A stretch of 27,612 nucleotides of DNA, taken from the IMG/VR virus record IMGVR_UViG_3300039346_000011; one strand, 5' to 3'. Shown here in pieces: positions 1 through 27,612 of the stretch. How positions within the stretch are numbered: the first letter of the stretch is position 1; every line of letters starts with the position of its first letter. The DNA comes from a virus (lineage: Duplodnaviria > Heunggongvirae > Uroviricota > Caudoviricetes). Position numbers and translations under genes: made by a program. The notes beneath the pieces are model-generated. The model had not been told where the DNA came from and did not search any database. It saw only the letters and a program-made list of their open reading frames with translations.

Positions 1-9640: not shown

Positions 9641-10197
9641 AACTGACGCCTGTTATTGCTGCGCTGCGTGCCCGCTGCCCGTATTTTGAAAACCGGGTGG
9701 CAGGCGCGGCACAGTTCAAAAATCTGCCGGAGGTCGGAAAGCTGAGACTCCCGGCGGCATATGTGGTACCGGGTGATGACTCTCCGGGAGAAAACAAAAG
9801 CCAGACCGACTACTGGCAGGAGCTGAAAGAGGGCTTCTCCGTGGTTGTCATACTGAGTAACGGACGTGATGAGCGCGGTCAGTTTGCCTCGTATGATGTG
9901 GTGGACGATGTCCGGCAGATGCTCTTTAAGGCCCTGCTGGGCTGGAACCCGGAAGCGTGCGGTAACCCGATTACCTATGACGGCGGCACGCTGCTGGATC
10001 TGAATCGTCATGAGCTGATTTATCAGTTCGATTTTTCGGTCATCAGAGAGCTGACCGAAGACGATACCCGCCAGCAGGATGACCTGAACAGTCTGGATGA
10101 ACTGCGAACGCTGGCGATTGATGTTGATTATCTCGATCCCGGTAACGGGTCTGACGGCGATATCGAACATCACACCGAAATACCCCTTCCTTCCTGA
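9637..10197 (+). CDS. Putative tail completion / tail terminator protein (Mu-like tail module)
   Basis: 186 aa, ATGA-coupled to the previous gene, immediately upstream of the sheath gene. Confidence 0.5.
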   Translation: MKLTPVIAALRARCPYFENRVAGAAQFKNLPEVGKLRLPAAYVVPGDDSPGENKSQTDYWQELKEGFSVVVILSNGRDERGQFASYDVVDDVRQMLFKALLGWNPEACGNPITYDGGTLLDLNRHELIYQFDFSVIRELTEDDTRQQDDLNSLDELRTLAIDVDYLDPGNGSDGDIEHHTEIPLPS

Positions 10198-10205
10198 GGA
10201 TCATC

Positions 10206-10376
10206 ATGTTTGTGAAACCTGTTAAAGGGCGGTCAGTGCCTGACCCTGCCCGCGGCGACCTTTTGCCCGCCGAAGGGCGAAATGTTGATGAGAACAACTA
10301 CTGGCTGCGCCGTGAAGCAGCGGGTGATATCCGGCGCGTGAATAAAAAGGTGAACACCGATGACGATAAGCTTTAA
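10206..10376 (+). CDS. Small hypothetical protein preceding the sheath gene
   Basis: 56 codons not in the track (below cut-off): ATG at 10206 with GAGGA 5 nt upstream; overlaps the sheath start by 17 nt. Confidence 0.35.
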   Translation: MFVKPVKGRSVPDPARGDLLPAEGRNVDENNYWLRREAAGDIRRVNKKVNTDDDKL

Positions 10377-11856
10377 CACCATTCCGTCGAATACGCTGGT
10401 TCCGCTGTTTTATGCGGAAATGGATAACCAGGCTGCGAATACTGCACAGGACAGCGGAGCATCGCTGCTGATTGGTCATGCCAATAACGGTGCAGAGATT
10501 GTTGCCAACAGTCTGGTACTGATGCCGTCGGCAGACTATGCACGCCAGATTTGTGGTGCGGGAAGTCAGCTGGCGCGTATGGTCGAGGCTTATCGCCAGA
10601 CTGACCCGTTTGGCGAGCTGTATGTGATTGCCGTTCCTGAATCCACAGGCGCGGCGGCAACGGTTACGCTGACGGTGACCGGGGCGGCAACCGAAACCGG
10701 CACGGTGAATGTGTATGTGGGACGTACCCGCGTGCAGGTACCGGTGACTAACGGCGATAACGTTACGATGATTGCCAGCAGTATCCAGGATGCCATCAAT
10801 GCCGTTCCGACCCTGCCGTTTACGGCTTCATCTTCGGCAGGCGTGGTCACACTGACCGCGCGTCATAAGGGGCTTTGCGGGAATGAAATTCCTGTCAGCC
10901 TCAATTACTACGGCTTTGGTGGGGGCGAAGTGCTGCCAGCGGGCGTACAGATTGCCGTGGTGACGGGTACCGCCGGAACGGGTGCTCCGGTTCTCACCGG
11001 CGCTGTGGCTGCAATGGCGGATGAGCCGTTTGATTATATCGGCCTGCCGTTCAACGACACGGCCTCCGTTAACACGCTGGTGACCGAGATGAACGATACC
11101 AGCGGTCGCTGGAGCTATGCGCGTCAGCTGTATGGTCATGTGTATACGGCAAAGACCGGCACGCTGTCAGAACTGGTGACCGCAGGTGACCAGTTTAACC
11201 AGCAGCACATTACCCTGGCGGGGTACGAAAAAGACACCCAGACGCCTGCCGACGAGCTGGCGGCAAGCCGTACCGCCCGCGCAGCGGTGTTTATCCGCAA
11301 CGATCCGGCACGTCCCACGCAGACCGGTGAGCTGGTGGGTATGCTGCCTGCGCCGAAGGGGAAACGGTTCACGATGACCGAACAAAAGACCCTGCTGTCT
11401 CATGGCGTGGCAACGGCGTATGTCGAAAGCGGGGTACTGCGCATTCAGCGTGATGTCACCACGTACAGGAAAAACGCTTACGGGGTTGCGGATAACAGCT
11501 ACCTCGACAGCGAGACGCTGCATACCAGTGCGTATGTACTGCGCAAACTGAAATCCGTCATTACCAGTAAGTACGGGCGTCACAAGCTTGCCAGCGACGG
11601 TACCCGCTTTGGTCCCGGTCAGGCGATTGTCACCCCGGCGGTGATCAAAGGGGAACTGCTGGCAACCTACCGTCAGCTTGAGCGTGCGGGGATCGTGGAA
11701 AACTACGAACTTTTTAAGCAGTACCTGGTTGTGGAGCGTGATGCCAGCGATCCGAACCGCCTGAACACGCTGTTCCCGCCTGACTATGTTAACCAGTTGC
11801 GTGTCTTTGCCGTGGTTAACCAGTTCCGTCTTCAGTATTCAGAGGAGTCCGCATAA
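10360..11856 (+). CDS. Tail sheath protein (Mu gpL-like)
   Basis: 498 aa (Mu L is about 495 aa); followed by tube, chaperone and tape-measure genes in canonical order. Confidence 0.85.
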   Translation: MTISFNTIPSNTLVPLFYAEMDNQAANTAQDSGASLLIGHANNGAEIVANSLVLMPSADYARQICGAGSQLARMVEAYRQTDPFGELYVIAVPESTGAAATVTLTVTGAATETGTVNVYVGRTRVQVPVTNGDNVTMIASSIQDAINAVPTLPFTASSSAGVVTLTARHKGLCGNEIPVSLNYYGFGGGEVLPAGVQIAVVTGTAGTGAPVLTGAVAAMADEPFDYIGLPFNDTASVNTLVTEMNDTSGRWSYARQLYGHVYTAKTGTLSELVTAGDQFNQQHITLAGYEKDTQTPADELAASRTARAAVFIRNDPARPTQTGELVGMLPAPKGKRFTMTEQKTLLSHGVATAYVESGVLRIQRDVTTYRKNAYGVADNSYLDSETLHTSAYVLRKLKSVITSKYGRHKLASDGTRFGPGQAIVTPAVIKGELLATYRQLERAGIVENYELFKQYLVVERDASDPNRLNTLFPPDYVNQLRVFAVVNQFRLQYSEESA

Positions 11857-12212
11857 TGGCCCGTATCGGGGGAACCTGTTATTTCAAAATTGACGGTCAG
11901 CAGCTATCGCTGACCGGCGGCATTGAGGTGCCCATGAACAGGACGGTCAATGATGACATCATCGGCCTGGACGGTTCAGTGGACCGCAAGGAAACTCACC
12001 GTGCGCCTTATGTTAAAGGGACCTTCAAGGTGCCGAAGAATTTTCCGGTGAGCAAAATCACCTCGTCTGATGAGATGACCATCACTGCCGAGCTGGCGAA
12101 CGGTCAGGTCTATGTACTGTCGTCTGCCTGGCTGCACGGCGAAGCGAACCATAATGCCGAAGAAGGGACGGTTGATCTTGAGTTCCACGGTGAAGAAGGG
12201 GATTACCAGTAA
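11856..12212 (+). CDS. Tail tube protein (Mu gpM-like)
   Basis: 118 aa; TAATG overlap with the sheath stop. Confidence 0.8.
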   Translation: MARIGGTCYFKIDGQQLSLTGGIEVPMNRTVNDDIIGLDGSVDRKETHRAPYVKGTFKVPKNFPVSKITSSDEMTITAELANGQVYVLSSAWLHGEANHNAEEGTVDLEFHGEEGDYQ

Positions 12213-12481
12213 TGAAAGAGCTTGAGTTAAAGAAACCGATTACCGCTCATGGCGAGACACTCTCCGTACTGGAGTTTGATGAGCCCACCGGGAAAGATGT
12301 CCGCGAGCTGGGGTATCCCTACCAGATGAATCAGGATGAGTCCGTCAGACTTCTGGCGCATGTGGTATCGAAATACATTGTGCGGCTGGCGAAAGTGCCG
12401 CAAAACTCTGTCGACCAGATGTCTCCGGCAGACCTGAATGCTGCGGCGTGGCTTGTGGCTGGTTTTTTCCTCCAGGCCTGA
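12212..12481 (+). CDS. Tail assembly chaperone, zero-frame product
   Basis: 89 aa between tube and tape-measure genes; contains the slippery site near its 3' end. Confidence 0.7.
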   Translation: MKELELKKPITAHGETLSVLEFDEPTGKDVRELGYPYQMNQDESVRLLAHVVSKYIVRLAKVPQNSVDQMSPADLNAAAWLVAGFFLQA

Positions 12482-12630
12482 CGGCTGAATACCTCACTGA
12501 TCGCTTCTTTGACTGCGCCAGCTACTGGCGCATTAATCCCTTCGAATTGCTGAATATGCCGATCAGTGAAATTCCCTTGCTGGTCAGTCAGGCAAACAGG
12601 ATAGAGCAGGAGAAACGCACACATGGCTGA
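12212..12630 (+). CDS. Tail assembly chaperone, predicted -1 frameshift fusion product (about 139 aa)
   Basis: Track ORFs 12212..12481 and 12448..12630 overlap in frames related by -1; the -1 ORF has no SD-preceded start and ends overlapping the tape-measure start, as in lambda G/GT. Confidence 0.6.
12463..12469 (+). promoter_or_regulatory. Slippery heptamer T_TTT_TTC for programmed -1 ribosomal frameshift
   Basis: Zero-frame codons GGT TTT TTC give X_XXY_YYZ = T TTT TTC; after the slip the reading continues CCT CCA GGC (PPGLTAEY...), matching the downstream ORF. Confidence 0.6.
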
Positions 12631-14458
12631 ATTTGAGCTTAAGGCGTTGATCACCGGTGTCGACAGGCTTTCTCCCGCGCTGTCGAAAATGCAAAAGAAA
12701 ATCCGGGGATTTAAACGCCAGGCGGAAGAAGCGTCACAGGGTGGGCTGGCGCTTGGTGGCGGACTGGCTGCGGGTCTGACGCTTTCCCTGAAATCTTATG
12801 CCGATCAGGAAAACGCCGCCACCGGGCTGAAAGTTGCCATGATGGATGCGAACGGTGAGGTCGGAAAGCGCTTTCAGGACATCAATAAACTGGCTATTGG
12901 TCTGGGTAACCAGCTACCCGGTACAACGGCTGATTTCCAGAACATGATGCAGATGCTGGTGCGTCAGGGGATCCCGGCAGAAAACATTCTTGGCGGTGTG
13001 GGTAAAGCGACAGCTTATCTTGCGGTACAACTGAAAAAAACACCGGAAGCGGCTGCCGAGTTTGCCGCAAAGATGCAGGATGCTACCGGAACGGCGTCAG
13101 AAGACATGATGGGGCTGTTCGACACTATCCAGAAGGCGTTTTATCTGGGCGTTGACGATACCAACATGTTGTCCTTCTTCACTAAAACCAGCTCTGTTCT
13201 GAAGATGGTGAACAAGGACGGTCTTCAGGCTGCACAGAGCCTTGCCCCCATCAGCGTCATGATGGATCAGATGGGGATGAACGGGGAGTCGGCAGGTAAC
13301 GCCCTGCGAAAAGTTATCCAGTCCGGATTAAGCGTTAAGAAAATCAGGGACGTCAATAAAGTCATGGCCCGCCAGAAACTCGGGGTACAGCTCGATTTTA
13401 CTGACGGCAAAGGGAGTTTTGGCGGTCTTGATAACATGTTCAGGCAACTGGCAAAGCTGCGAAAACTGACCGACGTTAAGCGAACTGGTGTACTTAAGGC
13501 AATATTTGGTGATGATGCCGAAACCCTTCAGGTGGTCAATGCACTAATCGATAAAGGAAAGGATGGCTACGACCAGATCCAGCAGAAGATGAATAAACAG
13601 GCCAGTCTGAATAAACGTGTTCAGGCACAGCTTGGTACGCTGTCCAACCTGTGGGAGGCAATGACAGGGACCGCAACTAACGGCCTTGCGGCTATTGGCG
13701 GCGCATTTTCTGGTGACGCTAAAAATATCACGCAATGGCTGGGGGAGTTGGGGGAGAAATTCACGAAGTTTGCGGATGAAAATCCCCGGGTTATTCGCGG
13801 CGTCGTCGGGCTTGCTGCCGGTCTTGCGATTCTGAAACTGGGATTGATGGGCGTTGGCGGTGCCATCAGTATTGTCAGCAGGATCATGTCGATGACGCCG
13901 ATTGGCATGATTGCGACGGCGATAGCCCTGGCTGCGGGATTAATTATCACTAACTGGGATGTTGTCGGACCTTATTTCAAGAAGCTCTGGGAAACCATTG
14001 GTCCTTATTTTGAGGCTGGCCGGGAACTTCTGAAGAAGGTTTTTGCCTGGTCGCCGCTGGGGATGGTAATCAATAACTGGGGACCGGTTGTTAAGTGGTT
14101 TCAGGATATGTGGGACAAGCTGAAGCCAATTATTGAGTGGTTTACCGACAGTTCCGGTGACACGGTCGATGCCATTAACTCTGCGCAGTGGGGCGCGGGT
14201 GCTTATGATGCTTATGGGACGGGAATACCGGCACGGGGATACACACCTTATCAGGCGGTGGATCCGGCTCAGTCAAACAACGCCTCCGGTGCCACAGGCC
14301 CGAATCCCTTCATGATTAACAAAGCTTCTGCGCCAAAAGTTGATGGTGAGATCAAGGTCTCTTTTGTGAATTCACCTCCGGGTATGCGGGTTATGGAAAC
14401 GCGATCCAGCGGTTTTGATGTCAGCCATGATGTTGGCTATACGCGCTTTGGCAGGTAA
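12623..14458 (+). CDS. Tail tape measure protein
   Basis: 611 aa, Ala/Gly-rich with central hydrophobic segments; immediately after the frameshifted chaperone. Confidence 0.85.
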   Translation: MAEFELKALITGVDRLSPALSKMQKKIRGFKRQAEEASQGGLALGGGLAAGLTLSLKSYADQENAATGLKVAMMDANGEVGKRFQDINKLAIGLGNQLPGTTADFQNMMQMLVRQGIPAENILGGVGKATAYLAVQLKKTPEAAAEFAAKMQDATGTASEDMMGLFDTIQKAFYLGVDDTNMLSFFTKTSSVLKMVNKDGLQAAQSLAPISVMMDQMGMNGESAGNALRKVIQSGLSVKKIRDVNKVMARQKLGVQLDFTDGKGSFGGLDNMFRQLAKLRKLTDVKRTGVLKAIFGDDAETLQVVNALIDKGKDGYDQIQQKMNKQASLNKRVQAQLGTLSNLWEAMTGTATNGLAAIGGAFSGDAKNITQWLGELGEKFTKFADENPRVIRGVVGLAAGLAILKLGLMGVGGAISIVSRIMSMTPIGMIATAIALAAGLIITNWDVVGPYFKKLWETIGPYFEAGRELLKKVFAWSPLGMVINNWGPVVKWFQDMWDKLKPIIEWFTDSSGDTVDAINSAQWGAGAYDAYGTGIPARGYTPYQAVDPAQSNNASGATGPNPFMINKASAPKVDGEIKVSFVNSPPGMRVMETRSSGFDVSHDVGYTRFGR

Positions 14459-14481
14459 TGAAAAATTAATCTGTTAATGAG

Positions 14482-14503
14482 TCCCACTCCGGTGGGATTT
14501 TTT
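14482..14503 (+). terminator. Hairpin plus T-run between tape-measure and DNA-circulation genes (possible attenuator)
   Basis: TCCCAC-TCCG-GTGGGA followed by TTTTTT. The upstream part of track ORF 14477..15442 reads through this, which argues for the later ATG at 14519. Confidence 0.45.
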
Positions 14504-14518
14504 ATGTACGGAGTTTAT

Positions 14519-15847
14519 ATGACGTGGAAAGACAGACTTCAGGACGCGTCATTTCGCGGTGTGCCGTTTAAGGTTGAAGAAGAAAGTGCGGGAACCGGTC
14601 GTCGTGTGGAAACGCACGAATACCCGAACCGCGACAAACCCTATACCGAAGACCTGGGGAAAATCACTTTCCGCCCGTCCATCACAGCTTATGTGGTGGG
14701 AGATGACTGCTTTGACCAGCGCGATCGCCTGATTGACGCGCTGAATAAACCCGGTCCCGGCACGCTTGTCCATCCGACTTACGGTGAGCTGAAAGTCTGT
14801 GTTGACGGGGAAGTTCGGGTCAGCACATCGAAGAGTGAAGGGCGTATTGTCCGCTTTGACCTGAAGTTTGTCGAAGCGGGAGAACTCTCTTACCCCACTT
14901 CAGGTGCGGCGACGGCGCAGACGCTGATGTCATCCTGTTCTGCACTGGATGACTGCATCAGTGACAGCTTCAGTGGTTTCAGTATCGATGGCGTGGCAGA
15001 TTTTGTGCAGAACGACGTCGTCGGTAATGCCAGCACAATGCTTGGGTATGTTTCTGATGCGATGAAAGTGGTGGATTCTGCCGTATCGGATGCCGCCAGG
15101 CTGTTGCAGGGGGATATCTCGGTACTTCTGCCGCCGCCATCGTCAGGCAAAAATTTCGTTGAGCAGGTGCAGAAAATGTGGCGTACCGGGAAACGCCTTT
15201 ATGGTAACGCCAGCGACCTGGTCACCATGATCAAAACGCTTTCCGGTGTCAGCCTCGGCAGCGATCTGCAACCGCGCGGCGTCTGGAAAACGGACAGTAA
15301 AACCACCGCCACGGCGACGCAGCAGCGTAACGTGGTTGCCAGCACCCTTCGTACGACCGCAATCAGCGAAGCGGCGTATGCCGTCACACGATTGCCTGCG
15401 CCCACAACTTCCGCGGTGATGCAGAATGCCACAGTGGGGTAGTCAACAACACCCGCGCAGAGCACCGGCTGGCCTTCTGTCACGCATCCGGCACTGAACA
15501 ATGCACCGGCGGTGAAAAACACGGTTGACCTGCCAACGTGGGAAGAACTGACCGACATTCGCGACACACTGAATACGGCAATTGATAAGGAGTTGTCCCG
15601 TACAACCAGTGATGTGCTGTTTCTGGCGCTGCGCCGGGTGAAAGCAGATCTGAATGCGGATATCAACACGCGCCTTGAACAGTCTGCACGGATCATTCAG
15701 CGCACACCGGATGAGGTTTTACCCGCGCTGGTGCTGGCGGCGACCTGGTTTGATAACGCGGCGCGTGACGCGGACATTATCCGGCGTAATGCCATTACGC
15801 ATCCCGGCTTTGTGCCGGTGATCCCTCTGAAGGTGCCAGTGCAATGA
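14519..15847 (+). pseudogene. DNA circulation protein (Mu gpN-like) interrupted by an in-frame TAG at 15440-15442
   Basis: Track ORFs 14477..15442 and 15512..15847 share one frame; the 69 nt between them have no stop; the downstream part has only a GTG with no SD yet is ATGA-coupled to the next gene. Start taken at 14519 (GGAG SD). Confidence 0.55.
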
Positions 15848-16923
15848 ACGATAACGTCACGCTACGGGTAAATGGCCGGGAGTGGAATGGCTGGACATCG
15901 GTGCGCATCGGTGCCGGTATTGAACGGCTGGCGCGGGATTTCAGTGTGGAGATCACCCGCCAGTGGCCGGGTGATGAGGGTATCACCACGCTTCAGCCGC
16001 GCATTAAAAACGGTTCAAAAGTGGAGGTGCTGATTGGTGATGAGCTGGTGATCACCGGCTGGGTGGAGGCGACGCCCGTTCGTTACGATGCCCGTTCGGT
16101 CAGCACCGGTATTGCCGGACGCAGTCTGACCGCTGACCTGATTGACTGTGCAGCCGAACCGACACAGTTTAACGGACGATCGCTGGTACAGATTGCGCAG
16201 GCGCTTGCTGCGCCTTTCGGCATTGAGGTGGTGAACAACGGTGCGCCGTCGGGTGTTATTCCTGACGTCCAGCCCGATCACGGTGAAACGGTGATTGAGG
16301 TAATCAACAAAATACTCGGTCAGCAGCAGGCACTGGCTTACGACGACCCACACGGCAGGCTGGTGATTGGCGGTATTGGCTCAACGCGGGCACATACTGC
16401 GCTGGTACTCGGGGAAAACATCCTTTCCTGCGATACGGAGAAGAGTATCCGGGAGCGGTTTTCTGTTTACCAGGTGGCGGGGCAGCGTGCTGGAAACGAC
16501 GATGATTTCGGTGAGGCCACCACCAGCGCGCTGCGGGCCCGCACAGAGGACGCATTTATTGCCCGTTACCGTCCGATGTATATCAGGCAGACAGGGCAGG
16601 CTACGGGGGCAGGCTGTATTGCGCGTGCTGACTTTGAAGCCCGACAACGGGCGGCGCGGACGGATGAAACCACCTATGTGGTGCAGGGCTGGCGACAGGG
16701 TAACGGTACGCTGTGGCAGCCCAACCAGCGGGTGATTGTCTTCGATCCGGTCTGTGGTTTCGACAATACCGAACTGCTTGTCTCGGAAGTCACGTTTACT
16801 CAGGACCAGAACGGCACCCTGACGGAAATCCGTGTCGGCCCACCTGATGCTTATCTGCCTGAACCCGAAGCCCCCGGCGCGCGGAAAAAGAAAAAAGCCA
16901 GAGTACAGGAGGACCCGTTCTGA
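15844..16923 (+). CDS. Baseplate hub / tail protein (Mu gpP-like)
   Basis: 359 aa; position after the DNA-circulation gene in Mu-like order; translationally coupled. Confidence 0.65.
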   Translation: MNDNVTLRVNGREWNGWTSVRIGAGIERLARDFSVEITRQWPGDEGITTLQPRIKNGSKVEVLIGDELVITGWVEATPVRYDARSVSTGIAGRSLTADLIDCAAEPTQFNGRSLVQIAQALAAPFGIEVVNNGAPSGVIPDVQPDHGETVIEVINKILGQQQALAYDDPHGRLVIGGIGSTRAHTALVLGENILSCDTEKSIRERFSVYQVAGQRAGNDDDFGEATTSALRARTEDAFIARYRPMYIRQTGQATGAGCIARADFEARQRAARTDETTYVVQGWRQGNGTLWQPNQRVIVFDPVCGFDNTELLVSEVTFTQDQNGTLTEIRVGPPDAYLPEPEAPGARKKKKARVQEDPF

Positions 16924-17471
16924 TGAGTACGATTGAAGCCATGCAGCGACAACTCCTCGGCCTGATTGGGCGGGCAGTGGTGAAAAGCATCAGTGCCGCC
17001 ACGAAATGTCAGACCGTGGATGTGTCCCTGATTGCCGGTGAACCCAAAGCCGGGGTTGAACATCTTGAACCCTACGGTTTTACCGCAAGGGCAAACAGCG
17101 GTGCGGAAGCGGTGGTGTTGTTTCCGGATGGTGACCGTTCTCATGCGGTGGTTGTTACGGTGTCGGACCGGCGCTACCGCCTGAAAGGGCTGCAGACGGG
17201 TGAGGTGGCGGTCTATGACGATCAGGGGCAGTCTGTGACGCTGACCCGGGAGGGGATCGTGGTGGACGGTGCAGGTAAAACGATCACGTTTCGCAATGCA
17301 CCTGAAGCACGTTTTGAAATGGACCTGGAAGTGACAGGACAGGTGAAAGACCTGTGCGACTCCAGCGGCACCACCATGTCAGCGATGCGGCTTGCCTATA
17401 ACGGGCATCGTCACAGAGAGAACGGTCAGGGCAGTAACACCGACAAACCTGATAAAGCGATGGAGGCATGA
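16923..17471 (+). CDS. Baseplate spike / assembly protein V-like (Mu gp45-like)
   Basis: 182 aa; ATGA coupling to flanking genes; position consistent. Confidence 0.6.
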   Translation: MSTIEAMQRQLLGLIGRAVVKSISAATKCQTVDVSLIAGEPKAGVEHLEPYGFTARANSGAEAVVLFPDGDRSHAVVVTVSDRRYRLKGLQTGEVAVYDDQGQSVTLTREGIVVDGAGKTITFRNAPEARFEMDLEVTGQVKDLCDSSGTTMSAMRLAYNGHRHRENGQGSNTDKPDKAMEA

Positions 17472-17897
17472 TGGAACTGTGGCTGACGGTGAACGGTAAA
17501 CGCACCTGCGCCAGCGCACCGCTGGATCCGCTGACCCGCGCCGTGGTGATTTCCCTGTTTACCTGGCGGCGGGCGGAGCCTGATGACAACGCCGACGTCC
17601 CGATGGGATGGTGGGGGGGATACCTGGCCTGCGGTACAGAATGACCGTTACGGCTCCCGACTGTGGCTGCTTCAGCGCAGCAAACTGACCAATCAGCTGG
17701 TGCAGACGGTAAGGGGGTATATCCGCGAATGCCTGCAATGGATGATTGATGACGGCGTGGTGTCCCGTATTGATCTGGATATCCTCCGCACCGGGATTAA
17801 TGAACTGGGTAACAGTATCACTCTCTGGCGTCGTGACGGACCGGTAATGATTTCTTTAGATGATCTGTGGAGTGCGATAACGCATGGCGGACAGTGA
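17468..17897 (+). pseudogene. gp46-like baseplate protein gene split by a frameshift at a G7 homopolymer
   Basis: ATG at 17468 overlaps the previous stop; that frame stops at 17642-17644. Track ORF 17583..17897 is in the +1 frame. One G fewer in the run at 17613-17619 would give a continuous ORF of about 142 aa. Confidence 0.55.
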
Positions 17898-18942
17898 ATT
17901 TCAGCGCCCGACGCTGGCAGAAAATATCAGTATGCTCCGTAACGATTTATTCGCCAGGCTGGACGTCAGCGACACGCTCCGGCGCATGGATGAAGACGTG
18001 CGGGCAAAGGTGTATGCGGCGGCGCTGCATACGGTTTACGGGTACATCGATTATCTGGCAATGAACATGCTGCCTGACCTGTGCGATGAGTCCTGGCTGG
18101 CGCGACATGCTGCGATGAAACGGTGTCCGCGCAAGGGGGCCACGACTGCCAGCGGGTATATGCGCTGGGAAGGCGTCAGCGATGGCCTGAAGGTGACCGC
18201 CGGGAGTGTTATTCAGCGCGATGACCTGATTCAGTACACGGCAACTGCCGATGCAACCAGCGCCGGTGGTGTCCTGCGCGTGCCGATCGCCTGCTCAAGT
18301 GCAGGCGCGGTCGGTAACGCTGACGACGGTACGTCATTAATCCTGGTCACGCCGGTTAATGGTCTGCCGTCTTCCGGCGTGGCAGACACTCTGACAGGTG
18401 GATTTGATACTGAAGAGCTGGAAACGTGGCGCGCCCGCGTCATTGAGCGGTATTACTGGACGCCTCAGGGCGGGGCTGACGGGGACTATGTTGTCTGGGC
18501 TAAAGAATTGCCCGGCATTACCCGCGCATGGGCATACCGTCACTGGATGGGAACGGGGACTGTCGGTGTGATGATTGCCAGCAGTGACCTGATTAATCCC
18601 ATTCCGGAAGAATCAACGGAAACGGCGGCAAGACAACATATCGGGCCACTGGCCCCGGTGGCAGGCTCTGATTTGTATGTGTTCAGGCCGGTGGCGCATA
18701 CGGTGGATTTTCATATCCGTGTGACGCCGGATACACCGGAAATACGGGCTGCCATCACCGCGGAGTTGCGTTCGTTCCTGCTGCGTGATGGTTATCCGCA
18801 GGGAGAACTGAAGGTGTCGCGTATCAGTGAAGCGATTTCCGGTGCGAACGGGGAATACAGCCATCAATTGCTTGCACCGGCGGAAAATATCTCCATTGCA
18901 AAAAATGAACTGGCGGTTCTGGGGACGATTTCATGGGCGTGA
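17884..18942 (+). CDS. Baseplate J-like protein (Mu gp47-like)
   Basis: 352 aa; position and size typical of baseplate wedge J proteins in Mu-like tail modules. Confidence 0.75.
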
Positions 18943-19517
18943 CAAACGATGATTACATCCGTCTGTTGTCGGCACTGCTGCCGCCCGGTCCGGCGTGGTC
19001 AGCCAGCGATCCGGCGATTGCCGGTGCGGCACAGTCATTAACCCGCGTTCATCAGCGTGCGGATGCCCTGATGCGGGAGCTGGATCCGCGCACCACCACC
19101 GAACTGATAAATCGCTGGGAGCGTCTGTGCGGCCTGCCGGATGAATGTATTCCCGCAGGAACACAGACCCTTCGCCAGCGTCAGCAACGACTGGATGCGA
19201 AGGTTAACCTGGCGGGCGGCATCAATGAGGATTTTTACCTTGCACAGCTTGCTGCCCTGGGCAGACCAGACGCCACCATCACGCGATACGACAAAAGCAC
19301 GTTCACCTGCTCATCGGCCTGTACTGACGCGGTGAATGCGCCGGAATGGCGGTATTACTGGCAGGTCAACATGCCAGCCGCCACCAACAGCACCTGGATG
19401 ACATGTGGCGATCCCTGTGATTCCGCGCTGCGTATCTGGGGCGACACCGTCGTCGAATGTGTGCTTAACAAACTCTGCCCTTCGCATACCTACGTAATTT
19501 TTAAATATCCGGAGTAA
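18933..19517 (+). CDS. Tail protein, Mu gp48-like (YmfQ/DUF2313-like)
   Basis: 194 aa; last baseplate gene before the tail-fibre gene; N-terminus ([18 protein letters not shown]) resembles this family as I recall it. Confidence 0.65.
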
Positions 19518-19520
19518 TCC

Positions 19521-20264
19521 ATGCATCGTATAGACACGAAAACCGCGCAGAAGGATAAGTTCGGCGCGGGTAAGAACGGTTTTACCCGTGGTAACCCCCA
19601 GACAGGCACGCCTGCCACCGATCTGGATGATGACTACTTTGACATGTTGCAGGAAGAACTCTGCAGCGTGGTGGAGGCATCCGGTGCCAGTCTGGAGAAG
19701 GCGCGGCACGACCAGCTGCTTACCGCGCTTCGTGCGCTGCTGTTAAGCCGCAAGAATCCGTTTAGCGATATCAAATCGGACGGCACGGTGAAAACGGCTC
19801 TCGAAAACCTTGGTTTGGGAGAAGGCTCTGCATTACCTGTTGGTGTGCCTGTTCCATGGCCTTCAGCCACACCGCCAACAGGCTGGCTGAAATGCAACGG
19901 TGCGGCTTTTTCTGCTGAAGAATACCCGGAACTGGCAAAGGCTTATCCGACAAATAAATTGCCTGATTTACGTGGTGAGTTTATTCGTGGCTGGGATGAT
20001 GGGCGCGGCGTTGATTCAAGGCGTGCGGTGCTGTCAACACAAGAGCCAACTGTAGGTACTTTTTATGTGGAGCTAGCTATCATCTCGGGAACTTTGAGCG
20101 GCTCAGGTGCTAAATTTACCGATTCAGTAGGGATTGGATCAACCAGTAGTAACATTACCGTTAGCAACGGTAATGACCAGTCCGTGTCGGGTACAGTGGC
20201 CGTTAACCCCGTCGATACCCGTCCACGCAACATTGCATTTAACTATATCGTGAGAGCAGCATAA
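19521..20264 (+). CDS. Tail fibre protein with tail-collar-type C-terminus; constant N-terminal part plus currently joined variable C-terminal part
   Basis: 247 aa; [19 protein letters not shown] and C-terminal [15 protein letters not shown] motifs; the left crossover site lies inside at about codon 93. Confidence 0.8.
19798..19823. repeat. Left crossover site of the invertible segment (gix/hix/pix-like)
   Basis: CTCTCGAAAACCTTGGTTTGGGAGAA; its last 14 bp are the exact reverse complement of the first 14 bp of the right site at 21725..21750, with weaker similarity across the remainder; encodes LENLGLGEG in the fibre. Confidence 0.7.
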
Positions 20265-20866
20265 TGGATAAAGCAATATTAAATAGTGGACTTGTTGCTA
20301 CAAAGGCAGGGGATATTACCGTTTATAACTATGATGGTGAAACTCGGGAATATATTTCCACTTCAAGTGAATATCTTGCCGTTGGTGTTGGTATCCCGGC
20401 ATATTCCTGTCTGGATGCACCAGGTATACATAAGGCGGGTTATGCTATCTGTCGTTCTGTGAATTTAAATTCATGGGAATATGTGCCAGACCATCGCGGT
20501 GAAATCGTCTATAACACCGAAACGGGAGAATCAAAACAAATCACAGCACCGGGTGATTACCCCGAAAATACAACCACTATTGCCCCATTAACGCCATACG
20601 ATAAATGGGATGGTGAGAAATGGGTGACCGATACTGAGGCACAGCATAGCGCCGCAGTAGACGCGGCAGAAGCACAGCGTCAGTCACTGATTGATGCTGC
20701 AATGGCTTCCATCGGTCTGATTCAGCTGAAATTACAGGCCGGACGGAAGCTGATGCAGGCAGAAACAACCCGGCTTAACGCTGTGCTGGATTACATTGAC
20801 GCGGTGACGGCAACAAATACCAGCACAGCGCCGGATGTCATCTGGCCTGAACTGCCGGAGGCGTAG
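20264..20866 (+). CDS. Tail fibre assembly protein (Tfa)
   Basis: 200 aa; TAATG overlap with the fibre gene; C-terminal ...DVIWPELPEA typical of Tfa chaperones. Confidence 0.8.
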   Translation: MDKAILNSGLVATKAGDITVYNYDGETREYISTSSEYLAVGVGIPAYSCLDAPGIHKAGYAICRSVNLNSWEYVPDHRGEIVYNTETGESKQITAPGDYPENTTTIAPLTPYDKWDGEKWVTDTEAQHSAAVDAAEAQRQSLIDAAMASIGLIQLKLQAGRKLMQAETTRLNAVLDYIDAVTATNTSTAPDVIWPELPEA

Positions 20867-21281
20867 GCCATTCAATATCTGGCGCACAGGAAGTATCGAC
20901 CAGTTCCAGTGCGTCCAGATAATCCAGCCACGAATTATATTGCGCCAGTTCCTCGCCTTTCAGACGACCAATAGCAGCTTTGCCAGGCCACTGATGGGTA
21001 TTGATGTAGGTATTGACTTCTGAAACCAAAGATATTTTTTTCATTTCAGCCGTCAACACCTCATCCTCTTTTGAAGGGGGTGGGGAATTAATCCATACTG
21101 GCCGTCCTGAACTGTCAGCGCCAATTTCTTTCCCTTCTGGATGCAGACCAAGAAATTGCTCATATGTTTCTCTGGTAATTTCAATAACATCATCAGGAAG
21201 CGTTCCCGCATCCTCATATTCTGGAAACAATTCTTGCAGATAAAAACTTTTACTTCCGGGTGAAAAGAATACTGAGTTCAT
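20838..21281 (-). CDS. Alternative tail fibre assembly protein (Tfa'), inverted orientation
   Basis: 147 aa on the minus strand, convergent and 3'-overlapping with Tfa; C-terminal ...DIEWPTPPAVQAR Tfa-type. Confidence 0.75.
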   Translation of the reverse strand: MNSVFFSPGSKSFYLQELFPEYEDAGTLPDDVIEITRETYEQFLGLHPEGKEIGADSSGRPVWINSPPPSKEDEVLTAEMKKISLVSEVNTYINTHQWPGKAAIGRLKGEELAQYNSWLDYLDALELVDTSCAPDIEWPTPPAVQAR

Positions 21282-21283
21282 TA

Positions 21284-21750
21284 TTACCGTCCAATGATTA
21301 ACGCTGAGACGCTGGTATCTGAAGGAAAGGCTGCATTCAGTGGTTTGTCGACTTTGAACACAATCGTATTATTCCCCCTGACAGCGGCAAAAGAACAAAC
21401 CGCCGTCGCGTATGAACCTGTAATATTACTGGATACACCACCATAAGCTGTTGTTGATACCAGAGGGATAACGCCCAGCACCTTATTAGGAAATACAAAG
21501 GGCAATGTGGCTGTGGCAATATAAGACTTATTAGAACCTGTGATGGCATAAGCATTATCAGTCATTCCATTCATCGCCACTGGGCCGCTTATACTTACAG
21601 TAACCATCTGAATGATTAGCCCGTCAGGTTGACGAATCACAAAATTTCCATTGCCACCAGTAACCGTCCAGAAAGACATATCAGGGATTTGGTTTTCCCC
21701 GTTGCCCACATTCCGTTTTGCCGCTTCTCCCAAACCAACGTTTATGAAAA
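21284..21750 (-). CDS. Alternative tail-fibre C-terminal module, silent in this orientation
   Basis: Minus-strand frame open from the right crossover site to 21284 (track ORF 21284..21778); encodes ...GLGEAAKRNVGNG... at the site, paralleling LGLGEGSA in the expressed fibre. Confidence 0.6.
21725..21750. repeat. Right crossover site of the invertible segment
   Basis: TTCTCCCAAACCAACGTTTATGAAAA; resembles the enteric Hin/Gin/Pin site consensus as I recall it and is the inverted partner of 19798..19823. Confidence 0.7.
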
Positions 21751-21804
21751 TGCAGAAATAACGAGCAAATGGCATCATTCCTGCTTTTGTCAGGGAGATC
21801 TACC

Positions 21805-21933
21805 ATGCTTATTGGCTATGTACGTGTGTCAACAAATGACCAGAACACAGATCTACAACGTAATGCGCTGAACTGTGCAGGATGCGAGCTGATTTTTGAA
21901 GACAAGATAAGCGGTACAAAGTCCGAGACCTAG
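21805..21933 (+). pseudogene. pin: Serine DNA invertase (Pin/Gin/Hin family), 42-codon N-terminal stub
   Basis: MLIGYVRVSTNDQNTDLQRNALNCAGCELIFEDKISGTKSET then TAG; matches the Pin/Hin N-terminus including the catalytic-Ser context (YVRVST), but full invertases are about 185-190 aa. Confidence 0.8.
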
Positions 21934-21984
21934 GGCTGACACTGCTGTTCTTGATGCAAATTAAAGTATTTAATAGTGAGTAGC

Positions 21985-22004
21985 GGCCTTACTAATGTAA
22001 GGCC
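21985..22004. terminator. Stem-loop between the pin stub and the convergent nuclease gene
   Basis: GGCCTTAC-TAAT-GTAAGGCC perfect 8-bp stem in an AT-rich spacer; no clean U-run on either strand. Confidence 0.35.
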
Positions 22005-22028
22005 ACTATAATCATTTTATTAATTGCA

Positions 22029-23918
22029 TTAATCGTGTTTTGGCCATACTTTCAATGCAATTTCCCCCAACTTTTTACCCCGCTCCAGGATTTCATCCTC
22101 ATCCCATTTATCCTTAACTATAAGTGGAATGTTCAGTCGTAGATTGGTGTGGACGATGAGAGCATCACGTTTTTTCAGAAATACAGCATTCTGAACAGAA
22201 CGGTTTACGCTAAGGTTAAGCAAAGTTAGATTTCCCAAAGTAGATATCGCTTGTTGCCGTTTCCTTACCAGTAGCTGTTCAGGGGTAAGATCGGTTCCAG
22301 ACAGAACAATTTGGTTCAATACCGTAGCATCTGAATTTGTCACCATACGACCATTTTCGAGAGGCCAACAGGAATACCAACTTTGAGGCATAAGATGATC
22401 GATATCGAGATTAGAAAGATTTGGAACATCAGGCTTTTCTGTCTTTACTTGGCGACAAAGTTCTCTTTCAAGTTCCGTTAACATTGAGCGCATTTTCGGT
22501 GCGTCGAGCCTGCCAGGATAAAGTGGAGCATTGATGCAAGCGTTGAGAAATTCTGAGTCACCAGGCCAACGTGAGGCTTCGCCATTTAAGTTATTGAGGA
22601 TATTACGTAACTCAACACTGGAAATTTCCGTTTTAGCCAAGTGCCGCAATACATTCATAAATACATTGTTGTAATTCTTTGGCGTCAGGCCACATACGGC
22701 TCTTCGTACTACGTAGGAGACAAGATCATTATACATGGCTGCTTTCTCATCATCAGCGATGTTAGCTATCGAAATGAACAAAGCAAGCGGATAAAGTGTC
22801 GTCACATCATAGTCTGCGATGCGATATCCAAAGTGTGAGATGGGGGTTGTGCCAAAACCATCAACCAATTCTTTATATTGTGATGCATATTGTTTGAGGC
22901 GCTTTACTTGCAGATCTGCTCGTTGTGAAGACAAGTCCTTACTTACATAATCACGATACTCATTGTAAAGGCGAGACAGATCAATTTCACGTTGCCTTTC
23001 TGATTGCAATGTCGCATGTACTAGCCACTCCATGCGTGGTTTATTAATACGTCCACGGCGTTGTTTTTCCGACCAGTATTTATCTTCAAAGCTCTTCCAC
23101 TCATTTTCATATAATTCAATAGCATTAATATTTTCATGCTCAGCGCACATAAAGATATAGTTGCGAATAAGATCCGTAGCATGAAGTTCCGCCCCTCGCC
23201 CATTTAATGTTTCAAAAATTATTTGGGCATCATCTTCAGCTTCGAGAAATATGCTTACCAGTTTCAGATCTGTTAAGACAGCCTCAATTAGAGCTACAGC
23301 ATTTTCTTGTGGTGAGTGGTTTTCTATTTTAATCCATTTTATAAAGGCTTCAGTAAAAAAACATAATGCTTCTAGTGATGGCGGGTGATTAAAATGCTTA
23401 CGCAACGTACCATGCTGCGTGAAACTATCAGAGAATACGTCCCGGAGATCGTCAATATTTTCAACATTAAAACTTTGAATAAAATGAGTTTGATCCCGAA
23501 AAGTTGGCCACAGTTTGAAGCGTTCTACTTCTTTATTTCGCATTGTGTCTTCGTTTGAGTTTTTCAGGCAAGGCGAAATGAGAGCCTCTAAGCTGGAAAG
23601 ATCCGTAGCACGTAATGCTAATCGGATGGATGCCAGAACATATTGAAGAGTGGTCAATCGTTGCTGACCATCAATAATATGTATGGAATCTACACCTAAT
23701 AATCCTTTTTTTGATTGAGGTTCCAGTACAACCGCACCAAGGAAATGGGGAGTTGGTTTTGTACCCGAGAGCCGGGATTGTACTTTCTCTAGGATATCCT
23801 CCAGTAGAGCTGACCACTGGTCTTGCTGAGTCCATACATAGGCACGTTGATAGAATGGAACACAGTATTGTCGGCGGTCTTGAAAAAGTTGTTGGACAGT
23901 TAGCGTCTCGGATTTCAT
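22029..23918 (-). CDS. DUF262/DUF1524 two-domain nuclease (GmrSD/BrxU/SspE-like type IV restriction-type protein)
   Basis: Track ORF 22029..23978; likely start is the ATG at 23918 (MKSETLTVQQLF...). N-terminal FYQRAYVW and IIDGQQRLTT (DGQQR) motifs; C-terminal DIDHLMPQSW His-Me-finger-like motif; low GC. Confidence 0.8.
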   Translation of the reverse strand: MKSETLTVQQLFQDRRQYCVPFYQRAYVWTQQDQWSALLEDILEKVQSRLSGTKPTPHFLGAVVLEPQSKKGLLGVDSIHIIDGQQRLTTLQYVLASIRLALRATDLSSLEALISPCLKNSNEDTMRNKEVERFKLWPTFRDQTHFIQSFNVENIDDLRDVFSDSFTQHGTLRKHFNHPPSLEALCFFTEAFIKWIKIENHSPQENAVALIEAVLTDLKLVSIFLEAEDDAQIIFETLNGRGAELHATDLIRNYIFMCAEHENINAIELYENEWKSFEDKYWSEKQRRGRINKPRMEWLVHATLQSERQREIDLSRLYNEYRDYVSKDLSSQRADLQVKRLKQYASQYKELVDGFGTTPISHFGYRIADYDVTTLYPLALFISIANIADDEKAAMYNDLVSYVVRRAVCGLTPKNYNNVFMNVLRHLAKTEISSVELRNILNNLNGEASRWPGDSEFLNACINAPLYPGRLDAPKMRSMLTELERELCRQVKTEKPDVPNLSNLDIDHLMPQSWYSCWPLENGRMVTNSDATVLNQIVLSGTDLTPEQLLVRKRQQAISTLGNLTLLNLSVNRSVQNAVFLKKRDALIVHTNLRLNIPLIVKDKWDEDEILERGKKLGEIALKVWPKHD

Positions 23919-24303
23919 GGTATACCTGTAAGCGACATTGTACAAAAGTGAGGAGTTAATCTGATTTAGAACAATCATTTTATTTTGCTATGATACAACG
24001 TATTTGTTACCGATTAAGTAAAAAACGCGTCTGAACGCTGACGTTTTAGGGCTTTACTGGTTATTCTTTCTTATCTCTTCATCATCCCATCGGCATCCTG
24101 TCGAGGTTGTTGACTTGTTGTTATTTATTTTGTCTAGGCGCTGTTTAATTATTATTGATAGAATTGATGGTGAGAGGTGATTGAAACCGTAGGCACGTCG
24201 TTTGCAAGGACGTGCTACGACTGGCTGGTGAACTTCCGATAGTGCGAGTATTGAATGATTTCCTACGTGCTAACTAGTGAACAAACAACTCTTCAGTAGA
24301 CTC

Positions 24304-24521
24304 TCAGGTATCATTCAGAGTTTCCTGAACGAAAGTTTTAGCTCAATCTTTATCTGCAGTATGTCTAACTGAAAAACTATCGTTGCTGGTGGCTTTTACG
24401 ATCATCTCCACATCGTCATAACGCTTGCCAATGTGTTGGGTTAATTCTTCCTTTAACGCGTCCACAGCGCCGTTTGGCATTTGGTCATTTTGTCTTTGGC
24501 TATGGAGATCTCAATACGCAT
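24304..24521 (-). pseudogene. dinI-like gene remnant with a frameshift and an in-frame TGA
   Basis: Minus strand from ATG at 24521 encodes [14 protein letters not shown], then after a 1-nt shift [37 protein letters not shown]..., then TGA at 24345..24343, then ...FVQETLNDT; colinear with DinI as I recall it. Confidence 0.5.
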
Positions 24522-24534
24522 AACACTTCTTTTG

Positions 24535-24582
24535 TACTGCGTTTGTAGACAGTATTATTCTTATCTGTGTAAATAAACAGTA
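24535..24582. promoter_or_regulatory. Two tandem LexA (SOS) box candidates upstream of the dinI-like remnant
   Basis: TACTGCGTTTGTAGACAGTA (24535-24554; CTGC-N8-ACAG) and ATCTGTGTAAATAAACAGTA (24563-24582; perfect CTGT-N8-ACAG). Confidence 0.5.
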
Positions 24583-24722
24583 TCAAGACTTCGTTTTAGC
24601 TGCATAAGAAAAAAGAGATGGATACATTCGGAAAGATTTTGATGGTGGTAGGCTAAGTGAATAGCCTAAAGGTGTTTTACCCCAATTATTCCCCGGTATT
24701 TCTCCGCATAAAAAACAATCAT

Positions 24723-24747
24723 AAAAAAACCAGCCATAATAGGCTGG
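24723..24747 (-). terminator. Rho-independent terminator immediately 3' of the partial tRNA
   Basis: Plus strand AAAAAAA-CCAGCC-ATAATA-GGCTGG; on the minus strand this is hairpin plus U7, 15 nt after the tRNA CCA end. Confidence 0.6.
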
Positions 24748-24762
24748 TTCTTAAGGGATTTT

Positions 24763-24815
24763 TGGTCGGCACGAGAGGATTTGAACCTCCGCCCCCCGAC
24801 ACCCCATGATGGCGA
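24763..24815 (-). tRNA. Partial tRNA-Pro-like gene (3' portion only: anticodon arm, T-arm, acceptor 3' strand, CCA); probable att remnant
   Basis: Minus strand ...CCATCATGGGGTGTCGGGGGGCGGAGGTTCAAATCCTCTCGTGCCGACCA; 3' ~45 nt closely match enterobacterial tRNA-Pro(GGG) as I recall it; no 5' acceptor strand or D-arm follows. Confidence 0.55.
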
Positions 24816-24918
24816 GCTACGATCTTAAGGGCTGTTATGTGCCAGAAACAGAGATTTTTATATTCCTCACTCTGGAAATCATAATGCTAACTAGTAGGGA
24901 TTATAAGTTGTCAATTGA

Positions 24919-25743
<825 letters not shown>

Positions 25744-25797
25744 TTTCGGAATGGAACTGGATTTCATATTGTGGTCAATTTTCGCACATGATGAGAG

Positions 25798-25822
25798 AGA
25801 GCCCGCGATAGTTGGCTCTTTT
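25798..25822 (+). terminator. Rho-independent terminator after the GIY-YIG gene
   Basis: AGAGCC-CGCGATAGTT-GGCTCT followed by TTTT. Confidence 0.45.
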
Positions 25823-25953
25823 GTGCAAAGTCTGACCAATATTTATTCCCCTCACTGGACGTTACACTCAGACTATCCACTGCTGACATGCCAGTGATTT
25901 AAAAGGAATGCTGCTGATTTAAATAGCGAAAACTTCACTAAAGAGGATGTAAA

Positions 25954-26247
25954 ATGACACTACCCAAGTTCAGGAATGACCTACAAGTTGAAGCTAATTA
26001 CTCTATCAATCAAGCCCGTGAAATGGTTGGGAAAACGGTGAAATCTGTCCAGATTGGTTTTCAGAAAACTGGAGTACAGGTTCATCAGACTGAAATGCTA
26101 ATCATCACGTTTACAGATGACACTCAACTTGCCATCTCAACAGGTTCAAACGTTGTAAACATAACGTCGTTAATTGGGCGTGGTGGCAGTTGCGAGCTTA
26201 AGCCTGCGGATTTTCACGTAGATTTTGATTTGACCTGGCAAAGATGA
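25954..26247 (+). CDS. Hypothetical 97-aa protein
   Basis: AGAGGA SD 7 nt upstream of the ATG; no recognisable motif; followed by a GC-rich inverted repeat. Confidence 0.5.
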   Translation: MTLPKFRNDLQVEANYSINQAREMVGKTVKSVQIGFQKTGVQVHQTEMLIITFTDDTQLAISTGSNVVNITSLIGRGGSCELKPADFHVDFDLTWQR

Positions 26248-26254
26248 CAAATCC

Positions 26255-26299
26255 GGCCGTGCCAGCGGCCTTTTTCATGCTCGTCCTGCTGGCACGGCC
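26255..26299. terminator. GC-rich inverted repeat between convergent genes (putative bidirectional terminator)
   Basis: GGCCGTGCCAGC ... GCTGGCACGGCC perfect 12-bp inverted repeat with 21-nt spacer containing TTTTT. Confidence 0.4.
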
Positions 26300-26334
26300 G
26301 CAAACCTAATCCTGTAAGGTGACACTTAAGCGTG

Positions 26335-27123
26335 TCAGAACTGCGCAATAACAACCTTCACTTTTCCTTCCGCGTCTTTAGATTCCAGATCGGTTTTCAC
26401 GCCCAAAGGATTATTTATGTAGCAATCCGGGTCATATACAAACAAGATCAACGTATCGCAGTCTTGGTGAGCGCGGTAGCGCGCCATATCAATAAGCAAC
26501 TCTCCACCAACTTTACCCGCTCCCAGAGATTCACGGGTTTTCTTCACCTCTATCACAATTTTCTCTTTTTTCAAAAGAAAGTCCTGTCTTGAGGCCGCGC
26601 CCGCAAAGCTGGGGGTATACTCTTCCGCCCTAATATCATTAAAATGAAGCGTCAGCAGTGCATAAATCAAATCCTGTACGTCATACTCATCATTAACTTC
26701 AAGCGGCGCACGGCCGTTGTACCGCCTCTTTAACTGGCGAACAAAGGTCGGAAACCTGTTAAGAATATTAAGTACGAGGCTCAGCGGCGAACCTTCTTGA
26801 GGAGTATTAGTACTGACAGCAGAGTGCGCAAGATCATCTCTCGCCGCATCAAACAACGGTTTATAACTTTTGATCAGTGTATTGTAATTAGAAGACCACC
26901 TGCTGTTTACAGTATTGAAGTCATTGTAATAATCAGACTCTTTTCCGTAGCTGTCCTCTATTAACTTTTTCACTCTGGCGATCCAGTTTTTATATTTACC
27001 AGAATCAACATAGGTTTCCATAGTGTGAGTGAGAACGTTCTGCGCAGTATATTTTGTGGAAATGAGCGCATCGTAATCTTTCTCAAGCGCCCTAAATCTT
27101 TCTTCCAGTTGTAGATTTGTCAT
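26335..27123 (-). CDS. Hypothetical protein with C-terminal PD-(D/E)xK-like nuclease motif
   Basis: 262 aa; GGAAGG SD; N-terminal helical region; C-terminal ...EYDVQDLIYALL...RQDFLLKKEKIVIEVKK... has E / D / E-x-K spacing reminiscent of the restriction-endonuclease fold. Low GC. Confidence 0.6.
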   Translation of the reverse strand: MTNLQLEERFRALEKDYDALISTKYTAQNVLTHTMETYVDSGKYKNWIARVKKLIEDSYGKESDYYNDFNTVNSRWSSNYNTLIKSYKPLFDAARDDLAHSAVSTNTPQEGSPLSLVLNILNRFPTFVRQLKRRYNGRAPLEVNDEYDVQDLIYALLTLHFNDIRAEEYTPSFAGAASRQDFLLKKEKIVIEVKKTRESLGAGKVGGELLIDMARYRAHQDCDTLILFVYDPDCYINNPLGVKTDLESKDAEGKVKVVIAQF

Positions 27124-27317
27124 AGTGCCTTCCAGGCTGTATAGTCGGATAACAAGGTCTGTGCGTATGGAAATTCTACCATACTTAGCCTTCTTTTCTT
27201 CACACTGGGCGTAACAGCCATTCTGTCCAGCCCCCCTAGCGTGATCTTACCTGCTGCGGCATTCGGTTGTCTTAGCTCCGGAATAATATTCGGAGATGCA
27301 TAACTGTCCAGTGCCAT
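27120..27317 (-). CDS. Small hypothetical protein (65 aa), possibly coupled to the downstream 262-aa gene
   Basis: Stop TGA overlaps the ATG of 26335..27123 (ATGA); weak G-rich SD; no motif. Could be a spurious ORF in a 5' leader. Confidence 0.3.
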   Translation of the reverse strand: MALDSYASPNIIPELRQPNAAAGKITLGGLDRMAVTPSVKKRRLSMVEFPYAQTLLSDYTAWKAL

Positions 27318-27495
27318 ACGCGCCCCAATCCTATATATCTACTTCATAGCTTTTCAGTAAGGAATGAATATATTAATTTCTGTGATGATTAGTATCGGAG
27401 GGTACGAATGACTATATATCGCTCATAGCAAACGCTCACATCTGTTATGGTTAGAAAGCAGGAAGAGGGGGACAGGCTACGGTATAAGAAAAGTG

Positions 27496-27612
27496 TGAAC
27501 CGCCCCGGGTTTCCTGGAGAGTGTTTTATCTGTGAACTCAGGCTGCCAGATCATCGTTTCCGATGGAAGCATAATAAGCTTTTTCTGCTTCTGCCGGAGG
27601 AGTATGGCCCAG
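27496..27612 (-). mobile_element. IS3-family insertion sequence (IS629/IS1203-like), terminal 117 bp: inverted-repeat end plus 3' end of transposase orfB; element continues past window end
   Basis: Plus strand TGAACCGCCCCGGGTTTCCTGGAGA from 27496 shares TGAACCGCCCCGG-N3-TCCTGGAGA with the terminus at 94; same orientation as the left copy. Confidence 0.75.
27538..27612 (-). CDS. IS3-family transposase OrfB, C-terminal fragment (truncated by window edge)
   Basis: Minus-strand frame from the window edge encodes ...LGHTPPAEAEKAYYASIGNDDLAA then stop (plus TCA at 27538-27540), just inside the inverted repeat. Confidence 0.6.
   Translation of the reverse strand: MGHTPPAEAEKAYYASIGNDDLAA

What the first reader, a model, noticed from the sequence alone, without database searches (positions are those of the whole stretch)
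14519..15847. In-frame amber codon inside the Mu N-like DNA circulation gene
Two track ORFs in the same frame are separated only by TAG at 15440-15442. The downstream part lacks a credible start but is ATGA-coupled to the next baseplate gene, so it reads as one gene (about 443 codons) with a nonsense lesion. It is either an inactivating mutation in a decaying prophage or a suppressible amber.
Basis: seen in the sequence. Interest (0 to 1): 0.5.

Follow-up and report, generated by a model that had tools for sequence, protein, structure and literature searches.

The report
Nonsense-mutated tail gene in decaying prophage
A single C-to-T change has put a stop codon into a baseplate gene of an SfV-like prophage in one E. 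coli lineage; it is an ordinary pseudogene that RefSeq already flags as such.

Summary
An ORF starting at ATG 14519 is interrupted by an in-frame TAG at 15440-15442 (codon 308). It resumes in the same frame to TGA 15845-15847, which overlaps the ATG of the next baseplate gene.

It is one gene: the homologue of phage Mu N/gp43, the tail-tube initiator also called the DNA circularization protein, in an SfV/SfI-like prophage next to ssrA in E. coli.

- **Ancestral state.** Phages SfI and SfV and strain UTI89 carry CAG (Gln) at this codon, so the lesion is one C>T transition.
- **Frequency.** Of 5426 complete E. coli genomes, 1097 carry the gene and 8 carry the TAG allele. PGAP marks it "internal stop" in all 8.
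- **Not a sequencing error.** The exact 307-aa product is on record from 254 contigs.
- **No restart.** There is no in-frame ATG after the stop, and the first GTG has no Shine-Dalgarno sequence.
- **No rescue found.** There is no tRNA gene in the window, none of four classical amber-suppressor alleles in the TAG genomes, and no Rfam match.
- **Decay.** This window and seven of the eight TAG genomes each carry further, different lesions in the prophage.

Verdict: a recent, clonally inherited inactivating mutation in a decaying prophage. It is already known in kind and of low interest.

The parts
14519..15847 (+). Pseudogene of the Mu N/gp43-family protein (tail-tube initiator, also called DNA circularization protein). 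It has 442 sense-equivalent codons, interrupted at codon 308.
   Evidence: Translation. PGAP annotates the same coordinates as 'DNA circularization protein, internal stop' in the 8 genomes that are identical here. The intact 442-aa allele is found in UTI89. PHROG 184 matches residues 1-440 in one stretch, E 1.8e-145. Mu gp43 (9ki1) aligns over residues 10-433.
15440..15442 (+). Premature amber codon TAG, derived from CAG (Gln) by one C>T transition at position 15440.
   Evidence: Alignment with SfI and SfV, which have CAG. UTI89 has CAG. In the SNP table, position 15440 is T in the window and the 8 TAG genomes and C in UTI89. The 31-mer test finds TAG in 8 genomes and CAG with the same flanks in 154.
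14519..15439 (+). The translatable N-terminal 307 codons. They hold the tube-like DNA_circ_N domain (aa 7-93, nt 14537-14797) and the first part of the helix-rich region.
   Evidence: Pfam PF07157, E 2.8e-34, aa 7-93. PHROG 184 profile positions 3-302. This exact 307-aa protein is on record from 254 contigs.
15443..15844 (+). The stranded C-terminal 134 codons, now untranslated. This is the conserved end of the helix-rich, wedge-contacting region.
   Evidence: PHROG 184 profile positions 298-408 and PHROG 17109 positions 74-204. The conserved C-terminal block aligns with Mu gp43 residues 428-485. No in-frame ATG follows the stop, and GTG 15512 has no Shine-Dalgarno sequence.
15844..16923 (+). 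The Mu P/gp44-like baseplate hub gene. Its ATG overlaps the N stop codon (ATGA), so its translation is probably coupled to that of N. Lowered expression after the premature stop is an inference.
   Evidence: Sequence. Annotated as 'phage baseplate assembly protein', 'baseplate hub' and 'similar to Mu P'. Its own Shine-Dalgarno sequence is weak, -3.9 kcal/mol.
14479..14500 (+). Terminator-like hairpin followed by a T-run, lying between the tape measure gene (ends 14458) and N. It covers the upstream in-frame ATG at 14477, which favours ATG 14519 as the true start.
   Evidence: Terminator scan. The SfII records list a 'terminator' feature under the same stretch. The Shine-Dalgarno sequence before 14519 scores -6.1 kcal/mol.

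Best explanation
The region is one gene. It is the SfV-type homologue of phage Mu N/gp43, the hexameric tail-tube initiator of the baseplate, historically called the DNA circularization protein. A single C>T transition turned Gln codon 308 (CAG) into amber (TAG).

Translation now stops after 307 residues. The product keeps the N-terminal tube-like domain but lacks the last 134 residues. In Mu, that region belongs to the helix-rich domain that clamps the wedges to the hub.

Nothing re-initiates translation downstream. The next gene, the Mu P-like hub, is ATGA-coupled to the old stop and probably loses expression as well (inferred). A prophage with this allele should therefore make few or no functional tails (inferred).

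The mutation arose once, recently, in one E. coli lineage. It has since been inherited vertically while the prophage collects further independent lesions.
For: **Shown**
- The TAG is present and in frame.
- CAG stands at this codon in SfI, SfV and UTI89.
- The window differs from UTI89 at only 5 mismatches and 2 gaps over 27,404 aligned bases, and position 15440 is one of them.
- TAG occurs in 8 of 5426 complete genomes. The gene is present in 1097, and CAG with identical flanks occurs in 154.
- All 8 TAG genomes, and the window, also share T at 5638 against UTI89. This fits a single origin.
- PGAP flags 'internal stop' in all 8.
- The exact 307-aa product is on 254 contigs and the intact 442-aa product on at least 1000. 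The allele is therefore real and clonal, not a read error.
- Homologues span both pieces: Mu gp43 over residues 10-433 and PHROG 184 over 1-440.
- No downstream start is credible.
- Each lineage has its own further decay:
  - IS3-associated loss of the early region in SCU-116, MS20673 and Eco_23-2678;
  - a deletion in J/ymfQ in BEN5202;
  - IS5 and IS3 insertions plus a fusion to lambdoid tail genes in FY26;
  - an IS3 inside the DUF262 gene in E12053;
  - an IS3 near the right end in NCTC11151;
  - in this window, a +1 G frameshift in the gp46-like gene and an IS3 end inside the holin gene.

**Role of the protein.** Mu gp43 is the tube initiator. Its helix-rich domain embeds the wedge helical bundles (PMC11915804).
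Against: - Loss of function is inferred, not measured.
- The TAG lies in a poorly conserved Ser/Thr/Ala/Gln-rich stretch, so the truncated product might still fold.
- Low-level natural readthrough of UAG by tRNA-Gln would, by coincidence, restore the wild-type residue. Only six copies are needed per virion.
- In strain E10 no other lesion was seen in the 40 kb examined. Decay there rests on this codon, plus the truncated invertase and the DinI pseudogene that UTI89 also has.
- Only four suppressor alleles were tested. Their sequences came from my memory. Only supE was validated by its hits to K-12 laboratory strains.
Confidence: 0.9

Rival explanations
1. Sequencing or assembly error: the T at 15440 is not real.
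For: It is a single-base difference from close relatives. The window looks like a short-read contig bounded by IS3 ends. Reads could not be inspected.
Against: The identical allele is present in 8 independently sequenced complete genomes from different hosts and countries. The exact truncated protein is on 254 contigs in public collections. The site is not in a homopolymer.
Confidence: 0.01
2. Suppressible or leaky amber. Full-length protein is still made through a host suppressor tRNA or natural near-cognate readthrough, so the prophage stays viable, perhaps at reduced yield.
For: Near-cognate reading of UAG by tRNA-Gln would restore the ancestral Gln (my knowledge of E. coli readthrough, not tested here). 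Only a hexamer is needed per virion. Strain E10 shows no other new lesion.
Against: - There is no tRNA gene in the window.
- None of the 8 TAG genomes carries supE, supF, supD or supP alleles. The union query gave 166 genomes with at most one place each. The supE control hit K-12 laboratory strains only among those listed.
- The stop is not conserved in relatives.
- There is no Rfam element.
- The codon is followed by U. From memory, this is an efficient termination context in E. coli.
- The window's own copy has further lesions.
Confidence: 0.06
3. A functional split gene: the two halves are made as separate polypeptides that assemble.
For: The stop falls in a poorly conserved linker-like stretch. 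Gene callers have deposited a 111-aa product starting at GTG 15512.
Against: There is no in-frame ATG. GTG 15512 has no Shine-Dalgarno sequence (+0.4 kcal/mol against a median of -6.6). No relative has this architecture: all phage and most prophage copies are single ORFs. The split is one base change old.
Confidence: 0.02
4. Adaptive domestication: the host selected the truncation, for example to stop release of infectious phage while keeping the accessory genes.
For: The allele persists in a successful lineage (254 contigs). The accessory genes (DUF262, GIY-YIG and PD-(D/E)XK proteins) stay intact in most copies.
Against: A tail defect does not protect the lysogen from lysis on induction. Later lesions hit different genes at random, accessory genes included. 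Persistence is explained by hitch-hiking in a clone. No recurrent independent origin was seen.
Confidence: 0.03

Closest known systems
Phage Mu N / gp43 (DNA circularization protein; tail-tube initiator; PDB 9ki1)
   Same: - An N-terminal DNA_circ_N tube-like domain.
- Colinear alignment over residues 10-433, including the conserved C-terminal block.
- The same gene order: tape measure, N, P-like hub, gp45-like, gp46-like, gp47-like.
   Different: Sequence similarity to Mu is low (E 4e-14). The protein is shorter: 442 aa against 495 aa for the solved Mu chain. In this window the gene is cut by a nonsense codon. DNA circularization has never been tested for the SfV-type protein.
orf15 of Shigella phage SfV, gp17 of SfI, and the intact allele WP_001350765.1 of E. 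coli UTI89
   Same: The same gene at 97.4-99.9% DNA identity in the same prophage type. The UTI89 prophage sits at the same chromosomal site next to ssrA.
   Different: Those copies have CAG at codon 308 and are uninterrupted. SfV and SfI are functional phages. Their records start the gene 15 nt upstream, at the equivalent of window 14504.
Pseudogenes with 'internal stop' in defective prophages, as annotated by NCBI PGAP
   Same: The same object. The identical sequence is annotated this way in 8 RefSeq genomes.
   Different: Nothing of substance. The window's strain adds a private frameshift in the gp46-like gene and an IS3 end in the holin gene.

Membership tests
Mu N/gp43 family (DNA_circ_N, PF07157; PHROG 184) | N-terminal DNA_circ_N (tube-like) domain | tested here: met
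   PF07157, E 2.8e-34, aa 7-93 of the 307-aa fragment. Curated cut-off 21 bits, score 117.9.
Mu N/gp43 family (DNA_circ_N, PF07157; PHROG 184) | Full-length colinearity with family members, including the C-terminal region | tested here: met
The two window fragments hit profile positions 3-302 and 298-408.
Mu N/gp43 family (DNA_circ_N, PF07157; PHROG 184) | Position between the tape measure gene and the Mu P/gp44-like hub gene | tested here: met
   Annotated neighbours in SCU-116, SfI, SfV and UTI89. Window ORFs 12623..14458 and 15844..16923.
Mu N/gp43 family (DNA_circ_N, PF07157; PHROG 184) | An uninterrupted reading frame giving a full-length protein | tested here: not met
   TAG at codon 308. 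The window therefore holds a pseudogene of this family, not a working member.
Mu N/gp43 family (DNA_circ_N, PF07157; PHROG 184) | LysM-like module in the helix-rich domain, as described for Mu gp43 | tested here: inconclusive
   Pfam finds no LysM in the C-terminal 134 or 56 aa. The single-sequence AlphaFold model was too poor to use, mean pLDDT 51. The module is described for Mu in PMC11915804.
Mu N/gp43 family (DNA_circ_N, PF07157; PHROG 184) | Binding and non-covalent circularization of injected DNA | not testable with these tools
   A biochemical property, reported for Mu only (PMC11915804).
Programmed stop-codon readthrough or suppressor-dependent gene | The stop codon is conserved at this position among relatives | tested here: not met
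   CAG in SfI, SfV and UTI89. TAG in 8 genomes against 154 with CAG and identical flanks.
Programmed stop-codon readthrough or suppressor-dependent gene | A suppressor tRNA encoded by the element or the host | tested here: not met
   No tRNA gene in the window. No TAG genome carries supE, supF, supD or supP alleles (supE control). This covers four alleles only and is not a full tRNA scan.
Programmed stop-codon readthrough or suppressor-dependent gene | A known recoding RNA element next to the stop | tested here: not met
   No Rfam family reaches its gathering score anywhere in the window.
Nonsense pseudogene in a decaying prophage | A sense codon in close relatives, with the lesion explained by one base change | tested here: met
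   CAG to TAG.
Nonsense pseudogene in a decaying prophage | No translational restart for the downstream part | tested here: met
   No in-frame ATG. GTG 15512 lacks a Shine-Dalgarno sequence.
Nonsense pseudogene in a decaying prophage | Other independent lesions in the same element | tested here: met
   In the window: a +1 G in the gp46-like gene and an IS3 end in the holin gene. In seven of the eight sister genomes: IS insertions and deletions. In all copies, UTI89 included: a truncated invertase and a DinI pseudogene.
Nonsense pseudogene in a decaying prophage | Demonstrated loss of tail assembly or infectivity | not testable with these tools
   Needs induction and electron microscopy or plaque assays.

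The most novel reading that the evidence does not exclude
The amber is leaky rather than lethal. Near-cognate reading of UAG by wild-type tRNA-Gln would insert the ancestral glutamine, and a virion needs only six copies of the protein. Lysogens whose prophage is otherwise intact (for example strain E10) might then still release a small number of infectious particles. The lineage would carry an attenuated prophage rather than a dead one.
Probability: 0.12. Interest if true: 0.15.

Novelty: already known. Interest (0 to 1): 0.05.

Why it matters
It matters little beyond correct annotation. The two ORFs should be merged and labelled as one pseudogene of the Mu N/gp43-type tail-tube initiator. The prophage should be scored as defective.

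The allele can serve as a lineage marker. It is in 8 of 5426 complete E. coli genomes, and its exact 307-aa product is on 254 contigs. Because the TAG genomes each carry different later lesions, the set gives a small, dated example of how a prophage decays after a first hit in a structural gene.

Tried and rejected
I used the DNA alignment and the UTI89 allele instead.
- **First two Python comparisons** found no locus files, because loci are stored as multi-record FASTA. This was solved.
- **AlphaFold on the C-terminal 134 aa** as a single sequence gave mean pLDDT 51. That was too poor for a fold search, so the LysM question stays open.
- **Pfam** finds no LysM or any other family in the C-terminal part.
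- **The antisense ORF 15199..15696** (165 aa), which overlaps the TAG, has no family match and was set aside as spurious.
- **Rfam** found nothing in the window.
- **A literature search** for the earlier Mu baseplate assembly work did not find that paper in the library. The role of gp43 rests on PMC11915804.
- **Pyrrolysine or other reassignment of UAG** was rejected without a test, because the host is E. coli and relatives have CAG.
- **The source strain was not identified.** None of the 8 TAG complete genomes has the window's IS3 junctions or its private SNPs.
- **The large protein-database searches were not run**, because the complete-genome, phage, PDB and PHROG results already answered the question.

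Full report
**1. The observation**

The sequence shows ATG at 14519-14521, five bases after ACGGAG, and an in-frame TAG at 15440-15442. The same frame then runs on to TGA 15845-15847. Translation of 14519-15847 gives 443 codons with a stop at codon 308 and at the end. The ATG of the next gene (15844-15846) overlaps the final TGA as ATGA.

The ORF listing reports the two same-frame ORFs 14477..15442 and 15512..15847.

The in-frame ATG at 14477 lies inside a terminator-like hairpin (14479-14500, followed by a T-run) after the tape measure gene. The SfII records list a terminator under this stretch. ATG 14519 has a Shine-Dalgarno sequence scoring -6.1 kcal/mol and is the start PGAP uses. It is the best start.

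**2. What the element is**

The stretch is 100% identical to 8 complete E. coli chromosomes. It is 97.4-99.2% identical to the functional Shigella/E. coli phages SfI, SfII and SfV.

The window is the late region of an SfV-like prophage, a myovirus with a Mu-like tail module. In UTI89 and in five of the eight TAG genomes this prophage lies next to ssrA; in the other three a further prophage or satellite lies between it and the right end of the 40 kb fetched, where ssrA is not seen.

The gene lies between the tape measure gene and the Mu P-like hub gene. It is annotated as 'DNA circularization protein' or 'similar to phage Mu DNA circulation protein N'. In UTI89 the prophage has an integrase, a LexA-type repressor, the early genes and an intact 442-aa N homologue.

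**3. One gene or two**

- Pfam finds DNA_circ_N (PF07157) at residues 7-93.
- PHROG 184 ('baseplate hub') covers residues 1-440 of the UTI89 allele in a single stretch, E 1.8e-145.
- The two window fragments match profile positions 3-302 and 298-408, which are consecutive parts of one family.
- The solved Mu gp43 chain (PDB 9ki1, 495 aa, 'DNA circularization protein N') aligns from query residue 10 to 433. A well-conserved block lies at the very C-terminus, query 376-433 against Mu 428-485.
- SfI and SfV encode one uninterrupted ORF across the site.

It is one gene.

**4. The lesion**

SfI, SfV and UTI89 have CAG (Gln) where the window has TAG. Over 27,404 aligned bases the window differs from UTI89 at 5 mismatches and 2 gaps, and position 15440 is one of them. 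The lesion is one C>T transition.

**5. Frequency, and whether it is real**

I used 31-mers centred on the variant base. With megablast's 28-base word, every hit must then contain the variant.

| Test | Genomes, of 5426 complete E. coli |
|---|---|
| Gene present | 1097 |
| TAG allele | 8 |
| CAG allele with identical flanks | 154 |

All 8 TAG genomes are annotated by PGAP as 'DNA circularization protein, pseudogene, internal stop'. They come from humans, poultry and a monkey, and from at least six countries.

All 8, and the window, also share T at 5638 against UTI89. This fits one origin.

In the 15-billion-protein collection, the exact 307-aa product is on 254 contigs, the 111-aa GTG-started remainder is on 266, and the intact 442-aa protein is on at least 1000, the counting cap. 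The allele is therefore real and clonally spread. It is not a read error, and it is a small minority state.

**6. Can the downstream part be made?**

- **Restart.** There is no in-frame ATG after the TAG. The first in-frame start codon, GTG 15512, has an anti-Shine-Dalgarno pairing energy of +0.4 kcal/mol, against a median of -6.6 for 15 real starts in the window. The only candidate with a Shine-Dalgarno-like site (GTG 15731) would give 38 residues.
- **tRNA genes.** The window encodes none.
- **Host suppressors.** I built 31-mers of the supE, supF, supD and supP alleles from remembered tRNA sequences. supE plus supF hit 157 genomes, and those listed were C600, DH5alpha, DH1, J53, JM109, XL1-Blue and other K-12 laboratory strains. 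That serves as a positive control. Adding the TAG 31-mer and the supD and supP 31-mers gave 166 genomes with never more than one place per genome. No TAG genome therefore carries any of these alleles. This is not a complete tRNA scan.
- **RNA elements.** No Rfam family matches anywhere in the window.
- **Codon context.** The codon after TAG starts with U. From memory, this is an efficient termination context in E. coli; I did not test it.

**7. Expected consequence**

The cryo-EM study of Mu (PMC11915804) gives the role of gp43. It is the hexameric tail-tube initiator, with two parts:
- an N-terminal tube-like beta-barrel domain;
- a helix-rich domain of eight helices, including a LysM module. 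It reaches down to the wedges and embeds their three-helix bundles, stabilising the wedge-hub connection.

The truncated 307-aa product keeps the tube-like domain. It loses the last 134 residues, including the best-conserved C-terminal block.

From this I infer, but have not shown, three things:
- the baseplate cannot be completed;
- the ATGA-coupled P-like hub gene, whose own Shine-Dalgarno sequence is weak at -3.9 kcal/mol, is also under-translated;
- induction gives filled heads without working tails.

From memory, classical Mu N amber mutants lack tails. I could not retrieve that literature here.

**8. Is the prophage decaying?**

Yes. All copies, including UTI89, have a truncated invertase next to the tail-fibre segment and a DinI-like pseudogene. 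Beyond that, seven of the eight TAG genomes have a further lesion, of five different kinds.

| Strain(s) | Further lesion |
|---|---|
| SCU-116, MS20673, Eco_23-2678 | IS3-associated loss of the whole early region; antiterminator Q truncated and glaH brought alongside; IS3 insertions at the right end |
| FY26 | Fusion to lambdoid tail genes, two IS5 copies and one IS3 |
| BEN5202 | Deletion removing part of J and all of ymfQ |
| E12053 | IS3 inside the DUF262 gene |
| NCTC11151 | IS3 in the 262-aa nuclease-like gene |
| E10 | Nothing further in the 40 kb examined |

The window is from a ninth strain that is not among the complete genomes. It has three kinds of private difference:
- SNPs at 4217 and 8860;
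- a +1 G in a G6 run (now G7 at 17613-17619) that frameshifts the gp46/T4 gp25-like wedge gene;
- IS3-family ends at both window ends, the left one abutting the interior of the holin gene.

The shared TAG came first and the other lesions followed independently.

**9. Rivals**

- **Sequencing error** is excluded by section 5.
- **A suppressible or leaky amber** has no positive support (section 6). Low-level readthrough cannot be excluded by computation. It would restore Gln, and only six copies are needed per virion.
- **A functional split gene** is contradicted by the lack of a start and by the one-base age of the split.
- **Adaptive truncation** is not needed to explain persistence in a clone, and nothing points to it.

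**10. Comparison with what is known, and verdict**

The gene is a member of the Mu N/gp43 family by domain, colinearity and synteny. In this window it is a pseudogene of that family. The lesion is a plain nonsense mutation that NCBI's pipeline already flags in identical RefSeq sequences. There is nothing new in kind.

- Its first reading, an inactivating mutation in a decaying prophage, is supported.
- Its alternative, a suppressible amber, is not.
- Interest is low.

Noticed in passing
window 17471-17897 (G run at 17613-17619): The gp46 / T4 gp25-like baseplate wedge gene is frameshifted by a +1 G in a homopolymer (G6 to G7). The insertion is private to this window. UTI89 and all 8 TAG complete genomes have G6 and an intact 141-aa gene. 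It could be a second real lesion or a homopolymer sequencing error.
   Followed up: partly
window 1-94 and 27495-27612: Both ends of the window are ends of an IS3-family element; they match the IS3 copies in SCU-116. From my memory of its OrfA N-terminus (MTKNTRFSPEVRQ), it resembles IS629/IS1203. The left copy abuts the interior of the holin gene, whose start would fall at window 19, so the 5' end of the holin gene is lost. The window looks like a short-read contig bounded by IS copies. None of the 8 TAG complete genomes has these junctions.
   Followed up: partly
window 14479-14500: A terminator-like hairpin with a T-run lies between the tape measure gene and the N-like gene, inside the late operon. 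The SfII records annotate a terminator under the same stretch. Its function, for example attenuation of baseplate gene expression, was not examined.
   Followed up: no
window 19521-21927: The layout resembles an invertible tail-fibre segment: fibre and assembly genes on the + strand (19521-20866), a second assembly gene and a 164-aa ORF on the - strand (20838-21778), then a 123-nt remnant of a recombinase (invertase) gene at about 21805-21927. The remnant is shared by UTI89 and all TAG genomes, so the segment is probably locked in one orientation.
   Followed up: no
window 22029-27123: The accessory region at the prophage end carries defence-like genes: a DUF262 protein (- strand, 22029-23918 by PGAP), a DinI-like pseudogene (about 24304-24521), a LEM-3-like GIY-YIG protein (24970-25743) and a 262-aa PD-(D/E)XK nuclease-domain protein (26335-27123, - strand). 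IS elements have hit these genes in several sister genomes.
   Followed up: no
L007, L010 and L011 (BEN5202, E12053, E10), to the right of the prophage: In three TAG genomes a second mobile element sits to the right of this prophage. BEN5202 has a P2-like prophage (integrase, CI, replication endonuclease). E10 has a P4-like satellite (primase-helicase, Sid, ogr/Delta, polarity suppression protein), and E12053 has a similar gene set without the last two. This is tandem occupation of the site.
   Followed up: no
window 4217 and 8860: Two further private SNPs of the window's strain, in the large terminase gene and the head closure gene. The other nine genomes compared have C and G respectively. 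Their coding effect was not examined.
   Followed up: no
protein cluster 1: Other truncated forms of the same protein exist in public assemblies, for example a 352-aa form on 45 contigs. This gene may have been truncated independently more than once in E. coli and Salmonella prophages. Many of the shorter entries are contig-end partials.
   Followed up: no

What the first reader, a model, noticed from the sequence alone, without database searches (positions are those of the whole stretch)
17468..17897. G7 homopolymer splits the gp46-like baseplate gene
Reading from the ATG at 17468 the frame terminates at 17642; the rest of the gene continues in the +1 frame from the G run at 17613-17619. Removing one G restores a single ~142-aa ORF. 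This could be a sequencing error, a decay mutation or a slipped-strand (phase-variable) site.
Basis: seen in the sequence. Interest (0 to 1): 0.45.

Follow-up and report, generated by a model that had tools for sequence, protein, structure and literature searches.

The report
Frameshifted baseplate gene in decaying prophage
One extra G in a run of six splits an essential tail-baseplate gene of an already damaged E. coli prophage; it is a real, inherited and recurrent slippage mutation of an ordinary kind, not a regulatory device.

Summary
A G7 run at 17613-17619 splits a Mu gp46-type baseplate wedge gene into a 58-aa ORF (17468-17644) and a +1-frame remainder ending at 17897. Deleting one G gives a protein identical to RefSeq WP_000424731.1.

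The window is an SfV/SfI-like prophage next to ssrA in ExPEC/APEC-type E. coli. Among RefSeq complete E. coli genomes, 754 records carry exact G6, 7 carry G5 and none carries G7.

G7 is not a one-off error. The identical frameshift product is recorded on 29 contigs from NCBI, ENA and Logan. These include clean assemblies of the same prophage with different IS insertions, and two prophages only 97% identical. So the insertion is heritable and arose several times.

The run is a by-product of the codons for the conserved GWWGD motif (TGG TGG GGG GAT).

The prophage is already decayed. An IS3-family element truncates the holin gene, and a nonsense codon at 15440 splits the baseplate hub gene.

Best reading: replication slippage at a modest G:C hotspot, tolerated under relaxed selection. 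Sequencing error, adaptive phase variation and programmed recoding are all unlikely. Ordinary; low interest.

The parts
17613..17619 (+). G7 homopolymer. The ancestral and majority state is G6, formed by codons TGG-TGG-GGG-GAT of the conserved GWWGD motif.
   Evidence: sequence; only indel against ATCC 11775; 754 G6, 7 G5, 0 G7 records; motif aligned with PDB 9ki1_A gp46
17468..17644 (+). ORF A: the 5' part of the gp46-type baseplate wedge gene (58 aa, or 57 aa from the ATG at 17471). The last 8 residues (GYLACGTE) are out of frame, and the premature TGA lies at 17642-17644.
17619..17897 (+). The 3' part of the gp46-type gene in the +1 frame (GP46 profile positions 31-100). The mechanical ORF is listed from an internal ATG at 17583.
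16923..17471 (+). Upstream neighbour, a Mu gp45-type baseplate assembly protein V. Its stop overlaps the gp46 start (ATGATG).
17884..18942 (+). Downstream neighbour, a baseplate J/gp47-type gene. Its start overlaps the normal gp46 stop by 14 nt, so any translational coupling would be lost after the premature stop (inference).
15440..15442 (+). Second disabling lesion: CAG to TAG nonsense codon that splits the 442-aa gp43-like 'DNA circularization'/baseplate hub gene (14519-15847) into 307-aa and 111-aa pieces.
   Evidence: PGAP calls this gene a pseudogene with an internal stop in SCU-116 and FY26, which carry the same base at 15440
1..91 (-). End of an IS3-family insertion sequence. Its junction at 91/92 lies inside the holin gene, so only the holin 3' part (92-324) remains.
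   Evidence: window 1-95 matches the end of the IS3-family transposase element in SCU-116; holin CDS L001 3928-4233, junction at L001 4001
27496..27612 (+). End of a second IS3-family copy at the right end of the window. The contig breaks at IS repeats.

Best explanation
A real, heritable +1 insertion (G6 to G7), made by replication strand slippage, has inactivated the gp46-type baseplate wedge gene. This gene is the homologue of Mu Mup46, T4 gp25, P2 W and T6SS TssE. It lies in an SfV/SfI-like prophage (lambdoid head, Mu-like contractile tail) beside ssrA in an ExPEC/APEC-type E. coli. The run exists because the conserved GWWGD motif happens to be encoded TGG TGG GGG GAT. In its G6 state it ties as the longest G:C run in the element, which makes it a modest indel hotspot. 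The prophage in this lineage is already non-functional (holin truncated by an IS, nonsense codon in the baseplate hub gene), so the frameshift is tolerated and inherited. The product is a 57/58-aa N-terminal stub. Without the wedge protein no baseplate or contractile tail should assemble. Shown: the lesion, its uniqueness against intact relatives, its presence in several independent assemblies and backgrounds, and the other lesions. Inferred: slippage as the mutational mechanism, relaxed selection, and loss of tail assembly.
For: (1) The split falls exactly at the run, and the repaired protein is identical to WP_000424731.1. (2) It is the only indel in 27.4 kb against ATCC 11775. All 28 other runs of 6 nt or more are unchanged. 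(3) The exact 57-aa frameshift product is on 29 contigs, indexed in 46 blocks, from NCBI, ENA and Logan. (4) Loci L003/L134, L005/L137, L135 and L136 carry G7 on the same prophage (99.99% identical) with no other indel. L135 is a SPAdes contig at 29x coverage with an IS at a different site from the window, so it is a different isolate. (5) L004 and L006 carry G7 in prophages only 97.2-97.6% identical, with SNPs starting 160-250 nt from the run. Within the near-identical lineage all four combinations of G6/G7 with 15440 C/T occur. G7 therefore arose repeatedly. (6) The opposite slip, G5, occurs in 7 complete genomes, 2 IMG/VR contigs, one of two copies in Shigella flexneri SFBU0723, and 82 contigs of the protein collection. 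No G8 or G9 products are recorded. (7) PGAP annotates the G5 alleles as 'frameshifted' pseudogenes. (8) Other decay is present in the window: the IS junction inside holin and TAG at 15440. (9) In E. coli, indel rates rise exponentially with homopolymer length, and runs of 5 nt or more are hotspots (PMC8510543).
Against: No reads were available, so the run length in the source sample itself is not directly verified. No RefSeq complete genome carries G7 (0 of 1174 places). IMG/VR and JGI metagenome scans also found none. All G7 evidence therefore comes from draft, Logan or GenBank assemblies whose sequencing platforms I could not check. Short-patch recombination cannot be excluded as the source of G7 in L004 and L006, because the 200-300 nt around the run are identical to the window. 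Relaxed selection is inferred, not measured.
Confidence: 0.8

Rival explanations
1. Sequencing or assembly error: the source genome really has G6 and the extra G is a homopolymer miscall in this record.
For: Homopolymers are the classic site of 454, Ion Torrent and long-read errors. G7 is absent from all 1174 places in RefSeq complete genomes. Some length variants at this run do sit in visibly noisy assemblies, for example the G5 in L018, which has 34 single-base indels over 8.7 kb of aligned sequence. A Dcm site (CCTGG) lies 5 nt 3' of the run; from my own knowledge, methylated sites can disturb nanopore base calling.
Against: The window has no other indel across 27.4 kb and 29 runs of 6 nt or more. 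The same G7 on the same haplotype (15440T) is found in other assemblies that differ by an SNP and by IS positions, including a 29x SPAdes contig. A systematic error would also show up among the mostly long-read or hybrid complete genomes, and it does not.
Confidence: 0.1
2. Adaptive phase variation: the G run is a contingency tract that switches the tail gene on and off at high frequency.
For: Both G5 and G7 alleles recur in several backgrounds. The four-gamete pattern within a nearly clonal prophage means the run changed at least twice while only a handful of SNPs accumulated.
Against: The tract is short (6-7 nt). In-frame G6 holds in 754 of 761 exact-flank complete-genome records. The run is explained by the codons of a conserved protein motif, and synonymous interruptions (GGGGAG, GGGGCG) exist without consequence. 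The gene is an internal structural baseplate part, not a surface or restriction-modification gene. E. coli is not known to use homopolymer contingency loci (my own knowledge). The G7 samples were found by a search for that allele, which inflates apparent recurrence.
Confidence: 0.05
3. Programmed or leaky recoding: a +1 ribosomal shift of tRNA-Gly on GGG-GGG-A, or RNA polymerase slippage on the G run, restores some full-length gp46, so the gene still works.
For: Re-pairing GGG to GGG one base downstream is possible, and the next 0-frame codon, GGA, is fairly rare (sequence; my own knowledge). Low-level leakiness of frameshifts in monotonous runs is known in general.
Against: The two-frame arrangement is not conserved: nearly all homologues are one ORF. 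There is no stop or hungry-codon plus stimulator arrangement as in prfB. The window's real programmed site (T TTT TTC in the tail chaperone gene at 12462-12468) is conserved in 35 of 36 related loci, which shows what conservation should look like. A baseplate wedge protein is needed stoichiometrically, 6 per baseplate by analogy with TssE (PMC6300606).
Confidence: 0.03

Closest known systems
Phage Mu gp46 (Mup46) / Pfam GP46 PF07409 / PHROG 180 baseplate wedge subunit (related to T4 gp25, P2 gpW and T6SS TssE)
   Same: Both halves match the family profile. The repaired protein matches PDB 9ki1_A 'Baseplate protein gp46' (E = 2.9e-14), including the GWWGD motif. The gene order gp44-gp45-gp46-gp47-gp48 is the Mu order (PMC6300606).
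   Different: Here the gene is interrupted by a +1 frameshift inside the conserved motif, so only a 57/58-aa stub is encoded in frame.
Shigella/E. coli serotype-converting phages SfV, SfI, SfII and SfIV and their prophage relatives at ssrA in ExPEC/APEC strains (UTI89, S88, IHE3034, ATCC 11775)
   Same: 98.0-99.1% DNA identity over gp45-gp47 to the phages, and 99.97% over 27.4 kb to the ATCC 11775 prophage.
   Different: Those copies have an intact 141-aa gp46 gene (G6). The window also carries an IS-truncated holin and a nonsense codon in the hub gene.
Frameshifted pseudogenes at homopolymer runs in cryptic or defective prophages (for example the G5 alleles of this same gene in E. coli B7A and ET201)
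   Same: Same gene and same run, with a single-base length change. PGAP labels them 'frameshifted'.
   Different: The direction of the slip differs (+1 here, -1 there). G7 is rarer than G5 (29 against 82 contigs for the exact products).
Simple-sequence contingency loci (poly-G/C phase variation in Neisseria, Haemophilus, Campylobacter)
   Same: A G run inside a coding sequence whose length changes shift the frame, and length variants recur.
   Different: The tract is shorter, the in-frame allele is near-fixed, the gene class is different, and no evidence of high-frequency switching was found. See the membership test.

Membership tests
Mu gp46 / Pfam GP46 (PF07409) baseplate wedge protein | Sequence match to the family profile above the curated cut-off | tested here: met
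   ORF A scores 32 bits and ORF B 72.6 bits against a cut-off of 28.6. They cover profile positions 1-36 and 31-100. The repaired protein matches PHROG 180 at E = 2.7e-53.
Mu gp46 / Pfam GP46 (PF07409) baseplate wedge protein | Position in a Mu-type baseplate gene cluster (gp44, gp45, gp46, gp47, gp48) | tested here: met
   The neighbours match Gp44-like/GpP, Phage_Mu_Gp45, Baseplate_J and Phage_Mu_Gp48.
Mu gp46 / Pfam GP46 (PF07409) baseplate wedge protein | Similarity to the solved gp46 structure, including the conserved GWWGD motif | tested here: met
   PDB 9ki1_A at E = 2.9e-14, with GWWGD aligned. This is a sequence comparison only; no structure was predicted.
Mu gp46 / Pfam GP46 (PF07409) baseplate wedge protein | One uninterrupted reading frame of about 140 aa | tested here: not met
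   The frame is broken at 17613-17619. The locus is a member by descent but a pseudogene in this window.
Frameshift pseudogene in a degraded prophage | Close relatives carry an intact orthologue and the lesion is a derived minority state | tested here: met
   754 exact-G6 records and 0 G7 among complete E. coli genomes. All 105 non-noisy IMG/VR loci are one G shorter than the window.
Frameshift pseudogene in a degraded prophage | Other disabling lesions in the same element | tested here: met
   The IS3-family junction lies inside holin. A TAG at 15440 interrupts the hub gene. Relatives also carry a truncated recombinase and a frameshifted DinI-like gene.
Frameshift pseudogene in a degraded prophage | The lesion is real in the DNA of the organism, not a read artefact | tested here: inconclusive
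   Indirectly supported by several independent clean assemblies that share the haplotype. Reads were not available.
Simple-sequence-repeat contingency (phase-variable) locus | On and off tract lengths both common among closely related genomes | tested here: not met
   Exact-flank records: 754 G6, 7 G5, 0 G7.
Simple-sequence-repeat contingency (phase-variable) locus | Tract maintained for its own sake rather than forced by protein coding | tested here: not met
   The run equals the codons for W-W-G-D of a conserved motif. The synonymous variants GGGGAG and GGGGCG occur.
Simple-sequence-repeat contingency (phase-variable) locus | High-frequency reversible switching within a clonal population | not testable with these tools
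   This needs reads or culture experiments. The four-gamete pattern shows recurrence but says nothing about rate.
Programmed ribosomal frameshift / transcriptional slippage gene | Two-frame architecture and shift site conserved across homologues | tested here: not met
   Homologues are single ORFs. By contrast, the chaperone T TTT TTC site is conserved.
Programmed ribosomal frameshift / transcriptional slippage gene | Full-length trans-frame product made | not testable with these tools
   This requires a reporter assay or proteomics.

The most novel reading that the evidence does not exclude
The G6 run inside the GWWGD codons of SfV-like prophages could be a selected mutational 'fuse'. On this reading, recurrent, reversible G5/G6/G7 slippage switches off tail assembly in a fraction of lysogens. 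That would make induction abortive, or free head and lysis functions for the host, and so give a prophage-domestication switch in E. coli. This species is not known to use homopolymer contingency loci.
Probability: 0.04. Interest if true: 0.55.

Novelty: already known. Interest (0 to 1): 0.12.

Why it matters
It matters mainly for annotation. The two short ORFs should be annotated as one frameshifted GP46-family pseudogene, not as two genes, and the prophage should be scored as defective. The case also shows how to separate a private mutation from an assembly error without reads: look up the exact frameshift product across independent assemblies and test whether it travels with linked variants. 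The modest biological point is that a conserved Trp-Trp-Gly-Asp motif creates a built-in G:C slippage hotspot. That hotspot repeatedly knocks out this baseplate gene in E. coli and Shigella prophages, in about 1% of copies in complete genomes.

Tried and rejected
1. Exact G7 and G8 pattern scans of IMG/VR found nothing, and an exact G7 scan of JGI metagenomes also found nothing. G7 relatives came only from the exact-protein look-ups.

2. A variable-gap scan of the GTDB representatives gave one hit of G7 length, L130 in an archaeal MAG. It is a chance match (CCGAGAT) with no similarity to the window.

3. Nanopore systematic error at the adjacent Dcm site (CCTGG) was considered. I rejected it as a general cause because no complete genome shows G7 and because G7 occurs in short-read-style assemblies.

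4. I tallied indels at every homopolymer across 119 IMG/VR relatives to see whether this run is exceptionally hot. The sample is too small. Only scattered -1 events appear at other runs, and there were no length variants at this run among the non-noisy loci.

5. A functional split gene was rejected. ORF B has only a weak internal start context, and the arrangement is polyphyletic and rare.

Full report
**Observation**

The sequence at 17613-17619 is seven consecutive G.

- The ORF that starts at the ATG at 17468 (a second ATG follows at 17471) stops at TGA 17642-17644 after 58 codons.
- The +1 frame is open through the run and ends at 17895-17897.
- The 58-aa piece matches positions 1-36 of Pfam GP46 (PF07409, 32 bits).
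- The +1-frame piece matches positions 31-100 (72.6 bits; cut-off 28.6). One domain is therefore split exactly at the run.
- Deleting one G gives a 142-aa ORF. From the second ATG, the resulting 141 residues are identical to RefSeq WP_000424731.1, 'phage GP46 family protein'.

A G7 run as such is not statistically unusual in 27.6 kb at 27% G. The split of the domain is what makes the observation real.

**What the region is**

The neighbouring genes match Mu gp44/GpP-like, gp45, Baseplate_J (gp47) and gp48 families.

- The window is 99.97% identical over 27.4 kb to a prophage of E. coli ATCC 11775. That prophage has a lambdoid lysis and head module and a Mu-like contractile tail, and it lies beside ssrA/smpB.
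- Very close copies occur in UTI89, S88, IHE3034, APEC O18 and many others.
- The free phages SfI, SfII, SfIV and SfV are 98.0-99.1% identical over this segment.
- The repaired protein matches the solved 'Baseplate protein gp46' chain 9ki1_A (E = 2.9e-14) and PHROG 180, 'baseplate wedge subunit'.
- Mup46 is regarded as the counterpart of T4 gp25, P2 gpW and T6SS TssE (PMC6300606).

In the alignment with 9ki1_A the run falls inside the conserved motif GWWGD. Here that motif is encoded TGG TGG GGG GAT. The G6 run is therefore a by-product of the protein motif plus the choice of GGG for glycine. Relatives with GGA or GGC at that codon (GGGGAG, GGGGCG) exist.

**How unusual G7 is**

Against ATCC 11775 the window differs by six substitutions and a single indel, the extra G. 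All 28 other runs of 6 nt or more are unchanged.

| Collection | G5 | G6 | G7 | Other |
|---|---|---|---|---|
| RefSeq complete E. coli genomes, exact-flank records | 7 | 754 | 0 (of 1174 places) | – |

PGAP labels the G5 alleles 'frameshifted'. One of the two IMG/VR G5 contigs is a visibly noisy assembly. JGI metagenomes gave no G7 hit. Among the GTDB representatives, Shigella flexneri SFBU0723 has one G6 copy and one G5 copy.

**Real or artefact**

The exact-sequence look-ups settle most of this. The 57-aa frameshift product is indexed in 46 blocks of the collection, from NCBI, ENA and Logan.

- L003/L134 (a 3.78-Mb contig of GCA_964055085.1, plus 16-19 similar places) and L136 carry G7 on the same prophage with C at 15440.
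- L005/L137 (SRR13708363) and L135 (a SPAdes contig of ERZ1744275 at 29x coverage, plus 3 similar places) carry G7 with T at 15440, exactly like the window.
- None of these has any other indel against the window.
- L135 has an IS inside the LEM-3-like gene at about window position 25421, where the window is intact. The window also has a private SNP at 8860. These are therefore different isolates sharing one inherited haplotype.

This makes a random miscall in the window's record unlikely; I put it at about 0.1. I could not inspect reads or sequencing platforms, and that is the main remaining weakness.

**Recurrence**

L004 and L006 carry G7 in prophages only 97.2% and 97.6% identical to the window. 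Their SNPs begin 160-250 nt from the run and their gene content differs.

Within the near-identical lineage all four combinations of run length and base at 15440 occur:

| Run | Base at 15440 | Found in |
|---|---|---|
| G6 | C | ATCC 11775 |
| G6 | T | SCU-116, FY26 |
| G7 | C | L003, L136 |
| G7 | T | window, L005, L135 |

So the run changed length at least twice there, or reverted, or was exchanged by recombination. Together with the G5 alleles in unrelated strains, this identifies the run as a slippage hotspot. That fits the exponential dependence of E. coli indel rates on homopolymer length (PMC8510543). The G7 loci were found by searching for G7 in a very large collection, so their number says nothing about rate.

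**State of the prophage**

The window begins and ends in IS3-family sequence (1-91 and 27496-27612).

- The left junction corresponds to position 4001 of locus L001, inside the holin CDS (3928-4233). The holin gene has therefore lost its first 73 nt.
- In the close relative SCU-116 the same IS type replaces the whole early region.
- A C-to-T change at 15440 turns CAG into TAG. It splits the 442-aa gp43-like 'DNA circularization'/baseplate hub gene into 307-aa and 111-aa pieces. PGAP marks that gene as a pseudogene with an internal stop in SCU-116 and FY26.

The gp46 frameshift is thus one of several lesions in an element that can no longer complete a lytic cycle. This explains why it persists. 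In L003, L004 and L006 the surrounding tail genes look intact, so in those backgrounds it may be the first disabling hit.

**Mechanism and consequence (inference)**

- Slippage of the nascent strand on the G6 template adds one G.
- Translation then ends at 17642-17644, leaving a stub that lacks residues 50-141 of the wedge protein.
- By homology with gp25, TssE and Mup46, no baseplate wedge should form and hence no sheath-initiating platform.
- The gp47 start (17884) normally overlaps the gp46 stop. Termination 240 nt upstream may also reduce gp47 translation if the two genes are translationally coupled.

**Alternatives**

- **Adaptive phase variation** is not supported. The tract is short. 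The in-frame allele holds in about 99% of complete-genome copies. The run is dictated by a protein motif. The gene is an internal structural part.
- **Programmed recoding** is not supported, because the two-frame layout is not conserved. The window has a genuine programmed site for comparison. The tail assembly chaperone gene (12212-12481) carries the canonical heptamer T TTT TTC at 12462-12468, followed by a -1-frame extension to 12630 that abuts the tape-measure gene. That T6 run is unchanged in 35 of 36 related loci.

**Verdict**

The feature is real, correctly described, and ordinary. It is a recurrent homopolymer frameshift that makes a pseudogene of the gp46-type baseplate wedge gene in a decaying SfV-like prophage. 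Novelty: already known kind. Interest: low.

Noticed in passing
window 12212-12630 (heptamer at 12462-12468): The tail assembly chaperone gene (89 aa) ends just after a canonical -1 slippery heptamer, T TTT TTC. The -1 frame continues for about 55 codons to 12630, abutting the tape-measure start at 12623. This looks like the conserved programmed frameshift of tail chaperones (lambda G/GT, P2 E/E+E' type). The T6 run is unchanged in 35 of 36 related loci.
   Followed up: partly
window 1-91 and 27496-27612: Both ends of the window are ends of IS3-family insertion sequences (IS629/IS1203-like from memory). The contig evidently broke at IS repeats. The left copy truncates the holin gene at 92. Relatives carry IS copies at different sites (SCU-116, FY26, L135).
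   Followed up: partly
window 15440-15442: A CAG-to-TAG nonsense codon splits the gp43-like DNA-circularization/baseplate hub gene (14519-15847). It is shared with SCU-116, FY26, L005 and L135 but absent from ATCC 11775, L003 and L136. With the G6/G7 state it gives all four allele combinations.
   Followed up: yes
window about 20264-21930: The tail-fibre region has a tfaE-type assembly gene, an oppositely oriented second tail-fibre assembly gene with a small ORF, and a 42-aa remnant of a resolvase-type recombinase. This looks like a dead Gin/Cin-type invertible host-range segment (annotation of L001; Pfam list).
   Followed up: no
window about 22029-27123: Cargo genes at the prophage end look like defence or nuclease genes. 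They are a GmrSD-type DUF262 protein (minus strand, about 22029-23918), a LEM-3-like GIY-YIG protein (about 24970-25743), a DpnII/MboI-family hit (about 26335-27123), and a DinI-like gene that PGAP calls frameshifted in the relatives examined.
   Followed up: no
L131 and L129 (Shigella flexneri SFBU0723, CP182557.1); H116-H122: The opposite slip, G5, occurs in one of two copies of this gene in a single Shigella flexneri chromosome. It also occurs in seven complete E. coli genomes of unrelated origin (B7A, APEC20/16, ET201, Z1322HEC0009, A1.S1.18, A1.S1.126, Nord58). The exact G5 product is on 82 contigs, against 29 for G7.
   Followed up: partly
window 17625-17629: A Dcm methylation site (CCTGG) lies 5 nt downstream of the G run. 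From my own knowledge, this could bias nanopore base calling of the run. No sign of such a systematic effect was seen in the complete genomes.
   Followed up: partly
L018 (IMGVR_UViG_2695420343_000006): This IMG/VR contig has 34 single-base indels, 33 of them deletions, over 8.7 kb aligned to the window, so it is a low-quality assembly. Its G5 state should not be counted as biological.
   Followed up: yes

What the first reader, a model, noticed from the sequence alone, without database searches (positions are those of the whole stretch)
19798..21933. Tail-fibre inversion switch with identifiable crossover sites, apparently locked by invertase truncation
The 26-bp sites at 19798-19823 and 21725-21750 are inverted copies sharing a perfect 14-bp arm (TTGGTTTGGGAGAA). 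They flank the fibre variable part + Tfa and an oppositely oriented Tfa' + alternative fibre module. With the cognate invertase reduced to a stub, the host-range switch can only flip if an invertase is supplied in trans.
Basis: seen in the sequence. Interest (0 to 1): 0.55.

Follow-up and report, generated by a model that had tools for sequence, protein, structure and literature searches.

The report
Orphaned tail-fibre switch that still flips
This is an ordinary phage DNA switch that swaps the tip of a tail fibre; its own flipping enzyme has been destroyed, but genome comparisons and a published PCR test show it still flips, most likely using an enzyme borrowed from another prophage.

Summary
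Two 26-bp crossover sites (19798-19823, 21725-21750) lie in inverted orientation. They share a perfect 15-nt arm and bracket a 1.93-kb cassette: fibre tip + Tfa on one strand, Tfa' + alternative tip on the other. Inverting it in silico gives a second in-frame fibre. The adjacent pin-type invertase keeps only about 42 codons. A type IV restriction gene (GmrSD/DUF262) replaces the rest.

"Locked" is wrong. Among complete E. coli genomes with exactly this stub junction, about 108 have the window orientation and about 23 the flipped one, both at 100% identity. UTI89 and IHE3034 differ by the flip plus 1 SNP in 39 kb. A flanking marker shows all four allele/orientation combinations, so there were at least two flips. 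The PCR primers published for a "2.9 Mb prophage inversion" seen in UTI89 cultures (PMC6458436) map onto this cassette.

The likely driver is a Din-family invertase acting in trans. UTI89 has an intact Gin-like one (78% identical to PinE) in a P2-like prophage at 0.92 Mb. The stub still covers the position of the Fis enhancer, by homology only.

This is an e14 P-segment variant of a known kind, and only moderately interesting.

The parts
19521..19809 (+). Constant N-terminal part (Sc) of the tail fibre, with its start codon. It lies outside the invertible segment.
   Evidence: Residues 1-105 are 95% identical to the N-terminus of K-12 e14 StfP/YcfK. The reading frame continues across site L in both orientations.
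19798..19823 (+). Left crossover site (pix-type, 12-2-12): CTCTCGAAAACC TT GGTTTGGGAGAA. It encodes ...ENLGLGE... inside the fibre gene.
   Evidence: Same layout as Mu gixL, TTATCCAAAACC TC GGTTTACAGGAA. The arm is the same as the e14 P-segment repeat quoted in PMC12529663.
19811..21737 (.). Invertible segment (about 1.93 kb) between the two core dinucleotides.
   Evidence: The in-silico inversion of 19810-21738 is found at 100% identity and 100% coverage in about 23 complete genomes. The window orientation is found in about 108.
19521..20264 (+). Fibre as expressed in the window orientation (247 aa): Sc plus a tail-collar tip related to e14 StfE.
   Evidence: Pfam Collar, E 1.2e-15. 60% identity to the translated e14 stfE pseudogene.
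20264..20866 (+). Tail-fibre assembly chaperone for the expressed tip (TfaE-like, 200 aa).
   Evidence: Pfam Caudo_TAP, E 4.4e-30. RefSeq gene name tfaE.
20838..21281 (-). Alternative chaperone Tfa' (147 aa), silent in this orientation.
   Evidence: Pfam Caudo_TAP, E 5.9e-28. After inversion it follows the alternative fibre directly.
21284..21736 (-). Alternative fibre tip Sv', with no promoter or start of its own in this orientation. After inversion it fuses in frame to Sc and gives a 245-aa fibre.
   Evidence: in-frame fusion. Weak match to Gp53-like_C, E 5e-5, below the Pfam cut-off. RefSeq annotates the fused protein WP_000554664.1 in flipped genomes. Unrelated to the e14 StfP tip.
21725..21750 (+). 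Right crossover site: TTCTCCCAAACC AA CGTTTATGAAAA. It is inverted relative to the left site.
   Evidence: It lies 67 nt upstream of the invertase start codon, the same spacing as Mu gixR to gin.
21805..21933 (+). Pin-type serine invertase pseudogene: the first 41-42 codons, including the catalytic Ser in YVRVSTNDQ, then a stop.
   Evidence: Pfam Resolvase N-terminal, E 2.9e-9. Alignment to intact pinE of K-12 and of strain 90-1 breaks at about 21926, with degenerate similarity to about 21955. No 3' part of pin in 42.7 kb around the locus.
21826..21889 (.). Inferred position of the Fis-dependent recombinational enhancer, wholly inside the retained stub.
   Evidence: Inference by colinearity with hin, gin and pin. 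The Hin enhancer is 65 bp, about 100 bp from hixL, with the AT-rich ATTTA and TAATG motifs between the two Fis sites (PMC3798978). Here the candidate Fis-site centres lie 95.5 and 144.5 bp from the site R centre, with ATCTA...TAATG between them. The Fis core sequences are recalled from memory of hin. Not tested functionally, and there is no excess synonymous conservation.
22029..23978 (-). GmrSD/DUF262 type IV restriction gene that occupies the place of the missing invertase 3' part.
   Evidence: Pfam GmrSD_N and GmrSD_C. PADLOC mREase_IV, 1415 bits. The junction is identical in all roughly 130 genomes that carry it.

Best explanation
The region is a Din-family (Pin/Gin/Cin/Hin-type) invertible tail-fibre cassette. 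It is a variant of the e14 P segment and belongs to an e14-related, roughly 40-kb contractile-tail prophage integrated next to ssrA in E. coli of the ST95/B2 type.

How it works:
- A serine invertase cuts both 26-bp sites at their central dinucleotide (TT/AA) and rotates the 1.93-kb segment.
- The constant 5' part of the fibre gene is thereby joined either to a tail-collar tip with the TfaE-like chaperone (the window state) or to a second tip with its own chaperone.
- The element's own pin gene was destroyed once, at about codon 42, when a GmrSD type IV restriction cassette replaced its 3' part.
- The cis elements survive: both sites and, by positional homology, the Fis enhancer in the retained 5' stub.
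- The segment therefore keeps flipping whenever a compatible Din invertase is present in the cell, from another prophage or an infecting phage.

In UTI89 the obvious donor is the intact Gin-like invertase of the P2-like prophage next to serS.

Shown: the anatomy, the in-frame alternative fibre, the single truncation event, both orientations in nature, at least two flips, and a published PCR assay on this segment.
Inferred: who catalyses the flip, and that the stub acts as an enhancer.
For: Anatomy
- Site and ORF layout.
- Colinearity of site, 67-nt spacer and invertase 5' end with K-12 pinE, Mu gin and two P2-like invertases.
- Truncation point.

Not locked
- Window orientation in about 108 complete genomes and flipped orientation in about 23, all with the same stub/GmrSD junction at 100% identity.
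- UTI89 (window orientation) and IHE3034 (flipped) are identical over 18.5 kb on the left and differ by 1 SNP over 20.4 kb on the right.
- Four-gamete pattern with the flanking gene allele. WP_000154253 is found in APEC O1 (flipped) and S88 (window orientation). WP_000154254 is found in N1 and IHE3034 (flipped) and UTI89 (window orientation).
- PMC6458436 reports mate-pair and PCR detection of a prophage inversion at 2.9 Mb in UTI89, also in control cells. Its three primers map to window 18960-18979(+), 20658-20677(-, inside the segment) and 22523-22542(-).

Trans donors
- UTI89 carries an intact 199-aa invertase, 78% identical to PinE, with its own gix-like sites at 0.919 Mb.
- In the 57-genome panel, genomes with this gene are 5 flipped and 5 window orientation; genomes without it are 6 flipped and 41 window orientation. 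Fisher p = 0.017, not corrected for phylogeny.
- PinQ-like genes occur in S88, MS7163 and FY26.
- Cross-activity is established. PinQ, PinR and PinE all invert the e14 P segment, which has the same repeat. PinE inverts the Mu G segment and the Salmonella H segment. A pinE pinQ double mutant is locked (PMC12529663).
Against: - No experiment here or in the literature I read links a specific invertase to this segment.
- Three flipped genomes (PMV-1, and the clone pair GN06489/GN06758) have no pinE-, pinQ- or gin-like sequence detectable by blastn on their chromosomes. For them a lost, plasmid-borne or transient donor has to be assumed.
- Counting any detectable invertase rather than the gin-like one, the association with orientation is not significant (8/30 vs 3/27 flipped, p = 0.19).
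- The enhancer assignment rests on positional homology only. Synonymous-site conservation in nt 19-90 is no higher than in the rest of the gene.
- I could not see the PCR gel of PMC6458436, only the authors' statement. Its figure legend and main text label the panels inconsistently.
Confidence: 0.8

Rival explanations
1. Locked relic. After the invertase was truncated the segment froze. The two orientations seen in genomes are inherited states with no ongoing inversion.
For: The cognate invertase is non-functional. About 82% of genomes share one orientation. About half of the carrier chromosomes have no detectable Din or PinQ homologue, so in those strains the switch may indeed be static at present.
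Against: A truncation happens on one molecule in one orientation, yet both orientations carry the identical junction. The four-gamete pattern needs at least two flips. UTI89 and IHE3034 differ by the flip on a background of 1 SNP in 39 kb. Inversion was detected within UTI89 cultures with primers specific for this segment (PMC6458436).
Confidence: 0.05
2. The inversion is produced by host homologous or illegitimate recombination between the 15-20-nt inverted arms, with no site-specific recombinase.
For: Any crossover inside the identical 15-nt arm gives a product indistinguishable from the site-specific one. Some flipped genomes show no invertase homologue.
Against: A 15-nt perfect repeat is far below the length needed for efficient RecA-dependent exchange (established knowledge). 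In K-12 the e14 P segment, which has the same repeat, is reported locked in a pinE pinQ double mutant (PMC12529663). Detection by mate-pair sequencing of a bulk UTI89 culture implies a sizeable sub-population (PMC6458436). Orientation is mixed 5:5 where a Gin-like invertase is present and 6:41 where it is absent.
Confidence: 0.07
3. The two orientations arose by horizontal replacement of the fibre module between related prophages (recombination with a flipped, pin-intact relative), not by inversion in place.
For: Fibre modules are mosaic. P2-like and e14-like prophages share this cassette at about 89-94% identity. The second tip is unrelated to that of K-12 e14.
Against: The flipped genomes are 100% identical to the window-derived flipped construct across the whole 2.7 kb, while the pin-intact relatives are only about 94% identical. 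The flanks are identical on both sides. This does not explain inversion within one culture (PMC6458436).
Confidence: 0.03

Closest known systems
e14 P segment with PinE (E. coli K-12 cryptic prophage e14)
   Same: The constant fibre part is the same (95% identity over 105 aa). The crossover arm TTGGTTTGGGAGAAG is the same. One module is shared: an StfE-like tail-collar tip plus TfaE. The gene order ymfQ - fibre - tfa | tfa - fibre' - pin - restriction gene is the same. The e14 P segment is also known to be flipped in trans by PinQ and PinR (PMC12529663).
   Different: Here pin is cut to 42 codons. The second module (tip and chaperone) is unrelated to StfP/TfaP. The downstream restriction gene is GmrSD instead of McrA. 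The host element is a near-complete 40-kb prophage at ssrA, not the 15-kb e14 remnant at icd.
Phage Mu G segment with Gin (also P1 C segment with Cin)
   Same: The architecture Sc | Sv U - U' Sv' | invertase is the same. Both have 26-bp 12-2-12 sites with AAACC NN GGTTT. The 67-nt spacing from the site centre to the invertase start is the same, and the 5' coding region is colinear.
   Different: The core dinucleotide differs (TT/AA vs TC/GA). The fibre proteins differ. Mu has an intact invertase.
Trans inversion between elements: Fin (Fels-2) acting on the Salmonella H segment; PinQ/PinR acting on e14
   Same: An invertase encoded in one prophage flips a segment in another element (PMC12529663).
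   Different: In those cases the target still has its own invertase gene. Here the target is fully dependent on outside enzymes.
P2-like prophage fibre inversion cassettes (strain N50; phage 'P2' from O157:H43 T22; UTI89 0.92 Mb prophage)
   Same: Homologous tfaE-type cassette and pix-like site in N50. A Mu-G-like cassette with an intact Gin-like invertase in UTI89.
   Different: They sit in a different phage backbone and have intact invertases. They are candidate donors rather than the same element.
Shufflons (Rci tyrosine recombinase, multiple sfx sites)
   Same: They also vary the C-terminus of a surface or adhesin protein by DNA inversion.
   Different: Only two sites are present here. The remnant is a serine recombinase, not Rci. 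There is a single segment, not a multi-segment array.

Membership tests
Din-family DNA inversion system (Gin/Cin/Pin/Hin) | Two 26-bp crossover sites in inverted orientation, each made of two 12-bp half-sites around a 2-bp core | tested here: met
   Sites at 19798-19823 and 21725-21750. Half-sites match TTCTCNNAAACC at 8-10 of 10 specified positions. There is no third site. Layout compared with Mu gix.
Din-family DNA inversion system (Gin/Cin/Pin/Hin) | Identical core dinucleotide in both sites, read in the inverted sense, so that the staggered ends can be religated | tested here: met
   Core TT at 19810-19811 and AA at 21737-21738, whose reverse complement is TT.
Din-family DNA inversion system (Gin/Cin/Pin/Hin) | Intact serine invertase gene next to one site | tested here: not met
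   Only 42 codons remain, then a stop. No 3' part within 42.7 kb. RefSeq annotates it as a pseudogene.
Din-family DNA inversion system (Gin/Cin/Pin/Hin) | Fis-dependent recombinational enhancer in cis, normally in the 5' part of the invertase gene about 100 bp from a site | tested here: inconclusive
   The homologous interval (about 21826-21889, 95-145 bp from the site R centre) is retained and colinear with gin and pin. Position and size are taken from PMC3798978. There is no extra synonymous conservation. Function cannot be tested with these tools.
Din-family DNA inversion system (Gin/Cin/Pin/Hin) | Both orientations occur, and each gives a complete reading frame | tested here: met
   In-frame 247-aa and 245-aa fibres. 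About 108 vs about 23 genomes. Published PCR in culture (PMC6458436).
e14 P segment (pix sites) | StfP-type constant region and the pix repeat TTGGTTTGGGAGAAGG | tested here: met
   95% identity over residues 1-105. 15 of the 16 nt of the published repeat are shared by both arms.
e14 P segment (pix sites) | Cargo StfP/TfaP versus StfE/TfaE | tested here: not met
   Only the StfE/TfaE-like module is shared. The other tip has no similarity to StfP beyond the site-encoded NxGLGE. This is therefore a variant, not the same segment.
Shufflon | Multiple (more than 2) sfx repeats and an Rci tyrosine recombinase | tested here: not met
   Two sites only. The adjacent remnant is a Resolvase-type serine recombinase.

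The most novel reading that the evidence does not exclude
The cassette is not simply decaying. It is kept as a 'client' switch, with both sites and the enhancer-bearing 5' stub preserved while the enzyme gene was given up for a restriction gene. Its state is then set by whichever Din invertase is in the cell, whether from a co-resident P2-like or lambdoid prophage or from an infecting Mu- or P1-like phage. Following the PinQ/e14 precedent, the flipped fibre products could serve the host, for example by blocking receptors against other phages, rather than the prophage.
Probability: 0.25. Interest if true: 0.55.

Novelty: new member of a known kind. Interest (0 to 1): 0.3.

Why it matters
It corrects a natural annotation reflex, namely that a pseudogenised invertase means a frozen switch. 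An invertible cassette can outlive its own recombinase and stay phase-variable through enzymes from other mobile elements. Prophages in one cell are then coupled: gaining or losing a P2-like prophage would start or stop variation in a different prophage's fibre. For the ST95 pathogens (UTI89, IHE3034, S88, APEC O1) it explains a published but uninterpreted inversion at 2.9 Mb. It also explains why otherwise identical assemblies differ at this locus. The underlying mechanism is textbook, so the gain is in interpretation rather than principle.

Tried and rejected
1. Second informative marker. I built a chimeric query carrying the APEC O1 allele at L001 18763 joined to the window-orientation junction. 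No genome had that combination, so the SNP is private and uninformative.
2. S88's adjacent P2-like prophage as donor. It has a plain H-G fibre and no invertase.
3. The aroA-linked prophage invertase class (GN04171) as the UTI89 homologue. UTI89 has no prophage there.
4. A pinH-like fragment upstream of the prophage. It is absent in UTI89.
5. N50's P2-like invertase as the ST95 donor. It is widespread (741 genomes) but did not show up in UTI89 or IHE3034.
6. Independent sequence evidence for the enhancer. Synonymous-codon conservation between pinE and the gin-like or P2-like genes shows no excess in nt 19-90.
7. A local inversion having displaced the pin 3' half. tblastn finds none in 42.7 kb.
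8. Identifying the source genome. No complete E. coli genome has the IS/holin junction of the window.
9. Technical point. Loci fetched in the same turn as other calls, or after another fetch without an intervening script, did not reach the script machine. Several comparisons were therefore made from annotation tables (protein accessions) rather than from full alignments.
10. The review of DNA invertases (PMC4384473) is not held. The exact Fis core positions are therefore from memory.
Full report
WHAT IS THERE

The window is a prophage that is 99.97% identical to one lying next to ssrA in E. coli UTI89, S88, IHE3034, APEC O1 and ATCC 11775. It is a roughly 40-kb element with an integrase, e14-type regulators (ymfK/T/L), lysis genes, an HK97-type head, a Mu-like contractile tail and baseplate (gp44-48 homologues, YmfQ), and a short tail fibre.

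The arms are 19805-19824 and 21724-21743, 20 nt with one mismatch. The perfect core TTGGTTTGGGAGAAG is 15 nt and is never matched in shuffled sequence.

Read as 26-mers, both sites have the 12-2-12 layout of Din-family crossover sites. Site L is CTCTCGAAAACC TT GGTTTGGGAGAA and site R is TTCTCCCAAACC AA CGTTTATGAAAA. For comparison, Mu gixL is TTATCCAAAACC TC GGTTTACAGGAA and gixR is TTCCTGTAAACC GA GGTTTTGGATAA. The two other AAACCNNGGTTT-like hits in the window lack the half-site flanks (4-6 of 10 against 8-10 of 10), so there are exactly two sites.

THE CASSETTE

The left site lies inside the fibre gene and encodes ENLGLGE. Upstream of it is a constant part that is 95% identical to the N-terminus of K-12 e14 StfP. 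Between the sites lie:
- a tail-collar tip related to e14 StfE, with a TfaE-like chaperone, on the plus strand;
- a second chaperone and a second, unrelated tip on the minus strand.

Inverting 19810-21738 in silico fuses the constant part in frame to the second tip. This gives a 245-aa fibre followed directly by its chaperone. It is the Sc | Sv U - U' Sv' arrangement of the Mu G segment and the e14 P segment.

THE INVERTASE

The centre of the right site lies 67 nt upstream of the start of a pin-type serine invertase gene, the same spacing as in Mu. The gene matches intact pinE of K-12 and of a close relative (strain 90-1) with only a few mismatches up to about window 21926. It then hits a stop. 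Some degenerate similarity continues to about 21955. Unrelated DNA follows, leading into a convergently oriented GmrSD/DUF262 gene.

No 3' half of pin exists within 42.7 kb. PADLOC scores the replacing gene as a type IV methyl-directed restriction enzyme at 1415 bits. The next genes are a PD-T4-3 homologue and a PD-(D/E)XK nuclease. In K-12 e14 the same position after pinE holds mcrA. In strain 90-1 an intact pinE is followed directly by the PD-T4-3-like gene. The simplest reading is that turnover of defence cargo at the prophage end clipped the invertase gene.

IS IT LOCKED? NO

I searched 5,426 complete E. coli genomes with the window sequence 19400-22100 and with the same sequence after in-silico inversion.
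- The window form is present over its full length in 110 genomes, 108 of them at 99% identity or better.
- The flipped form is present at 99-100% identity over all 2,701 nt, including the stub and the junction to GmrSD, in about 23 genomes. These include IHE3034, APEC O1, FDAARGOS_1303, MS20655 and several N- and GN-series isolates.

A truncation occurs on one DNA molecule in one orientation. The shared junction with two orientations therefore means the segment inverted after the truncation.

UTI89 and IHE3034 are identical over 18.5 kb to the left of the segment and differ by one SNP over 20.4 kb to the right. The segment itself is exactly inverted.

The chromosomal gene just beyond the integrase end of the prophage has two alleles. 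WP_000154253 occurs in APEC O1 (flipped) and S88 (window orientation). WP_000154254 occurs in N1 and IHE3034 (flipped) and in UTI89 (window orientation). All four combinations exist. Barring recombination or recurrent mutation at the marker, at least two inversions took place within this young lineage.

EXPERIMENTAL EVIDENCE ALREADY IN THE LITERATURE

A study of structural variation in UTI89 cultures by mate-pair sequencing (PMC6458436) reported two inversions inside prophages. One was next to a phage invertase 'pin'. They were validated by PCR and were also present in control cells. The supplementary legend places the UTI89 inversions at 0.9, 2.1 and 2.9 Mb.

The three primers listed for the 2.9 Mb inversion map to window 18960-18979(+) in ymfQ, 20658-20677(-) inside the segment in tfa, and 22523-22542(-) in the GmrSD gene. 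This is a classic three-primer orientation assay for exactly this cassette. The authors did not comment on the truncated invertase. I could not see the gel, only their statement. The text and the legend label the panels inconsistently, and one printed primer has an extra base.

WHO FLIPS IT?

I used queries made of a locus-specific anchor plus invertase sequences. The number of matching places per chromosome then reports extra invertase homologues in the same panel of carrier genomes.
- Many carriers have none detectable by blastn. Examples are ATCC 11775, ExPEC XM, FDAARGOS_1295-1298, PMV-1 and GN06489/GN06758.
- S88, MS7163, FY26 and others have a pinQ-like gene.
- UTI89, NU14, IHE3034, MS20655, GN05064 and others have a pinE-related gene elsewhere.

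Guided by the 0.9 Mb inversion in PMC6458436, I found that gene in UTI89. A P2-like prophage next to serS carries a Mu-G-like fibre cassette with gix-like sites and an intact 199-aa invertase. The invertase is 78% identical to PinE and nearly identical to Mu gin at its 5' end.

In the 57-genome panel, genomes with this gene are 5 flipped and 5 in the window orientation. Genomes without it are 6 flipped and 41 in the window orientation (Fisher p = 0.017, not corrected for shared ancestry). An even split is what a freely flipping segment would give in consensus assemblies. Counting any detectable invertase, the association is not significant (p = 0.19).

Cross-activity within the family is established. 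PinQ, PinR and PinE all invert the e14 P segment, which has the same repeat. PinE inverts the Mu G segment and the Salmonella H segment. Fin acts on the H segment. A pinE pinQ double mutant is reported as locked (PMC12529663). That last observation also argues against host homologous recombination across the 15-nt arm as the mechanism.

THE STUB AS A POSSIBLE CIS ELEMENT

Din invertases need a Fis-bound enhancer in cis. For Hin it is 65 bp long and lies on the hin gene about 100 bp from hixL. It has two Fis sites at its ends and the AT-rich motifs ATTTA and TAATG between them (PMC3798978; PMC9368917).

The stub is colinear with hin, gin and pin across this interval. Candidate Fis cores are centred 95.5 and 144.5 bp from the site R centre, with ATCTA...TAATG between them. 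Both lie inside the retained 122-126 nt. All known cis requirements therefore appear to have survived the truncation.

This is inference. The core positions come from my memory of hin, and synonymous sites in this interval are no more conserved than elsewhere in the gene. PMC12529663 reports that the single pinE deletion mutant of K-12 is also locked. That fits loss of a cis enhancer, but it fits equally well with PinE being the main enzyme.

COMPARISON AND VERDICT

The region works like, and by its sites and architecture belongs to, the Din-family tail-fibre switches. It is closest to the e14 P segment. It shares with it the constant region, the crossover arm and one of the two modules. It differs in the second module, in the downstream restriction gene, and in having lost its invertase. 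It fails one membership criterion, an intact adjacent invertase, which makes it an orphan member rather than a different kind of system. It is not a shufflon.

The mechanism is textbook and the inversion itself has been seen before. The added value is the link between that published inversion, the truncated invertase and trans-acting invertases of co-resident prophages.

LIMITS

- Searches for other invertases were at the DNA level and per chromosome, so plasmid-borne or very divergent enzymes would be missed.
- The phylogenetic argument rests on one biallelic marker and five genomes.
- The source genome of the window is not among the complete genomes, so its own invertase content is unknown.
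- In that genome the prophage is also bracketed by IS3-family elements, one of which interrupts the holin gene. Virion host range may therefore be irrelevant there.

Noticed in passing
window 1-91 and 27496-27612: Both window ends are termini of IS3-family (IS629/IS1203-like) elements on the minus strand. The left end is the inverted repeat plus the start of orfA (MTKNTRFSPEVRQ). The right end is the other inverted repeat plus the C-terminus of orfB. They bracket 27.4 kb of prophage as direct repeats. The left copy interrupts the holin gene, which is intact in UTI89 and S88. No complete E. coli genome in the collection has this junction.
   Followed up: partly
window 22029-27123: The stretch between the invertase stub and ssrA is a small defence island: GmrSD/mREase_IV (22029-23978, -), a PD-T4-3 GIY-YIG homologue (24937-25743, +) and a PD-(D/E)XK nuclease-like gene (26335-27123, -). 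It sits at the same prophage-end position where K-12 e14 carries mcrA after pinE.
   Followed up: partly
L018 (UTI89 NC_007946.1) 38975-43596: UTI89 has a second fibre inversion cassette, of Mu-G type, in a P2-like prophage next to serS. It has gix-like sites (L018 39628-39653 and 42307-42332) and an intact 199-aa Gin-like invertase. This is the published '0.9 Mb' inversion.
   Followed up: yes
L008 (APEC O1) 37130-39020; MS20654 and N66: The GmrSD gene is itself decaying in some carriers. APEC O1 has a 1-nt insertion that frameshifts it. IS3 insertions lie in or next to it in MS20654 and N66.
   Followed up: no
L009 (S88) 42966-49401 and L013: S88 has a P2-like prophage inserted between this prophage and ssrA, giving tandem prophages at one tmRNA site. 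Its fibre region is not invertible and it encodes no invertase.
   Followed up: yes
window 21926-21955: Just past the stop of the stub, about 25 nt still resemble the RPGLKKLL-coding part of pin genes, with a 1-nt gap and several substitutions. The true deletion breakpoint may therefore be near 21955, with a frameshift at codon 42, rather than a clean cut at 21926.
   Followed up: partly
PMC6458436, Fig. S1 legend and Table S2: The paper's text assigns the prophage inversions to panels D and E, but the legend's coordinates (0.9, 2.1, 2.9 Mb) imply panels D and F. The printed primer CGCTTGCAATCAATGCTCCAC has one extra A relative to the genome.
   Followed up: yes

What the first reader, a model, noticed from the sequence alone, without database searches (positions are those of the whole stretch)
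21805..23978. DUF262/DUF1524 (GmrSD-like) nuclease gene occupies the position where the pin invertase gene should continue
The pin ORF stops after 42 codons and, about 100 bp later, a convergent 629-aa gene with DGQQR and DxDH motifs begins, in a lower-GC block. In e14 the type IV restriction gene mcrA sits at the analogous position next to pin. This looks like a defence-gene insertion that removed the 3' part of the invertase.
Basis: partly seen in the sequence, partly recalled or inferred. Interest (0 to 1): 0.6.

Follow-up and report, generated by a model that had tools for sequence, protein, structure and literature searches.

The report
Known GmrSD restriction gene beside truncated invertase
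This is the already-studied E. coli UTI89 GmrSD enzyme, which cuts sugar-modified phage DNA; it sits at the end of a prophage fused to the leftover start of an invertase gene, and the neighbouring tail-fibre switch still flips, so the finding is real but mostly ordinary.

Summary
A 42-codon pin stub (21805-21933, +) is followed 95 nt later by the stop of a convergent 629-aa DUF262/DUF1524 gene (22029-23918, -) in a 38-43% GC block.

The window is 100% identical to E. coli UTI89. The gene is almost certainly UTI89_C2960, EcoUTI89GmrSD. This type IV restriction enzyme has already been cloned and assayed, and its family's catalytic residues (D507, H508, N522) have been mutated. RefSeq already annotates the stub as a partial recombinase. 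Invertase-like and tail-fibre ORFs next to gmrSD were noted in 2007.

What I add:
- The stub/gmrSD junction is a single event. It is present in 301 of the 306 E. coli genomes that carry the gene, in prophages at several attachment sites, including the e14 icd site where mcrA normally sits.
- No copy was found next to an intact pin.
- The stub keeps the right crossover site and the region homologous to the Fis enhancer.
- The 1.9-kb tail-fibre segment occurs in both orientations. APEC O1 is an exact inversion of this window, so another invertase must act in trans.

Whether the fusion arose by insertion or by deletion cannot be decided. Novelty is low.

The parts
19805..19824 (.). Left crossover site (pix-like inverted repeat) inside tail-fibre gene 19521-20264
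   Evidence: 20-nt inverted repeat, 95% complementary to 21724-21743. The same site occurs in e14 and in sister prophages.
19825..21723 (.). Invertible tail-fibre segment: two alternative fibre C-termini (to 20264 on +; 21284-21778 on -) and two tail-fibre assembly genes (20264-20866 on +; 20838-21281 on -)
   Evidence: Pfam Collar, Caudo_TAP x2 and Gp53-like_C. The segment is exactly inverted in APEC O1. The native right junction is in 79 genomes and the in-silico flipped junction in 24.
21724..21743 (.). Right crossover site, and the left boundary of the module shared between gmrSD-carrying prophages
   Evidence: Its centre lies 71 bp before the pin ATG; in Mu the G-segment boundary lies 67 bp before gin.
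21805..21933 (+). pin pseudogene stub, 42 codons. It retains the catalytic-serine motif YVRVST but lacks most of the catalytic domain and the whole DNA-binding domain.
21826..21889 (.). Predicted Fis-dependent recombinational enhancer: two candidate 15-bp Fis sites, GTGTCAACAAATGAC and GTGCAGGATGCGAGC, with centres about 100 and 149 bp from the crossover site
   Evidence: Inferred by homology and position only. The enhancer is 65 bp, has a Fis site at each end, lies about 100 bp from a hix site and sits within the invertase gene (PMC3798978). This stretch is the part best conserved between pin, the ST95 P2-like invertase and Mu gin. The exact placement of the Fis sites rests on my recollection of the hin enhancer sequence.
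21927..21960 (.). Junction zone where pin homology ends. It contains a 1-nt deletion that creates the TAG stop.
   Evidence: e14 pin homology ends at 21926, and some pin alleles match to 21939. TUM17668 lacks the 1-nt deletion and reads on for 61 codons.
21981..22008 (-). Perfect 12-bp hairpin 21 nt after the gmrSD stop codon; likely a terminator or transcript stabiliser between the convergent genes
   Evidence: -26.2 kcal/mol, z = -6.3. It is conserved in all loci aligned. The simple terminator scan did not flag it because the U-tract is weak.
22029..23918 (-). gmrSD, 629 aa: single-chain type IV modification-dependent restriction endonuclease (EcoUTI89GmrSD, RefSeq WP_000834402.1)
   Evidence: 100% identical to UTI89. 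Pfam hits. PADLOC mREase_IV 1415 bits over 1-629 of 629. D507, H508 and N522 are present. Literature. Purifying selection, omega 0.1-0.2.
23919..24129 (-). gmrSD upstream (promoter) region. It is still inside the module shared by all contexts, but is highly diverged between the two allele classes.
   Evidence: No promoter was mapped. The scan found no minus-strand site here and no excess of sites over shuffled sequence.

Best explanation
The gene at 22029-23918 is the known single-chain GmrSD type IV restriction enzyme of E. coli UTI89. Its N-terminal DUF262 (ParB-like NTPase) domain carries DGQQR. Its C-terminal DUF1524 HNH-type nuclease domain carries D507, H508 and N522. According to published work it cuts phage DNA carrying sugar-modified hydroxymethylcytosine and so protects the lysogen from T-even phages.

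It sits in the cargo slot between the tail-fibre inversion switch and the prophage end. That slot holds mcrA in e14 and com/mom in Mu.

One past illegitimate recombination or deletion joined the 3' flank of gmrSD to about codon 41-45 of a pin-type invertase gene. The resulting 2.4-2.5-kb module comprises the right crossover site, the enhancer-containing stub, a hairpin, gmrSD and its upstream region. It has since been exchanged between prophages. The exchange probably used the conserved crossover-site and pin 5' sequence as a homology anchor (inferred).

The stub cannot make a recombinase. It does keep the cis elements, and the 1.9-kb segment has inverted since the truncation. Inversion must therefore be catalysed in trans by a Pin/Gin-family invertase from another element, such as the P2-like prophages found in some ST95 strains.
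For: Identity:
- The window is 100% identical to UTI89.
- It is the only close gmrSD copy in UTI89.
- He et al. 2015 describe UTI89_C2960 as a prophage-borne single-chain GmrSD next to tail-fibre genes, 93% identical to the 629-aa Eco94GmrSD. Catalytic mutants D507A, H508A and N522A were made in Eco94GmrSD.
- Those three residues are present here at the same numbering.
- PADLOC and Pfam hits.

Single event:
- The junction is identical in the five gmrSD-carrying loci aligned; APEC O1 matches the window across it and TW14425 carries the same annotated stub-gmrSD pair.
- The junction query is covered at 80% or more in 301 genomes, against 306 with the gene.
- Among the 60 best of 296 records, gmrSD was never joined to the pin 3' part.

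Module limits.

Inversion after truncation:
- APEC O1 matches the in-silico inverted window over 13,164 nt with 2 mismatches and 2 gaps.
- 24 flipped against 79 native ST95-type genomes.
- The flipped state also occurs with other gmrSD alleles.

Candidate trans enzyme:
- An intact 188-aa invertase, 84% identical to Pin, lies in a P2-like prophage of the gmrSD-carrying strain APEC E18006.
- Its crossover sites match those here at 18/20 and 19/20 positions.
- Among the genomes listed, 7 of 10 flipped genomes against 14 of 46 others have an extra pin-like locus. This is suggestive only and is not corrected for relatedness.

That Gin, Cin, Pin and Hin can substitute for one another is established knowledge.
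Against: - The mapping of old locus tag UTI89_C2960 to this CDS is inferred from length, identity, prophage context and copy number. It was not read from a record.
- The trans-acting invertase is not identified for UTI89 itself. UTI89 has one extra pin-3'-like place that I could not locate, and the E18006 invertase is 100% identical in only 7 genomes.
- Some flipped genomes (PMV-1, GN06489) show no second chromosomal pin-like sequence.
- The stub and enhancer are no better conserved than the adjacent gmrSD 3' part. Stub differences are 2.4-8%, against about 2% in the gene.
- In TUM17668 the right crossover site is degenerate. Retention of the cis elements may therefore be accidental.
- The Fis sites are placed by homology only.
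Confidence: 0.8

Rival explanations
1. One reading: a gmrSD cassette inserted into an intact pin gene and removed its 3' part in the same event.
For: Pin homology stops abruptly at 21926-21939 and a lower-GC block follows. The gmrSD gene also occurs as a unit in an unrelated context with no invertase: in Enterobacteriaceae bacterium B14, homology covers only 22087-23952.
Against: No pin 3' sequence lies on the far side of the cassette, so a simple insertion is excluded and a deletion must be part of the event. I did not search for flanking repeats, target duplications or a mobility gene; no mobility gene is annotated within the module. The event did not happen in this prophage, because the junction is shared by 301 genomes at several attachment sites.
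Confidence: 0.35
2. gmrSD already lay downstream of an intact pin, convergently, as mcrA lies next to pin in e14. A later deletion then removed pin codons from about 45 to the end plus the intergenic DNA.
For: The slot between the invertase or tail fibres and the prophage end regularly carries defence cargo: mcrA in e14, com/mom in Mu, and a retron with a SLATT gene in strain 510016. The stub shows pseudogene decay: a 1-nt deletion absent from TUM17668, and changes in the YVRVST motif in TUM17668 and H22.
Against: Among the loci inspected and the best 60 of the 296 records, none keeps an intact pin next to the gene, and 301 of 306 carry the stub junction. Nothing was found in sequenced phages.
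Confidence: 0.4
3. The two orientations come from homologous replacement of the tail-fibre segment by DNA from pin-positive prophages, not from site-specific inversion of the stub-linked segment.
For: About 200 nt of 95-99% identical sequence (crossover site plus pin 5' end) on the right, and the constant fibre region on the left, could support RecA exchange. The segment contents do differ between lineages.
Against: In ST95 the flipped locus is the exact reverse complement of the UTI89 segment. There are 2 mismatches in 1,939 nt, breakpoints fall inside the 20-nt repeats and the flanks are identical. Imported DNA would be expected to bring in many differences.
Confidence: 0.1
4. The stub is kept by selection because it carries the Fis enhancer and crossover site that the prophage needs to go on switching host range with a borrowed invertase.
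For: The deletion end point leaves the whole predicted 65-bp enhancer with about 40 bp to spare. Flipping continues.
Against: There is no excess conservation of the stub or enhancer over the neighbouring sequence. The right crossover site is degenerate in TUM17668. One deletion end point cannot be tested statistically.
Confidence: 0.3

Closest known systems
EcoUTI89GmrSD (UTI89_C2960), Eco94GmrSD and EcoCT596 GmrS/GmrD
   Same: This is the UTI89 enzyme itself: 629 aa, DUF262 plus DUF1524, with DGQQR and D507/H508/N522. It is prophage-borne, directly after the tail-fibre genes. [quoted passage not shown]
   Different: Nothing differs in the protein. The papers I read do not describe the invertase as a truncated stub with a junction shared by all copies, and they do not mention continued inversion ('invertase' and 'recombinase' each have 0 occurrences in He et al.).
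e14 pin-mcrA arrangement (E. coli K-12)
   Same: Same order: invertible fibre segment, pin, a type IV restriction gene, then the prophage end. Strain H22 carries stub-gmrSD at the icd site itself.
   Different: In e14, pin is intact and mcrA is co-directional with it and unrelated to gmrSD. Here pin is cut at about codon 41-45 and the nuclease gene is convergent.
Mu G segment, gin and com/mom
   Same: Invertible fibre segment, crossover site about 70 bp before the invertase start, an enhancer inside the invertase 5' coding region, and restriction-related cargo just beyond the invertase.
   Different: Mu carries an intact gin and an anti-restriction DNA modification function rather than a restriction enzyme.
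BrxU and SspE (other DUF262/DUF1524 defence nucleases)
   Same: Shared domain pair. Weak PADLOC matches to SspE over the N-terminal domain. The only PDB sequence match is a DUF262 protein, 9jfl, at 3.5e-8.
   Different: Those proteins work within BREX or Ssp (phosphorothioate) systems. This one is a stand-alone gene with no such partners nearby.

Membership tests
GmrSD type IV restriction endonucleases | N-terminal DUF262 (GmrS, ParB-like NTPase) domain with the DGQQR motif | tested here: met
   Pfam GmrSD_N 7.2e-34, residues 28-276. DGQQR at residue 83.
GmrSD type IV restriction endonucleases | C-terminal DUF1524 (GmrD) HNH-type nuclease domain with the catalytic Asp-His...Asn residues | tested here: met
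   Pfam GmrSD_C 3.8e-20, residues 471-639 of the 649-aa ORF. D507, H508 and N522 are at the same numbering as the Eco94GmrSD catalytic mutants.
GmrSD type IV restriction endonucleases | Full-length match to the curated defence model for this enzyme | tested here: met
   PADLOC PDLC03655 mREase_IV, 1415 bits, residues 1-629 of 629.
GmrSD type IV restriction endonucleases | Modification-dependent cleavage and restriction of T-even phages | not testable with these tools
   Published for this enzyme: it restricts T2, T6 and RB69 but not T4, and is insensitive to IPI* (PMC4437046; PMC6024577).
Pin/Gin/Hin/Cin serine DNA invertases (the stub) | Complete catalytic domain plus C-terminal helix-turn-helix, about 185-190 aa | tested here: not met
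   Only residues 1-41 match Pin. There is no further Pin-like coding sequence in the window. It is a pseudogene.
Invertase-controlled tail-fibre switch (G, C and P segments) | Inverted crossover sites flanking alternative fibre C-termini and assembly genes | tested here: met
Invertase-controlled tail-fibre switch (G, C and P segments) | Both orientations occur in nature | tested here: met
Invertase-controlled tail-fibre switch (G, C and P segments) | Fis-bound enhancer in cis, about 100 bp from a crossover site | tested here: inconclusive
   A homologous 64-bp stretch lies at the right distance. Fis binding was not tested and there is no excess conservation.
Invertase-controlled tail-fibre switch (G, C and P segments) | Cognate invertase encoded next to the segment | tested here: not met
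   Only the stub is present. A candidate trans enzyme exists in some ST95 genomes.

The most novel reading that the evidence does not exclude
The prophage has become dependent on its neighbours. A single deletion left a tail-fibre switch that works in cis only (crossover sites plus Fis enhancer in the pin stub), welded to a defence gene. Host-range switching of this SfII/e14-like prophage then runs on invertases supplied by co-resident P2-like or other elements. The welded unit of switch end plus gmrSD spreads between prophages by recombination at the conserved pin 5' and crossover sequence.
Probability: 0.4. Interest if true: 0.35.

Novelty: already known. Interest (0 to 1): 0.2.

Why it matters
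The enzyme matters as a prototype of type IV restriction of sugar-modified phage DNA and of the arms race with T-even inhibitor proteins, but that is established work.

The added points are modest.
- They show that this defence gene travels as a fixed unit with the end of a tail-fibre inversion switch.
- They show that the slot between the invertase and the prophage end is a recurrent defence-cargo site in e14/SfII-like prophages.
- They show that loss of a prophage's own invertase need not freeze its host-range switch.
- The mosaic of gmrSD alleles points to the N-terminal 180 residues as the place to look for the determinant of inhibitor (IPI*) sensitivity or sugar specificity.

Tried and rejected
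- Ancestor with intact pin beside gmrSD: I used a chimeric gmrSD plus pin-3' query and a junction query. None was found.
- Empty site, with intact pin followed by the DinI-like gene and tRNA-Pro: I searched with 23979-24840. The only partial hit inspected, TW14425, again has stub-gmrSD, with an IS2 upstream.
- Sequenced phages: no close homologue. The best tblastn identity is 24-28%.
- One genome per species: three relatives were found. The closest (78% aa, Enterobacteriaceae bacterium B14) has no invertase nearby.
- Selection on the stub or enhancer: rejected as unsupported, because its divergence equals or exceeds that of the adjacent gene part. My first reading, that dS of about 0.2 for the whole gene made the junction very old, was wrong. 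That value comes from a recombinant N-terminal third. The junction-proximal two-thirds differ by only about 2%.
- Trans invertase in UTI89 itself: only a count of 2 places was obtainable. The E18006-type invertase is not 100% identical in UTI89.
- Hin enhancer sequence in the paper library: a literal search for sequence strings gave no relevant paper.
- Simple promoter and terminator scan: no enrichment over shuffled sequence.
- A tRNA-Pro repeat at the prophage's integrase end: absent.
Full report
**Observation**

The window is 100% identical to the chromosome of E. coli UTI89 and other ST95-type strains such as S88 and NU14. Window coordinate equals L001 coordinate plus 1199.

It covers the late region of a prophage with an HK97-type head and a Mu/SfII-type contractile tail. 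That region ends in an invertible tail-fibre segment.

- The ORF at 21805-21933 (+) has 42 codons. Residues 1-41 match e14 Pin. RefSeq calls it a recombinase missing its C-terminus.
- Ninety-five nt further on lies the stop of a convergent gene, 22029-23918 (-), of 629 aa. The ORF could extend to 23978, but 629 aa is the RefSeq start and the length of the expressed homologue.
- The protein has Pfam GmrSD_N (7e-34) and GmrSD_C (4e-20) domains. It carries DGQQR at residue 83 and DIDHLMP at 505-511.
- GC is 0.38-0.43 across the gene, against 0.53-0.59 in the structural genes.
- A perfect 12-bp hairpin (21981-22008, z = -6.3) separates the two genes.

**What the gene is**

He et al. 2015 (PMC4437046) describe UTI89_C2960, also called EcoUTI89GmrSD or the 'UT enzyme'. 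It is a single-chain GmrSD on a prophage next to tail-fibre genes, 93% identical to the 629-aa Eco94GmrSD. The other UTI89 homologue, C5048, lies in the hsd immigration-control region.

The gene in this window is the only close copy in UTI89. It is 629 aa and carries D507, H508 and N522 at the numbering of the published catalytic mutants. PADLOC's mREase_IV model matches it end to end at 1415 bits.

I conclude, by inference from these matches, that this is UTI89_C2960.

According to those papers the enzyme restricts T2, T6 and RB69 but not T4. It is also insensitive to the T4 inhibitor IPI*.

Machnicka et al. [quoted passage not shown]

**The junction**

I aligned the window with e14 pin and with four other gmrSD-carrying loci.

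- Near-identity to pin ends at 21926.
- A weaker resemblance continues for roughly 30 nt.
- A 1-nt deletion creates the TAG stop. TUM17668 lacks that deletion and reads on for 61 codons.
- Some pin alleles match as far as 21939.
- No pin 3' sequence exists anywhere in the window.

**A single event, not a local one**

The gene occurs in 306 of 5,426 complete E. coli genomes at 93-100% nucleotide identity. A 361-nt query spanning stub, spacer and gmrSD 3' end is covered at 80% or more in 301 genomes.

I inspected seven contexts. Each has the stub beside gmrSD; in the six whose sequence I compared the junction is the same, and for TW14425 the evidence is the annotated stub-gmrSD pair alone:

- UTI89 and APEC O1, beside the ssrA island
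- EC_J_9 and TW14425, at tRNA-Pro next to yejM
- D3
- TUM17668, which has a different baseplate set
- H22, at icd, the e14 site

Among the 60 best records, gmrSD was never joined to the 3' part of pin.

The DNA shared between these contexts runs from the right crossover site (21724) to 24129-24262.

In H22, homology to e14 resumes only at the icd fragment. The module therefore replaces pin 3' plus mcrA there.

Whether the founding event was an insertion with deletion, or a deletion next to a gmrSD already in place, cannot be decided. I found neither an ancestor nor an empty site.

A 78%-identical homologue in Enterobacteriaceae bacterium B14 has no invertase beside it. Homology there covers only the gene itself.

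**The switch is not dead**

The inverted repeats at 19805-19824 and 21724-21743 flank 1.9 kb. That segment holds two alternative fibre C-termini and two assembly genes.

- I built the right junction expected after inversion. It occurs at 100% identity over 800 nt in 23 genomes, and 24 genomes cover at least 80% of it. The native junction is in 79 genomes.
- APEC O1 aligns to the in-silico inverted window over 13,164 nt with 2 mismatches and 2 gaps.
- Genomes with other gmrSD alleles and other fibre alleles also show the flipped arrangement.

All of these share the one junction. Inversion has therefore happened after the truncation.

The 42-residue stub cannot be the enzyme. An intact 188-aa invertase, 84% identical to Pin, sits in a P2-like prophage of the gmrSD-carrying strain APEC E18006. 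Its crossover sites differ from those here at 1-2 of 20 positions.

Such invertases are variable cargo. The identical one is in only 7 genomes. UTI89 has one extra pin-3'-like place that I could not locate. Some flipped genomes show none.

That Pin-family invertases can substitute for one another is established knowledge. That they do so here is inference.

**Is the stub kept for a reason?**

The recombinational enhancer of these systems is a 65-bp element with a Fis site at each end. It lies about 100 bp from a crossover site, within the invertase gene (PMC3798978).

By homology and spacing it corresponds to 21826-21889, wholly inside the stub. This is the stretch best conserved between pin, the P2-like invertase and Mu gin.

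However, the stub is no better conserved than the adjacent part of gmrSD. Residues of the YVRVST motif have changed in two lineages. The right crossover site is degenerate in TUM17668. Selection for the enhancer is possible but not shown.

**Evolution of the gene**

Overall omega is 0.1-0.2, which indicates purifying selection. The alleles are mosaic.

| Comparison: UTI89-type against H22/TUM-type | dS |
|---|---|
| Residues 1-180 | 0.67-0.78 |
| Residues 181-629 | 0.05-0.08 |

Thirty of the 41 amino-acid differences between UTI89 and H22 fall in residues 1-169.

**Surroundings**

Past the module lie a DinI-like pseudogene and a 49-nt 3' fragment of tRNA-Pro at 24764-24812. The fragment is a relic prophage end, identical in layout to EC_J_9, where the intact tRNA follows.

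Next come PD-T4-3, a small ORF and a protein with a DpnII/MboI-type nuclease domain. The ssrA gene lies just beyond the window.

The same slot in another prophage holds a retron with a SLATT gene. The region between the tail fibres and the prophage end is thus a recurrent site for defence cargo.

**Verdict**

The feature is real and correctly described. The gene is an already characterised enzyme and the pseudogene is already annotated.

The interpretation needs two corrections. The junction is a shared, older event that cannot be assigned to insertion or deletion. The tail-fibre switch still inverts.

Novelty is low, and interest is modest.

Noticed in passing
window 24764-24812: A 49-nt 3' fragment of a tRNA-Pro gene (anticodon loop to CCA end, minus strand) follows the DinI-like pseudogene. 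In EC_J_9 and TW14425 the same module ends at an intact tRNA-Pro next to yejM. In UTI89 this is therefore a relic prophage end now lying 2.9 kb from ssrA. It is not repeated at the integrase end of the UTI89 prophage.
   Followed up: partly
window 24970-25743 (+), 25954-26247 (+), 26335-27123 (-): A small defence islet lies between the relic prophage end and ssrA. It holds a GIY-YIG protein matching PADLOC PD-T4-3 end to end (453 bits), a 97-aa ORF with no family, and a 262-aa protein with a DpnII/MboI-type nuclease domain (Pfam 9.5e-49) that resembles Argonaute-associated 'Helical-REase' models.
   Followed up: partly
window 23379-23918 (gmrSD residues 1-180) and upstream to about 24129: gmrSD alleles are recombinant. 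The N-terminal 180 residues and the upstream region fall into two deep classes (dS 0.67-0.78), while the remaining 450 residues are nearly identical (dS 0.05-0.08). Most amino-acid differences between UTI89-type and H22/TUM-type enzymes lie in residues 1-169. This is a candidate location for the known difference in IPI* sensitivity or sugar specificity.
   Followed up: partly
L011 7696-9586 (APEC O1); NZ_CP082083.1 (MS20654); L013 4681-5909 (TW14425): The gene is decaying or disrupted in some strains. It is annotated as frameshifted in APEC O1, an IS3 lies inside it in MS20654, and an IS2 lies just upstream in TW14425.
   Followed up: no
L004 7691-7958 and 10688-12522 (TUM17668): In this lineage the stub lacks the 1-nt deletion (61 codons) and the right crossover site is degenerate. 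The module is attached to a different baseplate gene set. A retron Ec67-type reverse transcriptase and a P4-like integrase follow it.
   Followed up: no
window 24304-24521 (-): A DinI-like gene with a frameshift and an internal stop. Intact DinI-like genes sit at the same end of other prophages, for example next to prfC in strain 510016, where the slot between tail fibre and DinI holds a retron with a SLATT gene.
   Followed up: partly
L007 15114-16984 (UTI89, beyond the prophage integrase): Three further genes (hypothetical, STAS-like, hypothetical) lie between the prophage integrase and glaH. The whole ssrA-to-glaH interval in UTI89 is therefore accessory DNA of mixed origin.
   Followed up: no
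L008 6180-8110 (Enterobacteriaceae bacterium B14): The closest gmrSD homologue outside E. coli in the one-genome-per-species collection (78% aa) sits beside an integrase fragment, a Ser/Thr protein kinase and a ClpB-like AAA protein. This context is neither phage tail nor invertase.
   Followed up: partly

What the first reader, a model, noticed from the sequence alone, without database searches (positions are those of the whole stretch)
24304..24582. dinI-like pseudogene that retains tandem LexA boxes
The coding sequence has at least two lesions (1-nt frameshift near 24478 and an in-frame TGA at 24343-24345), yet two CTGT-N8-ACAG-type boxes remain just upstream at 24535-24582. An SOS-responsive promoter may persist and could drive transcription toward leftward genes, including the nuclease gene.
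Basis: partly seen in the sequence, partly recalled or inferred. Interest (0 to 1): 0.45.

Follow-up and report, generated by a model that had tools for sequence, protein, structure and literature searches.

The report
Decayed prophage dinI gene, LexA boxes kept
This is an ordinary dead copy of a prophage DNA-damage gene (dinI-like), already flagged as a pseudogene in public E. coli annotations; its SOS-type promoter still looks usable, but nothing shows that it drives the neighbouring GmrSD restriction nuclease.

Summary
On the minus strand, 24521→24274 is a DinI-like gene. It is 81-84% identical in DNA to intact dinI genes of lambdoid coliphages. It carries a 1-nt deletion at 24480-24483 and two in-frame TGA codons, at 24345-24343 and 24306-24304.

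Two LexA-type boxes overlap a sigma-70-like promoter. Box 1 (24563-24582) scores like real E. coli operators. Box 2 (24535-24554) is degraded to the bottom of the functional range.

The window is 100% identical to E. coli UTI89 and other ST95 strains. RefSeq already labels this locus "DinI-like family protein; frameshifted; internal stop".

The same promoter with the same frameshift occurs in 250 of 5,426 complete E. coli genomes, next to proL or ssrA, with different cargo genes downstream. No repaired allele was found.

The promoter is conserved because it is linked to the frameshift. Recombination crossovers fall inside the dinI coding sequence, so no selection on the promoter needs to be invoked.

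SOS-driven read-through into gmrSD (the known UTI89 "UT" enzyme) is possible but unsupported. A conserved hairpin, a C-rich untranslated stretch and about 640 nt lie between. GmrSD homologues elsewhere have no LexA boxes.

Verdict: ordinary and already known.

The parts
24581..24586 (-). -35 hexamer TTGATA (TTGACA in intact phage homologues)
   Evidence: Promoter scan; alignments; the promoter annotated in mEp460
24563..24582 (.). LexA box 1, TACTGTTTATTTACACAGAT. It fills the promoter spacer.
   Evidence: 19.6 bits, above the maximum of all 200 shuffles
24557..24562 (-). -10 hexamer AAGAAT (AAAAAT in intact homologues)
24535..24554 (.). LexA box 2, TACTGTCTACAAACGCAGTA. It is degraded by two substitutions relative to TACTGTATACAAACACAGTA and lies over the expected transcription start.
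   Evidence: 12.3 bits here against about 22 bits in intact phages
24274..24521 (-). DinI-like pseudogene, from ATG 24521 to the ancestral stop TAG 24276-24274. RefSeq's pseudo-CDS corresponds to 24304-24521.
24480..24483 (-). Site of the 1-nt deletion (A4 to A3), the ancestral frameshift shared by every copy of this lineage that was examined. It produces a premature TAA at 24455-24453.
24343..24345 (-). In-frame TGA (TCA, Ser, in intact genes)
24304..24306 (-). Second in-frame TGA (TGG, Trp, in intact genes)
24187..24220 (-). Conserved stem-loop at the end of the dinI module. It is followed by only UUU here and by U5 in phages where dinI is the last gene. It lies in an ~80-nt conserved 3' element (24183-24262) that marks the boundary of the variable cargo.
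   Evidence: partial CssrB match on the opposite strand
22029..23918 (-). gmrSD, a single-chain type IV restriction enzyme of 629 aa. This is the 'nuclease gene' of the finding, taken to be UTI89_C2960, the 'UT enzyme'; that locus-tag identity was inferred from size and prophage position, not checked by sequence.
   Evidence: PMC4437046
24763..24813 (-). 3' 51 nt of tRNA-Pro (proL type) with no 5' half. Together with its terminator at 24752-24725, this is an attP-type relic that travelled with the dinI module.
   Evidence: a complete tRNA-Pro sits in the same relative position in L005-L007 and L014

Best explanation
This is the dead remnant of a DinI-like accessory gene (a 'moron'). It belongs to the attP-proximal end module of a proL-integrating lambdoid prophage. 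That module is now embedded at the ssrA-proximal end of an SfII/Mu-tail-like prophage of ST95 E. coli.

Shown: the gene was first inactivated by a 1-nt deletion at codon 14. In the UTI89 sub-lineage it then gathered two nonsense codons and many amino-acid replacements.

Inferred from sequence only: the LexA-operated sigma-70 promoter survives nearly intact. It has one good operator in the spacer and one degraded operator over the transcription start. It therefore probably still fires on DNA damage, giving a short transcript that is barely translated.

Inferred: the promoter is retained through physical linkage, not selection. Exchange of downstream cargo happens by crossovers inside the conserved dinI coding sequence, downstream of the frameshift. 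As a result, the upstream region, the promoter and the frameshift travel together as one identical block.

Inferred: most transcripts probably end at the conserved hairpin or by Rho-dependent termination in the untranslated C-rich leader. Any effect on gmrSD would therefore be minor.
For: Homology and lesions.

Public annotation: the same locus is marked as a pseudogene in UTI89 and in 10 other E. coli genomes whose annotation was fetched.

Spread of the frameshift: a 172-nt query with the deletion repaired matched 250 of 5,426 complete genomes. The best identity was 99.4%. All 38 listed rows that span the deletion site cover one base less of the record than of the query, so no repaired allele exists among them.

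Independent later decay: TGA codons at Ser59 and Trp72 occur in UTI89, VE-V11-M and c1-17. A different TGA, at Trp78, occurs in 18KM2445 and TCM_B_2. CFT073, 65COLEC, HCM-28C-2 and 51008369SK1 have no stop at all.

Sharp mosaic: against 65COLEC, HCM-28C-2 and 18KM2445 there are 1-2 substitutions in about 232 nt of upstream region, promoter and 5' CDS, but 23-25 in the remaining 193 nt of CDS. The divergent 3' parts match intact phage alleles.

Promoter and operators.

Origin of the module: proL-integrated copies have a complete tRNA-Pro, and ssrA-linked copies keep only its 3' 51 nt.

Barriers before gmrSD.

GmrSD cassettes without LexA boxes.

Precedent that a prophage dinI homologue is dispensable for prophage induction: Lemire et al. 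2011, PMC3121763.
Against: - No expression or LexA-binding data were available, so promoter activity and termination are predictions.
- The hairpin has only a UUU tract in this strain, so it may terminate poorly.
- No better sigma-70 match was found for gmrSD in 23918-24180 on the minus strand, so some dependence on upstream transcription cannot be excluded.
- In 7 diverged copies, the ~110 nt covering the promoter and upstream region have a single polymorphic site. That would also fit purifying selection on the promoter.
- The PWM was built from LexA sites recalled from the literature, so its scores are approximate. As a sanity check, it recovered a box at L004 16073-16092, just upstream of the recN start at 16064.
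Confidence: 0.75

Rival explanations
1. Co-opted promoter. After dinI decayed, its LexA-controlled promoter is kept because it gives SOS-inducible expression of whatever cargo sits downstream on the same strand: GmrSD here, and DUF4236, a 315-aa protein or YnaM/YdfK elsewhere. This would be analogous to the Gifsy dinI-antirepressor-irsA operon.
For: - The next annotated gene downstream of dinI is co-oriented with it in 12 of the 13 fetched loci that have cargo there. The exception is PhiR63_1, where a small opposite-strand ORF lies between dinI and the co-oriented ynaE.
- The promoter and operators are identical in 7 copies whose CDS differs by up to 13%.
- The hairpin's U-tract is short here.
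- No good independent sigma-70 match lies upstream of gmrSD.
- LexA-controlled dinI-led operons are documented in Gifsy prophages (PMC3121763).
Against: - The 5' CDS, including the frameshift, is just as identical as the promoter, which fits linkage and mosaic recombination.
- Box 2, the -35 hexamer and the Shine-Dalgarno are degraded relative to intact alleles.
- GmrSD homologues with the same leader and the same TTTC junction lack the promoter altogether. The short U-tract is therefore not an adaptation to read-through.
- About 540 nt of RNA would be untranslated, with a C>G zone that favours Rho termination.
- A weak hairpin followed by T6 lies at 24047-24018.
Confidence: 0.15
2. The gene is not dead. 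A functional DinI-like protein is made by recoding (programmed frameshift plus TGA read-through) or from the internal ATG at 24480.
For: - An ATG (Met15 of intact proteins) lies right after the deletion.
- In CFT073-type copies the frame from that ATG stays open to the normal stop.
- The Pfam DinI match to the repaired protein covers residues 16-76.
Against: - In this window the ATG-24480 ORF is only 45 aa. It lacks the C-terminal acidic helix, because of the TGA at 24345 and a second TGA at 24306.
- There is no slippery heptamer at CC-AAA-UGC and no Shine-Dalgarno before the internal ATG (reading of the sequence).
- Fourteen amino-acid replacements in 55 codons relative to intact alleles indicate relaxed constraint.
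- Loss of residues 1-14 removes the N-terminal strand that aligns with 1GHH residues 1-12. That this destabilises the fold is an inference.
- Other sub-lineages carry different stop codons.
Confidence: 0.03
3. The lesions are sequencing or assembly errors, for example a homopolymer miscall.
For: The frameshift lies in a short A-run.
Against: The identical sequence is found in more than 100 independently sequenced complete genomes. The deletion is shared by the sampled rows of 250 genomes, across diverged alleles and two chromosomal sites. The nonsense codons are substitutions, not indels.
Confidence: 0.01

Closest known systems
DinI-like genes of lambdoid coliphages: mEp460 gp21 ('RecA filament binding protein DinI'), phage cdtI, Lys8385Vzw dinI, PhiR63_1 and many Stx-converting phages
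   Same: 81-84% DNA identity over promoter, CDS and 3' hairpin (window 24184-24586). The architecture matches: TTGACA-type -35, two LexA boxes 28 bp apart centre to centre, an 82-codon ORF and a terminal stem-loop. The position also matches, at the att/int-proximal end facing the tail-fibre genes.
   Different: The phage genes are intact, and both of their boxes score 19-23 bits. Here there is a frameshift plus two stop codons, box 2 is down to 12 bits, and the Shine-Dalgarno and -35 are weakened. This promoter lineage was not found in any of 50,697 deposited phage genomes at megablast level.
Chromosomal DinI of E. coli K-12 (PDB 1GHH/7YWA; NCBIfam NF007893)
   Same: Same family.
   Different: It is a distant paralogue: 52.8 bits against the 111-bit equivalog cut-off. 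The intact phage gene also fails that cut-off, at 73 bits. From my own knowledge, the chromosomal dinI has a single LexA box. The copy here is non-coding.
LexA-controlled dinI-antirepressor-irsA operons of Salmonella Gifsy-1/-2/-3 prophages (Lemire, Figueroa-Bossi and Bossi 2011, PMC3121763)
   Same: [quoted passage not shown] In that work, dinI itself was dispensable for induction.
   Different: There is no antirepressor-like or irsA-like ORF after dinI here: no minus-strand ORF of at least 25 aa lies between 23978 and 24343. The next gene is a restriction enzyme about 350 nt away, beyond a hairpin. The location is the prophage end, not the region downstream of the replication genes.
Tum antirepressor of phage 186 and its split versions in PSP3 and Fels-2
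   Same: LexA-controlled prophage genes containing a DinI-like sequence (PMC3121763).
   Different: There is no antirepressor moiety here, and the phage type is different. I did not test this by alignment.

Membership tests
DinI family (Pfam PF06183) | Significant match to the family profile | tested here: met
   The frame-repaired 82-aa translation gives E = 3.2e-11 and 43.8 bits against a 24.2-bit cut-off. The match to 1GHH has E = 2.4e-7.
DinI family (Pfam PF06183) | Uninterrupted reading frame of about 80 codons encoding the N-terminal strand and the C-terminal acidic helix | tested here: not met
   There is a 1-nt deletion at codon 14 and TGA at codons 59 and 72. The longest ORF is 45 aa. 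RefSeq marks the locus as a pseudogene.
DinI equivalog (NCBIfam NF007893) | Score above the curated equivalog cut-off of 111 bits | tested here: not met
Both are paralogues of chromosomal DinI.
LexA operator (E. coli SOS box) | CTG-N10-CAG palindrome with an AT-rich centre, scoring within the range of experimentally known sites | tested here: met
   Box 1 scores 19.6 bits (heterology-type index about 7.3), comparable to lexA box 1, cho and uvrD, and above the maximum of 200 shuffles. The PWM was built from sites recalled from the literature.
LexA operator (E. coli SOS box) | Second box of the tandem pair also within the functional range | tested here: inconclusive
   Box 2 scores 12.3 bits (index about 12.2), about equal to the weakest site in the set (polB) and within the range of shuffle maxima. 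The homologous box in intact phages scores about 22 bits.
LexA operator (E. coli SOS box) | LexA binding, and de-repression on DNA damage | not testable with these tools
   This needs EMSA or ChIP, and expression measured with and without mitomycin C.
Sigma-70 promoter with overlapping operator | -35 and -10 hexamers at 16-18 nt spacing, with the operator overlapping them | tested here: met
   TTGATA-N18-AAGAAT matches 9 of 12 positions. Box 1 fills the spacer and box 2 starts 3 nt after the -10. The homologous site is annotated as a promoter in mEp460. Such matches are common: 12 were found in the region where 9.3 were expected.
Gifsy-type LexA-controlled dinI-led operon | A small antirepressor gene and irsA directly downstream of dinI | tested here: not met
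   There is no minus-strand ORF of at least 25 aa between the dinI remnant and gmrSD. The next gene is GmrSD.
Intrinsic terminator after dinI | GC-rich stem-loop followed by a U-run | tested here: inconclusive
   The stem is conserved: 12 pairs, 2 of them with compensatory changes, and it forms the main stem of a 106-nt fold with a total free energy of -18 kcal/mol. The tail is only UUUC here, so the site fails the terminator scan. Relatives have U5.

The most novel reading that the evidence does not exclude
The orphaned LexA-operated dinI promoter may be kept as an SOS-inducible driver for interchangeable defence or virulence cargo at prophage ends. The cargo is GmrSD here and DUF4236, NleG or YdfK elsewhere. 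If so, type IV restriction in ST95 E. coli would be boosted during DNA damage or prophage induction, and the dinI coding sequence would serve mainly as a homology anchor for cargo swapping.
Probability: 0.12. Interest if true: 0.45.

Novelty: already known. Interest (0 to 1): 0.15.

Why it matters
It matters little in itself. This is a correctly spotted pseudogene that NCBI's annotation pipeline already labels in UTI89 and many other E. coli genomes. LexA-controlled prophage dinI homologues are also documented.

The context has some modest value:
- It shows how a dead gene and its live-looking promoter hitch-hike as one block across at least 250 E. coli genomes and two integration sites (proL and ssrA).
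- It shows that the conserved dinI coding sequence and its 3' hairpin act as the left-hand recombination boundary of a variable cargo slot. That slot holds defence genes such as the characterised UTI89 GmrSD.

If the promoter did feed gmrSD, restriction would be linked to the SOS response, which a simple experiment could test.

Tried and rejected
- ARAGORN found no complete tRNA or tmRNA in the window. The tRNA-Pro-like stretch is only a 3' fragment.
- Rfam with permissive thresholds found no RNA family for the remnant or its 3' element. The only hit was a sub-threshold match to the terminal hairpin of CssrB on the opposite strand (18.4 bits against a gathering score of 76). I rejected it as a family member.
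- Programmed frameshift or stop-codon read-through was rejected. There is no slippery site, there are three independent lesions, other sub-lineages carry different stops, and the substitution pattern is relaxed.
- Sequencing error was rejected.
- Plus-strand features under the finding are only ORFs of 31-32 aa with no support.
- Divergent regulation of the PD-T4-3 gene is unlikely. Its promoter-like sites (24857-24936) are about 300 nt from the boxes, with the tRNA fragment and its terminator in between.
- A search for an intact ancestor of this promoter lineage found none in 5,426 E. coli genomes, none in 50,697 phage records and none in the species-representative genomes.
- A looser tandem-box pattern hit only one representative genome, an E. 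coli with the intact PhiR63_1-type allele.
- Literature searches for UTI89 locus tags and for SOS data gave only the GmrSD enzymology paper. An ST95 pangenome paper lists a 'DinI-like family protein' group but gives no locus information.
- The terminator scan found nothing between dinI and gmrSD. Folding showed one conserved hairpin with a short U-tract and one weak hairpin followed by T6.

Full report
**What is in the sequence**

Read on the minus strand, 24586→24522 is a promoter-operator region and 24521→24274 is a DinI-like reading frame. No frame is open across it.
- Frame 1 gives [22 protein letters not shown].
- The frame one base on gives [66 protein letters not shown].

A distant BLASTN search of phage genomes matched window 24184-24586 at 81-84% identity. 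The matches cover the dinI gene, its promoter and its 3' flank in many lambdoid coliphages: mEp460, cdtI, Lys8385Vzw, PhiR63_1 and Stx-converting phages. In mEp460 the homologous segment is annotated as a promoter followed by 'RecA filament binding protein DinI'.

**The lesions**

The alignment pins them down.
- One A is missing from an A-run: GACTAAAATGCC in intact genes, GACC-AAATGCC here, at 24480-24483.
- TCA has become TGA at 24345-24343.
- TGG has become TGA at 24306-24304.
- TGG has become TTG at 24288-24286.
- The Shine-Dalgarno GAGGGA has become AAAGAAG.
- Fifteen nucleotides are missing just after the stop.

With the frame repaired, the protein hits Pfam DinI (E = 3.2e-11, above the gathering score). 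It aligns end to end with E. coli DinI structure 1GHH. It stays far below the NCBIfam equivalog cut-off, as does the intact phage protein, so these are DinI paralogues. Relative to intact alleles, the last 55 codons carry 14 replacements plus the two stops, which points to relaxed constraint.

**The LexA boxes and promoter**

Box 1 is TACTGTTTATTTACACAGAT (24582-24563). Box 2 is TACTGTCTACAAACGCAGTA (24554-24535). I scored them with a PWM built from 30 E. coli LexA sites recalled from the literature, so the scores are approximate.
- The two boxes are the top two sites in the window.
- Box 1 scores 19.6 bits, above the best score in any of 200 shuffles (18.0). It sits among real operators such as lexA box 1, cho and uvrD.
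- Box 2 scores 12.3 bits. That is the level of the weakest known site in the set and within the range of shuffle maxima.
- In intact phages both boxes score 19-23 bits.
- The same PWM picked up a box at L004 16073-16092, just upstream of the recN start at 16064, which serves as a sanity check.

The consensus scan finds TTGATA-N18-AAGAAT (9 of 12 positions) at 24586-24557. Box 1 fills the spacer and box 2 covers the expected transcription start, which is the classical repression geometry. So the boxes are real and homologous to those of intact relatives, but the second one has decayed.

**Where the window comes from, and what is already known**

The region 21800-25900 is 100% identical to E. 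coli UTI89, S88, IHE3034, NU14 and other strains. In UTI89's RefSeq record the locus is UTI89_RS14415, 'DinI-like family protein; frameshifted; internal stop'. It is flanked by a DUF262 protein, by a LEM-3-like GIY-YIG protein, and a little further on by ssrA.

The DUF262 protein has GmrSD_N and GmrSD_C domains and matches PADLOC mREase_IV over its full length. By size (629 aa) and prophage location next to tail-fibre genes, it corresponds to UTI89_C2960. That is the single-chain 'UT' GmrSD enzyme, described as restricting T2 and T6 and as insensitive to IPI* (PMC4437046). This locus-tag identity is an inference; I did not check it by sequence.

LexA-controlled prophage dinI homologues are also documented. 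In the Gifsy prophages, dinI is the first gene of a LexA-repressed operon that continues into an antirepressor gene and irsA, and deleting dinI had no effect on induction (PMC3121763).

**Population picture**

Orthologous copies were fetched from other E. coli genomes.
- In VE-V11-M, 65COLEC, HCM-28C-2 and 51008369SK1 the remnant lies about 240 nt downstream of a complete tRNA-Pro (proL). It is followed on the same strand by a DUF4236 gene and then by convergent tail-fibre genes.
- In UTI89, c1-17, CFT073, TCM_B_2 and 18KM2445 it lies near ssrA. The downstream cargo is GmrSD, a 315-aa protein, or YnaM/YdfK/Pin.
- In the two ssrA-linked copies aligned across that region (UTI89 and 18KM2445), only the 3' 51 nt of tRNA-Pro and its terminator are kept (24813-24763 and 24752-24725). 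Homology to the proL loci starts in the anticodon region. That is what an attP copy carried by a proL-integrating phage would look like.

Every copy examined carries the same 1-nt deletion. A 172-nt query in which I repaired the deletion matched 250 of 5,426 complete genomes. The best identity was 99.4%, and all 38 listed rows that span the deletion site cover one base less of the record than of the query, so no repaired allele appears among them. The lineage is absent from 50,697 phage records at megablast level and from the species-representative genomes.

Later lesions differ between sub-lineages.
- UTI89, VE-V11-M and c1-17 have TGA at codons 59 and 72.
- 18KM2445 and TCM_B_2 have TGA at codon 78.
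- CFT073, 65COLEC, HCM-28C-2 and 51008369SK1 have no stop codon.

The frameshift was therefore the founding lesion, and decay continued independently afterwards.

**Why the promoter is still there**

Across seven copies, the upstream region, promoter, operators and first ~55 nt of the CDS are virtually identical. Against 65COLEC, HCM-28C-2 and 18KM2445 there are 1-2 substitutions in about 232 nt. The rest of the CDS differs by 12-13% (23-25 of 193 sites), and the variant 3' parts equal intact phage alleles.

That sharp boundary is the signature of crossovers inside the dinI coding sequence. The CDS is the best-conserved stretch shared by different prophage end modules. Crossovers downstream of codon 14 swap the cargo but leave the proL-type attP arm, the promoter and the frameshift linked. 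This explains the conservation of the boxes without invoking selection.

Between lineages, the promoter region is at least as diverged as the CDS: 25 of 89 sites against 29 of 193, in the comparison with mEp460.

**Does it feed the nuclease gene?**

This can only be argued from sequence.

Points for:
- The next annotated downstream gene is co-oriented with dinI in 12 of the 13 loci that have cargo there. PhiR63_1 is the exception, with a small opposite-strand ORF before the co-oriented ynaE.
- The hairpin's tail here is only UUUC.
- No sigma-70 site matching 9 of 12 positions was found for gmrSD itself.

Points against:
- The conserved 12-bp stem-loop at 24220-24187 has two compensatory pairs. 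It carries a U5 tract in phages where dinI is terminal, so it looks like the module's terminator.
- After the premature TAA at 24455, about 540 nt would be untranslated. This includes a zone at 24250-24093 with a C/G ratio up to 2.9, which is rut-like and favours Rho termination (inference).
- A weak hairpin followed by T6 lies at about 24047-24018.
- GmrSD homologues with the same ~280-nt leader and the same TTTC junction occur in PEC165 and strain 3426 with no LexA box and no dinI promoter. The enzyme evidently does not depend on this promoter.

I put SOS-driven gmrSD expression at roughly 0.1-0.15.

**Verdict**

The read-through idea is untested and disfavoured. The feature is ordinary and already annotated, so interest is low.

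Noticed in passing
window 24970-25743 (+) and 26335-27123 (-): The stretch between the prophage end and ssrA looks like a small defence island. The LEM-3-like GIY-YIG protein is a full-length match to PADLOC PD-T4-3 (E = 7e-137). The 262-aa 'hypothetical protein' has a DpnII/MboI-type REase domain (Pfam E = 9.5e-49) and resembles the REase part of 'Aga helical-REase' models. The 97-aa ORF at 25954-26247 has no match.
   Followed up: partly
window 24763-24813 and 24725-24752 (-): A 51-nt 3' fragment of tRNA-Pro (proL type), with its native-looking terminator, sits at an ssrA-linked locus with no 5' half. Homology to true proL loci starts in the anticodon region. It looks like an attP relic of a proL-integrating phage that was carried, together with the dinI module, into a prophage at ssrA.
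   Followed up: yes
window 24183-24262 (-); also L009 3501-3592, L010 3499-3590, L011 2505-2597: An ~80-nt conserved element ending in a stem-loop follows dinI. It also occurs without dinI directly upstream of other cargo genes (GmrSD, and a PD-T4-3-like GIY-YIG gene). In some genomes PGAP labels its complement as a fragmentary 'capsid protein'. The complementary strand of the hairpin resembles the 3' hairpin of the Shigella sRNA family CssrB (18.4 bits, far below the gathering score). It may be a module boundary or terminator used in cargo exchange.
   Followed up: partly
window 19805-19824 and 21724-21743; 21805-21927 (+): A 20-nt inverted repeat (AAACCTTGGTTTGGGAGAAG, 95% complementary) brackets the tail-fibre and tail-fibre-assembly gene pairs, like the crossover sites of a Pin/Gin-type invertible segment. 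The adjacent recombinase is reduced to a 41-codon N-terminal fragment with a Resolvase domain, which is annotated as a pseudogene. The host-range switch is therefore probably frozen. The truncation abuts the gmrSD cassette.
   Followed up: partly
window 23918-23978 (-): The gmrSD ORF extends 20 codons upstream of the annotated start, to an ATG at 23978 (649 aa against 629 aa). The PADLOC model covers residues 1-629 of the shorter form exactly, which supports the annotated start.
   Followed up: partly
window 1001-2000; ORF 1650-2153 (-): There is a GC dip to 37% within the otherwise 53-58% GC phage late region. It lies between the Rz-like lysis gene and an HNH endonuclease/terminase cluster. 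It contains an opposite-strand 167-aa ORF with no Pfam match, possibly another accessory (moron) insertion.
   Followed up: no
L002 2347-3060 (phage Lys8385Vzw): In this O103 phage, the gene after an intact LexA-boxed dinI, on the same strand, encodes an NleG type III effector (Pfam E = 5e-48). The slot downstream of dinI therefore carries virulence cargo as well as defence cargo.
   Followed up: no

What the first reader, a model, noticed from the sequence alone, without database searches (positions are those of the whole stretch)
26335..27317. Translationally coupled 65-aa + 262-aa gene pair with PD-(D/E)xK-like motif
ATGA stop/start overlap between the two ORFs suggests an operon. The larger protein combines a helical N-terminal region with a C-terminal E...D...E-V-K pattern typical of restriction-endonuclease-fold nucleases. 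This resembles toxin/antitoxin or abortive-infection effector layouts, but the small ORF is weakly supported.
Basis: inference. Interest (0 to 1): 0.6.

Follow-up and report, generated by a model that had tools for sequence, protein, structure and literature searches.

The report
Stand-alone prophage nuclease, no small partner
The 262-aa gene is a real, widely conserved two-domain nuclease sitting among anti-phage genes at the end of an E. coli prophage and is probably a single-protein phage-defence candidate, whereas the 65-aa "partner" ORF is an unconserved reading frame lying over the nuclease gene's own promoter.

Summary
Both ORFs and the ATGA overlap exist, on the minus strand (262 aa: 26335-27123; 65 aa: 27120-27317). 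The 262-aa protein is a genuine PD-(D/E)xK nuclease: Pfam REase_DpnII-MboI (E 9.5e-49), invariant E146/D181/E192-V-K194, and a restriction-endonuclease fold in the AlphaFold model. The 65-aa ORF is not a gene. It has no homologues outside this E. coli locus. In the closest relatives its ATG is lost and the frame is broken by 1-, 2-, 5- and 13-nt indels and stops. It overlies conserved non-coding blocks, including a TGnTAGAAT extended -10 and a GGAAGG ribosome-binding site. The nuclease is a stand-alone gene: no neighbour is conserved across about 80 loci from many phyla. Its roughly 100-aa N-terminal helical domain has no Pfam family and recurs fused to HEPN, TIR or REase effectors. The TIR version is PADLOC's untested candidate PDC-S35. 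The nuclease domain's nearest solved relative is the Argonaute-associated nuclease AgaN. In this window the gene lies in a variable prophage cargo slot beside a type IV restriction enzyme and PD-T4-3. The best reading is an autoinhibited sensor-nuclease for phage defence; this is untested. The toxin/antitoxin pairing is not supported.

The parts
26335..27123 (-). 262-aa gene (stop codon included): N-terminal helical domain plus C-terminal PD-(D/E)xK nuclease; identical to RefSeq WP_000183405.1
26821..27123 (-). N-terminal domain, aa 1-101: helical bundle with a beta-hairpin (aa 25-38). It has no Pfam family and is shared with HEPN, TIR (PDC-S35) and REase fusion proteins.
26338..26787 (-). C-terminal nuclease domain, aa 113-262 (Pfam PF18742 REase_DpnII-MboI matches aa 117-261)
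26542..26583 (-). Catalytic D-x10-E-V-K core: D181 (26581-26583), E192 (26548-26550), V193, K194 (26542-26544). The first-helix acidic residue E146 is at 26686-26688.
   Evidence: Invariant in 27 homologues; same D-EVK motif and spacing as EcbAgaN D298/E309/V310/K311 (PMC13535254); codons read directly
27128..27133 (-). GGAAGG ribosome-binding site, 4 nt before the ATG of the 262-aa gene
   Evidence: GGAAGG/GGATGG kept in relatives
27173..27181 (-). TGGTAGAAT: extended -10 promoter-like element, about 50 nt upstream of the ATG. It is conserved as TGnTAGAAT, and only the n varies among genera.
   Evidence: inferred promoter. The simple two-hexamer scan did not list it.
27199..27230 (-). Conserved upstream block CTGGACAGAATGGCTGTTACGCCCAGTGTGAA (imperfect inverted repeat GGAC-N-GTCC/GCCC). 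Possible operator or second promoter element. Homology with Pantoea and Pectobacterium loci ends here.
27120..27317 (-). 65-aa ORF of the finding: judged spurious. It overlies the promoter and 5' leader of the nuclease gene.
26254..26300 (.). 13-bp perfect inverted repeat (21-nt spacer) between the convergent 97-aa and 262-aa genes. The terminator-like sites found by the scan (26253-26270) lie in its left arm; the full 13-bp repeat is read here as a possible bidirectional terminator.
25954..26247 (+). 97-aa conserved hypothetical gene, convergent with the nuclease. It travels with the nuclease in a 1.6-kb cassette in some Enterobacterales but is not an obligate partner.

Best explanation
The 262-aa gene is an autonomous, single-gene module. 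It is transcribed from its own extended -10 promoter and encodes a two-domain protein. The N-terminal helical domain of about 100 aa is proposed to act as a regulatory or sensor switch. The C-terminal PD-(D/E)xK DNase belongs to the DpnII-MboI/AgaN clade. The proposed mechanism is as follows. In uninfected cells the N-domain keeps the nuclease inactive. A phage-derived cue releases it, possibly through oligomerisation, and the nuclease then degrades DNA, either phage DNA or all DNA in an abortive-infection mode. Shown here: the gene, its nuclease fold and catalytic residues, the lack of any conserved partner, the modular N-domain with swappable HEPN, TIR and REase effectors, and its residence in a prophage defence-cargo slot. 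Inferred: anti-phage function, autoinhibition, the nature of the trigger, and the DNA substrate. The 65-aa ORF plays no part.
Against: No experiment exists on this family. PDC-S35 is itself untested. PADLOC has no full-length model for this protein. No homologue was found in the 50,697 deposited phage genomes by tblastn. Many neighbours in distant taxa are housekeeping genes. The N-domain fold resembles only generic helical bundles, so its role as a sensor or autoinhibitor rests on analogy and domain architecture. The two domains' relative placement in the model is uncertain (pTM 0.56).
Confidence: 0.55

Rival explanations
1. Translationally coupled two-gene toxin/antitoxin or Abi pair: the 65-aa product neutralises or regulates the 262-aa nuclease.
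For: The ATGA overlap exists. Some GenBank submitters annotate the 65-aa ORF as a hypothetical protein. An ORF that long ending at the ATGA occurs in only about 1% of shuffles.
Against: ORF65 has only 10 database clusters, all fragments or variants from the same E. coli locus. tblastn finds nothing significant beside 80 nuclease homologues. In Serratia, where the nuclease is 91% identical, the ATG is ACG and the region has a 13-nt insertion and 2-nt and 1-nt deletions. There are stops in frame in Pantoea and Enterobacter. Homology with Pantoea and Pectobacterium ends inside the ORF. The ORF has a weak ribosome-binding site, and PGAP does not call it. Even its last 20 codons change frame relative to the nuclease in three lineages.
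Confidence: 0.03
2. A solitary sequence-specific or modification-dependent (type IV-like) restriction endonuclease, in which the N-domain serves DNA recognition or dimerisation. It cuts foreign DNA directly and needs no methyltransferase.
Against: The same N-domain is fused to TIR and HEPN effectors that do not act on DNA. This argues that it is a regulatory or sensor module and not a DNA reader. There is no match to the DpnII family proper at E<=1. The fold is a plain helical bundle, unlike known modified-base readers. The closest solved sequence relative is a non-specific, activated DNase.
Confidence: 0.17
3. An effector that works with a partner encoded elsewhere, or with the neighbouring 97-aa gene. 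The N-domain would dock onto a sensor or bind a signal, as AgaN docks onto a long-B Argonaute.
For: AgaN is the closest characterised relative and needs pAgo. One N-domain protein carries an EAD7 adaptor domain. The 97-aa gene lies next to or near the nuclease in E. coli, Serratia, Enterobacter, Kosakonia, Erwinia and Citrobacter, and a 1.6-kb cassette with both genes is shared at 89% nt identity.
Against: No partner is conserved across 80 loci. The 97-aa family has 20 clusters against 2483 for the nuclease. Its orientation and distance vary (convergent, divergent, 2.4 kb apart). It occurs without the nuclease within the 4 kb fetched on each side in Pantoea. Nuclease genes at 85-89% identity lack it. 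The AgaN N-domain does not match this protein: the PADLOC and PDB hits cover the C-terminal part only.
Confidence: 0.15
4. An accessory nuclease unrelated to immunity (for example in mobile-element maintenance, recombination or repair), or a decaying passenger gene.
For: Copies are often on plasmids (367 records, 301 conjugative) and near integrases or resolvases. Truncated remnants and IS-disrupted copies are common.
Against: Catalytic residues are invariant and the full-length architecture is kept down to about 40% identity across phyla. Effector swapping among TIR, HEPN and REase is typical of conflict systems. Neighbours in the best-resolved contexts are defence genes.
Confidence: 0.1

Closest known systems
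EcbAgaN, the nuclease of the long-B Argonaute BPAN system (PDB 23wq; PADLOC Aga_Helical-REase models)
   Same: Helical N-terminal domain followed by a C-terminal PD-(D/E)xK nuclease with a D-x10-E-V-K motif. The nuclease domains are related by sequence (profile E 3.4e-6; PADLOC 1e-26). In AgaN the N-domain autoinhibits a nuclease domain that is toxic on its own.
   Different: The N-terminal domains do not match; hits cover only aa ~100-258 of this protein. This protein is 262 aa against 390 aa. No Argonaute gene is nearby or conserved with the family.
PDC-S35 (PADLOC phage defence candidate, single gene; Payne et al. 2024, bioRxiv 10.1101/2024.01.29.577857)
   Same: Homologous N-terminal domain of about 100 aa (hhalign 97.4%; a faint direct hit of the 262-aa protein to PDLC05005). 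Both have a single-gene layout.
   Different: PDC-S35 carries a CAP12/Pycsar-type TIR effector instead of a nuclease. It is a prediction only, listed among 145 untested candidates.
Pfam PF18742 REase_DpnII-MboI domain family
   Same: The C-terminal domain is a full-length, high-scoring member (165 bits against a cut-off of 27).
   Different: The domain family says nothing about the N-domain or the biological role. No cognate methyltransferase is present, so this is not a type II restriction-modification system.
PD-T4-3 and DUF262/GmrSD-type type IV restriction enzyme (the neighbouring cargo genes)
   Same: Single-gene nucleases carried in the same prophage cargo slot. PD-T4-3 is experimentally active against T-even phages.
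   Different: Unrelated folds (GIY-YIG; DUF262/HNH-type) with no sequence similarity to the 262-aa protein.

Membership tests
PD-(D/E)xK nucleases, DpnII-MboI clade (Pfam PF18742) | Profile match above the curated cut-off | tested here: met
   165.3 bits against cut-off 27, aa 117-261, profile 3-149/150
PD-(D/E)xK nucleases, DpnII-MboI clade (Pfam PF18742) | Catalytic acidic residues and lysine (E...D...ExK) conserved on a restriction-endonuclease alpha/beta core | tested here: met
PD-(D/E)xK nucleases, DpnII-MboI clade (Pfam PF18742) | Nuclease activity | not testable with these tools
   Needs biochemistry
Type II toxin-antitoxin / translationally coupled two-gene Abi pair | Small partner gene conserved and syntenic with the toxin gene across relatives | tested here: not met
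   ORF65 is absent or disrupted in all non-E. coli relatives and has no homologues elsewhere
Type II restriction-modification system (DpnII/MboI-like) | Adjacent cognate DNA methyltransferase | tested here: not met
   None in the window next to the gene. No methyltransferase family is recurrent among 150 neighbours.
Type II restriction-modification system (DpnII/MboI-like) | Membership of the DpnII endonuclease family proper | tested here: not met
   Only PF18742 was reported at E<=1. That a separate Pfam family exists for DpnII itself is from memory.
BPAN (long-B pAgo + AgaN) | Adjacent long-B Argonaute gene | tested here: not met
   No large conserved neighbour in 88 loci; none in the window region
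BPAN (long-B pAgo + AgaN) | AgaN-type N-terminal domain | tested here: not met
   PADLOC and PDB matches are confined to the nuclease domain
PDC-S35 (PADLOC candidate) | Full-length match to the PDC-S35 profile, including the TIR domain | tested here: not met
   Only a faint N-domain hit (E 0.023, aa 36-78). True PDC-S35 proteins P0186 and P0207 score 1e-76 to 1e-85.
PDC-S35 (PADLOC candidate) | Shared N-terminal domain | tested here: met
   hmmsearch E 1.7e-11 and 2.1e-9; hhalign 97.4% over 106 columns
Anti-phage defence system (generic) | Protection against phage when expressed | not testable with these tools
   Only context and architecture evidence is available

The most novel reading that the evidence does not exclude
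The unnamed N-terminal helical domain of about 100 aa defines a broad, so far undescribed family of single-polypeptide immune proteins with interchangeable effectors: PD-(D/E)xK DNase, HEPN RNase, TIR NADase. In this family the small domain itself senses infection and switches the effector on. The 262-aa prophage protein would then be an autonomous sensor-nuclease, a partner-free counterpart of Argonaute-dependent AgaN.
Probability: 0.4. Interest if true: 0.6.

Novelty: new variant of a known kind. Interest (0 to 1): 0.42.

Why it matters
If the protein is an autonomous sensor-nuclease, it adds a compact single-gene anti-phage candidate. About 2% of complete E. coli genomes carry it (113 of 5426), and relatives occur on many conjugative plasmids and across bacterial phyla. 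It also points to a small unannotated domain that appears to control three different toxic effector types. That domain would be a tractable model for how minimal immune proteins are kept off and switched on. For annotation, the family name "malate dehydrogenase" found in many records is wrong, and the 65-aa ORF should not be called as a gene.

Tried and rejected
- Rfam scan of 25700-27612 at E<=1 found nothing.
- RNAalifold on the 5' leader of 8 relatives found no conserved structure.
- Repeat search found no tandem or RNA-antitoxin-like repeats upstream.
- The generic promoter scan did not list the conserved TGnTAGAAT. It listed a TGGACA-16-TATTAT site inside ORF65 (27310-27283) that is not conserved in relatives.
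- tblastn against deposited phage genomes found no match.
- I tested whether the DUF4145 neighbour in Pectobacterium shares the N-domain. It does not.
- Literature searches for DpnII-MboI, accession numbers and PDC-S35 found nothing relevant. The AgaN term search was swamped by unrelated papers.
- A conserved 20-codon mini-ORF (MVEF...) was considered and rejected. Its frame relative to the nuclease differs in three lineages through 1-nt and 5-nt indels, and its ATG is part of the TGnTAGAAT block.

Full report
**1. What is in the sequence**

The finding lies on the minus strand. A 262-aa ORF runs 27123 to 26335, and a 65-aa ORF runs 27317 to 27120. The stop of the small ORF overlaps the ATG of the large one as ATGA. 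The overlap is less informative than it looks. The large gene begins ATG-ACA, so a TGA exists in that frame whatever lies upstream. Relatives also begin ATGAC or ATGAT. An ORF of at least 65 codons ending there arises in about 1% of shuffles of the upstream 372 nt. In this window, 65 of the 100 ORFs of at least 65 aa are nested in longer ORFs.

**2. Where the window comes from**

The 1.7 kb around the finding is 100% identical to E. coli genomes including ATCC 11775, S88, UM146, IHE3034 and APEC O18. It is present nearly full-length in 113 of 5426 complete genomes. In ATCC 11775 the gene (WP_000183405.1, annotated "hypothetical protein") is the last gene before ssrA, the tmRNA gene.

The first 20 kb of the window are about 97% identical to the structural genes of Shigella phages SfII, SfI and SfIV. 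The finding therefore sits in the cargo region between the tail-fibre/invertase segment and the prophage end. That region also holds three other items:
- a DUF262 type IV restriction enzyme at 22029-23978, a full-length PADLOC mREase_IV match;
- a DinI-like pseudogene;
- PD-T4-3 at 24937-25743 (E 8.6e-137).

PD-T4-3 is an experimentally active anti-phage gene (PMC12409345). In related prophages integrated elsewhere, the same slot carries different cargo: a PD-T4-3-like gene plus hypotheticals, a TrlF-family ATPase, or DUF262 plus a hypothetical. It is a variable slot that repeatedly holds defence genes. In this window an IS3 element begins near 27496, and in two other strains an IS3 interrupts the nuclease gene itself.

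**3. The 65-aa ORF is not a gene**

- PGAP does not call it in the identical locus.
- A search of 5.8 billion proteins finds only 10 clusters, all variants or fragments from this E. coli locus. The nuclease has 2483 homologues.
- tblastn of the 65-aa sequence against 80 loci that encode nuclease homologues gives nothing significant outside E. coli.
- In Serratia marcescens the nuclease is 91% identical, yet the ORF's ATG is ACG and the region carries a 13-nt insertion, a 2-nt deletion and a 1-nt deletion.
- In Pantoea and Enterobacter, where the nuclease is 87-89% identical, the frame contains stops.
- DNA homology with Pantoea and Pectobacterium ends at about window 27230-27234, inside the ORF.

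What is conserved upstream is a set of nucleotide blocks, not a reading frame:
- TGnTAGAAT at 27181-27173. Only the n varies among genera, as expected for an extended -10 promoter element and not for a codon.
- A CACAGA block.
- The ribosome-binding site GGAAGG at 27133-27128.
- Further upstream, an imperfect inverted repeat CTGGACAGAAT...GCCCAGTGTGAA at 27230-27199.

Even the last 20 codons of the ORF lie in three different frames relative to the nuclease in three lineages. No Rfam family, conserved RNA structure or repeat array was found upstream.

**4. The 262-aa protein**

Residues 117-261 match Pfam PF18742 REase_DpnII-MboI at E 9.5e-49. In an alignment of 27 homologues down to 40% identity, the following are invariant: D145, E146, Y147, D148, E167, E168, D181, E192, K194, K195.

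The AlphaFold model has pLDDT 81.7. It shows:
- an N-terminal helical domain (aa 1-101) with a beta-hairpin;
- a disordered linker;

The N-domain matches only generic helical bundles in that search.

By sequence, the only solved relative is EcbAgaN, the nuclease of a long-B Argonaute system (E 3.4e-6, nuclease domain only). PADLOC's Aga_Helical-REase models likewise match only the C-terminal part. In EcbAgaN the catalytic motif is D298/E309/V310/K311, the same D-x10-EVK spacing as D181/E192/V193/K194 here. Its alpha-helical N-domain keeps an intrinsically toxic nuclease domain autoinhibited until Argonaute binds (PMC13535254).

**5. A stand-alone gene**

Genome scans returned 80 loci. They come from Enterobacterales and from other Pseudomonadota, Planctomycetota, Bacteroidota, Cyanobacteria, Clostridia, Acidobacteria and a few archaeal MAGs. 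Many of these align over most of the protein's length.

Clustering all ORFs within 3 kb found no neighbour family in more than 6 of 88 loci. Among 150 immediate neighbours, no Pfam family occurs more than 4 times. No methyltransferase and no Argonaute recurs. Neighbours do include integrases, PIN, Abi_2/AbiD, GajA, Old, type I specificity subunits, a HEPN protein and Eco47II, alongside housekeeping genes.

Enterobacterial plasmids hold 64-69% identical copies in 367 records, 301 of them conjugative. In the example examined, the gene lies between a resolvase and an Abi_2 gene. No copy was found in deposited phage genomes, although a PHROG of unknown function matches the nuclease domain.

**6. 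The N-terminal domain is a shared module**

A profile of aa 1-112 was searched against 1.84 billion representative proteins and found 308 hits at E<=1e-3. The N-domain has no Pfam family of its own. Among the 64 hits of at least 185 aa, the C-terminal parts are:

| C-terminal domain | Number of hits |
|---|---|
| HEPN-type (RiboL-PSP, DUF4145, HEPN) | at least 10 |
| CAP12/Pycsar-type TIR | 8 |
| TIR_2 | 1 |
| REase_DpnII-MboI | 6 |
| Hypoth_Ymh | 2 |
| GNAT | 1 |
| EAD7 | 1 |

The TIR fusions are full-length matches (1e-76 to 1e-85) to PADLOC's single-gene candidate PDC-S35. PDC-S35 is one of 145 untested candidates predicted by "guilt by embedding". Profile-profile comparison gives 97.4% (TIR fusion) and 98.4% (HEPN fusion) probability over about 100 columns. 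One small domain joined to three alternative toxic effector types is the architecture typical of immune or conflict proteins. It argues that the N-domain regulates or senses, and does not read DNA sequence.

**7. Most likely mechanism**

The protein is most likely an autonomous, autoinhibited sensor-nuclease, expressed from its own promoter. The N-domain would hold the PD-(D/E)xK domain off until an infection cue releases it, after which DNA is degraded.

- Shown: the gene, its fold and catalytic residues, its autonomy, the domain modularity, and the defence-cargo context.
- Inferred: the defence function, autoinhibition (by analogy with AgaN), the trigger, and the substrate.

I put this at about 0.55. 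The rivals are:
- a solitary type IV-like or sequence-specific restriction enzyme (about 0.17), weakened by the TIR and HEPN siblings;
- an effector that needs a partner encoded elsewhere or the 97-aa neighbour (about 0.15);
- a non-immune accessory nuclease (about 0.1);
- the proposed 65-aa/262-aa pair (about 0.03).

**8. The 97-aa neighbour**

The convergent 97-aa gene (25954-26247) is a real, conserved, Enterobacterales-restricted gene with 20 clusters and no Pfam family. A 1.6-kb cassette (window 25813-27403) containing both genes is shared with Serratia marcescens at 89% nt identity. There it sits between a LysR-type and a LacI-type regulator gene.

The two genes are also close in Enterobacter, Kosakonia, Erwinia (divergent orientation) and Citrobacter (2.4 kb apart). 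However, the 97-aa gene has no nuclease gene within the 4 kb fetched on each side in Pantoea. Most nuclease genes lack it, including ones 85-89% identical. It is at most an occasional companion, not an antitoxin.

**9. Novelty and verdict**

The domain family of the nuclease is known, and the protein exists in databases as a hypothetical protein, often misnamed "malate dehydrogenase". The following appear undescribed in the libraries and papers I could search:
- the stand-alone architecture;
- its link to PDC-S35 through an unnamed N-domain;
- the REase/HEPN/TIR effector swapping.

I rate it a new variant of a known kind, namely single-protein modular defence candidates. Interest is moderate. 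It is a good experimental candidate rather than a surprise, and the specific claim of the finding (a coupled pair) is wrong.

Noticed in passing
window 25954-26247 (+); L083/L084 6919-7212; L091, L094, L096: A 97-aa conserved hypothetical gene (20 clusters, Enterobacterales only, no Pfam family) recurs next to or near the nuclease gene in six genera, in varying orientation. With the nuclease it forms a 1.6-kb cassette shared at 89% nt identity between the E. coli prophage and a Serratia chromosomal intergenic site. How the cassette moves is unknown; no flanking repeats were identified.
   Followed up: partly
window 27199-27230 (-): A conserved upstream block with an imperfect inverted repeat (GGAC-N-GTCC/GCCC) and a second xAGAAT motif lies about 45 nt upstream of the putative -10. 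It is kept from E. coli to plasmid copies at 64% protein identity. It may be an operator or a second promoter.
   Followed up: partly
window 22029-23978 (-) and 24937-25743 (+): Two recognised single-gene defence nucleases lie in the same cargo slot: a DUF262/GmrSD-like type IV restriction enzyme (full-length PADLOC mREase_IV match) and PD-T4-3 (E 8.6e-137). PGAP starts PD-T4-3 at 24970, not 24937. A frameshifted DinI-like pseudogene lies between them in ATCC 11775.
   Followed up: partly
window ~27496-27612; L002 5005-6218: An IS3-family element is inserted about 370 nt upstream of the nuclease gene in this window. In strains FY26 and NCTC11151 an IS3 instead splits the nuclease gene. Many IncF-type plasmids carry only N-terminal remnants (aa 1-70) of a homologue.
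   Followed up: no
window 20838-21927: Oppositely oriented alternative tail-fibre and assembly genes lie next to a truncated recombinase (pinE-like) remnant. This looks like a tail-fibre inversion switch that is probably frozen in this prophage. Related prophages keep an intact pinE.
   Followed up: no
family-wide: Many GenBank records name this nuclease family 'malate dehydrogenase', an evident propagated annotation error. Some gene calls add 14-29 spurious N-terminal residues by starting at the ATG inside the TGnTAGAAT promoter block.
   Followed up: partly
protein aa 167-179 (window 26587-26625, minus strand): The loop EEYTPSFAGAASR is almost invariant in sequence (E167, E168, P171, S172, R179), yet it is the least confident part of the nuclease domain in the model (pLDDT about 41). 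It may be a regulated or substrate-binding loop.
   Followed up: no
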